Source: a virus. Taken from it: a DNA stretch of 64,000 bases. This document shows, one piece after another, positions 1 through 64,000 of this stretch; position 1 is the first letter of the stretch, and each line of letters begins with the position of its first letter. Under the pieces are notes generated by a model that was given only the letters and a program-made list of their open reading frames with translations, searched no databases and was not told the DNA's origin. The stretch lies in IMG/VR virus record IMGVR_UViG_3300037247_001890, positions 96,001 to 160,000 of that record. One strand, written 5' to 3'. A program made the translations under genes and the position numbers.

Positions 1-3000
1 TGGATTGCTATTTCTTACTATACAATAAGAGATAAAAATCTCACTGGCCTCTGTATTACTCCACGGTATGGTAATAGGTTCCCTAAATGTTGCTGAACTG
101 CTTGGAGATGAATCTATTTGCAATCCTTCAATTCTAATACATGCTTCCAAAATATTTATTACATCACTATTTGCCTCTATTCTAAATTTATTTCCAGTTT
201 GCCATGTGCCATTATGTCGATAAGATTCAGTAGGGTCAGTCCACATTTTTATGTAATTAGTAGTAGTAGATGTCCATCCGTCCAAAGTAAATGCAGTAGA
301 ATCAGCCGTCCCACCAGTACATCTACAAGTTGCAATTGAAGCTTTATATAAACCAGTAGCATCTAAATCAGCTTGCTCAGTTGATTCCCATGTATTTAAA
401 TCAGTATAATCATAGCCTGCTCCTGAATCCGGATCAATAACATGTGCTACAGAATCTGAATAGAAAGCACCGATATCAAAATTATCAGTAGTAGACGCTC
501 CTCTCGATACACCCTTGACATCATCTGTAATAGCTATATTAGAATCAGTATAAAGATTTGTCCCATACAAAAGACCACCATCATCCTTCGGGTCTAGCTC
601 ATAATTTTCAATACCAGAATCAACAAATGTAAAAGTCTGGCTTGCCCTATTTCCAGTTCCACCATGAGCAGTGGCGGTTGTATCTTCAGACGCACAATAA
701 TTTAAATCTAAAGTACCAGCAGTTTCAACAAAAGCAGTTCCAGAATTTTGATCATTACATAATATATTTTTACAATAAGTAGTTCCCGTACCAATCGCTC
801 TACGAATACCATAATAGCTTCCTATAATAGTAGTATTATGAATATACCACGATTCATCTGATTCGACTCTAATGGCAACATTTTGATTACTAGCATTTTT
901 ATGTCCATCAAAAAATAAACAATTACTAACATAAGCCTTGGAATCAAGATCCATTGATCTAAGTGAATATTGCCAATAAGAAATATTTGAATTACATTTA
1001 AATACACAATTTTTTATTTCTATTTTATTGTCACTATTTACAGTCCGAATTTCTATAAGTCCTTTTCCATTAGATACAGGAATATTACTTAATTGTATTC
1101 CATCAAACACAATATAATCCTCATCAGTAGTTAAAGCATGTGCATCTCCAGATATTCTTCTATAATAATCAGTATTCCAAATCCCTGAATGTCTATAACT
1201 TTCAGCCGGATCTGTCCAAATTTTAATATAATTTGCAGAGGATGTCGTCCATCCCTGAATTACAGTTCCAGTAGAAGTATCATCAGCCCCGCCACTCGTT
1301 GCTCTACAACAAGCAACTGAAGCTTTATATAAACCAGTGGTACCTAAATCGCCTTGTTCAGTTGATTCCCATGTATTTAAATCAGTATAGTCATAACCAG
1401 CTCCTGAATCGGGATCGACTACCTTACCATATTCTAAAGAGTGATGTGCTCCTACATCATAAAAGTCAGTCGTTGATGCTCCTCTTGAATTACTAAGAAT
1501 ATCGTCTATAATTGGATGGTTACTATCTGTATAAAGATTAGTACCTTCAAATATTGCTACTTCATCTAGATAATTAAGAAGGTATGTACTCCCTTCAAAA
1601 TCTACAGTACCCACTTTATTTGTAAAAATAGAATAATCCTCAGTTCCAGCAAATATATTATCATTCAAGGATAATTGGATATCACTATCAACTGCTGTTA
1701 CATAAGAATAAGCAGTGTCTGATGTATCTTTGACAACTGAACCAATCGGAATTGATGATAACCCTCCCCCAGAATCAATTAATTTATCAGTGGCACCTGA
1801 AGTTACAGTTCCAGTTTTCCATGTTGAACCATAAGCAGTTCTAGTATCTGCCTCTTCAACAATATTAAAACCGGTATTAGAGGTTGTTTGTCCAAAAAAA
1901 CTTCTGGTTCCAGCACCATCACATATATTATTTATAAGAGTTGAAGAAGATGTTCCACGAATAGTATATAGTCCACCTATACATGTATTATTATAAATAT
2001 AACCCGACCCATCATCCAAAATACAATAATTTGCGACAGTCCCATTTATATCATAAATAATATTATTCCCAATTTTTACAATAGCATCTGCATCAGCAAC
2101 ACTTATTCCATTTTGAGTATAAGTACCATTATTAGCACCTCTAATAATACATTTTTCAATCCTTATATCATTACTAACATCAATAATAGCAACTCGAATA
2201 ACATGATCGCTATTATCATTAATAGATGGTGTTCTTATTTGTAACCCTTTTAATCTAACATAATTTTCTCTAATATTTAAACCAGCTATACCAGCATCAG
2301 TTATTTCATATCTATAATAATTTCCAGTTAGCCACGTTCCATTATGTCTATAGCTTTCAGTAGGATCAGTCCAGATTTTTATATAATTTGCTGCCTCGGT
2401 AGTCCATCCATCAACACTTGTAACAGTTGTATCTGCTGTACCGCCCGTACATCTGCATACTGCAACAGAAGCTTTATTTAATGCTGAAACCTGTAAATCA
2501 GCTTCCTCGTTTGATTCCCAAGTATTAAGAGAAGTATAATCAAACCCTGCACCACTATCAGGATCAATAACGTTGCCATATTCAAGGGAATGATGTGCTC
2601 CTACATCAAAGTTATCCGTGTCAACAGAACCTCTTGAGTTTCCTAGTATATCATCTGTTATTGGGAGTTCAGTACCTGAGTAAAGATTAGTTCCTTTAAA
2701 AATTGCCACTGTGTCTAAATAATTAAGAGTAAAATCATTACCAGCTTCATCATTGAATACTGGGTTGCCATACATATTTTCTTTTATTGTATATGCTTCA
2801 CTCGTACTAAAATGATCATCATTAATTGATAGTTGAATATCAGAATCAATAGCAGTAACATATGTCCAATCAACACCAGCATTTACTAATGATCCAATTC
2901 TGATTGATGCTAATCCACCGCCAGAATCAATTAATTTATTTGTTGCTTGACCAGTGGTTGTTCCGGTTTTTTGATCTGCTCCAAAATTACCATCACTGGT

Positions 3001-6000
3001 AGCATCAGGATCTAAATCAGTAATATTCCAACCTGAAAGAGAATTATATGTACTTCCATAAAAATTATCCGCTCCACCAACCGATATATTATTTATAACA
3101 ATACCCCAATCACCAGTAAGGCGAAATCCCCTTGTACAATCCACCATTGTATTATTATAACATCTTACACTACCAGCATCTCCAGCATTTATTCTAACTC
3201 CATAAAAACAATCATAAGTGATGTTGTTAGAAAAATAGATTTTTTCACCCGCACTTAATGAGTCATTAAACCATGCATAGCATTCTTCTGCTCCACCACC
3301 ATCTTTAAGAATACATTTCTCAATTCTTAAATCAACTGTCCCTGTTAAAGCCATCAGCGACTGAGTAGCGGTATCTAGGGTAGTAGAAAAAGCAATACCC
3401 TCAAAACGAACATGGTCTTCTTGAATTATGACTGACTCAGCAGAACCAGTATACTCAAATCTATACTTATTTCCAGTTGGGTAAACTCCAGCATGTCTGT
3501 AGCTTTCAGTAGGATCAGTCCATATTTTTATGTAATTAGCAGATTCTGTAGTCCAACCAGCTATGCTAAAAGTATCCGTATCTGCAGTACCACCAGTACA
3601 TCTACAAGTAGCAACAGAAGCCTTATACAATCCTACTGCAGTTAAATCAGTTTCCTCGTTTGATTCCCATACATTTAATGAACTATAATCAAATCCTGCA
3701 CCTGAATCAGGATCAACTATTCTATTGTATTCTAGAGAATGATGAGCACCAATATCAAAATTATCAGTAGATGAAGACCCGCGAGAATTTCCTAGAACAT
3801 CATCTGTAACAGGAGAGTTAGCGTCTGCATAAAGATTAGTACCATGGAACATGGCTAAAGTATCTTCAGCAGTTAAAAAATAATTTCCAGGTTGAAAATC
3901 AGGAGTTCCAAAAATATTAGAGGTTACACGATAGGCTTCATTACCTGTATCAAATGCGTCAGAACTTAAAGTTAATTGAGTGTCTGAATCAACCACCGTC
4001 ACATAAGCATAACTTGAATCAGTTGTATTAGCTACAACGGAACCAACTATTGCAGCACTTAACCCACCACCAGAATCATTTAATTGATTTGCACCGTAAG
4101 AAGTTGCTGTACCAGTCGTTAAATCAGTATTAATCCCACCTAAAGAATTTGCAACTAGTGTTCCGTCTTCAATTATATTATAGCCAGTGTCGTCATTTGT
4201 TGAATCAGTTGCTCTATCAGTTTGATCTTGATATATATTATTGATTTGTATTGTAGTTCCGGCATTTCTATCAACTCCAAGATTTCCTCCAATAAGGACA
4301 TTATTATAGACATAAACCGTTCCAGATGAAGTCATATAAATACATAATGCCGATGCATGTGCAGAAATATCATAAAATATATTATTATGTATTTTAACGA
4401 CTTGATTTGTAAGACCACCACCCTCAATATCAATACCAGTTTGATAATAAGTAGAACCACCGTTTCCTCTAATTAAATTATGGGAAAATATAAACTCACC
4501 AGTATCATCAGCCTGGCTATTCATGTTGATAATATGCCTATTATCCGTAGTTTGATTTCCTAAGAGTTGTATTCCAATAACTCTAAAATGTTCAACGGTA
4601 GTGGCAAGGGTGGAAGAACCAGCAGTTCCCTCAAGCCTGTATTCGTTAGTATCCCATGAACCTCTGTGGCCATAATCTGGATCTAGCAATCCATTGACTT
4701 CAACATAATTATCAGGATCAGTAGTCCATCCATCAAAAGCCATAGTACCATCAGCGGTTCCTGCTGTAGCATAGCATTCTACAATTGCTGTTTTATACAA
4801 TCCTGTAGCAGTTAAATCAGCTTGTTCAGTCGATTCATAACTACTTAAAGAAGTGTAATCATATCCCGGGTATGAAGAATCCGTATCGACTACCTTACCA
4901 TATTCTAGACTGTGATGTGCTCCTACATCAAAGAAATCTGTAGTTGATGCTCCTCTTGAATTTCCTAATACGTCGTCAGTAACAGGAAGATCAGAGTCTG
5001 CATAAAGATTTGTTCCTTTAAATATTGCTACTTCATCAAAATAATTAAGAGTAAAATCATCGCTTTCTTCTGCATTAAAATCAACCGTACCATACATATT
5101 AGTATATACAAAATAATCTTCATTACCGGTATCAAAAATATCATCAGCTAAAGTCAATTGAGTATCTGAATCAACAACAGTTACATAAGAATAAGTTGAA
5201 TCAGTATCATTTTCTACTATACTTCCTACTTGAGCCGCAGATAAACCACCACCCGAATCATTTAATTTGTTAGCACCATAAGATGTTGCAGTTCCCGTAG
5301 CATGGGTAGAACCAAACGTCCCCAAGGCACTAGTTGTATTAATTACATTATATCCTGCTTCAGAACCAAAATTACCATCAAAATCATCAGTACAATTATT
5401 AACTATATTATTTATAGCGATAGTATCACCAGCGGAAGTATCTATTCCCGTGTAACAATTAACTATTGTATTATTATAAAAATAAGCTTTACCACTTGTA
5501 CTATCCTCACCATGCATTCCATTATTATCACCATCATCTCCTATATCATATATTATATTATTAGAAGCATAATTATTACCAGACCCCGTATTATTAGACA
5601 TGTAAATACCCGTCCCACCTCCACCAGCCGTATCATGTCTAACTATACATTTTTCAATTCTATTCTCTCTAGAAGCTCTACATCTAATATTAATAGCACT
5701 TGCTACATTTACCGCAGTAATTTGTAAACCGATTATCCGAGTATAATTTTGTTCAACGGTGACTGTATTAGAGCCTGCATTTATAGAAGTTATCCTATAC
5801 TCACTATCATCCCACTTACCGCGATGTCCATAAGAAGAATCTAATAGACAATTAACTTCAACATAATTTCCGTCCTCTGTTGTCCATCCATCTATAGTTG
5901 TTCCACTACCCTGTGAATCAATAGTACCAGATGTAGCATAACATTCAAAAACTACGTACTCGTCCGAACCAGAAGTGAGAGTTATATCACCCTGTTCAGT

Positions 6001-6084
6001 TGATTCAGCGGTAGCAAGATTATTATAATCATATCCCGGGTATGAAGAATCCGTATCAACTATAATTTGTCTTAAAGTTGCCAA
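1..6084 (-). CDS. Giant tandem-repeat virion protein (>=2028 aa, runs off the left edge); about 5.4 repeats of a ~330-390 aa beta-helix-like module; candidate tailspike/adhesin/depolymerase
   Basis: Absent from the ORF track because there is no stop in the window. TTG start at 6084 after GGGGA gives MATLRQIIVDTDSSYPGYDY. The same frame was open in the lines spot-checked (1-60, 421-480). The junction motif FD(V/I)GAHHSLEY..V(V/I)DPDSG.G(Y/F)DY recurs near 4890, 3720, 2570 and 1420, with a variant near 440. Confidence 0.85.
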   Translation of the reverse strand, partial: MATLRQIIVDTDSSYPGYDYNNLATAESTEQGDITLTSGSDEYVVFECYATSGTIDSQGSGTTIDGWTTEDGNYVEVNCLLDSSYGHRGKWDDSEYRITSINAGSNTVTVEQNYTRIIGLQITAVNVASAINIRCRASRENRIEKCIVRHDTAGGGGTGIYMSNNTGSGNNYASNNIIYDIGDDGDNNGMHGEDSTSGKAYFYNNTIVNCYTGIDTSAGDTIAINNIVNNCTDDFDGNFGSEAGYNVINTTSALGTFGSTHATGTATSYGANKLNDSGGGLSAAQVGSIVENDTDSTYSYVTVVDSDTQLTLADDIFDTGNEDYFVYTNMYGTVDFNAEESDDFTLNYFDEVAIFKGTNLYADSDLPVTDDVLGNSRGASTTDFFDVGAHHSLEYGKVVDTDSSYPGYDYTSLSSYESTEQADLTATGLYKTAIVECYATAGTADGTMAFDGWTTDPDNYVEVNGLLDPDYGHRGSWDTNEYRLEGTAGSSTLATTVEHFRVIGIQLLGNQTTDNRHIINMNSQADDTGEFIFSHNLIRGNGGSTYYQTGIDIEGGGLTNQVVKIHNNIFYDISAHASALCIYMTSSGTVYVYNNVLIGGNLGVDRNAGTTIQINNIYQDQTDRATDSTNDDTGYNIIEDGTLVANSLGGINTDLTTGTATSYGANQLNDSGGGLSAAIVGSVVANTTDSSYAYVTVVDSDTQLTLSSDAFDTGNEAYRVTSNIFGTPDFQPGNYFLTAEDTLAMFHGTNLYADANSPVTDDVLGNSRGSSSTDNFDIGAHHSLEYNRIVDPDSGAGFDYSSLNVWESNEETDLTAVGLYKASVATCRCTGGTADTDTFSIAGWTTESANYIKIWTDPTESYRHAGVYPTGNKYRFEYTGSAESVIIQEDHVRFEGIAFSTTLDTATQSLMALTGTVDLRIEKCILKDGGGAEECYAWFNDSLSAGEKIYFSNNITYDCFYGVRINAGDAGSVRCYNNTMVDCTRGFRLTGDWGIVINNISVGGADNFYGSTYNSLSGWNITDLDPDATSDGNFGADQKTGTTTGQATNKLIDSGGGLASIRIGSLVNAGVDWTYVTAIDSDIQLSINDDHFSTSEAYTIKENMYGNPVFNDEAGNDFTLNYLDTVAIFKGTNLYSGTELPITDDILGNSRGSVDTDNFDVGAHHSLEYGNVIDPDSGAGFDYTSLNTWESNEEADLQVSALNKASVAVCRCTGGTADTTVTSVDGWTTEAANYIKIWTDPTESYRHNGTWLTGNYYRYEITDAGIAGLNIRENYVRLKGLQIRTPSINDNSDHVIRVAIIDVSNDIRIEKCIIRGANNGTYTQNGISVADADAIVKIGNNIIYDINGTVANYCILDDGSGYIYNNTCIGGLYTIRGTSSSTLINNICDGAGTRSFFGQTTSNTGFNIVEEADTRTAYGSTWKTGTVTSGATDKLIDSGGGLSSIPIGSVVKDTSDTAYSYVTAVDSDIQLSLNDNIFAGTEDYSIFTNKVGTVDFEGSTYLLNYLDEVAIFEGTNLYTDSNHPIIDDILSNSRGASTTDFYDVGAHHSLEYGKVVDPDSGAGYDYTDLNTWESTEQGDLGTTGLYKASVACCRATSGGADDTSTGTVIQGWTTSSANYIKIWTDPAESYRHSGIWNTDYYRRISGDAHALTTDEDYIVFDGIQLSNIPVSNGKGLIEIRTVNSDNKIEIKNCVFKCNSNISYWQYSLRSMDLDSKAYVSNCLFFDGHKNASNQNVAIRVESDESWYIHNTTIIGSYYGIRRAIGTGTTYCKNILCNDQNSGTAFVETAGTLDLNYCASEDTTATAHGGTGNRASQTFTFVDSGIENYELDPKDDGGLLYGTNLYTDSNIAITDDVKGVSRGASTTDNFDIGAFYSDSVAHVIDPDSGAGYDYTDLNTWESTEQADLDATGLYKASIATCRCTGGTADSTAFTLDGWTSTTTNYIKMWTDPTESYRHNGTWQTGNKFRIEANSDVINILEACIRIEGLQIDSSPSSSATFREPITIPWSNTEASEIFISYCIVRNSNP

Positions 6085-6111
6085 TTACAATCCCCAATTT
6101 ATTGTAGTTGT

Positions 6112-7053
6112 TTATAGAATTTCGTCGAGTCTGTTAATTAAAAAAGCCTCAACTTGTGCTAAAGTTCTGTCTAGAACTCTATATTCAACCTGTCCTCTAA
6201 ATTGAGTTTGTTCGACATCCTTATAATGATCAACTAATATTTGAGTTCCGGTGGAAATTATATTGTCTACAGTAGCTTCAGGAATTCTGAACTGTCTACG
6301 ATACATTGTATTTTCAAGGGCATCTCTTACCTCTCCTTGAAACCATTGAAAAACATCAGTTCTATTTATAGTGAATGTAACTACATCGCCAACATCAGAA
6401 GAAATAGACCCGCCTCGATCTTCAATACGATCAAGAATTTGTTCAGGATCAAACGTAGAAAGTGAATAATCGGCTTCAATAGTATGCACACCAGTTCCTT
6501 CTACATAAGAAGTTTCGTTAAAAGAAACGTCAGTGGGAACAACACCCCAGAAGCCTTCAGATTGTAATGCCCCGGGGACCTGTGATCCATCTTCGTAAAT
6601 AGCAACATCAAAAACAACTTCATTTGTTGTAGTAGAATAAACGTCTCCATTCCACTTAGTCAAATAATTCTCTACCATTACTTGAGTAATGCCAGCAAAA
6701 TTATTGGCTCCAGGATTTGTAGTAAAAACTCTAATTCTCCAGCCATCAATTGATGTATTATTATTAACAGTAGCAAAATCAATTTTCCGATCCCAAGTCT
6801 GATTAAGATCAATTCCAGAAAAAGTAGTAGCAATCATTGCATCTACTTCTGCTACACCAGCATCTGTCACATTTATAGCACATGAATAAGGTAACCCTTC
6901 TTTAAATCCCCTGTGTACTCTGGGGGAATCAAACATACTAACCGGATATCCTTTTTTATACACACCCCTTTTATCCTTTTCAGAATCGGGGTGTGTATAA
7001 TCTACTCTTCCGCCGCTGTGAACGTTAGTTCTTATTAAAATTTCACAAGCCAT
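6112..7053 (-). CDS. Hypothetical virion-associated protein
   Basis: 313-aa ORF in the tail gene run; no recognised motif. Confidence 0.6.
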   Translation of the reverse strand: MACEILIRTNVHSGGRVDYTHPDSEKDKRGVYKKGYPVSMFDSPRVHRGFKEGLPYSCAINVTDAGVAEVDAMIATTFSGIDLNQTWDRKIDFATVNNNTSIDGWRIRVFTTNPGANNFAGITQVMVENYLTKWNGDVYSTTTNEVVFDVAIYEDGSQVPGALQSEGFWGVVPTDVSFNETSYVEGTGVHTIEADYSLSTFDPEQILDRIEDRGGSISSDVGDVVTFTINRTDVFQWFQGEVRDALENTMYRRQFRIPEATVDNIISTGTQILVDHYKDVEQTQFRGQVEYRVLDRTLAQVEAFLINRLDEIL

Positions 7054-7056
7054 CTA

Positions 7057-7515
7057 TTATGTCTCCTGTAATCTTATCTCCAGATCCTGGAGCGTTAAAT
7101 CTTGACCGTTAGACACGGTGCGGTCTGATTCCAGATCCCACCATCCTAGGACTTCACGATCGGCTACTACGCCGTCATCATCTATTAGAACAGCATATCT
7201 GGCGCCATCTCCGGAATCCGGAATACTTCCGCCGGCAGCAGACCATGTAACATCTTTAATCTGCATATCGGCGCGGTCAGATGCATCAACTTCCGTGAGA
7301 ACGTCAAAATCAGTATCGTTTGGTGTTAATTGATAGCCGCCGGTTGTGTAACCATTTCCGGCCGCTATTTCGGTTAATTGACCAAATGTATTTGTATCGG
7401 GATCAGGTGCCACTGCACTAGTAACTAATGCTACATACAAATTAGTAGGCGTACTTGCAGTTCGAAAGCACCAATCTAGGGTATTATATTTACCCTTATT
7501 TGTTAATCCAGCCAT
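7057..7515 (-). CDS. Small phage tail/fibre-associated structural protein
   Basis: LYVALVT...TEIAAGNGYTTGG pattern typical of small tail proteins found beside fibre genes; SD AAGGAG upstream. Confidence 0.6.
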   Translation of the reverse strand: MAGLTNKGKYNTLDWCFRTASTPTNLYVALVTSAVAPDPDTNTFGQLTEIAAGNGYTTGGYQLTPNDTDFDVLTEVDASDRADMQIKDVTWSAAGGSIPDSGDGARYAVLIDDDGVVADREVLGWWDLESDRTVSNGQDLTLQDLEIRLQET

Positions 7516-7572
7516 TTTTTATTGTCTCCTTATTTTTAGCTGTGTGTTTTATTTTTTAATTATGTTTATTTT

Positions 7573-8502
7573 TTAGCTTTTTGCATATAAATTGTACTTA
7601 GCTTTTTCAATTATGTCAGTATCAGATTCGCCACTAGTAAGCCGAATAACAGCTCCAACCCAAAAACAGATCTTGTCTGCTTTAGGGCAGTCAACTTCTG
7701 AAAAACTATCCTGTGTTTCGCCAACTAAGTACCAAGTACCATTAGCTGGATCTTCATTTGGATCCGGAAATTCACTGTCCGGAATCGACCCAGTAACTGG
7801 TACAGCAATGTACATAAATACTTTGTAACCTACAATATTTTTCCATTGCTCTACTGTAACAGTATCAGTACTTCCATCTGCAAACGGATGGATTGCTATA
7901 TCTACCGCTTGAGTCTTCATATCTTTCCATGACAACCGAATAATACCATTTCCTGGTATTACGGCCGGGCTTGCAAATGTACCTCCTTCCGTAGAGGAAG
8001 CGTTGTCTGCTACCAGATTAAGAACCGAAGGATATTCAGCAAGGTCATCAAATCCATTAAAATCTACAATGGTATCTTCTACAAAGACGTCTATACCAAT
8101 AACTTGATCATCGGAGTCTTGTATCGCTAGTTGCCCATCAGCGTTTTGGAAGTATGCTCTGAAATCATGTTCAATACCACTTATACTCCAAGAGACTGGA
8201 CCGAAAACAAATTTATCAGTATTGTCAAGACCATACCATTGAACATTATAAGAACCAACATTATCATATGCACTCACTGGATCTGTTACTAACCTGTGTT
8301 GAATTACAACCTCTGTAATTGCTGCTCCACTGGTAAGAATATCCACATTACTTATATCTATAATAGCATTAGAAGTTGTACCTGTTGCATTTTGTACAGC
8401 ATCTTCCAATACTTCCATTGTCATATTGGAGGCATCATTGGTGTAAGGAATTATTGCCCCAGCTTCTGGAACTCTAAACATCCCTATATAGCCATCACCC
8501 AT
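7573..8502 (-). CDS. Virion structural protein with FN3/Ig-like C-terminal domain (paralog of 10282-11424)
   Basis: Acidic and beta-rich; IRLSWKDM...VGYKVFMY...WYLVG...CFWVG aligns by eye with the C-terminus of 10282-11424. Confidence 0.55.
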   Translation of the reverse strand: MGDGYIGMFRVPEAGAIIPYTNDASNMTMEVLEDAVQNATGTTSNAIIDISNVDILTSGAAITEVVIQHRLVTDPVSAYDNVGSYNVQWYGLDNTDKFVFGPVSWSISGIEHDFRAYFQNADGQLAIQDSDDQVIGIDVFVEDTIVDFNGFDDLAEYPSVLNLVADNASSTEGGTFASPAVIPGNGIIRLSWKDMKTQAVDIAIHPFADGSTDTVTVEQWKNIVGYKVFMYIAVPVTGSIPDSEFPDPNEDPANGTWYLVGETQDSFSEVDCPKADKICFWVGAVIRLTSGESDTDIIEKAKYNLYAKS

Positions 8503-8545
8503 TTTTTATTATCTCCTTGTTAATTTTTTAATTTTGTTTTGGATC

Positions 8546-9445
8546 TTAGCTCTCATCCGAGACCTCTGCTATAATAAATAGATTAATAGTAACCGGATTA
8601 GAAACATCTAAATTAATTATGCGAATATGAAGTTCTGAAGTCCAATCTAAGTCCTCATAGTAAAAACTACTTTGTTCTCGATTTACTGCTACGGCTTTAT
8701 AACTCGTATCATATGTATTTTCCAAGTTATCATAGGCTTCAAGCCTATCTCCTGCCACTATACTTTCTACCATTGCAAATTCGTCTGGACCTGTATCTTC
8801 GTCTGTTATATACACCATCTCTTCAGTTGAAAAACCAACAGTAGAGGTGATATAAATGTTTTTTTGACCAGATCCCGAACTCTGATCCACATCAGATTCC
8901 GTCCCGCTTAATTGTAAAGTTTCAAATAATCGTTCTTTACCTTTAAACAAATTAGTACTATATAATTCTATTTTAAAAGCAGTACTACCATCTGTAGCAA
9001 TGATTCTAAAATCATGAATCAACGCTCTTGATACAAACCCAGTTATATCTTGATTATCGACTGTATCAGCAGCTACCTGAGCACATGATAAACTATATTC
9101 TTTTCTTTTTTTAACGGCTGTCATAAGAGCATTAAATGCACCCGCATTTATACGTTGTTCAACTCCAGCACCGGCATCATGTGAAGCTGCTACGCTATCA
9201 TCTGTTCCACGTGTTACAGGATTTGAACCATCCCCTAATGCTTGTGAACCAGAATCTATAAAATCATAATAAATATGTTCTGTATCAACTGAAATCCAAC
9301 CTTTTTCTGATAATTCATTGACAGAAGCTAAAGAAATAATTTGTGCTCCTGAAGTTATATCACTGGTTAAACTAGTATTCCAATTATTTTTTGCCGTATA
9401 ATAATCTTGGAAATCAGTGGAGTGCGTAAAATCTATGATGGCCAT
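8546..9445 (-). CDS. Tail/baseplate-associated structural protein
   Basis: TSLTSDITSG..IISLAS...EHIYY...TRGTDDSVAASHDAGA motif common in phage tail proteins. Confidence 0.55.
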   Translation of the reverse strand: MAIIDFTHSTDFQDYYTAKNNWNTSLTSDITSGAQIISLASVNELSEKGWISVDTEHIYYDFIDSGSQALGDGSNPVTRGTDDSVAASHDAGAGVEQRINAGAFNALMTAVKKRKEYSLSCAQVAADTVDNQDITGFVSRALIHDFRIIATDGSTAFKIELYSTNLFKGKERLFETLQLSGTESDVDQSSGSGQKNIYITSTVGFSTEEMVYITDEDTGPDEFAMVESIVAGDRLEAYDNLENTYDTSYKAVAVNREQSSFYYEDLDWTSELHIRIINLDVSNPVTINLFIIAEVSDES

Positions 9446-9454
9446 CTAGTTTTC

Positions 9455-9673
9455 CTATATTTTTGTTTTATCCCAGGGAATGATGTTATAATCTACAACA
9501 TCGCCTTTCGTTATTCTGTCCACTGCTTTATTATAAGCAGCTATTTTTGCTACATTAGCATCTTTAGCAAAGAAACCGTGAGTTAGAAAACTACGATTTT
9601 CTTTTCTAATAGTATCTATCTCCAAAGGAGATATATCAATTTCTACTTCAAATGTTACTTTAAATTTTTTCAT
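9455..9673 (-). CDS. Hypothetical protein
   Basis: 72-aa ORF tightly packed in the operon. Confidence 0.55.
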   Translation of the reverse strand: MKKFKVTFEVEIDISPLEIDTIRKENRSFLTHGFFAKDANVAKIAAYNKAVDRITKGDVVDYNIIPWDKTKI

Positions 9674-9675
9674 TT

Positions 9676-10005
9676 TTATTTATTGGTTAAGTTACTCATA
9701 GCTAAAATAATTAATGCTGAATACGCAGTTAACAACATAAAGATAATTGCAATAGTCCATTTAAGATTATTAGACAATTTTTCTTGAACTTTATCAATGA
9801 AATTGTCAAACTTTTCGCCGAGAGAGTTTATATCATTATTCTGTTGCTCGACTTTATTTTGTACAATCTTCATATCACTGCTAAATTCAATAAGACCTTT
9901 ATCTGCGTGTCTGGCTAAAATTGAAGCCTCACTAGCTATCTTGGTTGTGTCGTCCAACTTCTTCCACAGGGCATCCAGTTGTCTCTGTGTTTCTTTTTGA
10001 TCCAT
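9676..10005 (-). CDS. Coiled-coil protein with C-terminal TM helix (XhlA/holin-like)
   Basis: Heptad-rich N-terminus followed by LKWTIAIIFMLLTAYSALIILAM. Confidence 0.5.
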   Translation of the reverse strand: MDQKETQRQLDALWKKLDDTTKIASEASILARHADKGLIEFSSDMKIVQNKVEQQNNDINSLGEKFDNFIDKVQEKLSNNLKWTIAIIFMLLTAYSALIILAMSNLTNK

Positions 10006-10270
10006 TATTTACTTTATCTGATAAATCGTTCAGATCTCCTCTTAGTATAGTTACGGTGTTGATGAAAAATTGTTCTGCTTTTATTCTTTGGTCCGAAAAC
10101 TTGCTGAATTTTGATTTCAATACATTTTGATTTTGATCTAATTTATCTAAATGACTGTGAATTTCCTTCAAACTAGATTTCATATATCCAGAAGATGTTT
10201 TTAATTCCTCTATAGAGTCTTTTATTGATATTAGGACTGCAAAGCTATCTTCTTCATTTTTTTCTGTCAT
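9932..10270 (-). CDS. Coiled-coil hypothetical protein
   Basis: 112 aa with SD AAGGA upstream; overlaps the next gene by 74 nt. Confidence 0.55.
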   Translation of the reverse strand: MTEKNEEDSFAVLISIKDSIEELKTSSGYMKSSLKEIHSHLDKLDQNQNVLKSKFSKFSDQRIKAEQFFINTVTILRGDLNDLSDKVNNGSKRNTETTGCPVEEVGRHNQDS

Positions 10271-10281
10271 TTTTTTCCTTA

Positions 10282-11424
10282 TTAGTAAACATATTTCTCC
10301 AATGGAATTTGTGAGTTAGTTTTATAAGTCTTGAAGCCGACCCAAAAAGCTACCCAAACATCTCTTGGTAAGGTAAATTCCGAACTACCTGTAGCAAAAT
10401 CACCCATGTAGACCCACTTCTTACCAGCAATTGGTTGTTGTATATCTTTGAAAGCCCATTGTAGAGTTCCAAATGGTATTGCTCCATACAAGGCTGTTAA
10501 TCCTGGATATTGTCTTATAGGCCCATCCTCGGTATCTGACACATACATAAAAACAACATAGGTTATTATACGTTGTGCCATTTCGTACGTAACTGTAATA
10601 TTTCTACCAAAAGCATCCTTACTCTCTATAGGAAATGCCGTTTTACTCAATTCTCTTAAATCAGTCCATGATAATTTTATGATATCCCCTGTTATCACTC
10701 CACTTTCTGGGTTCGGAGTATTCGTGGCTTCAAGATCAATTCCTTCAACATACTCATAAACATCCGGAACACCATCTAATTTAACATTGGTGTCATATGC
10801 AGAATATACTACACCAGCCTCTTTATAAGGAATGCTTAAACCATCAAAAAATATAGCTTGAAAATCAAAATAGTCTGGTTTCGCTTCCAAATCTATTTCT
10901 GCTCTCACATTTAAAGCTGATATTTCATCATCGGCTATGGCTATTGATTTGAAGGGCGCATAATCAACGGCGTCTTCTGTCCTCTTAGAATAAACTTCTA
11001 TACTCCTTAAATCTCCTATATCCGGAGTTAAATTAGAAAATGCTATTTGTATGACCGCTTTTTCAGCTCTATTGATATCTACCTTACTGGTCAATTCATT
11101 GATAGATATAATAGGCTGAATAGAATACTCAAGTGGATTATAATCTGTGCCCGCAGCAGAATATTCCAGATCAATTATATTTATAAAATTTTCTGGAATA
11201 GCCCCGCCACCGTAAAATTTTACAGTGTAAAAACCACTTTCTGTTATACCAAATTCCCAGCTACCATCTTTATCAGTAGTATCATAATCTATCTGAGCAA
11301 GTAAAGTTCCGTTTGCTGCGACTTTCCATAGCACAACACCCATGCCAGCTATTTTGATACCTTTGGTGGAAGCTACCGCCCCATAAAGTTTATTGTCGTT
11401 ATATATCCAAGGAAATATTGCCAT
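10282..11424 (-). CDS. Virion structural protein with Ig/FN3-like domains
   Basis: N-terminal TTDKDGSWEF...GFYTVKF (prealbumin/Cna-like) and a C-terminal FN3-like region shared with 7573-8502. Confidence 0.55.
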   Translation of the reverse strand: MAIFPWIYNDNKLYGAVASTKGIKIAGMGVVLWKVAANGTLLAQIDYDTTDKDGSWEFGITESGFYTVKFYGGGAIPENFINIIDLEYSAAGTDYNPLEYSIQPIISINELTSKVDINRAEKAVIQIAFSNLTPDIGDLRSIEVYSKRTEDAVDYAPFKSIAIADDEISALNVRAEIDLEAKPDYFDFQAIFFDGLSIPYKEAGVVYSAYDTNVKLDGVPDVYEYVEGIDLEATNTPNPESGVITGDIIKLSWTDLRELSKTAFPIESKDAFGRNITVTYEMAQRIITYVVFMYVSDTEDGPIRQYPGLTALYGAIPFGTLQWAFKDIQQPIAGKKWVYMGDFATGSSEFTLPRDVWVAFWVGFKTYKTNSQIPLEKYVY

Positions 11425-11426
11425 TT

Positions 11427-13751
11427 TTAACTGCTTGGTGGATAATAAATATCTCTATAGTGAATTGTTAAAATACCACTTACGTGCTTGAAATTTCCAA
11501 TTCCAGCTGGATCCCAAGTATCTACGACTAATCGTCTTGCACCTCTGGAACTTAAAATAGACAGATTAATTATCTGGTCTGCAAAGAAATAATCAGATGC
11601 TGTTACTTCTACTTCTTTTCCCAAAGACTCATTACTATATTGATAAAATCTTAATATAGCAGGTTCTTGATCTGTGCCGTCAGTAATATCACAGTCGAAA
11701 TCAATACGGGTTATTATTACATCCTGACTAAAATTATGTTGATAAATGAATTTTTGTCGTTTGAGATATTCATCCATAGCAGCTAACTCTGTAATTCCAG
11801 AAACATTAGGTGCAACATTCCCAAGATAAACCGTAGCTGATACATCTATATCGGCTATATCCCAAGTTGTTGAAAGCTGGTAAAGTATAGCCCTATCATC
11901 TTGTGTTCTTATTTCAATCATTTTATATTTATTTCTATTAGGAGAATCCGAATCCAAAATATTTTTTCCCTGTAATCTCATAGGAAATTGCAATCCTGAA
12001 TATGCATAATCCACTACAGCAAAGCCTGGTGCGTCAACATATATTAAATCCATGCCTGTAACAGCTTCACCATAAATATCAACAGTTACATAAGGTAATA
12101 ATTTTTCGTTAGGCAATGCACCACCGGCACCACCAACAATGCTTGTTTCTACATAAGGTACTCCTGATGTAGAAGCAACCCAGCCACCACGTAAAGGTCT
12201 AACTTTTATATTGTATTCACGAATTCCTAAAGCTGATACATTTACAACACGATCATTAGTTACAATTCTTTGGTGATTTGCATTAGTAAAATCCGCTCCA
12301 GTGTTGTCAGTTGTGTAAACAATTTCGAAGTCGGTTGCGTCGTCCATTCCAATAATAGTAATTTTAAAACCAGCATCATCAGCTGTCGCTGTTACAGCAG
12401 CCCCAGTCATATCAATTTCTGGTATTACTACTATAAAAGGCGAAGCATAAGTTTCTTCATTAACACCAAGATCCATATATTTTCCAACAGGCATCGTTAT
12501 TATGGGCGATTTTTCTTCATCATTTGATGCTTGAACTCTGAAGTCGTATTTCCAGCCAAGGTTAAGTAATAATGCAACACTTTGTTCCGGAGGAGTGGCT
12601 CCTAAGCCAACTTCTGTTTGCACGGATCCATATGCTCTCATCATACCACCACCAGCACCTATATGTTGTGCTTTTACTTTATATTTATCTGCATTATGAT
12701 GAAGTTTGGCCGGATTAGATGAATTCGCATCTGGGACAGTTCCGGCACCAGCACCGTTAGGAAGTGTCAAATCAAGTCGCGTATAATTACTACCATCTGT
12801 GACATCATTAGAAACAATCAAATAATCAACGCTGTCTACTCGGAAGTAATAACCTATTAATTCGTCCACACTAAATTGAATAGTATCTGTGTGTACAGTT
12901 GAGTCATAACCTTCCATAGTAAATTCGCTGCTCCCACCAGTTCCTGTTACATAATCAAAACCCCATTCAAATTCTACCTTTGCTTGTGGAACCCTGTAAC
13001 TTTTGCGTAAATAAAAAGGAATATAATTTTGTGCTGAAACTTCTACATCATCCCATAAGCTAACCGGTGATATGTCTTTAATTCTTATTCTTATCGGATC
13101 TAGTGGCGTTTCTGGTACTAGTTTAACTGACAGTCCAAGACCGTTTCCATAATCTTCATGACCTACCCCAACTTTAAAATCTATGTTAGTAGTATACCAA
13201 TCAGTGTTTTGGAAGTGAGATAGTTGGTCATAGAACTCTAATTTATTTTCACCTCTGAGATCAGTTATGTATACGTTTGATCCATCGCGATGCACAGTTG
13301 CCAATTCTATTCCGGAATTTCCTGGATCGTTTACAGTCAAACCATAGTAAGGAAATTGCATACTATCCTCGAATTGTGTTCCGGAAGCTAGCCAGGCAAA
13401 TCCATCCAAAATTTGAACAGGATCTGTTGTAAAAGGAATATATGAAATCCACGCACTACCGCTGTAGCCATCAGTTATTGTTAATCGCCTATCTTGTACA
13501 GGATCATTGCTAGACACCACAATAGGATGGCCAGCTGGTACGATAGCTATTCCAGGACTTACTTCAATACTATCAGTAGAATATTGGGATATTTCCATAT
13601 TCGTGTCAGTTACACCAGAATAGAGAACACCAAACGTTTTGAAGATTGAATCCATAAAGTCCTTTGTATTATTGGAAGCAACGTTTTGTATACTGTCTAT
13701 TAATACAGAGAGATCAACTTTAGATCCTTTTGGAGCTATAATTTTTTCCAT
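11427..13751 (-). CDS. Large baseplate/tail-fibre attachment protein with FN3-like segments
   Basis: 774 aa; SIEVSPGIAIVPAGHPIVV...IELATV...ITDLR N-terminal pattern; YDFRVQASN and YNIKVRP FN3-like strands. Confidence 0.55.
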   Translation of the reverse strand: MEKIIAPKGSKVDLSVLIDSIQNVASNNTKDFMDSIFKTFGVLYSGVTDTNMEISQYSTDSIEVSPGIAIVPAGHPIVVSSNDPVQDRRLTITDGYSGSAWISYIPFTTDPVQILDGFAWLASGTQFEDSMQFPYYGLTVNDPGNSGIELATVHRDGSNVYITDLRGENKLEFYDQLSHFQNTDWYTTNIDFKVGVGHEDYGNGLGLSVKLVPETPLDPIRIRIKDISPVSLWDDVEVSAQNYIPFYLRKSYRVPQAKVEFEWGFDYVTGTGGSSEFTMEGYDSTVHTDTIQFSVDELIGYYFRVDSVDYLIVSNDVTDGSNYTRLDLTLPNGAGAGTVPDANSSNPAKLHHNADKYKVKAQHIGAGGGMMRAYGSVQTEVGLGATPPEQSVALLLNLGWKYDFRVQASNDEEKSPIITMPVGKYMDLGVNEETYASPFIVVIPEIDMTGAAVTATADDAGFKITIIGMDDATDFEIVYTTDNTGADFTNANHQRIVTNDRVVNVSALGIREYNIKVRPLRGGWVASTSGVPYVETSIVGGAGGALPNEKLLPYVTVDIYGEAVTGMDLIYVDAPGFAVVDYAYSGLQFPMRLQGKNILDSDSPNRNKYKMIEIRTQDDRAILYQLSTTWDIADIDVSATVYLGNVAPNVSGITELAAMDEYLKRQKFIYQHNFSQDVIITRIDFDCDITDGTDQEPAILRFYQYSNESLGKEVEVTASDYFFADQIINLSILSSRGARRLVVDTWDPAGIGNFKHVSGILTIHYRDIYYPPSS

Positions 13752-13778
13752 CTTTTATTTTTCTTTCAAATTTTAATA

Positions 13779-13807
13779 AATTTAACGAATTTTTTTGTTT
13801 AAAGCAA
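13779..13807 (-). promoter_or_regulatory. Sigma70-type promoter TTGCTT-17-TAAATT
   Basis: Exact 17-nt spacer, upstream of the start at 13751. Confidence 0.55.
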
Positions 13808-14833
13808 GGTTGTTGTCTTATTAAATGCTTTATCTATGAAGTCATCTTCATAATTATTTATAAAATCATTGTTATAATTACTTCTAGCAGAAGCAGTAAC
13901 TTCCAATATGAAAGCATTTGCATCCTTTAATGTTCCAAATTCGGTTTCAATATCTGCAGGATCCGTTAGTCTGTCTTTTATTTCTATGCCATCAGTCAAT
14001 GGTTGGAATCTGTTAACCTCAACACCGTCGCCTATACTCCAGTTCTCACCGCCAGGCAAGTAATAAGTATAATCCCCTATCATGCATTCTTGTCCGGAAA
14101 TACTAGAGGTTCCTGCCTCATATGCAAAAGGAAGATTATACAAAATATTGTATAAATATTCTAAATTACCGATAGAGGGCATTTGTATTCTATAATAAAA
14201 TACTCCCCAAGTCATATATTTTAGTAACTTCGCCTGTTCCACTAAATATGTATGATCTGTCTCTAACCCGGAGGCATATACACCATCATAAGTAAACGGA
14301 AAATAAATCTCTTGTCCAGGCACTAATATATCTGTATCTGCCATTGTACGCATTAAATGAAAAGTCATAGGATCTATTCGGTACAAATTATCAGCAAACA
14401 TTGAAACTTTTTTTTGCTCGATGTATCTTGTATCCGGATCTAATCCTGATGAAATGTCATAAACGTATAATTTGTTTGCGTCAACTATTTCAAAATCCGT
14501 TCCCTGTGTCAACACTTGTCCAGTATTGATGCCACTTAGAACGGGTATTGAGAATGCGCCAACATATTCATCTGGTAAAGAGAAATAATTGGTTTCATTT
14601 ATTCTATTATCTTCTACACCAGACCACACCAAATCAATACTAACGTATTGATGATTCCACACATCTGGGCTATGTTCCGGAAATTTTCCTATCGCAACTT
14701 TATATAAATTTTTGTGACTTTCTTTTAAAGCTGTTAGCATTCCATCCCAAAATGCTTCCAAATCTGACCTATTTTCGAAATGCAGCCAGAAACTGCCAAG
14801 TCCTTTCCAAAAATCTTGTGCTGTATTAAACAA
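13799..14833 (-). CDS. Baseplate wedge-like protein
   Basis: Position after the baseplate J-like genes; FWKGLGSFW and ILYNLPFAYE patterns. Confidence 0.45.
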   Translation of the reverse strand: MFNTAQDFWKGLGSFWLHFENRSDLEAFWDGMLTALKESHKNLYKVAIGKFPEHSPDVWNHQYVSIDLVWSGVEDNRINETNYFSLPDEYVGAFSIPVLSGINTGQVLTQGTDFEIVDANKLYVYDISSGLDPDTRYIEQKKVSMFADNLYRIDPMTFHLMRTMADTDILVPGQEIYFPFTYDGVYASGLETDHTYLVEQAKLLKYMTWGVFYYRIQMPSIGNLEYLYNILYNLPFAYEAGTSSISGQECMIGDYTYYLPGGENWSIGDGVEVNRFQPLTDGIEIKDRLTDPADIETEFGTLKDANAFILEVTASARSNYNNDFINNYEDDFIDKAFNKTTTLL

Positions 14834-16538
14834 CCTTAGTCACTCCAAGTAAGTCGTTGTTATGTGTATAAAAACTTCCAATACCAGAAAAAGAATAAGA
14901 ACTAGACACCGCGATACCACTTCCGCTTGTTCTAATATTTTTATAATTATAAGATCTTATTTTTATATCAAGCGTATTTAAATTGACATAAGTAACACCT
15001 TGCGTATATATGTATGATAGTAGATCAGTTACTTCAAAGACCGAATCTGTTATACTATGAACAAAATCTTTTATATGTTCAATTACTTGAGCTTCCGTTA
15101 ACAATCCCCTAAATTCCAAATTATCTATTTGTATTACATGAGGAGGTTTTATTTTCACAGTATTAACCGCCCCGGGTGCTCTATACTCATTAGAATTTAA
15201 CAAGGTTTGCACAGCAACGCCATCTTGGTAATATCTAGATCTAATGGTGAAGGTTTCACTAACACCGGTATAGGAACCACCTAAAGTTATATATTGCAAC
15301 GGCTCCGTAGAGAAAGCTGACCATACCACAGTAGTCATAGTCCAATCTGAATAATCTAATGAAGAATCTCCGGAATCTACTATTTCTGCTATTTCTTGTA
15401 TTGGTACACTAAAATCAACATCTGTAACATTAATAATACCATCAACTGAGTCTATTTCAAATTCTTCTTCAACTATCTTTTCAGGCGAATCTACCCATAC
15501 ATCAATCATGTTTCCAGTATGAATTCCGGATGGCATTACGTTTTCTAAGGAGGTATAATAACTATTTAAATTCTTTTCACCTACGGTACCATCTGGTCTT
15601 GCCGCAGCATACACGTATCCGTCTGCATTTCTATAAGTACCTATATCCTCTATCTCATACATAATTTCTGTATCTTCTACTTGCGTAGCTCCTGTAGAAG
15701 TATTGGTTCCAGCTACTACCCATTGCTCTCCGGAAGTCAATAAAAAAGAAGTTAAGCCGTAGTTTGTATCTTGATCATAAGCATATCCGTAATATTTAAA
15801 TGTGGCCGGTCCGGTAAATGAACTTGGTGTAGCTTTGAATTTAAATAGCGAATAAGGATATGCGGAATCTATGGCTAATATTTGAAGATCATCAAAGAAC
15901 CATTCCCCACCATTTGTATTATGTACTCCTATTCCAAATTGGTAATCTTCTTCTGTGCCATCTCTAAATGTTCCTGTCATAGCACCACTTTTTACTATAA
16001 CATAAGCCGCGCCAGGCCCATCATCATCACCAGGTTCTCCACTTCCATTGTTCCAAACTTTGACTATAATCGAATTATCACTTTTTATTTTTAATGAAAA
16101 TTCATACCAAGTGTCTATTAAAATTTCCTTTTTACCAGCAGCAATAAATTTATTTATACCTAAATCTTCCCTAACAATACTATTTCCTATATTGATTTCG
16201 TCACTTAACACATCATTGTCCACAATATAAACATTATAGGTATTTTCGTCACCTTTTATCCACGCCATTCCCACACCATCATGAGGAATTGCGTAATTTT
16301 CGCTTCTCCAAAAAGTAGTATAACACATATTTCCGTTGTCACTGGGATCACTTGTTTTAAATTTTCCATTAAATTTGACACCTGTGTGTATCCCCATATA
16401 CCGATGCAATATGGGGGAAAAATTATAAGCTACGTCGGTGCTAATCAAATCTTCGAAAATTGCTCTTACATCATTCAATAATTTATTTTTTAGATTGTAC
16501 CAACTATCAAATACATCACCTTTAAAATTTCTTGCCAT
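14826..16538 (-). CDS. Baseplate protein (J-like C-terminal part with lectin/jelly-roll-like insert)
   Basis: IHTGNMIDVWV, VQTLLNSNEYR and IKDFVHSI...FEVTDL resemble the distal part of J-like proteins; WYEFSLKI...IIVKVW...FFDDLQI is lectin-like. Confidence 0.5.
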   Translation of the reverse strand: MARNFKGDVFDSWYNLKNKLLNDVRAIFEDLISTDVAYNFSPILHRYMGIHTGVKFNGKFKTSDPSDNGNMCYTTFWRSENYAIPHDGVGMAWIKGDENTYNVYIVDNDVLSDEINIGNSIVREDLGINKFIAAGKKEILIDTWYEFSLKIKSDNSIIVKVWNNGSGEPGDDDGPGAAYVIVKSGAMTGTFRDGTEEDYQFGIGVHNTNGGEWFFDDLQILAIDSAYPYSLFKFKATPSSFTGPATFKYYGYAYDQDTNYGLTSFLLTSGEQWVVAGTNTSTGATQVEDTEIMYEIEDIGTYRNADGYVYAAARPDGTVGEKNLNSYYTSLENVMPSGIHTGNMIDVWVDSPEKIVEEEFEIDSVDGIINVTDVDFSVPIQEIAEIVDSGDSSLDYSDWTMTTVVWSAFSTEPLQYITLGGSYTGVSETFTIRSRYYQDGVAVQTLLNSNEYRAPGAVNTVKIKPPHVIQIDNLEFRGLLTEAQVIEHIKDFVHSITDSVFEVTDLLSYIYTQGVTYVNLNTLDIKIRSYNYKNIRTSGSGIAVSSSYSFSGIGSFYTHNNDLLGVTKVV

Positions 16539-17710
16539 TATGAAATTCCTTGTCCTAATGATTGAATAACACGAGTTATCTGAGCTATTATTTCATCAAG
16601 TTTTTTCTGATTTAATACTACTTGAATATCAGGTTCTGTGTCTTCCGCAATTCCAAGCCTAACTGTACTACTTATTACAGTTATTTCTTCCGGAACTTTT
16701 AATTTAGAATACCCGAGTTCTCCATCAGATGTAAGCCAATTACTACTTAACGTTGCTTCACTAAAAGTCTCATTTAACAAATTTGTAGAAACCGTATTAG
16801 CATATAATGCATCATCTAGTCTATATAAACCCTCGTATTGTACATCGTCAAATTCATTCAAAGAAATATTTTGGAAGTCCGGTGGTTGTTGCCCACTCAA
16901 TATAAAAGCACCACCTATATTTCGATTATATGGTAAAGAGTCGTATCCCTGCAATTTGCCAAAAAAATCTAAGATTTTATAATCATCAAAATCGAAACCT
17001 TCATAATTGATATCTCTAACCATTTCCACATCTCCAAAACCTCTTACATCAAGATCTTTGATATCATAATGATCACTAATTATTTTTTTGAAGCTCAGCT
17101 TAGATAATGATGTGTCTGAAGTTACTGAGTTAACTAATCTTTCGTAGAAGTCTTCGTTAGTCTCATCATCCACGCCTCTAGAAAAACTATTAGAATTAAA
17201 AACTTTCAAATAAACAAAGGGAGCATTAACTATTTCATTGATTTCATCAGGACCGATCGTGTAGTCATCGCCAGGTTGCATTGACTCAACAGGAATGGCA
17301 CCAGTAAGAAAATAAGCATTTTCTGGATTTAAACTCATTTGGGAAGAAGTAATTGAGTATTGCCTTGTCGCTTGAAATATTTTGCCGTCACTTGTTTGAA
17401 ATTGTAATCCTTTTTGAATTGTCAAGTTTACAGCGGAAGAAAAGCCTATCTTAACATATCCTGTTGCTAGTGCACCGGATCGCCTAGTTAAAAGGAAAGT
17501 TGATGCGATCGCATCTAAATCTCCCTGAGACAACGCAGTCAAATCAACTACAGATAGAAAATTTTCTAACTCTTGTAAAACAGTCTGATAATATTCTAAT
17601 ACATTACTCAAAGGATTTATTAATATATCAGTCACCCCAGAACCTTCGGATACGTCAACATCCGGATCATTCTGTGTAATTATATTTTTTACTAATTGCT
17701 TAATATCCAT
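16538..17710 (-). CDS. Baseplate J/gp6-like protein (N-terminal part)
   Basis: DVSEGSGVTDILINP...LDAIASTFLLTRRSG.LATG.V...G.QFQT.DG...GDDYTIG...GVDDETNEDFYER. Confidence 0.8.
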   Translation of the reverse strand: MDIKQLVKNIITQNDPDVDVSEGSGVTDILINPLSNVLEYYQTVLQELENFLSVVDLTALSQGDLDAIASTFLLTRRSGALATGYVKIGFSSAVNLTIQKGLQFQTSDGKIFQATRQYSITSSQMSLNPENAYFLTGAIPVESMQPGDDYTIGPDEINEIVNAPFVYLKVFNSNSFSRGVDDETNEDFYERLVNSVTSDTSLSKLSFKKIISDHYDIKDLDVRGFGDVEMVRDINYEGFDFDDYKILDFFGKLQGYDSLPYNRNIGGAFILSGQQPPDFQNISLNEFDDVQYEGLYRLDDALYANTVSTNLLNETFSEATLSSNWLTSDGELGYSKLKVPEEITVISSTVRLGIAEDTEPDIQVVLNQKKLDEIIAQITRVIQSLGQGIS

Positions 17711-17711
17711 T

Positions 17712-18128
17712 CTATATCCTTAAAAGATAAGTTTCATTACTTGCCGTCTGAACAAATATTTCTATTTCCCAGTCATTGCCACCAATTTTGTTTACTGATT
17801 GTAACATTAAGTCTATTAACCTTTCTGAATCATCCAAATCTTTATCTAATTGATCTGTAATTATTAAATCTTCTGCTTGACTCACAGCCATGCTTACATA
17901 TGAAGACATCTCCTGCTCATGTTGTGGACCATACGAAAGAAAAACTTGTAAATTACTTCCATAATTTGGATTGTATAAATCACTGCCAAGGACTGTAAAA
18001 AGTATTTTTGATATCTTTTGTAATAAAGTTTCTATTCCTCTTACTATCCCGGAATTTTTCGACCCGAAACCTCTATAGGTTCTGTCATCAAGATCATTGA
18101 CGTACAAAAGTTTTATATCTTTTTTCAT
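17712..18128 (-). CDS. gp25/GPW-like baseplate wedge protein
   Basis: RGIETLLQKISKILFTVLGSDLYNPNYGSNL; directly upstream of the J-like gene. Confidence 0.75.
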   Translation of the reverse strand: MKKDIKLLYVNDLDDRTYRGFGSKNSGIVRGIETLLQKISKILFTVLGSDLYNPNYGSNLQVFLSYGPQHEQEMSSYVSMAVSQAEDLIITDQLDKDLDDSERLIDLMLQSVNKIGGNDWEIEIFVQTASNETYLLRI

Positions 18129-19883
18129 TTATGCGCCCAACACGTCTATACCAAAATTATCTTTGATTGCTTTTTTTGGATCTTCTATCACAGCCATTTT
18201 TTTAATTAATGCTTTTGTATAATTTATTTTTCTCTGATTTTGGCTTAGATCCATTTCGGATCTACTTTCTGCTAATTCACCTATTGCCACTTTTCCTGCA
18301 CATCTATCATCAGTTCTTTTTGGCCAGAGAATATCTTTGAGTCCTGTAAAATCTAATCCAATCAAAGCATTCAATGCTGGTGTATTTCCTACTTGCTCAA
18401 GTAAATTGATGACGTTTCCAATATTATTATTATAAATTTTTAAGGCTTCCGAAACAAGAGCATTGTCCCAAACATCAAATTGGTTGCAAATGTCTATTAA
18501 ATATTGATCATTTCGTAAAGCTACATTTATTCTTCTTCTGATGTTCCCTATCTTTATTAGGGCTTGTCTAGATCCGCCTTCAGAAAAGAAACCAAAAATA
18601 ATTGCTTCATAACTTTCCAATATAAGATCTGGAACTGTTTCAGCAGGGTGTTCTCCCGAATCGGGATATTGCCTTGCTTCGGTGACTAGTATTTCTAATC
18701 CTACAAAGTCACTTAAAATATCATCATATTCAGTAACAATCTCTTTTTTTACAAGCAACTTTGTATATAAAGCGCGTAGTTGTATTAAATACATTGCATT
18801 TTTTGCCGCTAATTTAACTTCAGACGGAACAGTTATATAAGCATCGGTTTCCATCTGTTCTTGTATTGTGCTTATTTCATTCAAAGAATCTTCAAGATCT
18901 GTAGATAAAATACCTGCAAATTTTTTCATGCCTTCCCAGGTAGTGTCAAGATCCCTAATTTCTTCAAGACTTTTTCTTATAAGTCTATTTACCGGAATTA
19001 GTTCTTTACCTTTAAATATCCTGTTAATTTCTTTTCTTGCAAAATCTTGCAACCAAGTGGCACTAATTCCTTCATTTGGTTTTTCTGTAATAAAACGCAA
19101 GGACATTAAAGTATATATAGAAACCCACTCAGGAAAAATATCATCCAATATTTTTTTGTCTGCTGGTATTAAACTTAATACATCCAACGAAGTTTCGGCA
19201 AATTTTATCAAATCATCTTCTACCTTATCCCACCATTTTTTCCAGTAAACAAATAAATCAGGACGATTTATGTCTACATATCTGGTCTCTAAAACATCTC
19301 CTGCAGATTTAACATCTTCAGTAGATGCTCTATATGATGTAGAAGAAAAACTTTGAAAAGTTTTAAACATTTTATAAGCTCTTTTCATCTTTGCCTTAGC
19401 TCCTTTCATATATCTTTCTGATGCTCTCAGTTTTCTTAACTCAAAGTTTGCCACTTCATAGTAATCCCATGCGCGTATAAAGATAGTCATGTCTGCAAGT
19501 TTATCATATAATGTGTTTAAAACATTTATTCTGCTTTGTAAATCAGTTTTTAAATTTTGTACCAAAAGATAAGTAACTGCCAATTTCATTTGTGGTGCAC
19601 TGGTCAAAGTTATAGAGATATAATCTTGTGCCCTTTCTATAACTTCTGATACTATATCATTTTCCAATAGACCTTCTACCAAACCAGTACTAAAGAGAGT
19701 AGTAGCAGCACCTAAAATTTGAGAAATACCAGCAGTAATAAGAGGGTTTCCCCAAATTCTACTGTTTTTCAATGTATTGCTGAATTCACCAAGTTCTCGT
19801 TCAAGATCTTTTTCCAACTTACTTATGAGATCTGTAGGATCACAAGGAACATCAACATTTATTTCTGGTAAATATACCGGCAT
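18129..19883 (-). CDS. Large alpha-helical hypothetical protein
   Basis: 584 aa, translationally coupled to the sigma gene. Confidence 0.6.
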   Translation of the reverse strand: MPVYLPEINVDVPCDPTDLISKLEKDLERELGEFSNTLKNSRIWGNPLITAGISQILGAATTLFSTGLVEGLLENDIVSEVIERAQDYISITLTSAPQMKLAVTYLLVQNLKTDLQSRINVLNTLYDKLADMTIFIRAWDYYEVANFELRKLRASERYMKGAKAKMKRAYKMFKTFQSFSSTSYRASTEDVKSAGDVLETRYVDINRPDLFVYWKKWWDKVEDDLIKFAETSLDVLSLIPADKKILDDIFPEWVSIYTLMSLRFITEKPNEGISATWLQDFARKEINRIFKGKELIPVNRLIRKSLEEIRDLDTTWEGMKKFAGILSTDLEDSLNEISTIQEQMETDAYITVPSEVKLAAKNAMYLIQLRALYTKLLVKKEIVTEYDDILSDFVGLEILVTEARQYPDSGEHPAETVPDLILESYEAIIFGFFSEGGSRQALIKIGNIRRRINVALRNDQYLIDICNQFDVWDNALVSEALKIYNNNIGNVINLLEQVGNTPALNALIGLDFTGLKDILWPKRTDDRCAGKVAIGELAESRSEMDLSQNQRKINYTKALIKKMAVIEDPKKAIKDNFGIDVLGA

Positions 19884-20605
19884 TATATAATACCCATTCT
19901 TTTAGCTTTATTTACTTTTTCTGCAAATTTTATTCTTTTCCTGCGTACATAAACTTCCGGTTTTCCTATACGTAATGCTATATCTTTTACATCCAATTTA
20001 GGTTTTCCACCCCAACCAAAAGAATATTCAAAGATTAATTTTTCTTCTTGATCCGCTTCATAATAAGCAAAGAAAAGTATTTCTGATGTGGTATCCGTAC
20101 TGAACATTATGTTTTCAAAGAATGCTTCTTCTTCGCCACCAGTAGTTATTGCTAAATCTTTTCTCAATTCATTTTCCATACGCTCAACTTCTCTTGGAGC
20201 CCATGTCAAAGAGTCTGCTAACTCTACTGTATTAGGTTCCCTACCTAAATCTTCCATTAAATTCTGTTTTATTTTTTGAAATTTTCCAACAGCCAATGCA
20301 CGATTTTCTGGTATTTTTCCTATGTTAACATAATTCAAAACATACCTTTGCAGATGTTTCTGATGATTTGTCACATGTGTCCCAAGTTGTGCTTTGGAGG
20401 GATCATATGTTTTGAAAGCTTCTAAAGCCAGTTTACGAGCCTCTGCTTCCAAAGCAGACCGAGGAATGCTTGGATGTTGATAACGGTTGATTTGACTCTG
20501 TAATAAAGGGTCTAAACTTTTTATAAGTTTATTTTGTGCTACTTTGCTTCCTAATTTCCAGTCTCCCCAAAGCTTTAGTTCCTCTTCTTTTGAATACGTT
20601 TTCAT
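19883..20605 (-). CDS. Phage sigma70-family sigma factor (FliA/SigF-like)
   Basis: AQNKLIKSL.PL...EAFKTYDPSK...LGTHV (region 2), LGREPNTVELAD (region 3), C-terminal HTH KDIALRIGKPEVYV. Confidence 0.8.
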   Translation of the reverse strand: MKTYSKEEELKLWGDWKLGSKVAQNKLIKSLDPLLQSQINRYQHPSIPRSALEAEARKLALEAFKTYDPSKAQLGTHVTNHQKHLQRYVLNYVNIGKIPENRALAVGKFQKIKQNLMEDLGREPNTVELADSLTWAPREVERMENELRKDLAITTGGEEEAFFENIMFSTDTTSEILFFAYYEADQEEKLIFEYSFGWGGKPKLDVKDIALRIGKPEVYVRRKRIKFAEKVNKAKRMGII

Positions 20606-20613
20606 ATGTTTTA

Positions 20614-20642
20614 AATATAAATAAAATTAACAGTTATATCAA
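20614..20642 (-). promoter_or_regulatory. Sigma70-type promoter TTGATA-17-TATATT, near-leaderless, for the sigma gene
   Basis: The -10 box ends 8 nt before the ATG; no SD is present. Confidence 0.55.
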
Positions 20643-21563
20643 GCGTGTACTTGTTGGAAATGCTATTGCTGATTGTACTAATTGTAAAACATTTAAATAA
20701 GTAGTTTCTGTATCAGCATATTTTTTGCTTATTTTTGTTTCCAGATCTGCTAAATCATCCTTGCTTAGACCTGAAACAACTCCTTTTTCATACTGATCAT
20801 GTAGTATTTTCAAAGAATTTTCCTGATCTTGAAGAGATTTCATTCCTATATCAAACAATTCTCTTTGTTTTTTGGTCATAAATAATTTAATATTAAGAAA
20901 GGTATTACTTACACCTTCGAGTTTGTGTTTTTTAACAATCATATTAAAAGAAAAGGCGGCTGTAAAAGGTTGACGAGAATCTGTTTGAATTGACAAATTC
21001 ACCGGATAACCATATATAATGGTCTTTTTGAAAGCTATTGCAGCTATCTTATTATTTTCTATTAGCTTCGTACCTCTGATTTCAGTTTCCCATAATTGCC
21101 TAAATTCATTTGCCCAACTGGTTTTATCATCAGGCTCAACTCCTGGACGAGTCTCATCTTTGTGCTCGGAATCAATTAAAAAACCTGAAAAACTGTATAT
21201 AGGAGTTTTTTTGTCGAAAAAAAATAGGGCAGGATCCCCAAAAGTCTCAAATATTTGAAACTTCTCTCTTCGATCTTCCTGAACACTGGTCAATATAAAG
21301 TTAGTAAAAGATTGAGGTATAGCTTTTTCTGTATTACCTTCCGTAATGTTAGGTAATATGAAAATAGTCGCCGGCAATTCATTGTCAAAATCAAAACTGT
21401 GAATTCTATTCCTCTGCAATTTATTGAGTGACACCATACCCAAAAATTCCTGCATTCTTGATGTATGGCTTTCATAGGAAGTGATATCAGTCCCTATTGG
21501 AATATTCGGATTTTTCTCTAAGTCTGCCAGTTCTTCTGGATTTAATTCATTCCCGTTTGGCAT
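20634..21563 (-). CDS. Tail tube initiator/hub-associated protein (putative)
   Basis: FTNFILTSVQEDRREKFQIFETFG...YSFSGFL...GYPVNLSI...FSFNMIV beta-rich tube-like pattern; position after the hub gene. Confidence 0.45.
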   Translation of the reverse strand: MPNGNELNPEELADLEKNPNIPIGTDITSYESHTSRMQEFLGMVSLNKLQRNRIHSFDFDNELPATIFILPNITEGNTEKAIPQSFTNFILTSVQEDRREKFQIFETFGDPALFFFDKKTPIYSFSGFLIDSEHKDETRPGVEPDDKTSWANEFRQLWETEIRGTKLIENNKIAAIAFKKTIIYGYPVNLSIQTDSRQPFTAAFSFNMIVKKHKLEGVSNTFLNIKLFMTKKQRELFDIGMKSLQDQENSLKILHDQYEKGVVSGLSKDDLADLETKISKKYADTETTYLNVLQLVQSAIAFPTSTRLI

Positions 21564-21564
21564 A

Positions 21565-23601
21565 TTATTTAGCCTCTAATACTTTCTGTCTTCTTTCTTT
21601 GACAAATACTTTTGGGATATATGTTAGTTTTCTCTCGATATGGTTATACGTAATATCATCAGTGGTATAAGATTTGTAATCTTTATCTTCAAAATAATTA
21701 GGTTTATCTGAGTCAATTAAAAATTTCCAAAAATCTGTTTCCGTCATCAAATTTCGTCTAGTTTCTTTTTCAATGAATGGATGCTTTTCTTGATACATGT
21801 TATATTTCTTTTTTAAATTATAAATCGATTTAGCTATGATATTTACATTTGTTTTAGAAATATTGGTCTCATCCATTGGAAGATCTCCTGCATGAAAATC
21901 AACTGTGACCTTATCAGTTTTATCTCCCTGGCCTGTGGCTACAGCTTTAACTGCAGGTTTAAGCGTATGACCAATTTGATCTGCTCCATATGTTTCATCT
22001 ATCCAAAAAGGAGTTCCAGGCCATTCATCTACCATTTCATCAAATATGCCCTCTGCTCCCCATGGGTCTACATTTGTTGAGAAATCATATTCCTTATATG
22101 ATCTTGGTGCCATAAACTGTACTGTGGATGTTCCATTACCATTAGCATCTAAACTGGAATTTATGGACACAATTTTCCCAACCACAGAAGGTAGTTCTTT
22201 ATCAAGCACCAAGCCTGGAAATCCAACTAATCTATGTGGTGTATAAGTAGTAGTCACTGAAAAATTTCGCACTGAATATTTCCTTTTCAAGTATTGCCAC
22301 ATATTAACTGCTAAAATATATTGACCCAGCTCATGTGTACGAAACTTATTAAAAAATGCTTTATAAGCCTCATCTGGATTAGTTATATTTCCATTATCAT
22401 TTTTATTAATATATGTACTCCAAAAACTAGTATAAGCTTTTTGTGCATCATTAAATGTATGCATATAAGGATTAATTCCTCGAAGTTTTTCTTCTGGCAT
22501 CATTCCTACAGCAGGAATTAAATTTTTTTCAAACTTTATTTCAAAGAAATCTTTTTGAGGTGCAATAAATTTGGCCTGCATAGTATAAGCAGATACTGAT
22601 TCCGAATGGGGAAGAGCTATTGGTGGAGTACTTGTTACTAATCTTGTAATCTCATTGCTATAATCATGTGAATAACTAGACTGCAAAATCTGATCCGGAA
22701 ATATAGTATTACAACGAAGAGGCATGAAAAACATCGTTTGAGGTACAAACATTATAGAGCGTGGATGATTATTCTCATCCTTAGTAGGGGCTGACGGTTC
22801 TAAATATTCATACTCTATTTTATTCAATAATGTGGCGACTATTTGAGAACCATCTACCGTATTATTTAATTGGTCCAAACTTCTTAATATAATCTCACTA
22901 ACGACTTCGCCTCTTAAAGTAGACAATGCTTTAGTATTATTAAATGCATACATTCTTTCATTTATCCTTAATATATCATGTATCATTCCGTAGTAAGGGT
23001 TAGAATCACTTAAATTATTAACCAATGCTTTAAAAGTTCTGTCTAAAGCCTTGTCTGGCTCATCTCCTAAATCATCTTTTGTAAATATTTGAACAGCTTG
23101 TTTAAGTCTTGCTGTAATATTAGTTCCCGGGAATGTAGATATTAGAAAATTTGCATGATCTTTTGCAGTAGGATCTTCATCATGAACTTGGTATTTCTTT
23201 GATTGTGTCGCTTCTGCACTAGCGCCTACAAGAAGAAAATGCCCTTTCATAAAAGAATCCATGGAAAAATCCACAATACCTTTATAAGTATTTTTCCAAT
23301 TATTTGTTAAACCAACAAACGTTAGTTGACACCCAGCACCAGTTTGACTACGTCCAAAATTAATGGTAGTAAGTTCACCTTCAAAAATTAAATAATAATC
23401 TTCTTCTTCTACTTGTGGTGGTTTCATTTTATAAAATACATGAGCTAAAGTTTTAGGCATCAATCTGCTGAATTCCGCTTTAGGTGGTATGTTTACCATT
23501 GCAATTGGCGCAGAACCTAAACTTTCCTGAATATTTATTGATATAAAATTAACAGGAACGCCTTCTAAATATAATTTTAACTCTATTGATTGGGTTTTCA
23601 T
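21565..23601 (-). CDS. Baseplate hub-like protein (putative)
   Basis: KLYLEGVPV...IFEGEL...YTPHRLVGFPGLV; directly follows the tape measure gene. Confidence 0.5.
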   Translation of the reverse strand: MKTQSIELKLYLEGVPVNFISINIQESLGSAPIAMVNIPPKAEFSRLMPKTLAHVFYKMKPPQVEEEDYYLIFEGELTTINFGRSQTGAGCQLTFVGLTNNWKNTYKGIVDFSMDSFMKGHFLLVGASAEATQSKKYQVHDEDPTAKDHANFLISTFPGTNITARLKQAVQIFTKDDLGDEPDKALDRTFKALVNNLSDSNPYYGMIHDILRINERMYAFNNTKALSTLRGEVVSEIILRSLDQLNNTVDGSQIVATLLNKIEYEYLEPSAPTKDENNHPRSIMFVPQTMFFMPLRCNTIFPDQILQSSYSHDYSNEITRLVTSTPPIALPHSESVSAYTMQAKFIAPQKDFFEIKFEKNLIPAVGMMPEEKLRGINPYMHTFNDAQKAYTSFWSTYINKNDNGNITNPDEAYKAFFNKFRTHELGQYILAVNMWQYLKRKYSVRNFSVTTTYTPHRLVGFPGLVLDKELPSVVGKIVSINSSLDANGNGTSTVQFMAPRSYKEYDFSTNVDPWGAEGIFDEMVDEWPGTPFWIDETYGADQIGHTLKPAVKAVATGQGDKTDKVTVDFHAGDLPMDETNISKTNVNIIAKSIYNLKKKYNMYQEKHPFIEKETRRNLMTETDFWKFLIDSDKPNYFEDKDYKSYTTDDITYNHIERKLTYIPKVFVKERRQKVLEAK

Positions 23602-23602
23602 T

Positions 23603-26600
23603 TTATCCTACTGATTCACCCTCTTCATTTACTTGAAGTACTCTCATATAGGAATTAGTACCAGCGTTTATAACACTTGTGATTGCTTCCGACATAAGTA
23701 CGATACTCTTGTCAGCGGCTACTCTCATAGATGCTTCGTCAAAAACAGTACCTCCCGCTTCATTTGTTCTTTCGAATCCTTTAAATCTAGTGTCCATACT
23801 TTTGGCAAAAAATTCCCCGTATTTTTGTCCTGCTTTTTGTCGGGCTAGCATTTCTTCTTTAGTAGTTTCTAATAGATAGGCTGTCACATCAGCAGGTCCT
23901 ACATCTGCCAGTTCTAGGTCTCCTTCATCTGCAATTTTTTGCCGCATTGTCTCATAATCTTCTCCTTCTTCTCTTTTCAAGCCCATACCTTGACCAATTA
24001 TTGCAGATATAGCTTCCTCAGGCATACCCATTATCGCCACTTCTAGTTGTTTTTGTCCCTCTTTTCCGTATACTTTTTTCCATGGTTTAGTCCATTCTAA
24101 AACCCTTCTCTTAACGAATACATCTCGAGTTTCTCCGGGTCTTTTCCTTTCTGTATATTCTCCCGCAGCCATATAAGCTAATCTTGCTAAATTAGCTTGA
24201 ACTCCTTCTCTGGTCACATCAGGACCAAGAGCTTGAGCAATTTCTGTTATAGCCCCACTTGCCTCAGATTCAAATCCAAGCCAGTCTAAAATGTTTTTAC
24301 CTGTACCTACAAGAGGAGCTAGTGGTCCTAAAAGAGTCTTTGTAATAAAACTTCCTGGATCAAACATTTCACCTATATCGAATGATTCTCTTCCCATATT
24401 TTCTAAATATTCTTCTACTCGTATCCTTCCTTCCTTAACATCTAATTCGCTAATTCCAACTTGTTCTAATATACGTTTTCTGTCCGCGCCTAAAGATCCT
24501 ATACCACCAGCGGCTAATCCACGTTGTCTCCTTTCTTCTTCAGTACGTGCAATAAATCTATATTTTCCTACTTTTAATTGTGAATCTCCCATGTCTTTAA
24601 TAATTTGTGCATCAACTTGTGCTAATTGTTCCTCATTCATAGTCATCAAAACATTATGTCGTTCGGCATAATCACCACTAAGTTGATATGCAAGTTCTAA
24701 TCCCGCTAATTTAGTAGTTCTCATAGCAAATGCTCCCTGGGTTATATCATATGTGAACCTTCCAAATGCTTCTCCACCAACTCTCATTCCTTGTTCAATT
24801 CCTGTATACAGTTTTTCAGCTCTTCCTGTAATTGGTTTCCATACTTCACTTTCAACCAATGCTCCGACTTCTCGCAGCCACTTACCGGCGGGAGTTTCTC
24901 CTTCTTCTGCCCGTTGGCGTAGTGCCTCTGCTGCTACAGCATTATTTTTATCGGCCATGCTAGTGAGATTATTTGCCCAGTAATCGCGAGTTGCAACTAA
25001 TCCCTTGGCCTCCTGCATACCAAGTCCTTGTGTAATATAAAAATCAAGCAAATCTTCACTACCAATTTTTTGCCCACCTACCATCTGTGCCCGTTGTAAC
25101 CACATTTTTGCTCTCTCTGCATTCAGTAACTCTGGGCCCATTGCATCTACGAAACGTCGTTGTCCCCCAACTAACCGAATAAGATCCATTGGAGTCCTGA
25201 TTGCGCCAGCAGTAGCAGCAAGTTGTTCACCTATTCCCATTCCAGCTACTCCTTCTACTCCCCCACCGCCAAGTTGTGCTGCCATTAATGCCCCATGACC
25301 AACAATACCAATAGGACTACCAGCATAATTCATCGCAGATCGCGCCATATTTAAACTAATATTCTCAGCTCCGCCAAACTGTCTCAAATCTTCATCAGAA
25401 ATAATTCCTGCTCCTGCCATATTCCTAACATCTTGTAGCAGTCTTCCAGCACCATAAGCAAAACCTTTCAATTCATATCCAGTGCCTTTTACCATTTCTG
25501 CAGATTTCATCATAAAACTTGCAGCCTCTGTACGGGTTAATCCGGCACGTTCAGATAGTACCCCCACCTCTGCAGAAAATGCTCTGTAATCTTCTACTCC
25601 GAGATCTCTCGACAATTGACCCATTAATGCTACCGCTTCTTTAGAACTAACGTGCAATGTATGCATCAATTCTCTATGGCCCTCAAAAAGCTGTTTGGTT
25701 TTTTCTTTGTAGTCTTGTGCAGTTCTTACATAATCAAATCCTCCAGCCTCAGTAAATGTGCCCAGCATTTCATCTATTTCTGAACGACCATAGCCTCTAG
25801 CAGCAATATCTGGTTGATCAGGAAGTTCTCTTAAATATTCTCCCAATCCTTCGGCATCTTCTCTATTAAATTGACCGCTCAAGAATCTCCAACTGGTACC
25901 GCGCACATATTTTTCTAAAGCTCTTTGATGTCGTAGTTCAGATGTAAATGGATATAAAGCTGCTTTGGCACCTAATGCTACAGCAGGTATGGCAGCTGCT
26001 GTCCACCCAATCGGGCCAGCTCCAAATGCTGCAGCCGCGGCAAAGCCAAGCGCGACTCCACCAGCCTCACCCCAACTAGGTTCCATGAAATCTTCCATAG
26101 CTTGATTTCTATAAGCCCTGGTATATTCTTTTTTGGACATTGGCATCGTGGGGGAATATCCTACACCCATTCCTCCTGTAATATCGCCTAGCCAATCATC
26201 CTGCTTTATTTGTTGCATGAGTTCGCCATATGCCATAGGTTGTGGAGCCCCACGCATGCCGCCGGTCATAAGACCAGCCATTTCTAAATCACGTGTAAAT
26301 TTAGAATACCCTAATCGGCCTGTTTCACGAATACTATTGAATATATTTTGAACATCACCAAAAGTACTTCGAGCCATCTGCACGCCTTCCCGGGCAGATG
26401 TCATGGCCGTAGTGAGGCTTTCAGGAACTCCAAAGCTTATTGGTGCAGCGCCTGTAAGATTTGTCAAAGCAGAACTTTGAAATAATTCTCTGAAAGGATA
26501 AATATCTGGTCCTGCCGCATTAAAAGCTTGCGCCCCAAATGCCACATCCATTGCGTTTTTTACTTCCGAAAGCTTTTGAGCCACTTCGGAAGTATCAAAC

Positions 26601-26632
26601 GTGACTTTATATTCTAAAGGCTCTGTTGCCAT
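23603..26632 (-). CDS. Tape measure protein (putative)
   Basis: 1009 aa, Ala/Gly/Met-rich and helical with a hydrophobic stretch; immediately downstream of a frameshifting chaperone pair. Confidence 0.7.
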   Translation of the reverse strand: MATEPLEYKVTFDTSEVAQKLSEVKNAMDVAFGAQAFNAAGPDIYPFRELFQSSALTNLTGAAPISFGVPESLTTAMTSAREGVQMARSTFGDVQNIFNSIRETGRLGYSKFTRDLEMAGLMTGGMRGAPQPMAYGELMQQIKQDDWLGDITGGMGVGYSPTMPMSKKEYTRAYRNQAMEDFMEPSWGEAGGVALGFAAAAAFGAGPIGWTAAAIPAVALGAKAALYPFTSELRHQRALEKYVRGTSWRFLSGQFNREDAEGLGEYLRELPDQPDIAARGYGRSEIDEMLGTFTEAGGFDYVRTAQDYKEKTKQLFEGHRELMHTLHVSSKEAVALMGQLSRDLGVEDYRAFSAEVGVLSERAGLTRTEAASFMMKSAEMVKGTGYELKGFAYGAGRLLQDVRNMAGAGIISDEDLRQFGGAENISLNMARSAMNYAGSPIGIVGHGALMAAQLGGGGVEGVAGMGIGEQLAATAGAIRTPMDLIRLVGGQRRFVDAMGPELLNAERAKMWLQRAQMVGGQKIGSEDLLDFYITQGLGMQEAKGLVATRDYWANNLTSMADKNNAVAAEALRQRAEEGETPAGKWLREVGALVESEVWKPITGRAEKLYTGIEQGMRVGGEAFGRFTYDITQGAFAMRTTKLAGLELAYQLSGDYAERHNVLMTMNEEQLAQVDAQIIKDMGDSQLKVGKYRFIARTEEERRQRGLAAGGIGSLGADRKRILEQVGISELDVKEGRIRVEEYLENMGRESFDIGEMFDPGSFITKTLLGPLAPLVGTGKNILDWLGFESEASGAITEIAQALGPDVTREGVQANLARLAYMAAGEYTERKRPGETRDVFVKRRVLEWTKPWKKVYGKEGQKQLEVAIMGMPEEAISAIIGQGMGLKREEGEDYETMRQKIADEGDLELADVGPADVTAYLLETTKEEMLARQKAGQKYGEFFAKSMDTRFKGFERTNEAGGTVFDEASMRVAADKSIVLMSEAITSVINAGTNSYMRVLQVNEEGESVG

Positions 26633-27042
26633 TAATTAATTTTACCCCAGTTTTTTGTTGTAAGTGTTTTGGAGATGTTGTCTTTATATTTTCTTCCAAG
26701 CTGTAATTTTTTACCACCAAGTAAATCATCCATCGTCTTCCCACTCAAATCCTTTGCTTGTTTTTTGAACGAACGTTCAAATTTCTTTCTATCAGCGATT
26801 TTAGTAGGGTTGATGAGGTTTTGGTATTCACCTAAAAGGTTATTGTACTCATTTACCTGGCTTCTTTTATCTTCCGGATTTTCTGTGCTAGAGGCAAACA
26901 AGGCTTTTGAAATAAGAAAAGTTTCCATGGATCGAATTTTATTTGCCCTATCTTTCATAAAAATAAGAGCCATTTCCTTAGCACTTCCAATCTCTACCTC
27001 TCGCGGACTCCCGGGCGACGAGAGATTTATCCCATCCAACAT
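26632..27042 (-). CDS. Tail assembly chaperone, T-like downstream frame (probably made as a G-T fusion)
   Basis: In the -1 frame relative to 27048-27437 and open back to the slippery site. Confidence 0.65.
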   Translation of the reverse strand: MLDGINLSSPGSPREVEIGSAKEMALIFMKDRANKIRSMETFLISKALFASSTENPEDKRSQVNEYNNLLGEYQNLINPTKIADRKKFERSFKKQAKDLSGKTMDDLLGGKKLQLGRKYKDNISKTLTTKNWGKIN

Positions 27043-27047
27043 TAATT

Positions 27048-27437
27048 CTAGTCGGAGTCTGCTGACTGGGTCTCCGGTAAATTTTCTAATTCTTCCGGAT
27101 TTACACTATCTTTACACTGTTTGTAAAAATCTTTCTGTGACTCAGCAATGAGATCTATAATAGTTGTATCCAGATTTTCTATAAATTCTAATTTTTCTTC
27201 TGGACTTTTGTCTTTAAATTTGTTATCTTGATATGATACCAAACCATAAGCGAGCATGCGTAGAGTAAAATTATGTACCACAAACACAGGAGTTCCTGTA
27301 ACATCCTGCATCCATTTTTCTATAATAAGTTGTTCTTTTCCACTAAGAGTCTTCAGAGTGAATTTAAGTTTACCTTTCAGCAAGTCAAGATCTTTCTGTG
27401 CCACTCCGTTTAAAATCAGTTGTTCTAATATTTCCAT
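27048..27437 (-). CDS. Tail assembly chaperone (gpG-like)
   Basis: FTLKTLSGKEQL pattern; position upstream of the tape measure gene; contains A-AAT-TTA near its 3' end. Confidence 0.65.
   Translation of the reverse strand: MEILEQLILNGVAQKDLDLLKGKLKFTLKTLSGKEQLIIEKWMQDVTGTPVFVVHNFTLRMLAYGLVSYQDNKFKDKSPEEKLEFIENLDTTIIDLIAESQKDFYKQCKDSVNPEELENLPETQSADSD
27078..27084 (-). promoter_or_regulatory. Programmed -1 ribosomal frameshift heptamer A AAT TTA
   Basis: X XXY YYZ in the correct phase; the -1 frame reads FTGDPVSRLRLELMLDG into 26632-27042 with no stop. Confidence 0.75.
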
Positions 27438-27472
27438 AATATTCTATTGGTTTTATGTTTACGTTATAACTA

Positions 27473-27501
27473 AATATACAAATATATCAAACACATGTCA
27501 A
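27473..27501 (-). promoter_or_regulatory. Sigma70-type promoter TTGACA-17-TATATT driving the leftward tail operon
   Basis: Consensus -35 box and 17-nt spacer in the divergent intergenic region. Confidence 0.7.
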
Positions 27502-27574
27502 GATATCACTCTTATTATGGAATAAGAATTCAGGATTATAGATATATCCCCAACATTTTATATAAGGAATAAAA

Positions 27575-27958
27575 ATGATAGTAATATATTCAGATGGTGG
27601 TTCTTATAACAATCAACATGGAGATAAAAGAGACGCATACGGATCTTTTATGGTTGAAACCGAGAAAAAACAACACCGTTTTAAGTACGGCAATAAAACA
27701 AACAACGAGGCAGAATATTTAACTCTGATAAAAGCATTATATTATATAAAGAATAAAAGAACTGAGAAAGAATTTGTATTATTTACGGATTCTCAGTTGA
27801 TAACAAAACAATTAGATGATACGTGGAGATGTAAAAATGAGAAATTACAGCCATTGTATCAAGAAGCGAAAGATTTAATCAATTCTATAAATAGCGGAAA
27901 ACAAATTGTAATTGCTTGGACAAACAATAAAAAAATGAAAAAAATATTAGGTCACTAA
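27575..27958 (+). CDS. rnhA: Ribonuclease HI family protein
   Basis: IYSDGGS, TNNEAEY.TLI.AL, FTDSQLI..QL...WRCKNEKL. Confidence 0.85.
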   Translation: MIVIYSDGGSYNNQHGDKRDAYGSFMVETEKKQHRFKYGNKTNNEAEYLTLIKALYYIKNKRTEKEFVLFTDSQLITKQLDDTWRCKNEKLQPLYQEAKDLINSINSGKQIVIAWTNNKKMKKILGH

Positions 27959-27960
27959 AG

Positions 27961-29358
27961 ATGCCTTTAATAGTAATAAAAAATCAAGCAACTGTGGCTG
28001 GAATTAACGATACACAAAAAAGCATCATCAAAGAAAAATTGACGATACCAAATCCCAGATATGTACAAGTAATTAATCTTGGGAAATCATCATTTGGCAT
28101 AGCTAAGGACATTACTTTTTATGATAAACGTCCCGATAGTCTAATTGTCCCTGTAGGATTCGTGCCAACGCTTTTAAAATTTATCCCGATAAAACCGGGA
28201 GATTTAATAGATGCTAGATTTGAAGCTCCTCCTATTGTCAATTGGAAGTTTAAAGGTAAATTATTAGCCTATCAAGAAAAAGCTGTGACTGCTATGACTG
28301 ACAAAACTATAGGCGTAATACAAGCGCCGACTGGGTCAGGCAAGACGGTAATGATTGTTAATCATGTCATACGCAGAAAACAACCTACTTTGGTCATGGT
28401 TAACACAATAGAGTTGGCTAATCAAATGATTAAAAATTTCGCCAAGTTTACTAATAAGAAAGAAGACGATATAGGTTTCATCGGGAGCGGAATATGGAAA
28501 ATAAGAGGAGTGACTATCACAATATTGCAAACCATGATTCGCCTTAGTAAAACAGAATTTCGTTTTCTTAATAACAGTTTTGGACAAGTTATAGTTGATG
28601 AAGTTCACATTATACCGGCAGTTACTTTCTATGACGTGATAACGAGATTAGATGCTAAATATAAATTTGGGTTTAGCGCGACGCCCGAAAGAGATGATGG
28701 CCTGACAGATGTGATTCATTTTGCCACAGGACCACAAATACACGAACTTTCATTAAATGATGTAAAAGACAAAATACTTATACCAACAGTAAGAAAAATA
28801 AGTACTAGTTATTATTTCCCCTTATGGAATAGCGATGAATATGCAGCCATGGTGGATGATCTGATAGAAGATGGGCAAAGGAATTCGCTCATACTGGACA
28901 CTGTAAATGAGTACAAAGGAAAACAAATGGTAGTGCTTACAACAAGAGTTAAACATGCTACCTTTCTAACAGAACAACTTAACAAAAGAGGTCACAAAGC
29001 AGAATACCTGGTATCAAGATTACCGCATCCTACAAAGCATGGTAAGTTTAAAGCTATGCCTAAAAAGCAACGAGCGGCCGTAATAGAAAATTTAAACAGC
29101 GGTAAAACAAAAATAGTGGTTTCCACTTTCAGTTTATTTTCAACCGGCATTGATATCATTAATTTAGAAGTATTGTTTCTAGCTGGTCCTACACGGTCCA
29201 AAATTAAACTTAAACAATCAATAGGGCGCATTATGAGAAAGGCAACTATTAAAAAAACCCCAGAGATCGTTGACTTTCAAGACAAGCAAATTGATTTATT
29301 AAAGCATCAAGCCTATGCCAGAAATAAAATTTATAAATATTTGAAGAATGTGGAATAA
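27961..29358 (+). CDS. SF2 DExH helicase (UvsW/Rad25-like)
   Basis: APTGSGKT, DEVH, SATPER, STGID, QSIGRIMR. Confidence 0.9.
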   Translation: MPLIVIKNQATVAGINDTQKSIIKEKLTIPNPRYVQVINLGKSSFGIAKDITFYDKRPDSLIVPVGFVPTLLKFIPIKPGDLIDARFEAPPIVNWKFKGKLLAYQEKAVTAMTDKTIGVIQAPTGSGKTVMIVNHVIRRKQPTLVMVNTIELANQMIKNFAKFTNKKEDDIGFIGSGIWKIRGVTITILQTMIRLSKTEFRFLNNSFGQVIVDEVHIIPAVTFYDVITRLDAKYKFGFSATPERDDGLTDVIHFATGPQIHELSLNDVKDKILIPTVRKISTSYYFPLWNSDEYAAMVDDLIEDGQRNSLILDTVNEYKGKQMVVLTTRVKHATFLTEQLNKRGHKAEYLVSRLPHPTKHGKFKAMPKKQRAAVIENLNSGKTKIVVSTFSLFSTGIDIINLEVLFLAGPTRSKIKLKQSIGRIMRKATIKKTPEIVDFQDKQIDLLKHQAYARNKIYKYLKNVE

Positions 29359-29373
29359 GAGGAGTATAGAAGC

Positions 29374-29832
29374 ATGATTTTAGAATTCAACCAAATTTCG
29401 AATCCCGAAGAGAGGAAAATTTTAAAAACTCCTGCTGTAAACATTGACGAGGTCACATTATTTTTATTAATTATGGAAGATCTTAGACACACAGCAGAAG
29501 CTAACCAGGGTAAATGCGTCGGTATTGCAGCTAATCAAATATGGAAAGAAGATACTCCTCCACCTGCCATTTTTATTGCAGGATTACATCAAGTAGGCGA
29601 ATGGAAAATATTTATTAATCCCAAAATTAGGGGAACTGGTAAAAAAGTAAAAATGTATGAAAGCTGCATGTCTCTGGCTGGGAGAAAACCTAAACTAAAA
29701 AGAAGGGATAAAAATGTAATAATTACATATATCGATCCAGTAGATCAAACGGAAAAAACAGAGAAATATTTTAGTTCTGATGCTAGAATTATTCAACACG
29801 AATGTGATCATTTAAAAGGTATTTTAATATGA
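29374..29832 (+). CDS. def: Peptide deformylase
   Basis: VGIAANQI, ESCMS, QHECDHLKG. Confidence 0.9.
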   Translation: MILEFNQISNPEERKILKTPAVNIDEVTLFLLIMEDLRHTAEANQGKCVGIAANQIWKEDTPPPAIFIAGLHQVGEWKIFINPKIRGTGKKVKMYESCMSLAGRKPKLKRRDKNVIITYIDPVDQTEKTEKYFSSDARIIQHECDHLKGILI

Positions 29833-30095
29833 TCGAAGAAGAAAAAAGACTCATGCACAGGCAAGTTAAATGCTGTGGTAATTGCTGGTATTTTAGTTAT
29901 TATAGAGGCAAACAACGTCGCGGTGTTTGTTGGCATGGGGAGAAAAAACCGAAAGTCTTTTATTCAAAGGATCTTTATGAAAAATTAGATCCAACACATG
30001 TAACATGTGTGTGTGATAATCATAAGTTTAAATCCAGAAAAGCACTGGAAAAAGTAAGAAATTGGTGTGGGGCTACATATATAGAAGATCTCTAA
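29829..30095 (+). CDS. Small Cys-rich (Zn-binding?) protein
   Basis: CCGNC...C...CVCDNH. Confidence 0.55.
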   Translation: MIEEEKRLMHRQVKCCGNCWYFSYYRGKQRRGVCWHGEKKPKVFYSKDLYEKLDPTHVTCVCDNHKFKSRKALEKVRNWCGATYIEDL

Positions 30096-30107
30096 AAGGA
30101 GGTTAGG

Positions 30108-30530
30108 TTGGAGAAAAGGAACTTGCGCGGCAATTCCATAAGTATGGAAGTAAGGCACCATATAAATAGTTTCTGTAGCATTCGTGATCCCAAGAAAAAA
30201 CTTTACATTATCCAGAAATTATCCAGAACATTAACCAATACGGCGAAAGCAGAACTTGGAAGAAAACCGGAACAAATAAGTTTTTCATCCGTTTTAGGTT
30301 TAGTAAAAGAATATCTTTCCCGGTTACGTATAGGTTTTTGCATACACGATAAAAGACAAGATGGATATGTCCTACTTAATAGCGAGCTATTAACAATGCA
30401 AAAAAATAAAAATTTTCCACAGGATCTGTGTGAAAAGTGCATAACCCCTCGCGTATGCAAACTAAGGTCGACTATAATAAATGAAAAGCAAATAGCAGGG
30501 CTTTTCATAAACGTAAAGAGATTCGCATAA
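30108..30530 (+). CDS. Hypothetical protein
   Basis: TTG start with SD AGGAGG; contains CxxC. Confidence 0.55.
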   Translation: MEKRNLRGNSISMEVRHHINSFCSIRDPKKKLYIIQKLSRTLTNTAKAELGRKPEQISFSSVLGLVKEYLSRLRIGFCIHDKRQDGYVLLNSELLTMQKNKNFPQDLCEKCITPRVCKLRSTIINEKQIAGLFINVKRFA

Positions 30531-30913
30531 TGCACATTGAAATAGGTTTGGCAGTCATTACTTTAATGGCTGCCTTTTTCTACATTAAGCTTTATAAACA
30601 TACAAAGCAATTAAAATTAGATTTAAATATATCGATAGAAGCACGAACCAAATTAATGTTTCAGAAGAAACAATCAGAGATTGTTACTGGGCAGGTAGCA
30701 GAAAAACTAGCCCCATTTTTAAAAGATTTCAAACATGATCCACAAAATATTCAATTTCTAGGGAATCCAATAGATTTTATAGCTTTTGAAGAAAAAGGAA
30801 TTACTCTTATTGAAATTAAATCAGCCAATTCTCGACTGACACAAAAACAAAAAGACATAAAAAATCAGGTAAAAAATAAAAAAATTTTTTGGGAGGAATT
30901 TAGAATTAAATAA
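30530..30913 (+). CDS. Archaeal-type Holliday junction resolvase-like PD-(D/E)xK endonuclease with N-terminal TM
   Basis: GQVAEKLAPFL...FLGNPIDFIAF...IEIKS..RLTQKQ...WEEFRI. Confidence 0.8.
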   Translation: MHIEIGLAVITLMAAFFYIKLYKHTKQLKLDLNISIEARTKLMFQKKQSEIVTGQVAEKLAPFLKDFKHDPQNIQFLGNPIDFIAFEEKGITLIEIKSANSRLTQKQKDIKNQVKNKKIFWEEFRIK

Positions 30914-30914
30914 C

Positions 30915-30943
30915 TTGATTTGTCTAAAAAATTTTCGTAAATT
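30915..30943 (+). promoter_or_regulatory. Sigma70-type promoter TTGATT-17-TAAATT
   Basis: Intergenic, upstream of the primase gene (SD AAGGAG). Confidence 0.6.
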
Positions 30944-30979
30944 TAATCTCCCACCAACCTCAAAACTCAAGGAGAATAA

Positions 30980-33676
30980 ATGGATATAGAAACACTTAAC
31001 AAATTATTTGTTAATCGCAAAGACGTATATGCTATTCAGAAACCAGACGGCAGTTATTTCCAAAGTGGTACGCCGCTAAGCGACGCGATTTTAGCCACAC
31101 ATTTAAAAGGAAAGCAAACTGTAGGAGTCTATCATTTAGATAAACAAGATGCGGTAAAATTTTCTTGTATAGATATTGATATTAATAAAACAGTCTGGAG
31201 CAAAAAAGATTATGACTTCGATGATTGGAAAGATTTAATATATAAACAAATTAGTGTTATAAAGAATAGATTAGCAAAATATGGAATCACGGGTTATGCA
31301 GAAATATCTGGTATGAAAGGCGCCCACGTATGGTATTTTTTTAGCAATCCTATACCGGCTGGTACCGCAAGAGACGTCAATCAAGTTATTTTCAGTAATG
31401 TTCCTATAGTCGATAAGAATCTTCATCTTGAGCTTTTTCCCAAACAAGATAGCATTGGAGATGGAGGTTACGGAAATCTGATTAAATTGCCATGTGGTAT
31501 GCATCAATTATCGAAAAATTTTTCTCATTTTATGGATGATGTCTTAAAAGATATCAATTATGTAGATCACGCTACTATACAAAAAGTAGTTAATCCTATA
31601 GATGCTATTTTTTTAAATTGTGCTGTAATGGGTGATATAAAAAAACAAGCCGCACTCGGGCATTTGAATCACAGCCAAAGATTAACATTGGGATATATAT
31701 TATTAAATGTTCCTGGTGGAGAGGTGGAGCTGAGAAATCTCATAAAACTACAAGATGATTATGATGAAGGAAGAACAAACTATTTTATAGGAAAATTAAA
31801 ACAACGACATTACAAAGCTATAAATTGTCAAAAACTACAATCTGCAGAGATGGATTATATGTGCCCGGGCCCATGTACGAAGATACGAGGAGGCAAAAAT
31901 CCTACTGTATTTTTTCATCGACATTCAGGAGGATCAGGAAACATTGGTAATGGTGCCAATAACCTGTTAGATTATAAATCTAGAATAGAAATTTATGAAA
32001 AACAAGGAACAGAATTCTTATATAGACCCGATGGAAAAGATCAATATAGACAATTATCAAGTTTTATAATTAATATTACTGATACAACTATACATGATGA
32101 TGGCGAAACAGTAAAAACAACATCTAAGGGACAGCTCGTTAAAGGAGACGAAAGTTATCCTTTCGAAATTAGTAGCAAAGATTTAGGCAACCCAGACAAA
32201 TTGAGATCAGAAATTTATAATGTAGCAGGTAATGAGGGTATTTTCGTTGAGAATTACAATCATTTTATAAACGCTGTCAATAAATTTACCAAAGCAAACA
32301 CAACTGTAATAAAGGAATCTTTTGGATACGAGGGTACAGAAAAAGATCCTCATCAAAGATATATAAGTCCCTCCGTCGTAGTCGATAGTAAAAGCGTGAG
32401 AAAAAACACAGAAATTATTGTTGATTTAAGCAATAGAGGTTCTGCTCAATGGCTTGATTTATCTATTATAGAAGACCCAAAAGAAGAAAAGGCTTTGATA
32501 AAACACATTAATGATGACCTCTTAAATCTAACTGAGTTTGGAATAACGCACGCCTTATTAGGACATACTTTTTCTCCCATAATAGAACCATGGCTATATA
32601 AAAATGATCGTACAAGATACATACTCTTTATAAGAGGAAGTTCTGGAGAAGGTAAATCTTTTATAGCACAAACTATGCAACATTTCTACGGAAAACATTT
32701 TGGAAGATTTGAATCATGGGCATCCACAACCAACAGTTTGGAAACCGCTGGGTTTAATTACAAAGATGTCATATTTCTTATTGATGATTGGAAACGTGGA
32801 AATATAAAAGATCACAGGGGAGCTTTAGGTATTTTACAGAGCTATGCGGATAGAAGCGCCAGAACTCGTCTGAGTAAAGATGCGGAACTTAAAAAAGCAA
32901 AACCAATGCGTGGATCACTTTTGATAACTGGTGAAGATTTAGCTGAGGGCCAAAGTTCAGTCATGGCTCGTACTATTACACTTGATTATACACAACCAGT
33001 GAAGAATATAAATGCTGGTTTAAAAATATTAGATATGAGGCAACATTATAGTGCAATAACTGCAAAATATATTCATCACGTATTAAATTATCCGGATAAA
33101 GAAAACGTATATCATGATTTTCAAAGAAAATTACATGAAGAATTCTATAAATATACAATAGGAAAACATAATGATATTCGGATTGCAAGAAATATGTCTT
33201 TACTTTATACTTCGTATCACTTTTTCGCAGAATGGTTCTGGAATGCAGGGCAAGCAGCAATTTATCAAGACCAATTTAAACAATACTTAATCGATCAAGT
33301 AGATAATCTTATTCGGTTAACCGCAATTCAAAGACCTGCCGAAAAATTCTGGTTTACTTTAAGAGACCTTATTGCTACAGGAAAATTGAGATTACAAAGC
33401 AGTTCAGATGTTGATTTAGACAAAACAATAAGATTAATTCCTATAATAGGGTTCTACGGAACTGGTGGTGAGGATTATTTAATTATGGACACTGCACTAA
33501 GAGAAGTTGAAAAATACCTTCGTAGTGCTGGTGAGAGTCTAGAATTTTCTAAAATTACAATCATAGAGGATCTATATAAAGGACAATACATCAAAAATCC
33601 TGCTCCAATTAAAAAATCATTTAACAATCAATTAATGTATGTCTACCCGGTAGACAAAAGTAAATTATTAAAATGA
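30980..33676 (+). CDS. AEP-family primase fused to a PriL-like Cys domain and a DUF927/SF3-like helicase
   Basis: CIDID, SGMKGAHVW, ELFPKQ, GNLIKLP; C...HLNH.QRL...C...CPGPC; GSSGEGKS, LIDD, ITGE. Confidence 0.85.
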   Translation: MDIETLNKLFVNRKDVYAIQKPDGSYFQSGTPLSDAILATHLKGKQTVGVYHLDKQDAVKFSCIDIDINKTVWSKKDYDFDDWKDLIYKQISVIKNRLAKYGITGYAEISGMKGAHVWYFFSNPIPAGTARDVNQVIFSNVPIVDKNLHLELFPKQDSIGDGGYGNLIKLPCGMHQLSKNFSHFMDDVLKDINYVDHATIQKVVNPIDAIFLNCAVMGDIKKQAALGHLNHSQRLTLGYILLNVPGGEVELRNLIKLQDDYDEGRTNYFIGKLKQRHYKAINCQKLQSAEMDYMCPGPCTKIRGGKNPTVFFHRHSGGSGNIGNGANNLLDYKSRIEIYEKQGTEFLYRPDGKDQYRQLSSFIINITDTTIHDDGETVKTTSKGQLVKGDESYPFEISSKDLGNPDKLRSEIYNVAGNEGIFVENYNHFINAVNKFTKANTTVIKESFGYEGTEKDPHQRYISPSVVVDSKSVRKNTEIIVDLSNRGSAQWLDLSIIEDPKEEKALIKHINDDLLNLTEFGITHALLGHTFSPIIEPWLYKNDRTRYILFIRGSSGEGKSFIAQTMQHFYGKHFGRFESWASTTNSLETAGFNYKDVIFLIDDWKRGNIKDHRGALGILQSYADRSARTRLSKDAELKKAKPMRGSLLITGEDLAEGQSSVMARTITLDYTQPVKNINAGLKILDMRQHYSAITAKYIHHVLNYPDKENVYHDFQRKLHEEFYKYTIGKHNDIRIARNMSLLYTSYHFFAEWFWNAGQAAIYQDQFKQYLIDQVDNLIRLTAIQRPAEKFWFTLRDLIATGKLRLQSSSDVDLDKTIRLIPIIGFYGTGGEDYLIMDTALREVEKYLRSAGESLEFSKITIIEDLYKGQYIKNPAPIKKSFNNQLMYVYPVDKSKLLK

Positions 33677-34329
33677 ATGAAGATTTAGAAAAAAAGTGTG
33701 AAGAAATTCAAAAAAACAATGATGACCTTCTAGATATAAAAAAAATTATAGAAGATTTAGAAAAACGACAGGCACCATCTAGAAATCCATCACAGCAATT
33801 GCAAAAAGTTAGTATGGCAGCGAAACTGCTAAATACGGAAGACATTGAAAAATGTGTTCTTACCGAGCCAACCAGGTCAGAAGTTACAACAATAACTACA
33901 AAAATACATTCTTTCGATAAACCTGTATTTATAACAATGCCTGGGAGTAAGGTATACACCATATTCGGAAAAATTCCAACAATAAGAACTCCCGAAATAT
34001 CAGCAGAAGATATGGAAATACACATCATGAATGATAAAGAAATGGCTTATAGTGTATATTCAGATCTCGACATCGATGATTTTGCTGATATTAGCGAATA
34101 CAAATCTATGCCTCCTGATGGAGTTTTTGTTATTTGTGGTAAAAATTTTGGAACAAGAAAGCTAGACGCGTTAGCATCTATCCTTTTAAAGTTAGATGTA
34201 AATCAAATTATTGTACAGAAATATTCTTATAATAAAAACAACAAGAGTGCCCAATGGGTGCCAGAATATAATAAACAAATGACTAAATTAGAGCACTATA
34301 TTTATAAATTTTTGAGGAAAAATGACTGA
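33673..34329 (+). CDS. Hypothetical protein
   Basis: 218 aa, ATGA overlap with the primase gene. Confidence 0.6.
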   Translation: MNEDLEKKCEEIQKNNDDLLDIKKIIEDLEKRQAPSRNPSQQLQKVSMAAKLLNTEDIEKCVLTEPTRSEVTTITTKIHSFDKPVFITMPGSKVYTIFGKIPTIRTPEISAEDMEIHIMNDKEMAYSVYSDLDIDDFADISEYKSMPPDGVFVICGKNFGTRKLDALASILLKLDVNQIIVQKYSYNKNNKSAQWVPEYNKQMTKLEHYIYKFLRKND

Positions 34330-34792
34330 CAAAAAAGAAGCTCTCGCAGAAAGTTCTACTTCAAAAGAGGTAGAATTCATTACCCCTGAAGAAATTTGGG
34401 CCAAAAACGAATTTATTTTTGTGGCCAAAAAAACTACCATTGAGGTAAAAATTTACAAGATAGACGGTATTACCATCGAAGAAAAAGAATCTGATATGAA
34501 AGTTACAGATTTTGATGTCTATTTTCCAAAACCATCCGAGATTCTATATTTTGTTTTAGATGAGGTGGTTGTTTTATTTGGAAAGGACTTTACTGATGAA
34601 AGTCTTTCCACATTAGTTGGTATTTTAAACAAATTGGATAATATGGTAGTTAACATCTTAAAACCTTCCATAAAAAATGAGCCAGACTGGTTTGCAGACT
34701 ACGAAAAACGTCTTGTGACAGTAGCACAAAACATGGAAACTTTTCTTGGACATGATGTTGACGAGAATCCGGATAAAGAAAAAGAAGCCTAA
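34322..34792 (+). CDS. Hypothetical protein
   Basis: 156-aa acidic ORF in the operon. Confidence 0.6.
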   Translation: MTDKKEALAESSTSKEVEFITPEEIWAKNEFIFVAKKTTIEVKIYKIDGITIEEKESDMKVTDFDVYFPKPSEILYFVLDEVVVLFGKDFTDESLSTLVGILNKLDNMVVNILKPSIKNEPDWFADYEKRLVTVAQNMETFLGHDVDENPDKEKEA

Positions 34793-35082
34793 TGAATTTT
34801 ACGCTTTATATAGGGAGACCTATAGTATTAATAACGAATGAAGTTAATACTCAGAAAGAATTAGAAAATATTAATCTTCCAGGTATTACCTACTTAATGC
34901 ACAGTATCGGCTTCCCAAGAATGAATGTAACAGGCGGCAAGTTCTGCATTGTGCGGAACTTGGTGCCGGAAGATCTTGAGGATGAAGATTTTTTCATATA
35001 TTTAAAAAATATGTGGAAAACCGAAACATTCATTGATCAATACTTACGAACATGCATCGTCATGAAGGAAATATCAACATAG
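34792..35082 (+). CDS. Hypothetical protein
   Basis: TAATG coupling with the previous gene. Confidence 0.55.
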   Translation: MNFTLYIGRPIVLITNEVNTQKELENINLPGITYLMHSIGFPRMNVTGGKFCIVRNLVPEDLEDEDFFIYLKNMWKTETFIDQYLRTCIVMKEIST

Positions 35083-35106
35083 ATTATTAATTTAGATAAA
35101 AAGAGA

Positions 35107-35481
35107 ATGATGAAAAAGAAAAATCAGAAAAGAACGGCTGCTAGAACAGTGATAAAAGCACTGTCAATGCATTACACTAAAGATAAAACAATTATCAGTG
35201 TTGTATACAAACACACTGAGCATACTAGAAATGTTAATCCAAAAGGTAAAACCAACACACTTGGTGATATAACAAATTACACTTTATTGGATCGGGTGCG
35301 TATTCCGAGATTGCAACCAGAGATGGCAAATGAAACGCGCAGAATAATTGATATTTTATCTTATTTAGAAGCGGCCGATATTTCTAAATATTATCAACAG
35401 GTTGATTGGCGGCAAGCTGTCGCATTAAAAGCGTGGCGTACAAGACGCGGACAGGGAAAGCCAATCATACAAGTCACATAA
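35107..35481 (+). CDS. Basic hypothetical protein
   Basis: 124-aa ORF. Confidence 0.55.
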   Translation: MMKKKNQKRTAARTVIKALSMHYTKDKTIISVVYKHTEHTRNVNPKGKTNTLGDITNYTLLDRVRIPRLQPEMANETRRIIDILSYLEAADISKYYQQVDWRQAVALKAWRTRRGQGKPIIQVT

Positions 35482-35487
35482 AAATGA

Positions 35488-36237
35488 ATGAATATACTAC
35501 CTATAGCAAGTTCTTCGTCTGGTAATTGTACTTATATTTCGACAAACGACGCTCACATTTTAATTGATGTGGGTGTCGCTGTCAAAAAGATAATACAAAA
35601 TACAGGACGTACAGAATTCGATGCGATTATAATTTCACACGAGCATTCCGATCATATAAAATCAGCTGGACCAGCGGGTAGAAAATTTGAATGCCCAGTC
35701 TATATGCATGAGTGGAGCTATAACGCCAGACAAGATAAATTTTACAATGTAAATATGATAGATCTAAAACCTTCTGATGTATTAAAATTCGGAGATTTGG
35801 AAATAAAAACATTTAGTACCAAACATGACGCAAAATATACATTTGGGTTTTTAATAAAAGATACAACATATAATAAAACATTGTGTTATGTCACAGATAC
35901 CGGAATCATAACTCCGTTAATGCGACAGTACATGATAGGCGCAGATGCCTACTTAATAGAAACAGATTACGATGTCCAGATGTTAAAGGATTACGAGGAT
36001 TATTCAGATCTTTTAAAAGATCGAATAGCCTCTGCTTATGGGCACTTAAGTACTAATGATGCTTTAGATGGTTTAGAAAAAATAGGAATAGATAAAACAT
36101 CATTTGTAATTTTTGCTCATCTATCGGATAGGACTAACAGACCAGATATAGTTTTAAAAGCAGCAAAAACCAAATTTCCAAATTATGATGGCAATTTTTA
36201 TATTGCTCCAACTTTGGATCCAATAGAATTAAAATGA
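35488..36237 (+). CDS. Metallo-beta-lactamase-fold hydrolase (YycJ/WalJ-like nuclease)
   Basis: ASSSSGNC, ILIDVG, SHEHSDH, KHDA, TDTG, GHLS, AHLS. Confidence 0.9.
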   Translation: MNILPIASSSSGNCTYISTNDAHILIDVGVAVKKIIQNTGRTEFDAIIISHEHSDHIKSAGPAGRKFECPVYMHEWSYNARQDKFYNVNMIDLKPSDVLKFGDLEIKTFSTKHDAKYTFGFLIKDTTYNKTLCYVTDTGIITPLMRQYMIGADAYLIETDYDVQMLKDYEDYSDLLKDRIASAYGHLSTNDALDGLEKIGIDKTSFVIFAHLSDRTNRPDIVLKAAKTKFPNYDGNFYIAPTLDPIELK

Positions 36238-36569
36238 AAATAACGACATATCATAAGAGAGTTTGGAAAGTTAATCACGAAGAAGCCATTCCCGCTGAAA
36301 CTGTTAGACGCTTTGGCAAAGGAACAATGGTAGCCTATAATATAGAGAGTGATTATGTAGCCATTATATATTCAGAAACTGAAAAAAAAATGGAACTCCA
36401 TGTCGGCTATAGAGTTGACGCCGAAAAAACTATTCCAAATATAATAGGACTCGCAGTAAAACTTGAAGTAAAACAAATAGAACTTACAAAATGCGAATTA
36501 CTGAAACACTTAAAAATTTGGGATCACCACATTCAAGTAGTTAATAAAATGCTTGAAAAGGTAGAATAA
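36234..36569 (+). CDS. Hypothetical protein
   Basis: ATGA overlap with the previous gene. Confidence 0.55.
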   Translation: MKITTYHKRVWKVNHEEAIPAETVRRFGKGTMVAYNIESDYVAIIYSETEKKMELHVGYRVDAEKTIPNIIGLAVKLEVKQIELTKCELLKHLKIWDHHIQVVNKMLEKVE

Positions 36570-36600
36570 TCTCAGTATATTAATATCAACCAGGACATTT

Positions 36601-37317
36601 ATGGATAACATCATTGTGTGGGATATTGAAACAATTCCACAAGTTTCACCTTTTAGTGAAATACAAAAAGAAAAAATGGCTAACAAAATAGAGTATTATG
36701 TGGAAAAAGGCCAAGATCCAAAAGAGGCTGAGAGACTAGTTGCAGCTACGAATCCATTTTATGGGCAAGTCATTTGCATATCTATGTATGAAGTTTCAAA
36801 CAGATATCTCACTGGAAATAAAGTAACATTAGTAGCTTCTTCAAAAACACTGGCCAATGGTCTATTAGATCCAGAGGAAAAAAATCTTTTAGATGACTTT
36901 TGGGAATACATCAAAGGTTTTAAAGGAACCTTTGTAGGGTTTAATAGTCTTAGATTTGATACATGGTTTGTACAAGTCAGATCTATGAAGCATCAGGTAA
37001 TTGCTACAAATCAGGATTTTCTTGATTTTAGATTATATCAAAACTACCCACATTATGACATAATGCAACACATGTCTAACTGGACATTTTCATTACGGCC
37101 ATCTTTGGCGTTAGCATGCGACTTCTTCAACATACCATCACCGAAAGATGGCGAAGTGCAAGCAAACACCGTGGCAGAAGCTTATCAACAAGGAAAAATT
37201 AAAGAGATAGCAGAATATGCTATGAAAGATGTTGAGGCAACTTATAAAATCTACAAAATCACCAAAAACTATCTTAAAAGGCCAAACGGAAACTGGAATA
37301 AGAACAAAGATCGGTAG
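36601..37317 (+). CDS. Stand-alone PolB-type 3'-5' exonuclease (DEDDy)
   Basis: WDIETIP, GFNSLRFD, HYDIM, YAMKDV. Confidence 0.85.
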   Translation: MDNIIVWDIETIPQVSPFSEIQKEKMANKIEYYVEKGQDPKEAERLVAATNPFYGQVICISMYEVSNRYLTGNKVTLVASSKTLANGLLDPEEKNLLDDFWEYIKGFKGTFVGFNSLRFDTWFVQVRSMKHQVIATNQDFLDFRLYQNYPHYDIMQHMSNWTFSLRPSLALACDFFNIPSPKDGEVQANTVAEAYQQGKIKEIAEYAMKDVEATYKIYKITKNYLKRPNGNWNKNKDR

Positions 37318-37576
37318 AACTTTTCTTACAATAGATTGGGATACAAGACAATGGATTTACCAATTCGGTAAAACAGGCCCACTATATTTGACTAGTATGG
37401 AAAGTATATATAATCAATTAACTGACGATATGGCCAAATATAAAAAAGCACCTATAGATGTCAAAAAATTGAAACAGACACTGGTGTTGGCAAAACAAGA
37501 AATGCTAAAAATAATAGACGATGTAGGGAGAAAACTGGATGACCAGAGACGCCTACAAGAACCAATAAAAAAATAA
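37229..37576 (+). CDS. Hypothetical protein (true start uncertain)
   Basis: Fills the gap before the AAA gene; its 5' part overlaps the exonuclease. Confidence 0.45.
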   Translation: MLRQLIKSTKSPKTILKGQTETGIRTKIGRTFLTIDWDTRQWIYQFGKTGPLYLTSMESIYNQLTDDMAKYKKAPIDVKKLKQTLVLAKQEMLKIIDDVGRKLDDQRRLQEPIKK

Positions 37577-38512
37577 ATGAGTTTATTTTTAAAGGCTGAG
37601 GCTAAAGCAAACCGCCTCAAAATGTACGTGTATGGACCGTCAGGGTCAGGGAAAACAGTAACTTCCTTGCACTTCCCTACCCCGGCAGTGATAGACACAG
37701 AAAAAGGAACCAATTTCTACGGAGATAAGTTCGATTTCTTTCGTATACAAACACAAGACCACGAAATAGTTGGACAAGCTGTAGATGAGCTATTAGAAGA
37801 TCCAAAAGATTTCAAAACACTCGTAATAGATCCAATCAGACGGATTGACGATAGTATAGTTTTAAGACAATTGAAAAGAATGCGTGTAAAGAAAGATAAT
37901 CCTTCCTATACTTTGGCACCATTGGATTACAAAGTAATTAAAGAAGAACGCAACATTCTTTTCAGAAAAATACTTTCATTGGATATGAATATCATCCTCA
38001 CTGCTCCTACGAAAACCCAATATTCCGAGGACGAAGGAGATTTCATGAAAGTAATCGGCGTACAGCCAGACGGCCCCAAAGATATGCCTTATCTCGTAGA
38101 TATTGTATTAAGATTAGAAGTAGATGCAGAAAATGTGAGATGGGCTATTGTTGAAAAAGACAGAAGTAATCGTCTGCCGGAACGCTTCGAATTCAGTTAT
38201 GCTTCCTTTGTAAAATATCTGGGTGTAGATGGACTGGAAAGAGAAGCAGTACAATTTGACCAGCAAACTTCATTCAATGAAGCAGCAGGTCGCAATAAAG
38301 AAGTGGTATTCCAGGGAACCACTATAAACACAGCTGGTATTACTAGCTTTCAATTAGAGGAACTACAAAAAGTAATTGAACCTCTTGATGAAGCAGCAGT
38401 AAACCACAAACTTCTGGATGATTATGCTGTAACAAGTGCTCTTGACTTAAGAGAAGATGAAGCGGCATTATTCATTAAATCAATACAAGAAGAAACCAAT
38501 GATAACGAATGA
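37577..38512 (+). CDS. AAA_24/Sak4-like recombination ATPase
   Basis: YGPSGSGKT, VIDTEKG, TLVID, YLVDIVLRL, EKDRS. Confidence 0.8.
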   Translation: MSLFLKAEAKANRLKMYVYGPSGSGKTVTSLHFPTPAVIDTEKGTNFYGDKFDFFRIQTQDHEIVGQAVDELLEDPKDFKTLVIDPIRRIDDSIVLRQLKRMRVKKDNPSYTLAPLDYKVIKEERNILFRKILSLDMNIILTAPTKTQYSEDEGDFMKVIGVQPDGPKDMPYLVDIVLRLEVDAENVRWAIVEKDRSNRLPERFEFSYASFVKYLGVDGLEREAVQFDQQTSFNEAAGRNKEVVFQGTTINTAGITSFQLEELQKVIEPLDEAAVNHKLLDDYAVTSALDLREDEAALFIKSIQEETNDNE

Positions 38513-38970
38513 TAGATTTTACTAAAGTTGATACTGGTAGTATCAAATCTGCTTTGCCTGAAGGATGGTATACTGTTCAAGCAGCTAAAGCTGATTTACG
38601 AGAATCTAAAAATGGACCAAAGACTATGATTAACACGGAATTCAACATTCTGTCTCCTGTAAAATATGATAAAAGAAAAGTATGGACTAATTTTAATCTT
38701 GGTACTAATTCCCTTTGGGCATTAAAAACATTTTTGGAAAAAGCAAATTCTGATTTACTTAATAAAGGCGATGTCAATGAGGAAACTATCGCAGCCGGCA
38801 TGCCAGGACTAGTTTGTCAGGCATATCTTGAACCAGACACATCACCTAGCGGCGATCCAAGAAATAGAATTACAAATTGGAAAGAAAGCGAAACAGTTGA
38901 CGCTGAGTCAAGACCATCTGCAGAAGCTCAACCTGCAGAAACTCAACCTAAAAGTCCCTTATTCAAGTAA
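38509..38970 (+). CDS. DUF669-like single-stranded DNA-binding protein
   Basis: LPEGWYTV...SKNG..MIN.EF...RKVW; follows the Sak4-like gene; flexible C-terminal tail. Confidence 0.7.
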   Translation: MIDFTKVDTGSIKSALPEGWYTVQAAKADLRESKNGPKTMINTEFNILSPVKYDKRKVWTNFNLGTNSLWALKTFLEKANSDLLNKGDVNEETIAAGMPGLVCQAYLEPDTSPSGDPRNRITNWKESETVDAESRPSAEAQPAETQPKSPLFK

Positions 38971-38977
38971 TATTTAT

Positions 38978-39024
38978 AGTTCGGTTATGGGCGGACTTTC
39001 GTCCTAACCGGACTTTTTATTTTT
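38978..39024 (+). terminator. Intrinsic terminator
   Basis: agttcggtta...taaccggact stem followed by a T-run. Confidence 0.7.
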
Positions 39025-39041
39025 AAAGGAGAAACATAAAC

Positions 39042-39722
39042 ATGAATTATACAAAAGAAGACCTCGAGGGAAAAGTAAGAAAAGAACTCGTAGAAATTGC
39101 CAAAGACTTAAATCTTACCACCTCTGGCAATAGGACTGATTTAATCAACCGAATTTTCGACCATAAACCATCATTTGAGGATATGATATCGAGTGCGCCT
39201 GTGTCCAAAGATGGGGATATAAACATTTCTATTGAAGAAAAACCTAATCTACCCGACGATGAAGTTGATATAGGAGTAGAAGTAAATGATGCATATCCAG
39301 ATGAAGAACCCGAAGGTGCTACCACTGAAGAGTTATCTCATGCAGAACCTGAAGCTGAAGATAAAGAACCCGAAGCTGAAGATAAAATTGAAAAAGCAAC
39401 AGTAATAACAGCACCTCCTATAGAAGTTGCAGAAACTGCAAAAACTCCAGAAGGAATGGTTCCGGAAAATACGGCACAAGACATTTTAAAAGGCTGGAGA
39501 AATACCATACAGGCTTTTTATACAAGAAATGTGAGTGGTATAGCACCTTCTCGACCATCTTCCGCGGAATTTGTCGCAGAACAATTAGGGCGCACCATAG
39601 CAATCCCAATTCTAAAAAACTGGCAAGCTACTATCATAGCACAATTGCGACCAACACGTGGTTTAGCACCAGGACCACCAAAGTCTGTAAAAGACGTAAT
39701 TCAAATAATTAAAAGTTTGTAA
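39042..39722 (+). CDS. Rho-N/SAP-like HeH domain protein with acidic linker and duplicated C-terminal unit
   Basis: EDLEGKVRKELVEIAKDLNLTTSGNRTDLINRI; EPEAEDK x2. Confidence 0.65.
   Translation: MNYTKEDLEGKVRKELVEIAKDLNLTTSGNRTDLINRIFDHKPSFEDMISSAPVSKDGDINISIEEKPNLPDDEVDIGVEVNDAYPDEEPEGATTEELSHAEPEAEDKEPEAEDKIEKATVITAPPIEVAETAKTPEGMVPENTAQDILKGWRNTIQAFYTRNVSGIAPSRPSSAEFVAEQLGRTIAIPILKNWQATIIAQLRPTRGLAPGPPKSVKDVIQIIKSL
39345..39386 (+). repeat. 21-nt tandem duplication (EPEAEDK x2)
   Basis: gaacctgaagctgaagataaa / gaacccgaagctgaagataaa. Confidence 0.9.
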
Positions 39723-39739
39723 TTCTTAGGAATTAACGA

Positions 39740-40282
39740 ATGACTCAAAAGCTTTATATTCCTATAGGAATACCGGCTTCCGGAAAAACAACTTATTGGA
39801 ACGACCATTTTGATAAGGAACAGGTATTGAGATTATCACGTGATGATATCAATACTATGTTATCTGGTCCTGTTTTTACACAAAACATTAATAGCGTTAT
39901 AAAAGATTCTGAAAATGTTATATTAGAATCGGCTCTTGAAGCTGGTTTTAGTATTTATATTGATAGAGTTAATTTAACTCCTAAATCCAGGAAAAGATTT
40001 ATTAATAAAGCAAAAAGTATAAAACCAAAGTTGTATGTTGTTGGATTATATTTTAAACCTGATTTGAAAAAATCAGTTCTTAGAAACGATAGTAGGACTG
40101 ATAAAACGCTTGACCAAAGGGAAAAATTAGAAGAATTTATTCCGGAAGCAAAACGTATATTAACAGAACCTTCATTTGATGAAAGTTTTGATGAAATCCA
40201 TTTTATAAAACCAGATGGGACAACAGACCGAGTGGAAAAAGTTCGAGAACTCGATCAAGAAGACAAATTACAAGTATCGTAA
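39740..40282 (+). CDS. AAA_33/polynucleotide-kinase-like P-loop kinase
   Basis: IGIPASGKTT, LSRDDI, IDRVNLT..SR, RN..R, PSFDESFD. Confidence 0.8.
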   Translation: MTQKLYIPIGIPASGKTTYWNDHFDKEQVLRLSRDDINTMLSGPVFTQNINSVIKDSENVILESALEAGFSIYIDRVNLTPKSRKRFINKAKSIKPKLYVVGLYFKPDLKKSVLRNDSRTDKTLDQREKLEEFIPEAKRILTEPSFDESFDEIHFIKPDGTTDRVEKVRELDQEDKLQVS

Positions 40283-40700
40283 AGATACATTAGCAGTTAT
40301 CGAGTATCACGAAATACCAGTAAAAGGAAACATCCTGAAACAATCAACAGTTGATTTCACAGGGGTGTATGGACCAAATGGCAAAGGAATAGCATTTGAT
40401 GCGAAACAGACAGGGGAAGCTAAACGTTTCCCCTTGTCTAATATGAAACAACATCAAGTGGAATTCCTACGCTATTGGGATATCGTGGGCGGAGAAGCTT
40501 ACGTATTTATTCAATTTTATAACGTCCAAGGTTTTGAAGAATTCTATATGGCACCAATATCATTAATAACAAATTATTGGGACAAACGAGGCGGAGGACG
40601 CAAATCAATTCCGATAGAAGACTTCAAAGATATTTGGAAAAGACAAACAAAAGATTATTTAAAATTATATGAAAACAATAATAGTGCTAACGGGAAGTAA
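40215..40700 (+). CDS. recU: RecU Holliday junction resolvase
   Basis: STVDFTGV...AFDAKQT...FPLSNMKQHQVEFL...GGRKSIP. Confidence 0.85.
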   Translation: MGQQTEWKKFENSIKKTNYKYRKDTLAVIEYHEIPVKGNILKQSTVDFTGVYGPNGKGIAFDAKQTGEAKRFPLSNMKQHQVEFLRYWDIVGGEAYVFIQFYNVQGFEEFYMAPISLITNYWDKRGGGRKSIPIEDFKDIWKRQTKDYLKLYENNNSANGK

Positions 40701-40920
40701 GTCATTACTTGGACAAACAGAAGATCCTAATGCTAGACCATTGATTCTTCTCCCCATAGAGAATGCTTTATCAGATGATGAGGCAGAAATAATTGAAAGA
40801 AATACAGGAGTCATAGTTATGCCTATTCATTATCCTCACCACATTAAAGATAGTGTAGTAGGTGGAATCATAGATATATCAGACCCTCCTGCCAACCCAT
40901 TACCAAAAGATGAGCAATAA
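40669..40920 (+). CDS. Hypothetical protein
   Basis: 83-aa ORF in the operon. Confidence 0.5.
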   Translation: MKTIIVLTGSKSLLGQTEDPNARPLILLPIENALSDDEAEIIERNTGVIVMPIHYPHHIKDSVVGGIIDISDPPANPLPKDEQ

Positions 40921-41215
40921 AATATTATTTACAACCGGACTTCCGGCAAAAAATCGATTAAGAATAAATGGTCATGGTATACATCAATTTATCACAAGAA
41001 TACCTAGACCAAAGAGTAGTCCAAAAGCATTAGTCATTAGTTCAGAATTCGCAAAGGAAAACAAAATAATGTTATACCCAGATATAGTTACATCCGGGGA
41101 AGTAAAAATAACTATAGTTAATCTAACTCCTTACCCAGTAGATTTGGAAGAGAGAGATCATATAGGAACTTTTGTTGCATTACCACCTTGCGATTGCAAA
41201 ACTAACAATGACTAA
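40910..41215 (+). CDS. Degenerate dUTPase-like protein
   Basis: GEVKITIVNLTPYPVDLEERDHIGTFVALP resembles the trimeric dUTPase C-terminal half; catalytic motifs are not recognisable; lies next to RNR. Confidence 0.45.
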   Translation: MSNKILFTTGLPAKNRLRINGHGIHQFITRIPRPKSSPKALVISSEFAKENKIMLYPDIVTSGEVKITIVNLTPYPVDLEERDHIGTFVALPPCDCKTNND

Positions 41216-43194
41216 TGGAAAAATTTAAATTATCAAAACCATTTATAGAACAATACTCAGGAAAACAACCTAATTGGGGCCCACTGGGATATGTTACCTA
41301 CAAACGATCTTACGCACGTCAAATAGAAAAAGAGCGTAGAACAGAAGAATACTGGGAAACTCTGGAAAGAGTTGCCAATGGCGTCTATTCTATACAGAAG
41401 ATGCACGCTCGCAATCTGCGATTACCTTGGAATGATCAAAAATCACAAAAATCTGCTCAGACAATGTTTAGATTGATGTGGGAATTCAAATTCTTACCGC
41501 CAGGAAGAGGATTATTTCAGTCTGGTACAGATTTTGTATACGAAAGAGGAGGTGCCAGTTTACAAAATTGTGGAGTTATTTCTACCAATGAGTTAGATAC
41601 TGACTTCGCCTACCCCTTTGCATGGATGATGGATATGTTAATGTTAGGAGTAGGGGTATCTGGTGATACCACCGGCGCTGGAAAAGTAACTATACAATTT
41701 CCGGAACAAAGTGATGACCCATTCATAATTGAAGATAGCAGAGAAGGATGGGTAGATGCCCTCACCATGGTATTAGAGTCGTTTATAAATAAGCAAAAAC
41801 TACGACCATTGGACGCATCTCTCGTTAGACCAAAAGGAAGCCCCATAAATGGTTTTGGTGGTCTGGCCAGTGGACCCGGACCACTATTAAATACTTTAGA
41901 TGATATAATACTTATTTTACATCCAAAAAAGAATGGGAATGCTCCTTATAAATTACGATCAGATCAAATAGTAGACATATTTAACTTGGTGGGTCGATGT
42001 GTCGTAGCAGGAGGAGTTCGTAGGACTGCGGAATTGATGCTAGGTGATCCAAATGATGACGTTTTTCTAAAATTAAAACAAGATAAGAAAAAATTAAAAT
42101 CCCATAGATGGGCTAGCAATAATTCCATAATGGGCACAATCGGAATGGATTATACCAAAGTAGCTGAAGCTGCCGCCATTAACGGGGAACCCGGGATACT
42201 CTATTTAGATAATGCTAGAAAATATGGTAGAATGATAGATCCCCCTAATTTTAAGGATCGTAGAATAGTTAATTTTAATCCATGTGCAGAGCAACCGCTC
42301 GAATCTGGAGAAATGTGCACCTTATGTGAAACGTTTCCTTCTAATCATGCTAGTTTAGAAGATTGGATAATGACATTAAAATTTGCATACTTGTATGCAA
42401 AAAGTATCACGTTATTATCATCACATAATGAACGTACAAATGCAATAATGGCAAGAAATAGGCGAATTGGTTTATCAGTTAGTGGTATTATAGATGCTTT
42501 CAATAAATTTGGTCGAAGAAATGTACTAAATGCAATGGATGAAGGTTATAAAAAAGTAGCAGACTGGGATCGAGTCTATTCTGACTGGCTAGCCATACCA
42601 AGATCAATAAAAAAATCAACAGTAAAACCTAGTGGCACTGTTTCTTTACTAGCCGGAGTTAGTCCAGGCATTCATTATCCGCATTCAGAATACTATATAA
42701 GACGCATAAGGATGCGCGATGATAGCCCATTATTAAAAATTTTAAAAGATGCAAATTATAAAATAGAAACTGATTATTATTCCCCGAATACTAAAGTAAT
42801 AGAATTTCCCATGCATGAAAAATATTTCATCAAAGGGAAAAACGAAGTTAGTATATGGGAACAGGTAAAAAATGCTGTAGATCTTCAGTATTATTGGTCA
42901 GATAATTCTGTATCAATTACTGTCACAGTAAAAGAAGAAGAAAAGAAAGATATAAAAACAGTACTGGAAGCTCATGAAGACTCATTAAAATCTATTAGTT
43001 TTTTGCCATTAAATGATCATGGCTATGAGCAACCACCCTATGAGTCAATAGATGAAAAAACATATAAAAAATTAATTGCAAAAATAAAACCATTAAACTA
43101 TGAAAAATTAAATGGAAATGGAACTGTTCACGATCAAGACGAAAAGTTTTGCTCAAATGATAGTTGCGAGATAAAAATACCTAACGAGGAGTAA
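41215..43194 (+). CDS. nrdJ: Class II (adenosylcobalamin) ribonucleotide reductase, monomeric RTPR type
   Basis: FLPPGRGL, QNC, EDSREGW, GGVRRTA, NPCAEQ.L, TVKPSGT, C-terminal CSNDSC. Confidence 0.92.
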   Translation: MEKFKLSKPFIEQYSGKQPNWGPLGYVTYKRSYARQIEKERRTEEYWETLERVANGVYSIQKMHARNLRLPWNDQKSQKSAQTMFRLMWEFKFLPPGRGLFQSGTDFVYERGGASLQNCGVISTNELDTDFAYPFAWMMDMLMLGVGVSGDTTGAGKVTIQFPEQSDDPFIIEDSREGWVDALTMVLESFINKQKLRPLDASLVRPKGSPINGFGGLASGPGPLLNTLDDIILILHPKKNGNAPYKLRSDQIVDIFNLVGRCVVAGGVRRTAELMLGDPNDDVFLKLKQDKKKLKSHRWASNNSIMGTIGMDYTKVAEAAAINGEPGILYLDNARKYGRMIDPPNFKDRRIVNFNPCAEQPLESGEMCTLCETFPSNHASLEDWIMTLKFAYLYAKSITLLSSHNERTNAIMARNRRIGLSVSGIIDAFNKFGRRNVLNAMDEGYKKVADWDRVYSDWLAIPRSIKKSTVKPSGTVSLLAGVSPGIHYPHSEYYIRRIRMRDDSPLLKILKDANYKIETDYYSPNTKVIEFPMHEKYFIKGKNEVSIWEQVKNAVDLQYYWSDNSVSITVTVKEEEKKDIKTVLEAHEDSLKSISFLPLNDHGYEQPPYESIDEKTYKKLIAKIKPLNYEKLNGNGTVHDQDEKFCSNDSCEIKIPNEE

Positions 43195-43197
43195 TAC

Positions 43198-43440
43198 ATG
43201 CGATATGAAAATCGCAAAGAAGGACACTTTAAGTTCTACGAAATTGATTTAATTCCAGGACCACCAAATGACCAAGGAAGGGACACTTACGCTGTTAGGG
43301 CTAGTTGGGGAAAAATTGGAACCGCTAAGCCACGAGCGGAAATAAAAGCAGTTGGTTCATTTGAAAGATGTTTTAAAAGAATGGAAAAATTAATCAAAAG
43401 AAGAGAACAGAGAGGTTACGAAAAAATAACCGATAAATAG
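43198..43440 (+). CDS. WGR domain protein
   Basis: HFKFYEI...VRASWGKIGT...KLIKRREQRGY. Confidence 0.8.
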   Translation: MRYENRKEGHFKFYEIDLIPGPPNDQGRDTYAVRASWGKIGTAKPRAEIKAVGSFERCFKRMEKLIKRREQRGYEKITDK

Positions 43441-43477
43441 GTATAAGATAAATAACAAATTAGCCATCTAACTAAAC

Positions 43478-43849
43478 ATGATAGATCTAAACACACCTTT
43501 AGGAACATATTCCAAAAAAGGTACCATTGAAGACATTCAAGTAGAAACAGTAATGATTCCCATGGAAGGCGACGAACCGGCAAAAGAGAGAGAAAAGATT
43601 TGCTTAATGGTTAAACGGGAAGATGGAAAAATTATCCGAGTAAATGAAGTATTCGTTAAAAATTATAACGGATCAAAAGTACAAAGGGGATTGTGGGCTT
43701 CAACTGATGCTTCCGGATCAGTTAACTTCTTTTCCACACTTGGAAAATTTATGAGAAGATACGGAAAAAACACTATAGAAGATTTAAAAGGTCTGGAAAT
43801 AGATTTGTATATAGGAGAAAAAGATCTTTTAGTTGGAAGTGTTAATTAA
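43478..43849 (+). CDS. Hypothetical protein (possibly OB-fold)
   Basis: 123 aa, beta-rich; followed by its own terminator. Confidence 0.55.
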   Translation: MIDLNTPLGTYSKKGTIEDIQVETVMIPMEGDEPAKEREKICLMVKREDGKIIRVNEVFVKNYNGSKVQRGLWASTDASGSVNFFSTLGKFMRRYGKNTIEDLKGLEIDLYIGEKDLLVGSVN

Positions 43850-43882
43850 TAGAACGGCCAGGTTACTGGCCTTTTCTATTTT
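43848..43882 (+). terminator. Intrinsic terminator
   Basis: ggccag-gtta-ctggcc followed by a T-rich tail. Confidence 0.7.
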
Positions 43883-43913
43883 ATAGACAATAACAGAAAA
43901 CCAGAAAATATAT

Positions 43914-45968
43914 ATGATAACAACATTCCGCAATTTAGAAATTTCCAACCAATTGCTTGGTCTTAATATAACAGAAAATGTTTTTAAAAATATAAAAAAA
44001 GTATTTAAGACTAGTCGTGATGAAAAAGTTTCAAGTAGATTCTATTATTACGTATTAAAGCCTACATACAAAATAGGGGTTTATTTAGGAGCTGGAACTT
44101 ATATGCATAATGGTGACAAAGTTGTAGAACTCACCGAAAGACGTGGAAAAGAAACTGATAATGCTTCTTGGTACCAGATAGACAACACAAAATTTAGTTT
44201 TGTGCCTACAACAGAAGAAATTAGTCACATAAGTTATTTATGTAGTACACTTCAGATGAGTACTACAAAAGACCCTATTTTTAATAGAATACAAAATTTC
44301 AAAAATAATATAATAGACTGTCTTAGAACTAAAGATTCAAAACATACATCCTCCTATGCGACAATAAATACAAATATTAGTGAAGATTCAGAACAATTAG
44401 AAGATTTAATAAATTCTATAAACTGGTTGTATGACACTGATTTTGATAAAACTGGTATCACAGAAAGTCAACTTAAAGCCATGGGAAACAAATATTCCGG
44501 ATTTGATTGGGAACTTGGCCTATTTTTTAAAGTAAGGGACATAAATGATAACAGACGTCTAGTCCTTATGGCAACACTAGGAAGTCATTATAAAGGATAT
44601 AATTATAGATGGAGAAGTTATAGTCCTTTATCATGGAGAATTCTAGATGTTCCTCATGACAATCCTGCATATAACTACATAGACGTTGGAACATACGCAA
44701 CAGAATTCGGAGACCAAATACCTGGTTCTATACAATTTGATCAGACTGTAAATTCATTACCCAAAAGCATAGAGCCAATAAAACATGCTATAGGTCGCAA
44801 AAAAGATATAATCCATATATTCGATCAGAACGCCGTTGATAAAGCTAATAAAAAATATATGCTAAAAATGGCAATGGAAAAAGATGGCGAAGATAAAAAA
44901 GAGCAAGTCAAATTAAAAATAAATTCAAGAATAAAAAACATAGATAAACAATCATTGAAATTGAATGAAGCTACTTTTAGTATTGATCAAATAGAATATT
45001 CCGGACAAATCCTGAAAAGTGACTCGGTAGATATAAGGGAATTGTTAGAAAGCCTATATAGATACCACGATTTGGATGATATCAATTATGATAGAGCTTT
45101 TGAGATGTTTATTTCTACATTAATTGGTAAAGTCATGCAAAATTATAACGACGATATCACTGCCACAATCGGGGATATTGATGTCACATTACTTCAAAAA
45201 CACGGAACGAATAAAACTGGAAGTCGATATGCTGTATATTACATAAATAATATACGAATCAATAAAGATGAGTTTGAGCCAGTATTACAGAGAGGGGCAT
45301 GTTTTGAAGATGTGCCTACATATAATAAATTTTTAAAACAAGTAAGTGAATGTTCGTTAAAAATACATGGATTACTGGATAGAGGTATAGATGTAAAAGT
45401 CAGAAGTCCGTTAAAAAATGAAATGATCATCCTTAAGCTTGAAATGATAAGAAGACACAAAAGGCAACATTTGAAAATAGGCAAAGAAATCTTTCTGATA
45501 AAAAATACTACCAGAATAGCCAACTTGCCTAAGAAGGAATACTTAGACGATGTGATAGATGTCCTTTTGAATCCAGATAATGTAGAAGGTGTAACACCGG
45601 CAAATCTAAAAACACTGGTAATTCAAGCACGTCAAGCTTATACTGATGCTATAGAAAAGTCTAAAATATTATTAGAAACAACGATTGAAAAATTCAATCT
45701 TGAAAAAACGACAGTTACTTCAAAAAATTCAAACTATACAGGCTACATAGTACCTGGAAAGATCAAAACATACTTTGTAGCATATGATAATAATAAACAC
45801 ACAAATGGTTGTGGTGTATACACGTATCCGGATATGAACTATGTTTGCATAGTTGATAAAACACCAAACCAACAAGTTGGCGTAGATAAATTCGTAAACA
45901 GAATATACGCCCTGGCCAATGATAAACTACTGGCCAAACAAATCCACACACTGAATATTCAGAAATAA
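43914..45968 (+). CDS. 684-aa uncharacterised protein, first gene of the Ubl cluster
   Basis: Ends 3 nt upstream of the Ubl gene; C-terminal domain with YVCIVD...DKFVNRIYALAND. Confidence 0.7.
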   Translation: MITTFRNLEISNQLLGLNITENVFKNIKKVFKTSRDEKVSSRFYYYVLKPTYKIGVYLGAGTYMHNGDKVVELTERRGKETDNASWYQIDNTKFSFVPTTEEISHISYLCSTLQMSTTKDPIFNRIQNFKNNIIDCLRTKDSKHTSSYATINTNISEDSEQLEDLINSINWLYDTDFDKTGITESQLKAMGNKYSGFDWELGLFFKVRDINDNRRLVLMATLGSHYKGYNYRWRSYSPLSWRILDVPHDNPAYNYIDVGTYATEFGDQIPGSIQFDQTVNSLPKSIEPIKHAIGRKKDIIHIFDQNAVDKANKKYMLKMAMEKDGEDKKEQVKLKINSRIKNIDKQSLKLNEATFSIDQIEYSGQILKSDSVDIRELLESLYRYHDLDDINYDRAFEMFISTLIGKVMQNYNDDITATIGDIDVTLLQKHGTNKTGSRYAVYYINNIRINKDEFEPVLQRGACFEDVPTYNKFLKQVSECSLKIHGLLDRGIDVKVRSPLKNEMIILKLEMIRRHKRQHLKIGKEIFLIKNTTRIANLPKKEYLDDVIDVLLNPDNVEGVTPANLKTLVIQARQAYTDAIEKSKILLETTIEKFNLEKTTVTSKNSNYTGYIVPGKIKTYFVAYDNNKHTNGCGVYTYPDMNYVCIVDKTPNQQVGVDKFVNRIYALANDKLLAKQIHTLNIQK

Positions 45969-45971
45969 AAA

Positions 45972-46214
45972 ATGATAAAACAGAAACAATTCGAAAAAAA
46001 AGAAATTACTTACCGTGTAGTTTCCCCAAATGGTCATGATGAATGTACATTCGATCATAGTACCGCTTTGACAAATATTCGCGCTTTAGTCAAAGATGAG
46101 GGAAAATGGTTATATATAAATAATGATTATGTTAACCCTGAAACTCTTACAACAAGAGATTTAGATCAGGCAGAAGATATCATTTTAACAAACGCCGTAG
46201 CTGGTGGATGTTGA
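45972..46214 (+). CDS. Ubiquitin-like (beta-grasp) protein ending AVAGG-C
   Basis: 80 aa; WLYINNDYV...IILTNAVAGGC; adjacent to the JAB and E1 genes. Confidence 0.75.
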   Translation: MIKQKQFEKKEITYRVVSPNGHDECTFDHSTALTNIRALVKDEGKWLYINNDYVNPETLTTRDLDQAEDIILTNAVAGGC

Positions 46215-46218
46215 CAAT

Positions 46219-46244
46219 AGGGGAGACTTGTCTCCCCTTTTTTT
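46219..46244 (+). terminator. Intrinsic terminator between Ubl and JAB
   Basis: aggggagac-tt-gtctcccct followed by a T-run. Confidence 0.75.
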
Positions 46245-46259
46245 AAATAGGACACTAAA

Positions 46260-46769
46260 ATGGATAGAATAGACATTGCTTCTGACCTAATGGAGCAATT
46301 AAAAAATTACGGAAAAAAATACTACCCTGGGGAATGTTGTGGCCTTTTAACTGGCATAACTCGACGTATAAACAATAATGTTAGATCGGTACCAGTAGAA
46401 TTTCATCCAATTGATAATGTCAGTAAAGAACCATATAAATGGGATTACGTTATGGATCCAAATCAATACATGAATGTGTTGAAAAATACAACCTTATTTA
46501 ACAAAAAATCTGCAATTGAATTAACTGCAATATTTCACACGCATCCGAATAACCTACCAATTCCCAGTCAGTACGATATTATTGGGGCGGCATGGTATAC
46601 TGCATATTTGATTTACGGGATAGCTACAGATTCTATGGCGGCATGGTTCTGGGATGGTACATTCTTCAAAAGAATACCCATCAATGAAGAAAAAATAACG
46701 CAAGATACCGTCTATGCTGATGGAAAAGAAAGGGATTGGGAATCATGGAAACATGTAGGATCGCTATAG
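46260..46769 (+). CDS. JAB/MPN+ (JAMM) metallopeptidase
   Basis: PGECCGLL and FHTHPNNLPIPSQYD (E...HxH-x7-S-x2-D). Confidence 0.9.
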   Translation: MDRIDIASDLMEQLKNYGKKYYPGECCGLLTGITRRINNNVRSVPVEFHPIDNVSKEPYKWDYVMDPNQYMNVLKNTTLFNKKSAIELTAIFHTHPNNLPIPSQYDIIGAAWYTAYLIYGIATDSMAAWFWDGTFFKRIPINEEKITQDTVYADGKERDWESWKHVGSL

Positions 46770-47347
46770 TTGGAGCAGGCGGTATTGGGAGTTATCTCTG
46801 CAAAGAAATGCACAACTTCCATAAGCACGATCAATTCGGAGCATGCAATGTTGAGATAACTGTATGGGATAATGATACAGTTGATATGAAAAATCTAAAA
46901 TACCAAAATTTCCAAGAGTTTGATTTAGGTGACAACAAAGCAGAAGTGATTGGCATGAGATATGATTTTGATTATGAAATAGAACGGTTAGAAGAAGAAG
47001 CCGCATTTAACAATTATAATGTAATAATCGCAGCAGTAGATAATAGTAAATTTCGCAGATTACTTTATAATTGGGCTGAAAAAAATGCAGAAACATACTG
47101 GATAGATCTAAGATCAGAAGGTAGAGCAGTTGCGTTTTTCACACAACATAGAAGTAATACATTAGAAAAAATGCTTGATACATTAGCCGATACACCAGAG
47201 GAAGGTACCAGTTGTCAATTGGCATTTGAATTGGAAAAAGGCATTATACAACAAGGTAACAAAATAATAGCCGCAATAGGTTCACAATTATTTATCAACT
47301 ACTTGCGACAAGAAAAAAATTCATCTAAATTCATAGCCAGGTTTTAA
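46736..47347 (+). CDS. ThiF/E1-like adenylyltransferase
   Basis: IVGAGGIGS, WDNDTVDMKNL.YQ, NKAE, AVDNSKFR, WIDLR, TSCQ (candidate catalytic Cys). Confidence 0.9.
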   Translation: MGIMETCRIAIVGAGGIGSYLCKEMHNFHKHDQFGACNVEITVWDNDTVDMKNLKYQNFQEFDLGDNKAEVIGMRYDFDYEIERLEEEAAFNNYNVIIAAVDNSKFRRLLYNWAEKNAETYWIDLRSEGRAVAFFTQHRSNTLEKMLDTLADTPEEGTSCQLAFELEKGIIQQGNKIIAAIGSQLFINYLRQEKNSSKFIARF

Positions 47348-47348
47348 A

Positions 47349-47762
47349 ATGAAAAAAAGAAACTTTTTAGTACCCGTATTTAAAGACAGCGGAAAGCTAG
47401 CAAATGGCTGGTATGCTTATCATACGAATCAGGGTAAACACTCCGATCGAACCATGGTTCCTAATTTTGAGATAAATCTTCATTTATTTCTAACAGAGAT
47501 ACGTCCCACAAAAGGTAGCTTCAGGGCCGTTTTTCTAGATTCACATGGACACAATTATTATATGATGGGATCTGATTTTAATGCATTACTGAACCGAGCA
47601 GAGCCAAATCCTGTAAATCCAGCATTTGATGGAACTTTTACTGTCGCGCATAAATCATATGATTATACAATACGCTTAGTGGACCCGACAAATGATGAAC
47701 CATTAAACGAAGCAAAAATGATAGAAATGATGAATGACCCTAGGAGACTTCAACATGTTTGA
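47349..47762 (+). CDS. Hypothetical protein
   Basis: 137 aa, starts 1 nt after the E1 gene. Confidence 0.55.
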   Translation: MKKRNFLVPVFKDSGKLANGWYAYHTNQGKHSDRTMVPNFEINLHLFLTEIRPTKGSFRAVFLDSHGHNYYMMGSDFNALLNRAEPNPVNPAFDGTFTVAHKSYDYTIRLVDPTNDEPLNEAKMIEMMNDPRRLQHV

Positions 47763-48102
47763 AATAAACAATGATCTAAGAAATATAAAATACAAAAGCT
47801 GGCACAACTGGTTTCATCTATGTGCCAGTATTCTTTTTACAATAGGTTTTTACTATTCTTTTGATTTTCAAGCCATTATTTGGGCCGGACTCTCAGCATG
47901 GGCAATTGGCATCCTTTGGGAAATTGGTGATGGATTCAAACCCTGGTTTTATCTATTTAGGTATAGAGACGATCGGCCAACATGGATAAGCTGGGTAGTA
48001 CAAAATTTCTTTTATTCAGATAAATTTTCTCTACAAGACGTTCTTGTATGGGATTTAACCGGATGCGTAATTGGAATATTCATACTCTTAATGATGACTT
48101 AA
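47734..48102 (+). CDS. Membrane protein (start possibly 47755)
   Basis: Three hydrophobic segments; H...WE..D...D pattern. Confidence 0.6.
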   Translation: MTLGDFNMFEINNDLRNIKYKSWHNWFHLCASILFTIGFYYSFDFQAIIWAGLSAWAIGILWEIGDGFKPWFYLFRYRDDRPTWISWVVQNFFYSDKFSLQDVLVWDLTGCVIGIFILLMMT

Positions 48103-48114
48103 TAGGGAGGTCTA

Positions 48115-49332
48115 TTGAAATTTGAAAATTATCTAAAATTTGGAAAAAAATTAATTATTGAAGGTTTTGCAGAAGAAAATTTCATAAAAAATTCTAAAGA
48201 CGATTTAATAGGATTTGGAATAGATAGTGATAACAGAGTTCTTCATATGTTTACAGATACATATGAATTAATTGAATCTACTAGGAAAGGCCTTTTAAAT
48301 ATTGATGGTCAATTTTATACGGATATGCCACCTTATGAGTATGTATTTAAAATAGATAGTCAGTTTTATGCTATTTTCTACACTTTAATTCACGGGGTGG
48401 ATTACAGATACAAAGCTTCTATTGTTAAAAAAGATATGACGCAAGAAGAAGGAATACAAATACTTAGGAAATTGGTAAAAGACTATGTCAATCATAGAAA
48501 ACAAATACAAGCAAACCTGTTTAAAAGAAGTGAAAAAATTCTAGATGACGTCATATTACCCAAAGAACTTAAACAATCCATATTAGGTGATATAAGAAAT
48601 TTCTTAAACAGTAGAAAAAAGTATAAAGAATTTGGAATGGTCTGGAAAAGGGGTTATATTTTTCACGGACCTCCTGGAAATGGTAAAACACTCTTCTTGC
48701 GAAAACTTGGCGGGGCCTTTGGATTAAATATGACTGATATGACTAACAGATTAGATCAAGATGGTACCCTAAGATTGCCACAACATGCAGAACCATACGA
48801 AAACGGCAGTAGTAGTCTCAGTTTAGGTAAATTAGCTTCTGGAGATGATGAAGACAATCCTCCAGAGATTTATTACTTAGAAGATATGGAAAAAGTCATT
48901 GGTAAAAATGATGCTGATTTTGGTAGAATTACACTATCCAATTTCCTAACTGCTATTGACGGTGTTTCACGTTTGGCTGATGGTTTGATAATTATAGGTA
49001 CAACGAATCACAAAGATAGGCTAGAGAGTGCAATTATAGGTCGTCCAGGAAGATTCGATAGGGTTTATGAATTTGCAAGACCTACGAATGCAGAAATATA
49101 CAAATTCTTTGAACGTAGAAATTTTTTGATTGAGAATAAAAAGGTGACTACCGAATATTCGGATTTGATGACGAGAAAAAACTTTAGCATGGCTTTTGTT
49201 GAAGATTTTATACTATCCTGTGTAACAAAAGTCGACAAGCACATAATATCGACATCTATTGCGGATTCAGTAATCAAAGACCTAGAACAATATAACAAAC
49301 TTGAAGTCGAGTCAAACATGGGATTCAAATAA
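48115..49332 (+). CDS. Classic-clade AAA+ ATPase (single module, BCS1/FtsH-like)
   Basis: KRGYIFHGPPGNGKT, YLEDME, FLTAIDG, TTNH, RPGRFD. Confidence 0.9.
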   Translation: MKFENYLKFGKKLIIEGFAEENFIKNSKDDLIGFGIDSDNRVLHMFTDTYELIESTRKGLLNIDGQFYTDMPPYEYVFKIDSQFYAIFYTLIHGVDYRYKASIVKKDMTQEEGIQILRKLVKDYVNHRKQIQANLFKRSEKILDDVILPKELKQSILGDIRNFLNSRKKYKEFGMVWKRGYIFHGPPGNGKTLFLRKLGGAFGLNMTDMTNRLDQDGTLRLPQHAEPYENGSSSLSLGKLASGDDEDNPPEIYYLEDMEKVIGKNDADFGRITLSNFLTAIDGVSRLADGLIIIGTTNHKDRLESAIIGRPGRFDRVYEFARPTNAEIYKFFERRNFLIENKKVTTEYSDLMTRKNFSMAFVEDFILSCVTKVDKHIISTSIADSVIKDLEQYNKLEVESNMGFK

Positions 49333-50012
49333 TGATGTATCATAAAACTTGGAATCCATGGATACGCGAAAATAGTAGTCTTAGGCGCACGTCTAAGACT
49401 ACCTTTTTTCGTCCTCTTACATATAAGAAACCTATTAGAATTTTTGTAGGCACCGAAGCTGATTTCTTTGATCCTGAAGTACCACATGTTTGGAGAAGAG
49501 ATGCAGTAGAAATAATGACAAAGCAAAGAGACCTGACGTTTTTAATTCCAAGTACACAACCAGACCCTACTTGCATTTTACCTAACACATGGATAGGATT
49601 GAAAATTAAAAATGATACGAATCTTATAAAACTCCTTAAATCAATAGAACATTTGCCTTTCGTTAAAAGATGGGTATTATTCGACGGTCTTACAAAGCCA
49701 AAAGATATTATGCCACTATTTAGATGTGACTCAGAGATTCACATTGGAGAAAAAGGCTGGCATCCAGCTTATCCATGTGACAAATGTCTGGGAGACGGAT
49801 ATTTAAATAAATACATGATACAATGGAATGTTGTATCAGGTGATAAGGCAAAATACATGGACATAGACATCGTCCGAAACATACAACATTATTCGGACGT
49901 TTTACATATACCATTTTACTACAAACAAGCCTTGATAGGTGGAAAATTGATAAGGAAACCATATCTAGATGGCAAACAATATGGGCAGCTCCCAAGGGAG
50001 TTCAGTTTATAA
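49332..50012 (+). CDS. DUF5131 / phage Gp37Gp68-like protein, degenerate
   Basis: TWNPW, IFVGTEADFF..EVP..WR, LPNTWIG, IQWNVVSG, IPFYYKQ; lacks the usual CxxxxxxCxxC motif. Confidence 0.7.
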   Translation: MMYHKTWNPWIRENSSLRRTSKTTFFRPLTYKKPIRIFVGTEADFFDPEVPHVWRRDAVEIMTKQRDLTFLIPSTQPDPTCILPNTWIGLKIKNDTNLIKLLKSIEHLPFVKRWVLFDGLTKPKDIMPLFRCDSEIHIGEKGWHPAYPCDKCLGDGYLNKYMIQWNVVSGDKAKYMDIDIVRNIQHYSDVLHIPFYYKQALIGGKLIRKPYLDGKQYGQLPREFSL

Positions 50013-50331
50013 AGCACCTGAATACCCAAGTTCTATCACAGGAGTTGTAAGATATCTAAAAAAAGATCTAAAAGAATCTTTTCAGTTCCTTATAAAAGAC
50101 AAAAACGTCAAAGAAATAAGAATAACAAAAATAGATAGAAAAAAACATATTATATATTTATGGATTTATAAAAAAGATAGGAAATACATAGCAAGAATAA
50201 TGTCGTTATTGAGATTTTATCCATTTAAACATATGATATTTTCGGAAAAATCTGGATCTGGATTTATTTTTAAGTGTACGGTGGAAATCAATCCGACAAT
50301 TATTCCAAAAGGTATTGTAGTATTAAATTGA
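49969..50331 (+). CDS. Hypothetical basic protein
   Basis: 120-aa ORF. Confidence 0.5.
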   Translation: MANNMGSSQGSSVYKAPEYPSSITGVVRYLKKDLKESFQFLIKDKNVKEIRITKIDRKKHIIYLWIYKKDRKYIARIMSLLRFYPFKHMIFSEKSGSGFIFKCTVEINPTIIPKGIVVLN

Positions 50332-50356
50332 CTTTTGTATTTAATTTTATTAAATT
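50328..50356 (+). promoter_or_regulatory. Sigma70-type promoter TTGACT-17-TAAATT
   Basis: Upstream of 50382 and of the sigma/PolA run. Confidence 0.65.
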
Positions 50357-50381
50357 GAATACATAACAACCAATACGAAGC

Positions 50382-50615
50382 ATGAAAGTAAGAATTATAA
50401 AAGCCAATGGGGTAAAAGAATTTAACAAAGGTATTAGTCTAGAAGAGTTTAACAAATTAATAGGACAAAATATGGACTATGTTACTAGCACAGATGGGAC
50501 AACCGGATATTTCAATACTTATACAGACTCTGGCACAAACAAGATGGATTATACATACTCATCGCCAACTGGAACTGAAAATCCATTTTTTGCACATATT
50601 TATTCAACCAGTTAA
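50382..50615 (+). CDS. Hypothetical protein
   Basis: 77-aa ORF after the promoter. Confidence 0.5.
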   Translation: MKVRIIKANGVKEFNKGISLEEFNKLIGQNMDYVTSTDGTTGYFNTYTDSGTNKMDYTYSSPTGTENPFFAHIYSTS

Positions 50616-50876
50616 TTGTTAATGACTAATCAAAAATCATTTGAAGTCGAACTTTATAATGTATTAACGTTTAATTCTGGTGAACCTGACTTTATAGAAA
50701 ATACAAATGATAATCTGAAAATTAAAAATGCAGTAATCATTAGCATGGGATGGAAACCAGACAATCATTGGCAAAGCTTTTTATGGGGAATGCTAAAGCA
50801 TTCTTTTATAAGAACACATTTTGATTATTTCGATCGCGCAGAAAAATATTATAAAGATAAAGATAAAGAAAAATAG
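50616..50876 (+). CDS. Hypothetical protein
   Basis: 86-aa ORF. Confidence 0.5.
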   Translation: MLMTNQKSFEVELYNVLTFNSGEPDFIENTNDNLKIKNAVIISMGWKPDNHWQSFLWGMLKHSFIRTHFDYFDRAEKYYKDKDKEK

Positions 50877-50882
50877 TTTTTC

Positions 50883-51665
50883 GTGGATAAATATTTAAAA
50901 GATGTCGGGAAAACAAAGCTTTTCACAGCTGAAGAAGAGCGTAAAGTAGCTTTACGCGCACAAGCTGGAGATCGAAAAGCTAAAGATGAGCTTATTGTCC
51001 GAAATTTGCGATATGTGATTGACGTCGCAAAAGGCTATCAAAGACAAGGATTACCACTAGAAGAACTAATTGCAGAAGGTAATTTCGGTATTTGTAAAGC
51101 AGCCGATCGATTTGATCCAGGCAAAGGAATGAAATTTATAACCTATGCTGTTTGGTGGATACGACAAAGCATTTTACAAGCTCTCTCCGAAAACACACGT
51201 GTTGTACGCATTCCCATAAACAAAATAAATGAAATACAAAAAATTAGAAAAATAATGGAACGAGAAATGCAAAAGAAAGGAGACTCGTCTCCTTCTGAAT
51301 ACAAAGTAGATCCTGACGTTCTTGAGATGTATTCTGCATTTCCTGTACGATTAGATTCAGAAACTGCTTCCGAACAACCAATGATCGAGTTATTTCCTAA
51401 TAAAGATGCTGTACCACCAGATTCAAAATTTGAGTCTGAATCTTTGAGAATAGATCTAGAAACGATATTGGAAAATTTAGACAATAGAGAAATAGAAATT
51501 CTAAAATATTATCACGGGGTTGATGAATTCCGCCCTTTCACATTAGAGGAAATAGGAAATATTTTAGGTTTGACCAGAGAGAGAATACGACAAATAAAGA
51601 AAAAATCTTTAAAAAAACTACGACGTAATCCCCGTTCTCGCAATTTACTAGACAAATATATCTAA
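50883..51665 (+). CDS. RpoD/SigA-like sigma factor (short, no region 1.1)
   Basis: DKYLKDVGK..L, NLRYV..VAK.YQ.QGLPLEELIAEGN.G, FDP.KG.KFITYAVWWIRQSI, TLEEIG..LGLTRERIRQI. Confidence 0.92.
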   Translation: MDKYLKDVGKTKLFTAEEERKVALRAQAGDRKAKDELIVRNLRYVIDVAKGYQRQGLPLEELIAEGNFGICKAADRFDPGKGMKFITYAVWWIRQSILQALSENTRVVRIPINKINEIQKIRKIMEREMQKKGDSSPSEYKVDPDVLEMYSAFPVRLDSETASEQPMIELFPNKDAVPPDSKFESESLRIDLETILENLDNREIEILKYYHGVDEFRPFTLEEIGNILGLTRERIRQIKKKSLKKLRRNPRSRNLLDKYI

Positions 51666-51677
51666 CCAAAATAATAG

Positions 51678-53516
51678 TTGAGCGTACTATTTATTGACAC
51701 CAAGGATGCTTTCACTGATTTGCTGAAAGCAGTTCGAAGGTTGGGTAATACACCAATAGCTTTAGACACTGAAACTACAGGTCTAGATCCCTTCACTTCA
51801 AAAATATTATTAATACAGCTTGGAACCGAACAAGGTAACCAAGCAGTAATAGATGTGGAAAAAACATTATTTGCACATCCGGATTTACAACCGGAATTCA
51901 AAGAAGTAATGGAAGATCCACAACAAGTTTTCATATTGCATCAAGCAAAATTTGATTACAAAGTACTTAAACATCATCTTAATATAGAACTTTTACATTT
52001 AAGAGACACCATTGTAGCGGCGCATTTGATTAGAGCCGGCATACAAAAAAAGGGGTTCGGATTAGATGATCTCCTAAAGGATTATAATATCGCTGATTTG
52101 TCCAAGTCAGTAAGACAAACTTTTATTAATCACAAAGGACCTTTCACAGACAAACAAATACAGTATTCTGCGGACGACGTGACCTATTTACACAAATTAC
52201 ACAAAGTCTTAATGATGGATATCATAGATTTAAGATTAGATTCAGTTTATAATATGGAATGCGAAGTAATACCAGTCACGGGTGACATGGAATTAAACGG
52301 ACTTCATCTGGATTTTGCAAAATGGAGTGCTCTTGAGGCCATAGCAAAAAAAGAGAGTTTAATAAAAAAAGAAGAATTGGACAAATATTTTCTTCCATAT
52401 TGTGATAAAGATCTGTTTGGAGATCCTATAATTAATTATAATTCTCCTTTACAGCTTAAACCAATATTAGAGAAAATTTTAAAGCGTAGCATTACTGGGA
52501 CTGGAAAAGAAGTTTTAGAAAGAATTCTTAATCCAGCAGTAAGAGCTTTGTTAAAATACAGGGAATATGAAACACGAGTAACCCGCTATGGTAGTGCTTT
52601 TTATAAAGAACATAAGCACTCAGTAACCGGGCGAATACATCCAACCTTCATACAAATAGGAGGTACTGACTCTGGCCGTTACTCTAGCCGTGATCCTAAT
52701 GCCCAAAACATACCACGTGAAACCGCATATCGCGCTGCATTTACTGCGGAACCAGGCCGGAAAATAGTAGGTTCTGATTATGGTAGTATGGAACTGGTCC
52801 TACTTGCAGAATTCTCTAAAGATCCAGAATTTAAGAAGATATTTGATCTGGGGTTAGATGCCCATGGTCACGTAGCCACGATGATTATGAATAAACTGGT
52901 TATCGAAAAAGGCAAAAAATATCTTGATAAAGACGGAGTCGTACAAACAGCAACAGAAGATGTTAACGCTGATTTACGACCTGTCGGAAAAAATATTAAC
53001 TTCGGTGTAGCATACGGATTAGGACCAACCAGATTGGCCAATTCGTTGGAAGTAGAATATGAAGAAGCAAAAGAATTGCTTGCAAAATTCTGGAAAGCAT
53101 TTCCAAAAGTAAGAATATTTTTAGAGGCCAGAGCAACGGAATCTCTAGAAAACGAATGTGTCAGATGTTATATGGACAATCGTTTAAGGTGGCTTAAAGG
53201 CTTTAACCTAAGATTACCTAAGCAGCGAGCACACGCAGCCAATATAGCAAAGAACATGTCTTTACAATCGGGTAATGCAACTATAACCAAAAAAGCATTA
53301 TTTTTAGTGAAACAAGAAATTAACAAAAAAGGATGGGCAGATGATTGTTTGATTATCTCCACTATCCATGATGAAATACTACTAGAAGTAAAAGAATCAA
53401 TAGCCAACGACGCGCGTGATATGCTAAGTTCTAAAATGTTAGAAGCCGCACATTTGTGGATTAAAAATACACCTGTAATAGCAGATGCGTATGTATCTAA
53501 CCACTGGGTAAAATAA
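51678..53516 (+). CDS. polA: Family A DNA polymerase (3'-5' exonuclease + polymerase, no 5' nuclease)
   Basis: LDTETTGLD, HQAKFD, YSADD, SGRYSSRDPNAQNIP, DYGSMEL, R..GKNINFGVAYG, IHDE. Confidence 0.92.
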   Translation: MSVLFIDTKDAFTDLLKAVRRLGNTPIALDTETTGLDPFTSKILLIQLGTEQGNQAVIDVEKTLFAHPDLQPEFKEVMEDPQQVFILHQAKFDYKVLKHHLNIELLHLRDTIVAAHLIRAGIQKKGFGLDDLLKDYNIADLSKSVRQTFINHKGPFTDKQIQYSADDVTYLHKLHKVLMMDIIDLRLDSVYNMECEVIPVTGDMELNGLHLDFAKWSALEAIAKKESLIKKEELDKYFLPYCDKDLFGDPIINYNSPLQLKPILEKILKRSITGTGKEVLERILNPAVRALLKYREYETRVTRYGSAFYKEHKHSVTGRIHPTFIQIGGTDSGRYSSRDPNAQNIPRETAYRAAFTAEPGRKIVGSDYGSMELVLLAEFSKDPEFKKIFDLGLDAHGHVATMIMNKLVIEKGKKYLDKDGVVQTATEDVNADLRPVGKNINFGVAYGLGPTRLANSLEVEYEEAKELLAKFWKAFPKVRIFLEARATESLENECVRCYMDNRLRWLKGFNLRLPKQRAHAANIAKNMSLQSGNATITKKALFLVKQEINKKGWADDCLIISTIHDEILLEVKESIANDARDMLSSKMLEAAHLWIKNTPVIADAYVSNHWVK

Positions 53517-54199
53517 TGAAAAATATAATAATTGTAGGAAAGATGTGCAGCGGCAAAACCACTGTCGCTGACTATCTTATTAAAGAAATCTCTAATGGCA
53601 AAAAACTTACTTTGGCTGGTCCTATATATGATCTGGTTGATAATTTGGAAGACACAGATTGGAAAGTTCTCGTAGATGCATATATTTTGCCTTATTATGA
53701 TCCTCGCGACAGCATACAACAAAAATTGGGTATGGATATTTCTGAGGAATTTTATCTAACATGGAGAAAAATTCTTTTTGAAACAAAATTCATCCCTAAG
53801 GAAAAGCCAAAATCTAGAAAAAGACTGCAATTCCTTGGTACTGATGGCGCGAGAGAACGGATAGATGACAAAATATGGATCAAGATTGCTGCTGAAAAAG
53901 CAAGACAAGAACCAGATACAACTTGGATAATAGAAGATTGTAGATTTAAAAATGAATTTGAATGGTTCGAAAAAGCTGGATGGCAGCCGATATTTTTGCA
54001 TATGTCTAAACAAACACAAGAATCTAGAATTAAACATCTCTATGGCAAATTTAATAAATCCATTCTTGAGCATCCATCGGAAGCGGAAATAGATAATATT
54101 CGGATACCAACTGAATGCATAGTAGATTCTAATCAATGTATAGCAAATATGCTACATGACGTAAGGGACTTCTTATGGAGAAAAAAGATCTTTTCTTAG
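53516..54199 (+). CDS. Deoxynucleoside monophosphate kinase-like
   Basis: GKMCSGKTT, LAGPI, RKRLQFLGTD..R, IEDCRFKNE, HPSE. Confidence 0.8.
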   Translation: MKNIIIVGKMCSGKTTVADYLIKEISNGKKLTLAGPIYDLVDNLEDTDWKVLVDAYILPYYDPRDSIQQKLGMDISEEFYLTWRKILFETKFIPKEKPKSRKRLQFLGTDGARERIDDKIWIKIAAEKARQEPDTTWIIEDCRFKNEFEWFEKAGWQPIFLHMSKQTQESRIKHLYGKFNKSILEHPSEAEIDNIRIPTECIVDSNQCIANMLHDVRDFLWRKKIFS

Positions 54200-54771
54200 A
54201 TGTAGACGGCTGCATATTGGATTTTGAATATGCATATACGCCTATACTCGAAGCAGAAGGTCTTCAATTAAATGATGATGATTACCAACAATGGGATATC
54301 TTAAAAACAAGAGGCTACACAAGGAGACAAGTATATCGACTTGTGGTGAGAACCTGGGAATCTGATTATTTTGAAGATCTTCCATATATTTCTGGTGCCA
54401 AAAATTTCTTAAAATGGGCATCACAAGAATACAACATAATATATAATACTACCGTTCCAGAACTATATCATGAAAAAAGAATAAAAAATTTAAACAAACT
54501 TGGCATTCTTGATGATGTAGGGGCTTACATTCGATTCGCAAAATCACATAGAGACAAATCTAGAATTGTCGGAAGTTCTAATAATAGCATTGCTTTTATA
54601 GATGATAAACCTAAAAATGTTTCTGCTGTAAAAGAAGATTGGCCCAACATACTATCTATTTGGTATAATCATGACGGACTTATGAATGTCTATGATTATG
54701 ACCCTGAACCAGATTATGAAGCACATTCATGGTTAAAAGTAAAAAGAATTCTACAAAAAGAAAATGGCTAA
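54175..54771 (+). CDS. HAD-family 5'(3')-deoxyribonucleotidase-like
   Basis: LDVDGCILDF, FEDLPY..GA, FIDDKPKNV. Confidence 0.8.
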   Translation: MEKKDLFLDVDGCILDFEYAYTPILEAEGLQLNDDDYQQWDILKTRGYTRRQVYRLVVRTWESDYFEDLPYISGAKNFLKWASQEYNIIYNTTVPELYHEKRIKNLNKLGILDDVGAYIRFAKSHRDKSRIVGSSNNSIAFIDDKPKNVSAVKEDWPNILSIWYNHDGLMNVYDYDPEPDYEAHSWLKVKRILQKENG

Positions 54772-55115
54772 TATTTCTTAGGAATCCTCAATTTCAAATG
54801 AAACTCGTTCCTAAATCTCAGCGTATAACAAAAACAGATGAATCATTAATAGGTCAGACAATTATTAATTGCTATGAAGGGAGTCGTTATAAATTAACCA
54901 TCAAAAATATTTATATTGATGAGAAAAAACAACTTTGCATAGAATGCATAGACAATGATCAAAGACTAAGAACACTGTTAGCAAAGGATTGCAAACTTAT
55001 TCAAAAAAATAAAAAACCTGGAATAAGAAAAAAGACTTCTAGGTCTTCTAATTCAAAATCTCCGACAAAGGTAATTAAAAGAAAAAGAAGAAAGACCAAG
55101 AAATCTAATACTTAA
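54729..55115 (+). CDS. Hypothetical protein with Lys/Arg-rich tail (start uncertain)
   Basis: C-terminal KRKRRKTKK. Confidence 0.5.
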   Translation: MVKSKKNSTKRKWLIFLRNPQFQMKLVPKSQRITKTDESLIGQTIINCYEGSRYKLTIKNIYIDEKKQLCIECIDNDQRLRTLLAKDCKLIQKNKKPGIRKKTSRSSNSKSPTKVIKRKRRKTKKSNT

Positions 55116-55143
55116 TATTATGTTTCGTAATAAATAAAGTATT

Positions 55144-55239
55144 CCTGCTCATCACTCCTAGAGCCTTCTGGGCATACGTCCACCTAATAGGGAGCCTATT
55201 AGGCGTACGCTTACCCTTCAGGCCTACGAGATGAGCAGG
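55144..55239 (+). ncRNA. ~96-nt rod-shaped structured element (candidate ncRNA; strand inferred)
   Basis: cctgctcatc/gatgagcagg outer stem and cctaatagg-gag-cctattagg apex; GC-rich intergenic DNA. Confidence 0.55.
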
Positions 55240-55341
55240 CAGAGGCACAAACCAAATGTTTAATTAAGCTGGAAAGATAAAAAAAGAAAAATGTGGGCAA
55301 GTCGGAGAGCCCAACCATTTTTCTCTTACTATCAAAAAACA

Positions 55342-55536
55342 ATGGAAATATTATTTATAAAATTTAATGATATAAATGGAAATAGTTATACAATGAATAT
55401 ATCCGAAATATTGATGATAGCGAATAGAGATAGTGACATAGAAGTAATCACGATATATGAGGATAGTATTATGATAGATCAGGAAACTTACAAATCTATA
55501 GATAATGCATTAGATAACAAGAAATTACTAATTTAA
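55342..55536 (+). CDS. Small acidic hypothetical protein (start moved to MEILFIKF)
   Basis: The upstream 17 codons of the track ORF coincide with a hairpin. Confidence 0.5.
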   Translation: MEILFIKFNDINGNSYTMNISEILMIANRDSDIEVITIYEDSIMIDQETYKSIDNALDNKKLLI

Positions 55537-55551
55537 GGAAAAATTAAGTTA

Positions 55552-56310
55552 ATGGCAGAAACTCAGCTACACCAACACCTGGCGGCCGAGCCCAATATTA
55601 AGGCAAAAGAGCTCGCGCTAGGTAAAGAAACAGAACATACCTTAAGCAAAAAAGCACATCACTTTGTGGGTAATGTTCGTACATACCAGCCAAAAGAGGA
55701 TACTGGTGAAAAATTTCCGGATGAGCTTGAACCTCTCGTAACTACTGTACCGGAAAAATTACAATATTATTTGGATTCTCTTTCAGACCTAATAAGTCAT
55801 TCAGTTGTAAAAGAAGAGACCAATGCTACTGCTATCGCAGATCTTATTTATGATAAGAAAGTCATAAAGAAAGACGTACATGCAACGGCTTTATTGACCC
55901 TGGAAAATAAATTAAAAGGATTAAGATCTAAATTGATGGCCATTCCTACCCTGGATCCAAAATATATGTGGAACTGGAATAAAGATCAAAATTATTACCA
56001 AACAGATCCAATCCAAACTCTGAAATCTAAGAAAGTTCCAACAGTTTTAGTTAAGTATGAAGCGACAGATAAGCATCCGGCACAGACTGAATTGATTCAT
56101 GAGGATCAAACAGTTGGAATATGGACAACAACAAAGCTTTCTGGAGCAATTTCGTCAAAAATGAAATCCGAAATATTGACTCGCTACGACAAGTGGGAAT
56201 TAGCTGTAAAAGATGCCCGTCAAAGAGCCAATAACGCGAAACTTGTTGTTGACGGAAAACTCGGAGTTGTTATTACTGATAGCATTCTCCATGGAACTTT
56301 ACCAATATAA
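55552..56310 (+). CDS. Uncharacterised 252-aa protein; candidate partner of the downstream RNA
   Basis: QLHQHLAAE...GNVRTYQPKED.GE..P...ATALLTLE..L...IPTLDP...YEATDKHPAQ...VG.W....LSGA...AVKDARQRAN. I recall this pattern as a conserved hypothetical family; unverified. Confidence 0.75.
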   Translation: MAETQLHQHLAAEPNIKAKELALGKETEHTLSKKAHHFVGNVRTYQPKEDTGEKFPDELEPLVTTVPEKLQYYLDSLSDLISHSVVKEETNATAIADLIYDKKVIKKDVHATALLTLENKLKGLRSKLMAIPTLDPKYMWNWNKDQNYYQTDPIQTLKSKKVPTVLVKYEATDKHPAQTELIHEDQTVGIWTTTKLSGAISSKMKSEILTRYDKWELAVKDARQRANNAKLVVDGKLGVVITDSILHGTLPI

Positions 56311-56519
56311 ATGACACTAGACTCAAGCTAAGACTCAGACTAAAAATCCTGTTTTTGTTTGTAAGAGGTAAATAGGTAGATCCAGTACCAACTTCCATAT
56401 GGAAGTTCGAAAATTCTAACCGTTAGCTTCTGAAGACAATATAAATCAGTTTTAAACTTAGACTTTGTGTCCAGACTAATACTGCAACACGCCTAAAGTA
56501 ACCGTTTGTATTTTTTTCC

Positions 56520-56604
56520 ATCAAAACAGGGGTTCGATTCCCCTCCGCGCCTCCAGGTATGAACACGTCACATACGGCGCGGTCGTCTAGCGGTAAGACG
56601 TGAT
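56520..56604 (+). ncRNA. Circularly permuted tRNA-like domain (YrlA/Y-RNA-like order: T arm, acceptor, D arm)
   Basis: T arm agggg-TTCGATT-cccct (56528-56544); ccgcgcc-T-CCA (56545-56555); linker hairpin; ggcgcgg (56576-56582); D arm gtct-AGCGGTA-agac (56585-56599); closed by atca/tgat. No anticodon loop. Confidence 0.85.
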
Positions 56605-56709
56605 CGTTTCAGACTAAACAACAAACTGGTGAAAATTCAACTAGACAGGCATAAGCGGTGAGCTCTCAAACATCAACTAACACTTGAAATTTGATTGATT
56701 TCATACTTT

Positions 56710-56751
56710 GCGCGCGGCATACTCGGGGTACGAGCAGCTGCGCGCTTTTTT
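56710..56751 (+). terminator. Intrinsic terminator
   Basis: gcgcgcggc...gctgcgcgc followed by TTTTTT. Confidence 0.75.
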
Positions 56752-56773
56752 ATTTAAAAGGAAACAAATATTA

Positions 56774-57433
56774 ATGGCAAAAACAATAGGTGACACATAC
56801 ATAGCGATCGTTTTAGACGGTAGTGGATCTATGTCAGGAGACATACAGACAACAATTACAGGTGTCAACGAGATCATAGATTTAATGAAAGCTGAAAAAA
56901 CAAAACTTGCTGGAAAAGTGAAAGTATCTTTGGTTGTATTCCGCAACCGTGAAGGCGAAGTAATTTATTTTAATGAAGACGCCGATAAAGCCTCTCATTT
57001 GGACAATGAAAATTATATACCATCAGGATCAACCCCTATGTATGATGGTATAGGACAAGCAATAAAATTAATTGATGGGGTTATCAAAGACGATGATGCA
57101 GCACTTGTCTATATTTTTACAGACGGCTGGGAGAATAGTTCATCAATTTATAATAAAGAAGACATCAATTCTTTGATTGAAGAACGCGAAGAAAGTGGAA
57201 ATTGGACGTTTGTATTTCAAGGGATAGAAGGTCTCGATAAACAATTGGATTTAAATTTTGCTACGAACAATGTTATGTCATATAGCGACTCTGCTGGAGG
57301 ACGTAAATGGGCATACCAAGAAACTGCTAAAGGACTCCAATCATATTTTGATTCAAGACACAAGGGATACACGCAAGTCTCAAATTTTTACGATCCGGAC
57401 AAGCGAACGTTCGAAAATAAGAAAAAGGAATGA
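56774..57433 (+). CDS. Stand-alone vWA domain protein (start moved to MAKTIGD)
   Basis: IVLDGSGSM (MIDAS DxSxS), GSTPMYDGIG, IFTDGWENSS, WTFVF.G; SD AAGGA before 56774. Confidence 0.88.
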   Translation: MAKTIGDTYIAIVLDGSGSMSGDIQTTITGVNEIIDLMKAEKTKLAGKVKVSLVVFRNREGEVIYFNEDADKASHLDNENYIPSGSTPMYDGIGQAIKLIDGVIKDDDAALVYIFTDGWENSSSIYNKEDINSLIEEREESGNWTFVFQGIEGLDKQLDLNFATNNVMSYSDSAGGRKWAYQETAKGLQSYFDSRHKGYTQVSNFYDPDKRTFENKKKE

Positions 57434-57468
57434 AAAGTACTGGTATAATTACCAGTACACCTAACCCA

Positions 57469-57597
57469 CGGGGGTAGTTTAAAAAAGACTAATCAAAAAC
57501 GCAATGCAGTGTAAGCCCTGAAGCTGGGAGCCTATCCGTTAAAAAAGGCAGGTTATACGGCAGCGATGAGACGCGGAGAAGCGTTTTCCGTCCCCCG
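57469..57597 (+). ncRNA. ~130-nt four-arm structured element (degenerate cloverleaf-like)
   Basis: cggggg/cccccg closing stem; tagttt/agacta; long gtgtaa/ttatac arm; gagacgc/gcgtttt. Confidence 0.5.
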
Positions 57598-57626
57598 AAA
57601 GTATAATAATTTATTCTAAGAAACTT

Positions 57627-57838
57627 CAAGCTCGTGGGTATTATGTAGTGCCATTCGAGGTTATCTACGTATACCCTAGAAGTCCGTAATGGTGGTAAAT
57701 TGCTTCAAGAAAAGCACATCCCACGGGTCGGAACCCTGGGCCTCGAAGAGATTCTTACCATGGACATGGTAATCGTCCACCAGTGAATTGAGGGGATCAA
57801 AACTTGTGTGAAGCGGTTAAAATCCGCAAACGAGCTTG
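57627..57838 (+). ncRNA. ~210-nt multi-stem pseudoknotted RNA (raiA-motif-like architecture suspected)
   Basis: P1 caagctcgt/acgagcttg; gggta-tatgtag/ctacgta-taccc; loop ttcgagg pairs with cctcgaa (57741-57747); ggtgg/ccacc encloses three hairpins. Confidence 0.7.
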
Positions 57839-57862
57839 TTTATAATAAGGAGATATTTTTAA

Positions 57863-58084
57863 ATGGGTGCTAAAACACAAAAAGTTGGTGGTGGGAGCAA
57901 AAAACTTGGGCGAGATAAAAAGAAATGCGAACGATATAAGCTTGCAAGAAAAAAGGAAAAGAATAAAGAAAGAAAAAAACTCCGCTATGAGCTAAAAATG
58001 GAAAAGGCAAAAGCAGGCAAATTGAAAAGAAAAAAGAAAAAAGAACGGGCGAAAGCAGAAGCGTCTGTTCCAAAAGAAACATAA
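57863..58084 (+). CDS. Small Lys/Arg-rich basic protein
   Basis: SD AAGGAG; extremely basic 73 aa, flanked by structured RNAs. Confidence 0.65.
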   Translation: MGAKTQKVGGGSKKLGRDKKKCERYKLARKKEKNKERKKLRYELKMEKAKAGKLKRKKKKERAKAEASVPKET

Positions 58085-58089
58085 GATGC

Positions 58090-58805
58090 TAGCGGTTACT
58101 AACCGCTACTAGAACCAGATTGTCGTCTCGACTTTCATTTAATGGTTCTATTTGTTGTAACCTTGACATCCCTGTCTCGTTTACAACAAATCATTCCGCT
58201 CAAGGATGGGATCCTAGTAAGGTAGCCGGCACTGCAGTGTGAAGGAGAGCTCCTTCAGCAGGTCTCGCGATCGCACGCGCAAGAACGCGCAAGCACGCGG
58301 ACGCCTGGTCCCAGAGACGCATGCAGCTGGCAGGTACCTCGACGGGAAGAAACCCGGGGGACTCCGGAAACGACGCATTACAGCGAAGAAGACATGATCG
58401 TATAGCGGCGTATAAAAATGAAGAAATGGGACGCACAGAGTGACGTCCTCTGTCCATTTCTTCTAAGAGTACATGGTATGTGCTTTTAGAAGAGATGGGT
58501 AGAATGATTCGTTTTATCAAGAATCTCCTTTTTTCTCGACCTAGCAGCGAAGGGCAGCTGCAAATCCCGAAGAAAGGTCTACGGGATTTACTGCTCGCCC
58601 ACTCGCAGTCATGTCGGAAAAATAGTAAGTACAGGTGGATATGCAGCTTTATCAGAGCCTACAATATCTGCCTGCCTTCTTACACAAGGTGAGCTGTAGT
58701 AAAAGTTGACATGCAACTTGGCTAGTTGTTACGACTAGCTTTTTAGTAAAATGAATGTATACAAGGAAACGTTTCACTCGCAAGGTGAAAAGTACAGCTT
58801 TTTTT
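58090..58805 (+). ncRNA. ~720-nt array of abutting hairpins with a GC-rich multi-stem domain (one long or several ncRNAs)
   Basis: Hairpins at 58090-58108, 58110-58150 and 58150-58191; GC-rich core 58196-58408; 26-bp G.U-containing stem 58449-58503; rods at ~58529-58622 and ~58625-58683; agctgta/tacagct plus T-run at the end. Confidence 0.65.
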
Positions 58806-58855
58806 ATCTTTAAGTTGGAATAAGAAATATAGAATAAAAAAAGAGGAGATAAAAA

Positions 58856-59065
58856 ATGATTTGTCCAAACAAAGAAAAGTTTTTATCAGAAAAAAGACGC
58901 CTAAAAATACAAATGGGCAATCTTGATAAAGACAAAATTCCTGAAAAGATGTCTAATCGACTTGAGGTTATTAATAAACGATTAGCCGAAATAGAAAAAA
59001 TACAAAAAACAACAGATCCTGCAAATGGTTTAGATGATACAGAATACGCTATGATGGGAGATTAA
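58856..59065 (+). CDS. Small hypothetical protein
   Basis: SD GAGGAG; 69 aa. Confidence 0.6.
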   Translation: MICPNKEKFLSEKRRLKIQMGNLDKDKIPEKMSNRLEVINKRLAEIEKIQKTTDPANGLDDTEYAMMGD

Positions 59066-59096
59066 AATAGGGAGGAATTTTCCCCCCTATTTTTTT
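59064..59096. terminator. Bidirectional terminator between convergent blocks
   Basis: aaaatagggagga-attt-tcccccctatttt with A and T runs on either side. Confidence 0.75.
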
Positions 59097-59100
59097 ACAT

Positions 59101-59751
59101 TTATGCTACAGGGACAGTAGATACGTTTATTGGTTGTATACTATCCGCAATTATATTTACATTCTCCATCACAATTGTTTGATTCGCACCAATATTCATT
59201 TGGTGTGATTGCACCATGCAATTTTGAATTAATATCATTGCTGTTTGGTCATCTTCACTATCATGTACTATCAACGCTAACCCAAAAGGTCTGTTAAAAA
59301 AACTTGATGCTAGATTCAAATAAAAACTTCCTTTGCTTGTACCTGCTGGAATAGTGCTATGATGCCCGGGAGCATCTTCACCAACGTCATCTGACGGTAA
59401 ATCATCTGGATCATATTCTCCATAATACATAGCAGCTAATAAAGAATCACCATTAAAGATTACTCGACTGAGTCCTATTTGAACTCTGGTACGTCCAGGG
59501 ATCATATAGGGTTTTCTTGAACCTATTTCAAACAATTGTTGAATTTGTTTATTCTGTACAACTGCCGCACTTTCAAGAATACCTATTGGATATAATTTGG
59601 CTGCTAAGTCTGTATTAGCTTCTTCTATAAAAGCGGGAGCAGCACAAATAACTATAGATTCAGATGAAACAAAATTTTCATTTTTATCTAATATATCCGG
59701 TTCTACGTGCCCTGTTTTAAATTCCCAGGCATGGTATGTTTCTCTGGCCAT
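59101..59751 (-). CDS. Tail tube protein
   Basis: YPIGILESAAVVQNKQIQQLFEIGS...IPGRT...IQNCMVQS....IGAN...VMENV; directly downstream of the sheath gene. Confidence 0.75.
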   Translation of the reverse strand: MARETYHAWEFKTGHVEPDILDKNENFVSSESIVICAAPAFIEEANTDLAAKLYPIGILESAAVVQNKQIQQLFEIGSRKPYMIPGRTRVQIGLSRVIFNGDSLLAAMYYGEYDPDDLPSDDVGEDAPGHHSTIPAGTSKGSFYLNLASSFFNRPFGLALIVHDSEDDQTAMILIQNCMVQSHQMNIGANQTIVMENVNIIADSIQPINVSTVPVA

Positions 59752-59762
59752 TTAATTCCTCC

Positions 59763-61373
59763 TTAGAACTGTAGTTCTATCTTGATGTAATTGACAGGAT
59801 ATTTGACTAATACATTTAGACTAATTTCTATGGTATCAGGGGCTTCTTCAGCCTGTTCAATCTTAAGAATTTTAATATCATTGACATGGCCGTTTTTAAT
59901 AAGGTATAAAATTTGTGCCTGTAGTGACATAGTAAGCAATTTCAAGAACTGTGGACTAATATTATAACGTCCAATATAACCGGATAATCCATTACGCATG
60001 AATTTTGCTATAAAATCTAAAGTTTTCAAAATACTCAATTCCCGTCTTTCAACAGAAGTCATATCAGTTGTTAATTGATGTCTACAGTAAATTGGTGCTG
60101 TCGAAGAAGTTTGAATTAACAGATAATTACCACCCTCGGCCATAGTATTAAGATCAGATTCGGTAAATTTATCCATTGAATACATCAAACGACTTATTCC
60201 GGTCACAGCTAAATTAGTAAATGGTGTTTCAGGTGGATATCCAGAAATCATACCACCAATAGCTGCTGCACCAATAGTACCAGGTACAGGAGATTCAACT
60301 ATCATAAAAGTATTTTCTGTTGCTAGGTTAGATAACATAGCAGGAGTTAGTATTTCACCTTTTCTGTAAGAATACCTAGTTCCACTTACTGTAACAGTTT
60401 TATTTTCACCTAAATAAAACGGTATGCCCGAAACGCCTTGAACTGCATCACGATAAGCATTTGTCAATGTAGATACATGACGTGATTCAGTTACAAATAT
60501 TGTATCAGGAAAAGAATAGACAAGTCTACGCTCTTGTTGAACATATGCAGCTTCTTTTATCGCTCCAGCTGTAACAGCTGTGTCAGCGCCATCTGCGTCG
60601 GAAGGATCACCACCGGCATCTTTCCAAGGTATACTTGGTGCGGCCACAACCATTCTCTCACGTTTTTCTTCTGGGGCTGAATAAGTAATTGCATGTGTTT
60701 TGCAGGCACTAATAACACCTGCTGTTGTTGTTAAAGGAACCATTGCATAAATTTCTCTGGTCTTTAACGTATCGAATGCTACATCTGAAGAAATGAATTC
60801 ATTAGAAGTTGGCGCTGGTGAATCTTCAGTTACCGGGGATGCGTGTACATACCCGCCAGTATTGAGCATTGCTTTGTGTAATCCTACTCCTAATGGATTG
60901 TAGGATATGGTTGAACCTATTTTTTCTTCTATATCATCCAAATCCGACATAGTCAGAAATGGGTCTAGATCAGTACGAAGTGCACGATATCCAATTTCAA
61001 TTGCTGCACCATCATCTAATCCAACAACTTCAGGATAAGTCGCACCCAAACTCGCATTTATTTGTACAGATGTAGCACCTGCTGTAAAATCCGCAGCAGA
61101 ATCAAGATGTACTCTTGTACCTGCAGAAGCCCCAGTGCCACCAATCAGATCAACATACACACTCGCTGTGTGTACTTCTGCTCCTGATGGTAATCCAGCA
61201 TAATCAACATCTATCTGGACTCCGCTGTATACTTCTATGTAAGAATAATCTCCTACTTCTTCAACAAAAAATGCTTTTCCAATTATAACCGTTCCTAAAT
61301 CAGGAGAGATTAAACTTGGAGAAACCCTTACTTGGGTTTGAGTAACTTCGACACCTGGTTTTACATAACCCAT
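59763..61373 (-). CDS. Contractile tail sheath protein
   Basis: MGYVKPGVEV N-terminus; PFTN, RHQLTT, RELSI.KTLDF.AK, YIGRYNI, VKYPVNYIKIEL C-terminus. Confidence 0.88.
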   Translation of the reverse strand: MGYVKPGVEVTQTQVRVSPSLISPDLGTVIIGKAFFVEEVGDYSYIEVYSGVQIDVDYAGLPSGAEVHTASVYVDLIGGTGASAGTRVHLDSAADFTAGATSVQINASLGATYPEVVGLDDGAAIEIGYRALRTDLDPFLTMSDLDDIEEKIGSTISYNPLGVGLHKAMLNTGGYVHASPVTEDSPAPTSNEFISSDVAFDTLKTREIYAMVPLTTTAGVISACKTHAITYSAPEEKRERMVVAAPSIPWKDAGGDPSDADGADTAVTAGAIKEAAYVQQERRLVYSFPDTIFVTESRHVSTLTNAYRDAVQGVSGIPFYLGENKTVTVSGTRYSYRKGEILTPAMLSNLATENTFMIVESPVPGTIGAAAIGGMISGYPPETPFTNLAVTGISRLMYSMDKFTESDLNTMAEGGNYLLIQTSSTAPIYCRHQLTTDMTSVERRELSILKTLDFIAKFMRNGLSGYIGRYNISPQFLKLLTMSLQAQILYLIKNGHVNDIKILKIEQAEEAPDTIEISLNVLVKYPVNYIKIELQF

Positions 61374-61391
61374 AAAAATACTCCTTAGTAT

Positions 61392-62141
61392 TTAAAAGCC
61401 TTTAATTATATCTTTTGTCATTTTTGGCAATTCTACGGTTGTCATATGAGCCATAGCCAATGGTCTTAGAGGGCCCCAAAGAACTGTTTCTTTAAGTGCA
61501 CCACCTATACGTGACGTTACACCACGTTTTTTTCCTTGATCATCGTACTTGCTCGTAGCTAAAGCCAATCCACCAAAACCTATACCCGTATCAAATACAG
61601 GATTCATAAGTCTTCCTGGCAAAGAACGTTTAGCAATAACATCGTATTGCTTTCCGCCTTTAGCTCCTATTGTCTTTGCGAAATACTGCGTTCTAGCTAG
61701 ATCTTTTTTTACGTATCCCCTAATGCCTTCTTTAGCAATGGTTTTACCCGTAGTTATTAAATTCGCAGTACCTGTTAGCACTGCTTGCCCAACACGCCTA
61801 ACAGGATCTTTCCATGGTATTTTTTTCGATTCTCTAAATCCTAGGGGTTGTCTAGTTTTTCCTAACCACGGTCTCATAGTAGTTTTTTTTGTGGTTGTTT
61901 TCAGAGCTTCCAATCCTTGTTTATAAACTTTTCCAGATTTTGCATACGATGCTGGACTAGTCATTATATCAGAATATTTACTGGCAAAAGTCGAAACTTT
62001 GCCTACCATCTCTTTTGCTATAGGACTTTTAGACATTAGTTTTGCAATTAGCCGACCCAATAACCCATAACCACCTAATTTTTCAAATTCTTCTGTAAAT
62101 GCTTTTCGTCTAACCAAATATTCCTGAGTAGAGTTGGTCAT
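61392..62141 (-). CDS. Basic hypothetical protein (possible internal virion protein)
   Basis: 249 aa, K/R/G-rich; N-terminal AFTEEFEKLG. Confidence 0.55.
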   Translation of the reverse strand: MTNSTQEYLVRRKAFTEEFEKLGGYGLLGRLIAKLMSKSPIAKEMVGKVSTFASKYSDIMTSPASYAKSGKVYKQGLEALKTTTKKTTMRPWLGKTRQPLGFRESKKIPWKDPVRRVGQAVLTGTANLITTGKTIAKEGIRGYVKKDLARTQYFAKTIGAKGGKQYDVIAKRSLPGRLMNPVFDTGIGFGGLALATSKYDDQGKKRGVTSRIGGALKETVLWGPLRPLAMAHMTTVELPKMTKDIIKGF

Positions 62142-62964
62142 AAATTATGAGTCCTGAATATAGTGGATATATGTAATCTACGGGTTCCTGTAATCCATAA
62201 GTATATAATGGATTATCGAAAGGAACATTTACTACCTCGGAATAAGTGGCGTATGTTATGTTTCCCATATATCCAAATGTTAGTTGTACACCACTTGGAA
62301 TAGTTATAAAAGTAATATCTAATCCGCTTATTGTATAATCAATACCTTGTACATAATAACCTTTTCCGAAAGTTCCGGTTATTCCTGTGCCTAATTCAGC
62401 AGTATCTGCACCTGACGAGCTCAGCAAACTGGAATGAATATACATATCTGAAAATGTATCATGAATGTAATCTACATTCCTTTGCATTGCATAATCGACA
62501 GATATCGGAACATTAACAAATTCTATATCAGTTTTATTTTTTAATATTATGGCATCCCCCATAGAAATGCCCCTAATATTATTAATTCCATTTTTACGAA
62601 ATTGATCTCTATATCCAGTCAATTTGGTAAAAAGGTAATCTGCTAATCTTTCTGTTACATACTCTGTCTTTGAAAGAACATTGTATACGACTGTCCCATA
62701 AATGATATCTGAAAACTTTTTATCGAGTGACATCATATCATAAGTCATTCTCTGATCAATCGTATGCTGACCCCATCTAAGAGGTCCACGGCTAAGAATT
62801 ATAGCCGGCTTCATCTCTATTAATGGAGACTCTATAAAATGCTTATCACCTATTAATATAGACGTTGTTTTAGGATCAAGAGTCCATTTCAATGCATAAT
62901 TTTCTGCAAATAAGGATTGTGCAAACCCGATAAAAATCCTTTTTGCATCTATAGTGAATCCCAT
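62110..62964 (-). CDS. Neck/tail-terminator-like structural protein (putative)
   Basis: KPAIILSRG...DIIYGTVVYNVLSKTE...ERLA; upstream of the sheath gene. Confidence 0.45.
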   Translation of the reverse strand: MGFTIDAKRIFIGFAQSLFAENYALKWTLDPKTTSILIGDKHFIESPLIEMKPAIILSRGPLRWGQHTIDQRMTYDMMSLDKKFSDIIYGTVVYNVLSKTEYVTERLADYLFTKLTGYRDQFRKNGINNIRGISMGDAIILKNKTDIEFVNVPISVDYAMQRNVDYIHDTFSDMYIHSSLLSSSGADTAELGTGITGTFGKGYYVQGIDYTISGLDITFITIPSGVQLTFGYMGNITYATYSEVVNVPFDNPLYTYGLQEPVDYIYPLYSGLIIYDQLYSGIFG

Positions 62965-63182
62965 TAAAGCATCCTGATTAGTTCTTTTATCTCTTGCCTT
63001 TTTTCGCGGTTAGTAAAATAATCTTGCATTCGAATCGGTGCAGTTTTAGAAACTACTGTGACTACATCGCCTTCAAATTTAAAAAACAAATTATGGGACA
63101 TTCTTGATAATTTCTGAGAAATCATTTCAACAATTTTTCCACCACTTGATCCTTCTGAAACTCTATAAATTACGGGTCGCAT
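62964..63182 (-). CDS. Hypothetical protein, probably leaderless
   Basis: ATG lies 6 nt after a -10 box. Confidence 0.55.
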   Translation of the reverse strand: MRPVIYRVSEGSSGGKIVEMISQKLSRMSHNLFFKFEGDVVTVVSKTAPIRMQDYFTNREKRQEIKELIRML

Positions 63183-63188
63183 GTTACA

Positions 63189-63217
63189 AATGTAAACTAT
63201 TTATTTCAAATAGTCAA
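63189..63217 (-). promoter_or_regulatory. Sigma70-type promoter TTGACT-17-TACATT
   Basis: Exact 17-nt spacer; intergenic. Confidence 0.65.
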
Positions 63218-63277
63218 CAGCTAATTACATTCCAATTGATACTTTTATATCAAATTCTTCTGTAAGATATTTTACCA

Positions 63278-64000
63278 CTAGAATAGCTCCTCGAATTTGT
63301 TTGTCATATCCTCTGCGGAAAGGTATTTTTTTGCCAACCGTCTATTTATCTGACCATCAGCGGCATCATATTCCTGCAAGAGTTCGGTAAGCTCTTGTAT
63401 GTTTGGAAATGTTTCCCCAGTCCATCCTGAGCAATTCCTGTATAAAAACCCTTCAAAATTTTCAGTTTTTATCCAACCATCTGTTCCAAATGGTCCGTGT
63501 ATCAATACAGGTTTTCCGGAGGCCATGCCCTCATAAGCAGATCGGCCATAACCAATTATTATATCGTATTTTTTTATCTGGTCATCAACGTCTTCAGAAC
63601 CTGCTATATGTTTATATTCTATATCCAAATTTACACAGGATTTATAAATACTATAATTAGGAATACCTCGAAAAATATTTAATGCTTTTTGTGGAGGTGT
63701 TTTGGGAAATTTAGTCGGTCTAAATTTTCTTAAGTCTACCCCATTATGTATAACTACGTCAGCATTTACAGCTTTTTGTGTTCTTTTACTAATAGCTACA
63801 TGTGCATAAACCTTGCCAAATGGGGTAAATGCGTCAAACATTGTACCATGCGATACAAAGATGGTCTTTTCTGGTGATACATATTTTTGATGAATGTTGT
63901 AATTTAAAATAGCGTAGTCGTATGAATCATAATCCGGAAGTGTTTTGCTATATGTAGTGGTCTGTAATTTATCTAAAAAGACATGTATGCCTTCTAAATT
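63278..64000 (-). CDS. GT-B (GT4-like) glycosyltransferase, 5'-partial
   Basis: The frame is open from the window edge (...IFVSHGTMFD); HVAIS, VIHNGVDLRKFRP, GRSAYEGMASGKPV. Confidence 0.85.
   Translation of the reverse strand, partial: NLEGIHVFLDKLQTTTYSKTLPDYDSYDYAILNYNIHQKYVSPEKTIFVSHGTMFDAFTPFGKVYAHVAISKRTQKAVNADVVIHNGVDLRKFRPTKFPKTPPQKALNIFRGIPNYSIYKSCVNLDIEYKHIAGSEDVDDQIKKYDIIIGYGRSAYEGMASGKPVLIHGPFGTDGWIKTENFEGFLYRNCSGWTGETFPNIQELTELLQEYDAADGQINRRLAKKYLSAEDMTNKFEELF

What the first reader, a model, noticed from the sequence alone, without database searches (positions are those of the whole stretch)
57627..57838. Compact pseudoknotted ~210-nt RNA resembling the raiA-motif architecture, in a phage
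Seen: a 9-bp terminal stem, a 12-bp hairpin whose loop (tgccattcgaggttat) forms a 7-bp pseudoknot with cctcgaa, a junction tagaagtcc, a ggtgg/ccacc multiloop with three hairpins, and a 3' ggggatcaaaac. From memory, raiA motif RNAs contain UGCCAGUCGCAGG, UAGAAGUAAGUCC and GGGGUCAAAG in the same order; this is unverified. Inference: a divergent raiA-like or GOLLD-related RNA, or a new ribozyme-like class.
Basis: partly seen in the sequence, partly recalled or inferred. Interest (0 to 1): 0.7.

Follow-up and report, generated by a model that had tools for sequence, protein, structure and literature searches.

The report
New folded RNA in sediment phages
A group of uncultivated large phages encodes a real, intricately folded 212-base RNA that matches no catalogued RNA family; it is not a raiA RNA, one end resembles the acceptor/T-arm end of a tRNA, and what it does is still unknown.

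Summary
The RNA at 57627-57838 (+ strand) is real. Eleven distinct homologues from related phage contigs keep 10 nested helices plus one pseudoknot. 97.6% of cells are paired, and 24 of 53 pairs show changes on both sides, against 2-6 in slid controls.

Its 7-bp pseudoknot (P2 loop with CCUCGAA) and its UGCUU/AAGCA hairpin do not; CCUC pairs with GGGG, and GAAGU with GCUUC.

Rfam 15 gives no hit even at E<=10, and ARAGORN finds nothing, so it is not raiA, GOLLD, ROOL, RNase P, tRNA, tmRNA or YrlA by model.

A hairpin with a T-loop signature sits just 5' of the 3' strand of the terminal helix, as in tRNA.

Natural indels show three things. The RNA folds independently of the structured domain upstream of it. 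It belongs to a 2.3-kb DUF7873-RNA-VWA cassette. The small basic-protein gene that follows it does not require it.

It was found only in this phage clade: none in 79 other DUF7873 phage loci or in 17 loci of the basic protein.

Most likely it is a stable RNA cut out of a polycistronic transcript that works with island proteins. That function is inferred, not shown. Earlier notes of this scan cover the neighbouring DUF7873 RNA, not this one.

The parts
57627..57635 (+). P1, 5' strand (CAAGCUCGU) of the terminal helix
   Evidence: Pairs with 57830-57838. 100% paired in 11 distinct sequences, and 4 pairs change on both sides. L022 has an unrelated 11-bp P1 at the same place.
57636..57676 (+). P2 hairpin, a variable peripheral stem
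   Evidence: The basal 6 bp are conserved. The apical part differs in every lineage and is cut down to a 14-nt hairpin in L023.
57679..57706 (+). P3: GAAGU/GCUUC stem with an 18-nt loop, CCGUAAUGGUGGUAAAUU
   Evidence: 4 of 5 pairs change on both sides (GAGGU/ACCUC, GGGAU/AUCUC, GAGCU/AGCUC). The loop sequence is nearly invariant.
57691..57695 (+). Pseudoknot 5' strand, GGUGG, inside the P3 loop
   Evidence: Pairs with CCACC at 57777-57781. 100% paired, one compensatory change (L002) and two G.U.
57714..57718 (+). P4, 5' strand (GCACA), a long-range helix
   Evidence: Pairs with UGUGU at 57805-57809. L020 has GCAUA/UAUGU. L022 has GUAUU/AAUAC in the model alignment.
57720..57740 (+). P5 hairpin with the conserved loop UCGGA
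   Evidence: 4 of 6 pairs covary. The loop sequence is kept while the stem changes completely in L002 and L020.
57741..57744 (+). P6, 5' strand (CCUC)
Evidence: Pairs with GGGG at 57792-57795. The third pair is U-A, U.G or C-G (4/4/3 sequences).
57751..57788 (+). P7 (AUUC/GAAU) enclosing the P8 hairpin (57755-57772) and the bulge that carries CCACC (57777-57781)
   Evidence: P7: 2 pairs covary. P8: all 5 pairs covary, and L019 carries a 14-nt insertion.
57792..57795 (+). P6, 3' strand (GGGG)
57805..57809 (+). P4, 3' strand (UGUGU)
57813..57827 (+). T-loop hairpin: GCGG UUAAAAU CCGC
   Evidence: The stem covaries (GUGG/CCAC, GAGG/CCUC, GUGGG/CCCAU). The 7-nt loop keeps U1, a purine at 4, A5 and U7 in every homologue, and the closing pair is always G-C. 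L020 reads UUCGAAU, as in tRNA.
57830..57838 (+). P1, 3' strand (ACGAGCUUG), 1-2 nt after the T-loop hairpin
   Evidence: In L022 there is no linker at all.
57839..57862 (+). AU-rich spacer and Shine-Dalgarno (AAGGAG) of the next gene. Not part of the fold.
   Evidence: The sequence is conserved. No terminator lies between the RNA and the gene.

Best explanation
Shown. 57627-57838 (+) encodes an independently folding structured RNA of about 212 nt that belongs to no catalogued family. A 9-bp terminal helix closes a five-way junction of P1, P2, P3, P4 and a T-loop hairpin. P4 leads into an inner domain (P5-P8). A 5-bp pseudoknot ties the P3 loop to the P7/P8 bulge. The RNA is the 3' end of a 2.3-kb cassette (DUF7873 gene, tRNA-mimic RNA, stand-alone VWA gene, structured domain A, this RNA) that related phages have or lack as a block.

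Inferred. The RNA is transcribed with the VWA gene and the small basic-protein gene, because neither a promoter nor a terminator separates them. Host nucleases then trim it at the AU-rich flanks. The terminal helix and the adjacent T-loop hairpin give it a tRNA-like, nuclease-resistant end. It then acts in trans as a stable RNA, most likely as a scaffold or decoy bound by one or more proteins of the island. This would resemble the way T-arm-bearing Y RNAs work with Ro60, but without Ro60.
For: Structure:
- 97.6% of cells are paired. 24 of 53 pairs change on both sides, against 2-6 when the partners are slid. 0 of 500 shuffles reach the observed values for pairing or for both-sided changes. A MAFFT alignment not fitted to the structure gives 94.3% and 22 pairs.
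- The many G.U pairs fit the + strand only.
- In the eight relatives closer than L020, L002 and L022, the RNA is 73-83% identical to the window's copy. Four-fold sites of the adjacent VWA gene are 55-72% identical.

Not a catalogued family:
- No Rfam hit at E<=10 and no ARAGORN hit.

Independence from neighbours:
- L069, L070 and L071 lack upstream domain A entirely but keep this RNA intact at 205 bits.
- L066 and L067 are relatives with 58-70% identical flanking proteins. They lack the whole block from DUF7873 to this RNA, and the basic-protein gene sits 9 nt after the preceding gene.
- In 17 more distant loci the basic-protein gene mostly has no upstream gap, and none has a model hit.

tRNA-like end:
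- The T-loop signature and the hairpin's position next to the P1 3' strand hold even in the divergent L022.

Context:
- The neighbouring RNA gives weak hits to the tmRNA and permuted-tmRNA models.
- A DUF7873 locus in another phage gives a sub-threshold YrlA hit.
- Bacterial Y RNA loci often hold several T-arm RNAs (PMC4201824).
- The phage carries RtcB and an RNA ligase.
Against: - There is no transcript, processing or binding datum for any member.
- Only the stacked length of P1 plus the T stem was compared: 13-14 bp here and 16 bp in L022, against 12 in tRNA. A linker of 1-2 nt separates them. There is no CCA, no D arm and no anticodon arm, so recognition by tRNA enzymes is not assured.
- The RNA always ends 24 nt before the start codon of the basic-protein gene, which also fits a role in cis.
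- L011 carries a deletion of the 5' half of the RNA while its VWA protein is identical to that of intact relatives. If the contig is real, the RNA is not essential.
- The phage has no Ro60.
- VWA and DUF7873 genes lie together in only 2 of 79 other loci, so no partner protein is singled out.
Confidence: 0.4

Rival explanations
1. It acts in cis as an intercistronic leader. The fold stays on the mRNA and controls processing, stability or translation of the small basic-protein gene that starts 24 nt downstream. The basic protein itself may bind it, as ribosomal-protein leaders are bound by their products.
For: The position and the spacer to the Shine-Dalgarno sequence are fixed in all 12 loci, including L069, where domain A is gone. 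No terminator or convincing promoter lies between the RNA and the gene. The product is a Lys/Arg-rich helical protein of 51-78 aa of the kind that binds nucleic acids.
Against: The same gene works without the RNA in the related L066 and L067. In most of 17 distant loci it lies 30-85 nt after another gene. Neither the Shine-Dalgarno sequence nor the start codon is part of any conserved pairing. Nine helices and a pseudoknot are far more than known leaders of this kind need.
Confidence: 0.25
2. It is a divergent member of the raiA motif family, or of GOLLD or ROOL.
For: The size is similar (about 210 nt). It has a closing P1 and a pseudoknot between a hairpin loop and an internal loop. The word UAGAAGU...GUAA recalls raiA's UUAGA(C/A)GUAA.
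Against: No hit to any Rfam model at E<=10. P1 is one continuous helix without the GU and GGU bulges. The look-alike word is base-paired with covariation. raiA has no T-loop hairpin on P1 (the word 'T-loop' occurs 0 times in PMC12968392). GOLLD and ROOL are, from my own knowledge, several times larger.
Confidence: 0.02
3. It is a ligand-sensing riboswitch aptamer, or a self-cleaving or other ribozyme of a new class.
For: Many unpaired nucleotides are invariant: the P3 loop, the UCGGA loop, and purine-rich junctions. The pseudoknotted core is compact and closed by P1 next to a ribosome-binding site.
Against: No expression platform is present: no terminator and no sequestering of the Shine-Dalgarno sequence. 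The downstream gene is not metabolic. No known ribozyme core matches. Nothing in the sequence marks a cleavage site.
Confidence: 0.1
4. It is a decayed or greatly expanded tRNA or tmRNA gene: a relic of the tRNA/tmRNA clusters that accompany VWA homologues in other phages.
For: The order of arms around the junction (terminal helix, two hairpins, one large arm, T-loop hairpin) mirrors a class II tRNA. A distant VWA homologue in L027 lies directly after a cluster of tRNA genes and a tmRNA.
Against: The tRNA and tmRNA models give no hit at E<=10, and ARAGORN finds nothing even at relaxed thresholds. There is no CCA, no anticodon loop and no tag reading frame. Strong purifying selection and covariation in the non-tRNA parts argue against a relic.
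Confidence: 0.05

Closest known systems
Bacterial and phage Y RNAs of the YrlA/YrlB type (Rfam RF02553; Chen et al. 2014, PMC4201824)
   Same: A terminal stem is made by the 5' and 3' ends, and a T-arm-like hairpin is present. It is one of several structured RNAs clustered with protein genes. It sits in a phage island whose other RNA is a tRNA mimic. VWA is the second domain of Ro60.
   Different: No RF02553 hit. About twice as long. No D arm. The GNCGAAN0-1G motif is not conserved. The phage has no Ro60/TROVE gene. The inner pseudoknotted domain has no counterpart in Y RNAs.
raiA motif RNA (cryo-EM structures: PMC12968392)
   Same: About 200 nt. A closing P1. A compact core held by a pseudoknot between a hairpin loop and an internal loop. 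Variable peripheral stems. Function unknown.
   Different: No model hit. P1 lacks the GU and GGU bulges. The conserved linker word is paired here. A T-loop hairpin is present here and not in raiA. It is found in phages, not in Bacillota or Actinomycetota chromosomes.
tRNA and the tRNA-like domain of tmRNA
   Same: The T-loop signature is met (closing G-C, U1, purine 4, A5, U7). The hairpin lies just 5' of the 3' strand of the terminal helix.
   Different: A 9-11-bp helix with a 0-2-nt linker, against 7+5 bp stacked in tRNA. No CCA, no anticodon arm, no tag frame. No hit with RF00005, RF00023 or ARAGORN.
Stable small RNAs of unknown role in the phage T4 tRNA gene cluster (species 1 and 2; from my own knowledge, not checked here)
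   Same: Phage-encoded stable structured RNAs, co-transcribed with other genes and presumably released by tRNA-type processing, with no assigned function.
   Different: The T4 RNAs lie inside the tRNA array, whereas this RNA lies about 100 kb from the phage's 25 tRNA genes.

Membership tests
raiA motif RNA | Match to the Rfam covariance model | tested here: not met
   0 hits at gathering score over the window. 0 hits at E<=10 on 57350-58150.
raiA motif RNA | Tripartite P1 (P1a/b/c) with conserved GU and GGU bulges (PMC12968392) | tested here: not met
   P1 is one uninterrupted 9-bp helix in all 11 sequences, and 11 bp in L022.
raiA motif RNA | Single-stranded conserved linker UUAGA(C/A)GUAA between PK1 and P6 | tested here: not met
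   The similar word UAGAAGU has GAAGU paired with GCUUC, and 4 of the 5 pairs covary.
raiA motif RNA | PK1: the apical loop of P3b pairs with a loop between P5 and P6 | tested here: inconclusive
   A pseudoknot between a hairpin loop and an internal loop exists (GGUGG/CCACC). It is alike in kind, but homology cannot be shown.
GOLLD / ROOL | Match to the Rfam models; length of several hundred nt | tested here: not met
   No hits. The fold is 212 nt, and L069 shows it stands without the upstream domain.
tRNA / tmRNA | Match to RF00005 or RF00023, or an ARAGORN call; 3' CCA; anticodon arm or tag frame | tested here: not met
   No hit at E<=10. ARAGORN finds 0 genes, also at 70-80% thresholds. UUUA follows P1.
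tRNA / tmRNA | T arm: G53-C61 closing pair, U54, purine 57, A58, in a 7-nt loop next to the acceptor 3' strand | tested here: met
   GCGG UUAAAAU CCGC. The variants UUCGAAU, UUAGAAU, UUAAACU, UAAAAAU and UUUAAAU keep U1, R4, A5, U7 and the closing G-C.
YrlA / Y RNA with Ro60 | Match to RF02553; a Ro60 (TROVE) gene in the genome; D arm and the GNCGAAN0-1G motif | tested here: not met
   No RF02553 hit. No TROVE match in the 169-kb contig, which is 85% complete. CUCGAAG in the window reads CCAAAG, UCAAAG or UCAUAG in relatives.
RNase P RNA | Match to any Rfam RNase P model; long-range P4 built from CR-I and CR-V | tested here: not met
   No hits. The GAAGUCC word forms a local hairpin stem whose strands lie 18 nt apart.

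The most novel reading that the evidence does not exclude
This is the founding member of a new class of complex-folded phage RNA. Its pseudoknotted core is displayed on a tRNA-like acceptor/T-arm handle. It works with the stand-alone VWA protein and/or DUF7873 as a Ro60-independent RNA-surveillance or anti-defence particle, for instance as a decoy for tRNA-targeting host nucleases, alongside the phage's RtcB and RNA ligase.
Probability: 0.15. Interest if true: 0.8.

Novelty: new variant of a known kind. Interest (0 to 1): 0.55.

Why it matters
Most newly reported phage RNA motifs are single hairpins. RNAs with about ten covarying helices, a pseudoknot and many invariant unpaired bases are rare, and in the past such RNAs turned out to be ribozymes, riboswitches, RNP scaffolds or self-assembling cages.

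This one sits in a 3.7-kb island that also holds a DUF7873-linked tRNA mimic, a VWA protein and further structured RNAs. The phage invests heavily in tRNA supply and repair (25 tRNAs, RtcB, an RNA ligase).

A defined structure model, natural deletion variants and three candidate protein partners make the island a testable system for asking what tRNA-like RNAs do in phages without Ro60.

Its narrow distribution (one clade of uncultivated phages) limits how general the finding is.

Tried and rejected
- **Rfam.** Gathering score on the whole window and E<=10 on the region gave nothing. On the island, only weak hits to other elements.
- **ARAGORN.** Nothing at default or relaxed thresholds.
- **Phage GenBank records.** blastn gave no match.
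- **Exact DNA patterns in IMG/VR.** Patterns from this RNA and from domain A found only the one known relative.
- **Domain A pattern in 185,579 species genomes.** 16 hits, about what I estimate chance would give. On inspection they were unrelated, mostly coding-looking sequence, and one lay inside a 6S RNA.
- **VWA protein in genome contigs.** No relative.
- **Model R1.** No copy in 79 other DUF7873 phage loci, in 17 loci of the basic-protein family or in distant VWA loci. There is no second copy in the phage's own genome. R1 is narrow (effective sequence number 1.9) and scores even L022 at only 7.5 bits, so distant relatives could be missed.
Rejected on covariation.
- **Kissing interaction between domain A (UACGG) and the P3 loop (CCGUA).** Rejected by direct reading of the alignment: L016 and L017 change one side only.
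- **Ro60-type VWA.** The PDB profile search gives only generic, insignificant hits. DUF7873 has no PDB relative.
- **The basic protein.** No Pfam family and nothing informative from the protein atlas.
- **Fremin et al. 2023 catalogue of viral RNAs (PMC10690425).** Could not be checked because its supplements are not held.

Full report
**Where it lies.** The window is part of a 169-kb viral contig, positions 96001-160000. The finding lies in a 429-nt gene-free stretch, 57434-57862. Upstream is a stand-alone VWA gene that ends at 57433 (Pfam VWA). Downstream is a 73-aa Lys/Arg-rich gene at 57863-58084. All island genes are on the + strand.

**Is it a known RNA?** No.
- Rfam 15 gives no match in the whole window at gathering score.
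- It gives none at E<=10 in 57350-58150.
- ARAGORN finds no tRNA or tmRNA at default or relaxed thresholds.
- By model, then, it is not raiA, GOLLD, ROOL, RNase P, tRNA, tmRNA or YrlA.

**Relatives.**
- Homologues of the VWA protein (64-89% identity) led to syntenic loci in JGI, ENA, NCBI and Logan assemblies.
- Homologues of the basic protein added L069-L071 and L066-L068.
- The intergenic region aligns throughout.
- This gives eleven distinct full copies of the RNA, plus a strongly diverged one in L022.

**Structure.** RNAalifold on a MAFFT alignment, counts on that alignment and counts on a model-guided alignment of 18 sequences agree. In window coordinates the elements are:
- P1: 57627-35 with 57830-38.
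- P2: hairpin at 57636-76.
- P3: 57679-83 with 57702-06, with the nearly invariant loop CCGUAAUGGUGGUAAAUU.
- P4: 57714-18 with 57805-09.
- P5: hairpin at 57720-40, loop UCGGA.
- P6: 57741-44 with 57792-95.
- P7: 57751-54 with 57785-88.
- P8: hairpin at 57755-72.
- A hairpin GCGG-UUAAAAU-CCGC at 57813-27.
- A pseudoknot: GGUGG at 57691-95 with CCACC at 57777-81.

The counts are as follows:
- On the guided alignment, 97.6% of cells pair.
- 24 of 53 pairs change on both sides, against 2-6 for partners slid by 1-3 columns.
- No shuffle out of 500 reaches the observed values for pairing or for both-sided changes.
- Every counted helix, the pseudoknot included, has at least one pair that changes on both sides.
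- The unguided alignment gives 94.3% and 22 pairs.
- G.U pairs are frequent, so the + strand is the RNA strand.

**Selection.** In the eight relatives closer than L020, L002 and L022, the RNA is 73-83% identical to the window's copy. Four-fold sites of the adjacent VWA gene are 55-72% identical.

- The terminal stem, the P2 hairpin in the window and the GGUGG/CCACC complementarity are real.
- The proposed 7-bp pseudoknot between the P2 loop and CCUCGAA is peculiar to the window. It is paired in 57.6% of cells, and the loop is absent in L023.
- CCUC pairs instead with GGGG, with U-A, U.G and C-G alternating at one position.
- The proposed hairpin UGCUU/AAGCA fails in L015 and L012. Its two halves belong to P3 and P4.
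- GGUGG/CCACC is therefore a true pseudoknot, not a multiloop closure.

**The tRNA-like end.**
- The 3' hairpin has a 7-nt loop that keeps U1, a purine at 4, A5 and U7, and a closing G-C, in all versions. L020 reads UUCGAAU.
- Its stem covaries.
- It lies 0-2 nt before the 3' strand of P1, which is the position of a T arm.
- L022 shares almost no sequence with the window's copy. It still has an 11-bp P1, a P2, a P3 with a CCCGUA loop, a P4 and GUGGG-UUUAAAU-CCCAU placed directly on P1. The full-length model alignment scores 7.5 bits, E = 0.005 in 600 nt, with filters off.
- The outer five-way junction is therefore the conserved frame.
- The rest of a tRNA is missing: no CCA, no D arm, no anticodon arm.
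- The stack is 13-16 bp, not 12. Reading by tRNA enzymes is an inference.

**Natural indels.**
- L069-L071 have lost the whole upstream structured domain A (57469-57597 in the window) but keep this RNA intact. It is therefore a unit of its own.
- L011 has lost the 5' half of this RNA (window 57635-57725). Its VWA protein is identical to that of three intact contigs. If the assembly is right, the RNA is dispensable in the short term.
- L066 and L067 come from a related phage (flanking proteins 58-70% identical). They lack everything from the DUF7873 gene to the end of this RNA, and the basic-protein gene follows the preceding gene after 9 nt.
- The RNA thus belongs to a 2.3-kb cassette: DUF7873 gene, tRNA-mimic RNA, VWA gene, domain A, this RNA. 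The basic-protein gene does not need it.

**Distribution.**
- The basic protein belongs to a wide phage family with the motif GRNKKKCERY...REKNK.
- In 17 further viral loci of that family the gene mostly abuts its neighbour, and none has a model hit. Two lie after tRNA genes.
- DUF7873 matched 488 stretches of IMG/VR. None of the 79 loci fetched has this RNA, and only two have a VWA homologue nearby.
- No relative was found in 185,579 species genomes by VWA protein or by DNA pattern.
- With these tools the RNA is confined to one clade of uncultivated phages.
- The model is narrow, so remote relatives may have escaped.

**Context.**
- The contig carries 25 tRNA genes at 37.7-57 kb, with RtcB and an RNA ligase among them.
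- It has no Ro60/TROVE and no CCA-adding enzyme.
- Earlier notes of this scan describe the DUF7873-linked tRNA-mimic RNA next door and in many other genomes. I did not re-examine that RNA beyond seeing weak tmRNA-type hits there.
- Bacterial Ro60 loci often carry two or more T-arm RNAs (PMC4201824). That is the nearest published parallel.

**How it most likely works.**
- Shown: a conserved, independently folding, pseudoknotted RNA on the + strand, carried on the cassette.
- Inferred, at about 40%: it is co-transcribed with its neighbours and released at the AU-rich flanks. The terminal helix and T-loop hairpin stabilise it. It acts in trans with island proteins as a scaffold or decoy.
- Main rival, at about 25%: it stays on the mRNA and acts in cis on the basic-protein gene. 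The fixed 24-nt distance to the start codon favours this. The relatives that do without it argue against it.
- Riboswitch or ribozyme readings cannot be excluded, but no feature points to them.
- raiA or GOLLD membership is rejected.

**Novelty.** No paper mentions DUF7873, and no Rfam family matches. A 2023 catalogue of 10,006 viral RNA candidates (PMC10690425) could not be checked for this locus. I rate it a new RNA family built from known parts, in the known setting of phage tRNA-mimic RNAs.

Noticed in passing
window 57469-57597: Domain A is a second structured RNA element just upstream. Its closing stem GGGGG/CCCCC and its 3' hairpin covary. Its centre is more conserved than the finding: 89-98% identity in close relatives, and the words GAAGCUGGGAGC and GCAGGUUAUA are kept even in L022. 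It is absent in L069-L071. No Rfam hit.
   Followed up: partly
window 57437-57458: A 9-bp hairpin with the loop UAAU lies right after the VWA stop codon. It covaries (C-G to U-A in 4 of 10 sequences). No U-run follows it on the + strand. A remnant survives in L069.
   Followed up: partly
window 55552-57838: The whole block (DUF7873 gene, tRNA-mimic RNA, VWA gene, domain A, the finding) is missing in the related contigs L066 and L067. It therefore behaves as an insertion/deletion cassette.
   Followed up: yes
window 57863-58084: The small basic protein belongs to a wide, unnamed phage family with the motif GRNKKKCERY...REKNK (63 database clusters at E<=0.001). It has no Pfam family. In other phages it lies after tRNA genes (L037, L038) or just before a type II hammerhead ribozyme (L046, L047).
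   Followed up: partly
window 58085-58200: Another conserved non-coding stretch follows the basic-protein gene. It contains a long hairpin (UUGUUGUAAC...GUUACAACAA). It is also present in L002 and in L066, which lacks the cassette.
   Followed up: no
L011 3158-3486: One contig has a 91-nt deletion that removes P1 5' through P4 5' of the finding, at a short AGG microhomology. Its VWA protein is identical to that of L012-L014, which are intact.
   Followed up: partly
L027 89-1743: In an unrelated phage contig, a distant VWA homologue sits directly after a cluster of tRNA genes and a full tmRNA (129 bits).
   Followed up: no
G000 contig 37.7-57 kb (outside the window): The phage carries 25 tRNA genes. 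RtcB (50137-51171) and an RNA ligase (53633-54112) lie among them. No Ro60 or CCA-adding enzyme was found.
   Followed up: partly
L107 4469-4578: In another DUF7873 phage locus, the RNA after the gene gives a sub-threshold YrlA hit (36.9 bits; gathering score 69). A tRNA follows it, and then a VWA homologue.
   Followed up: no
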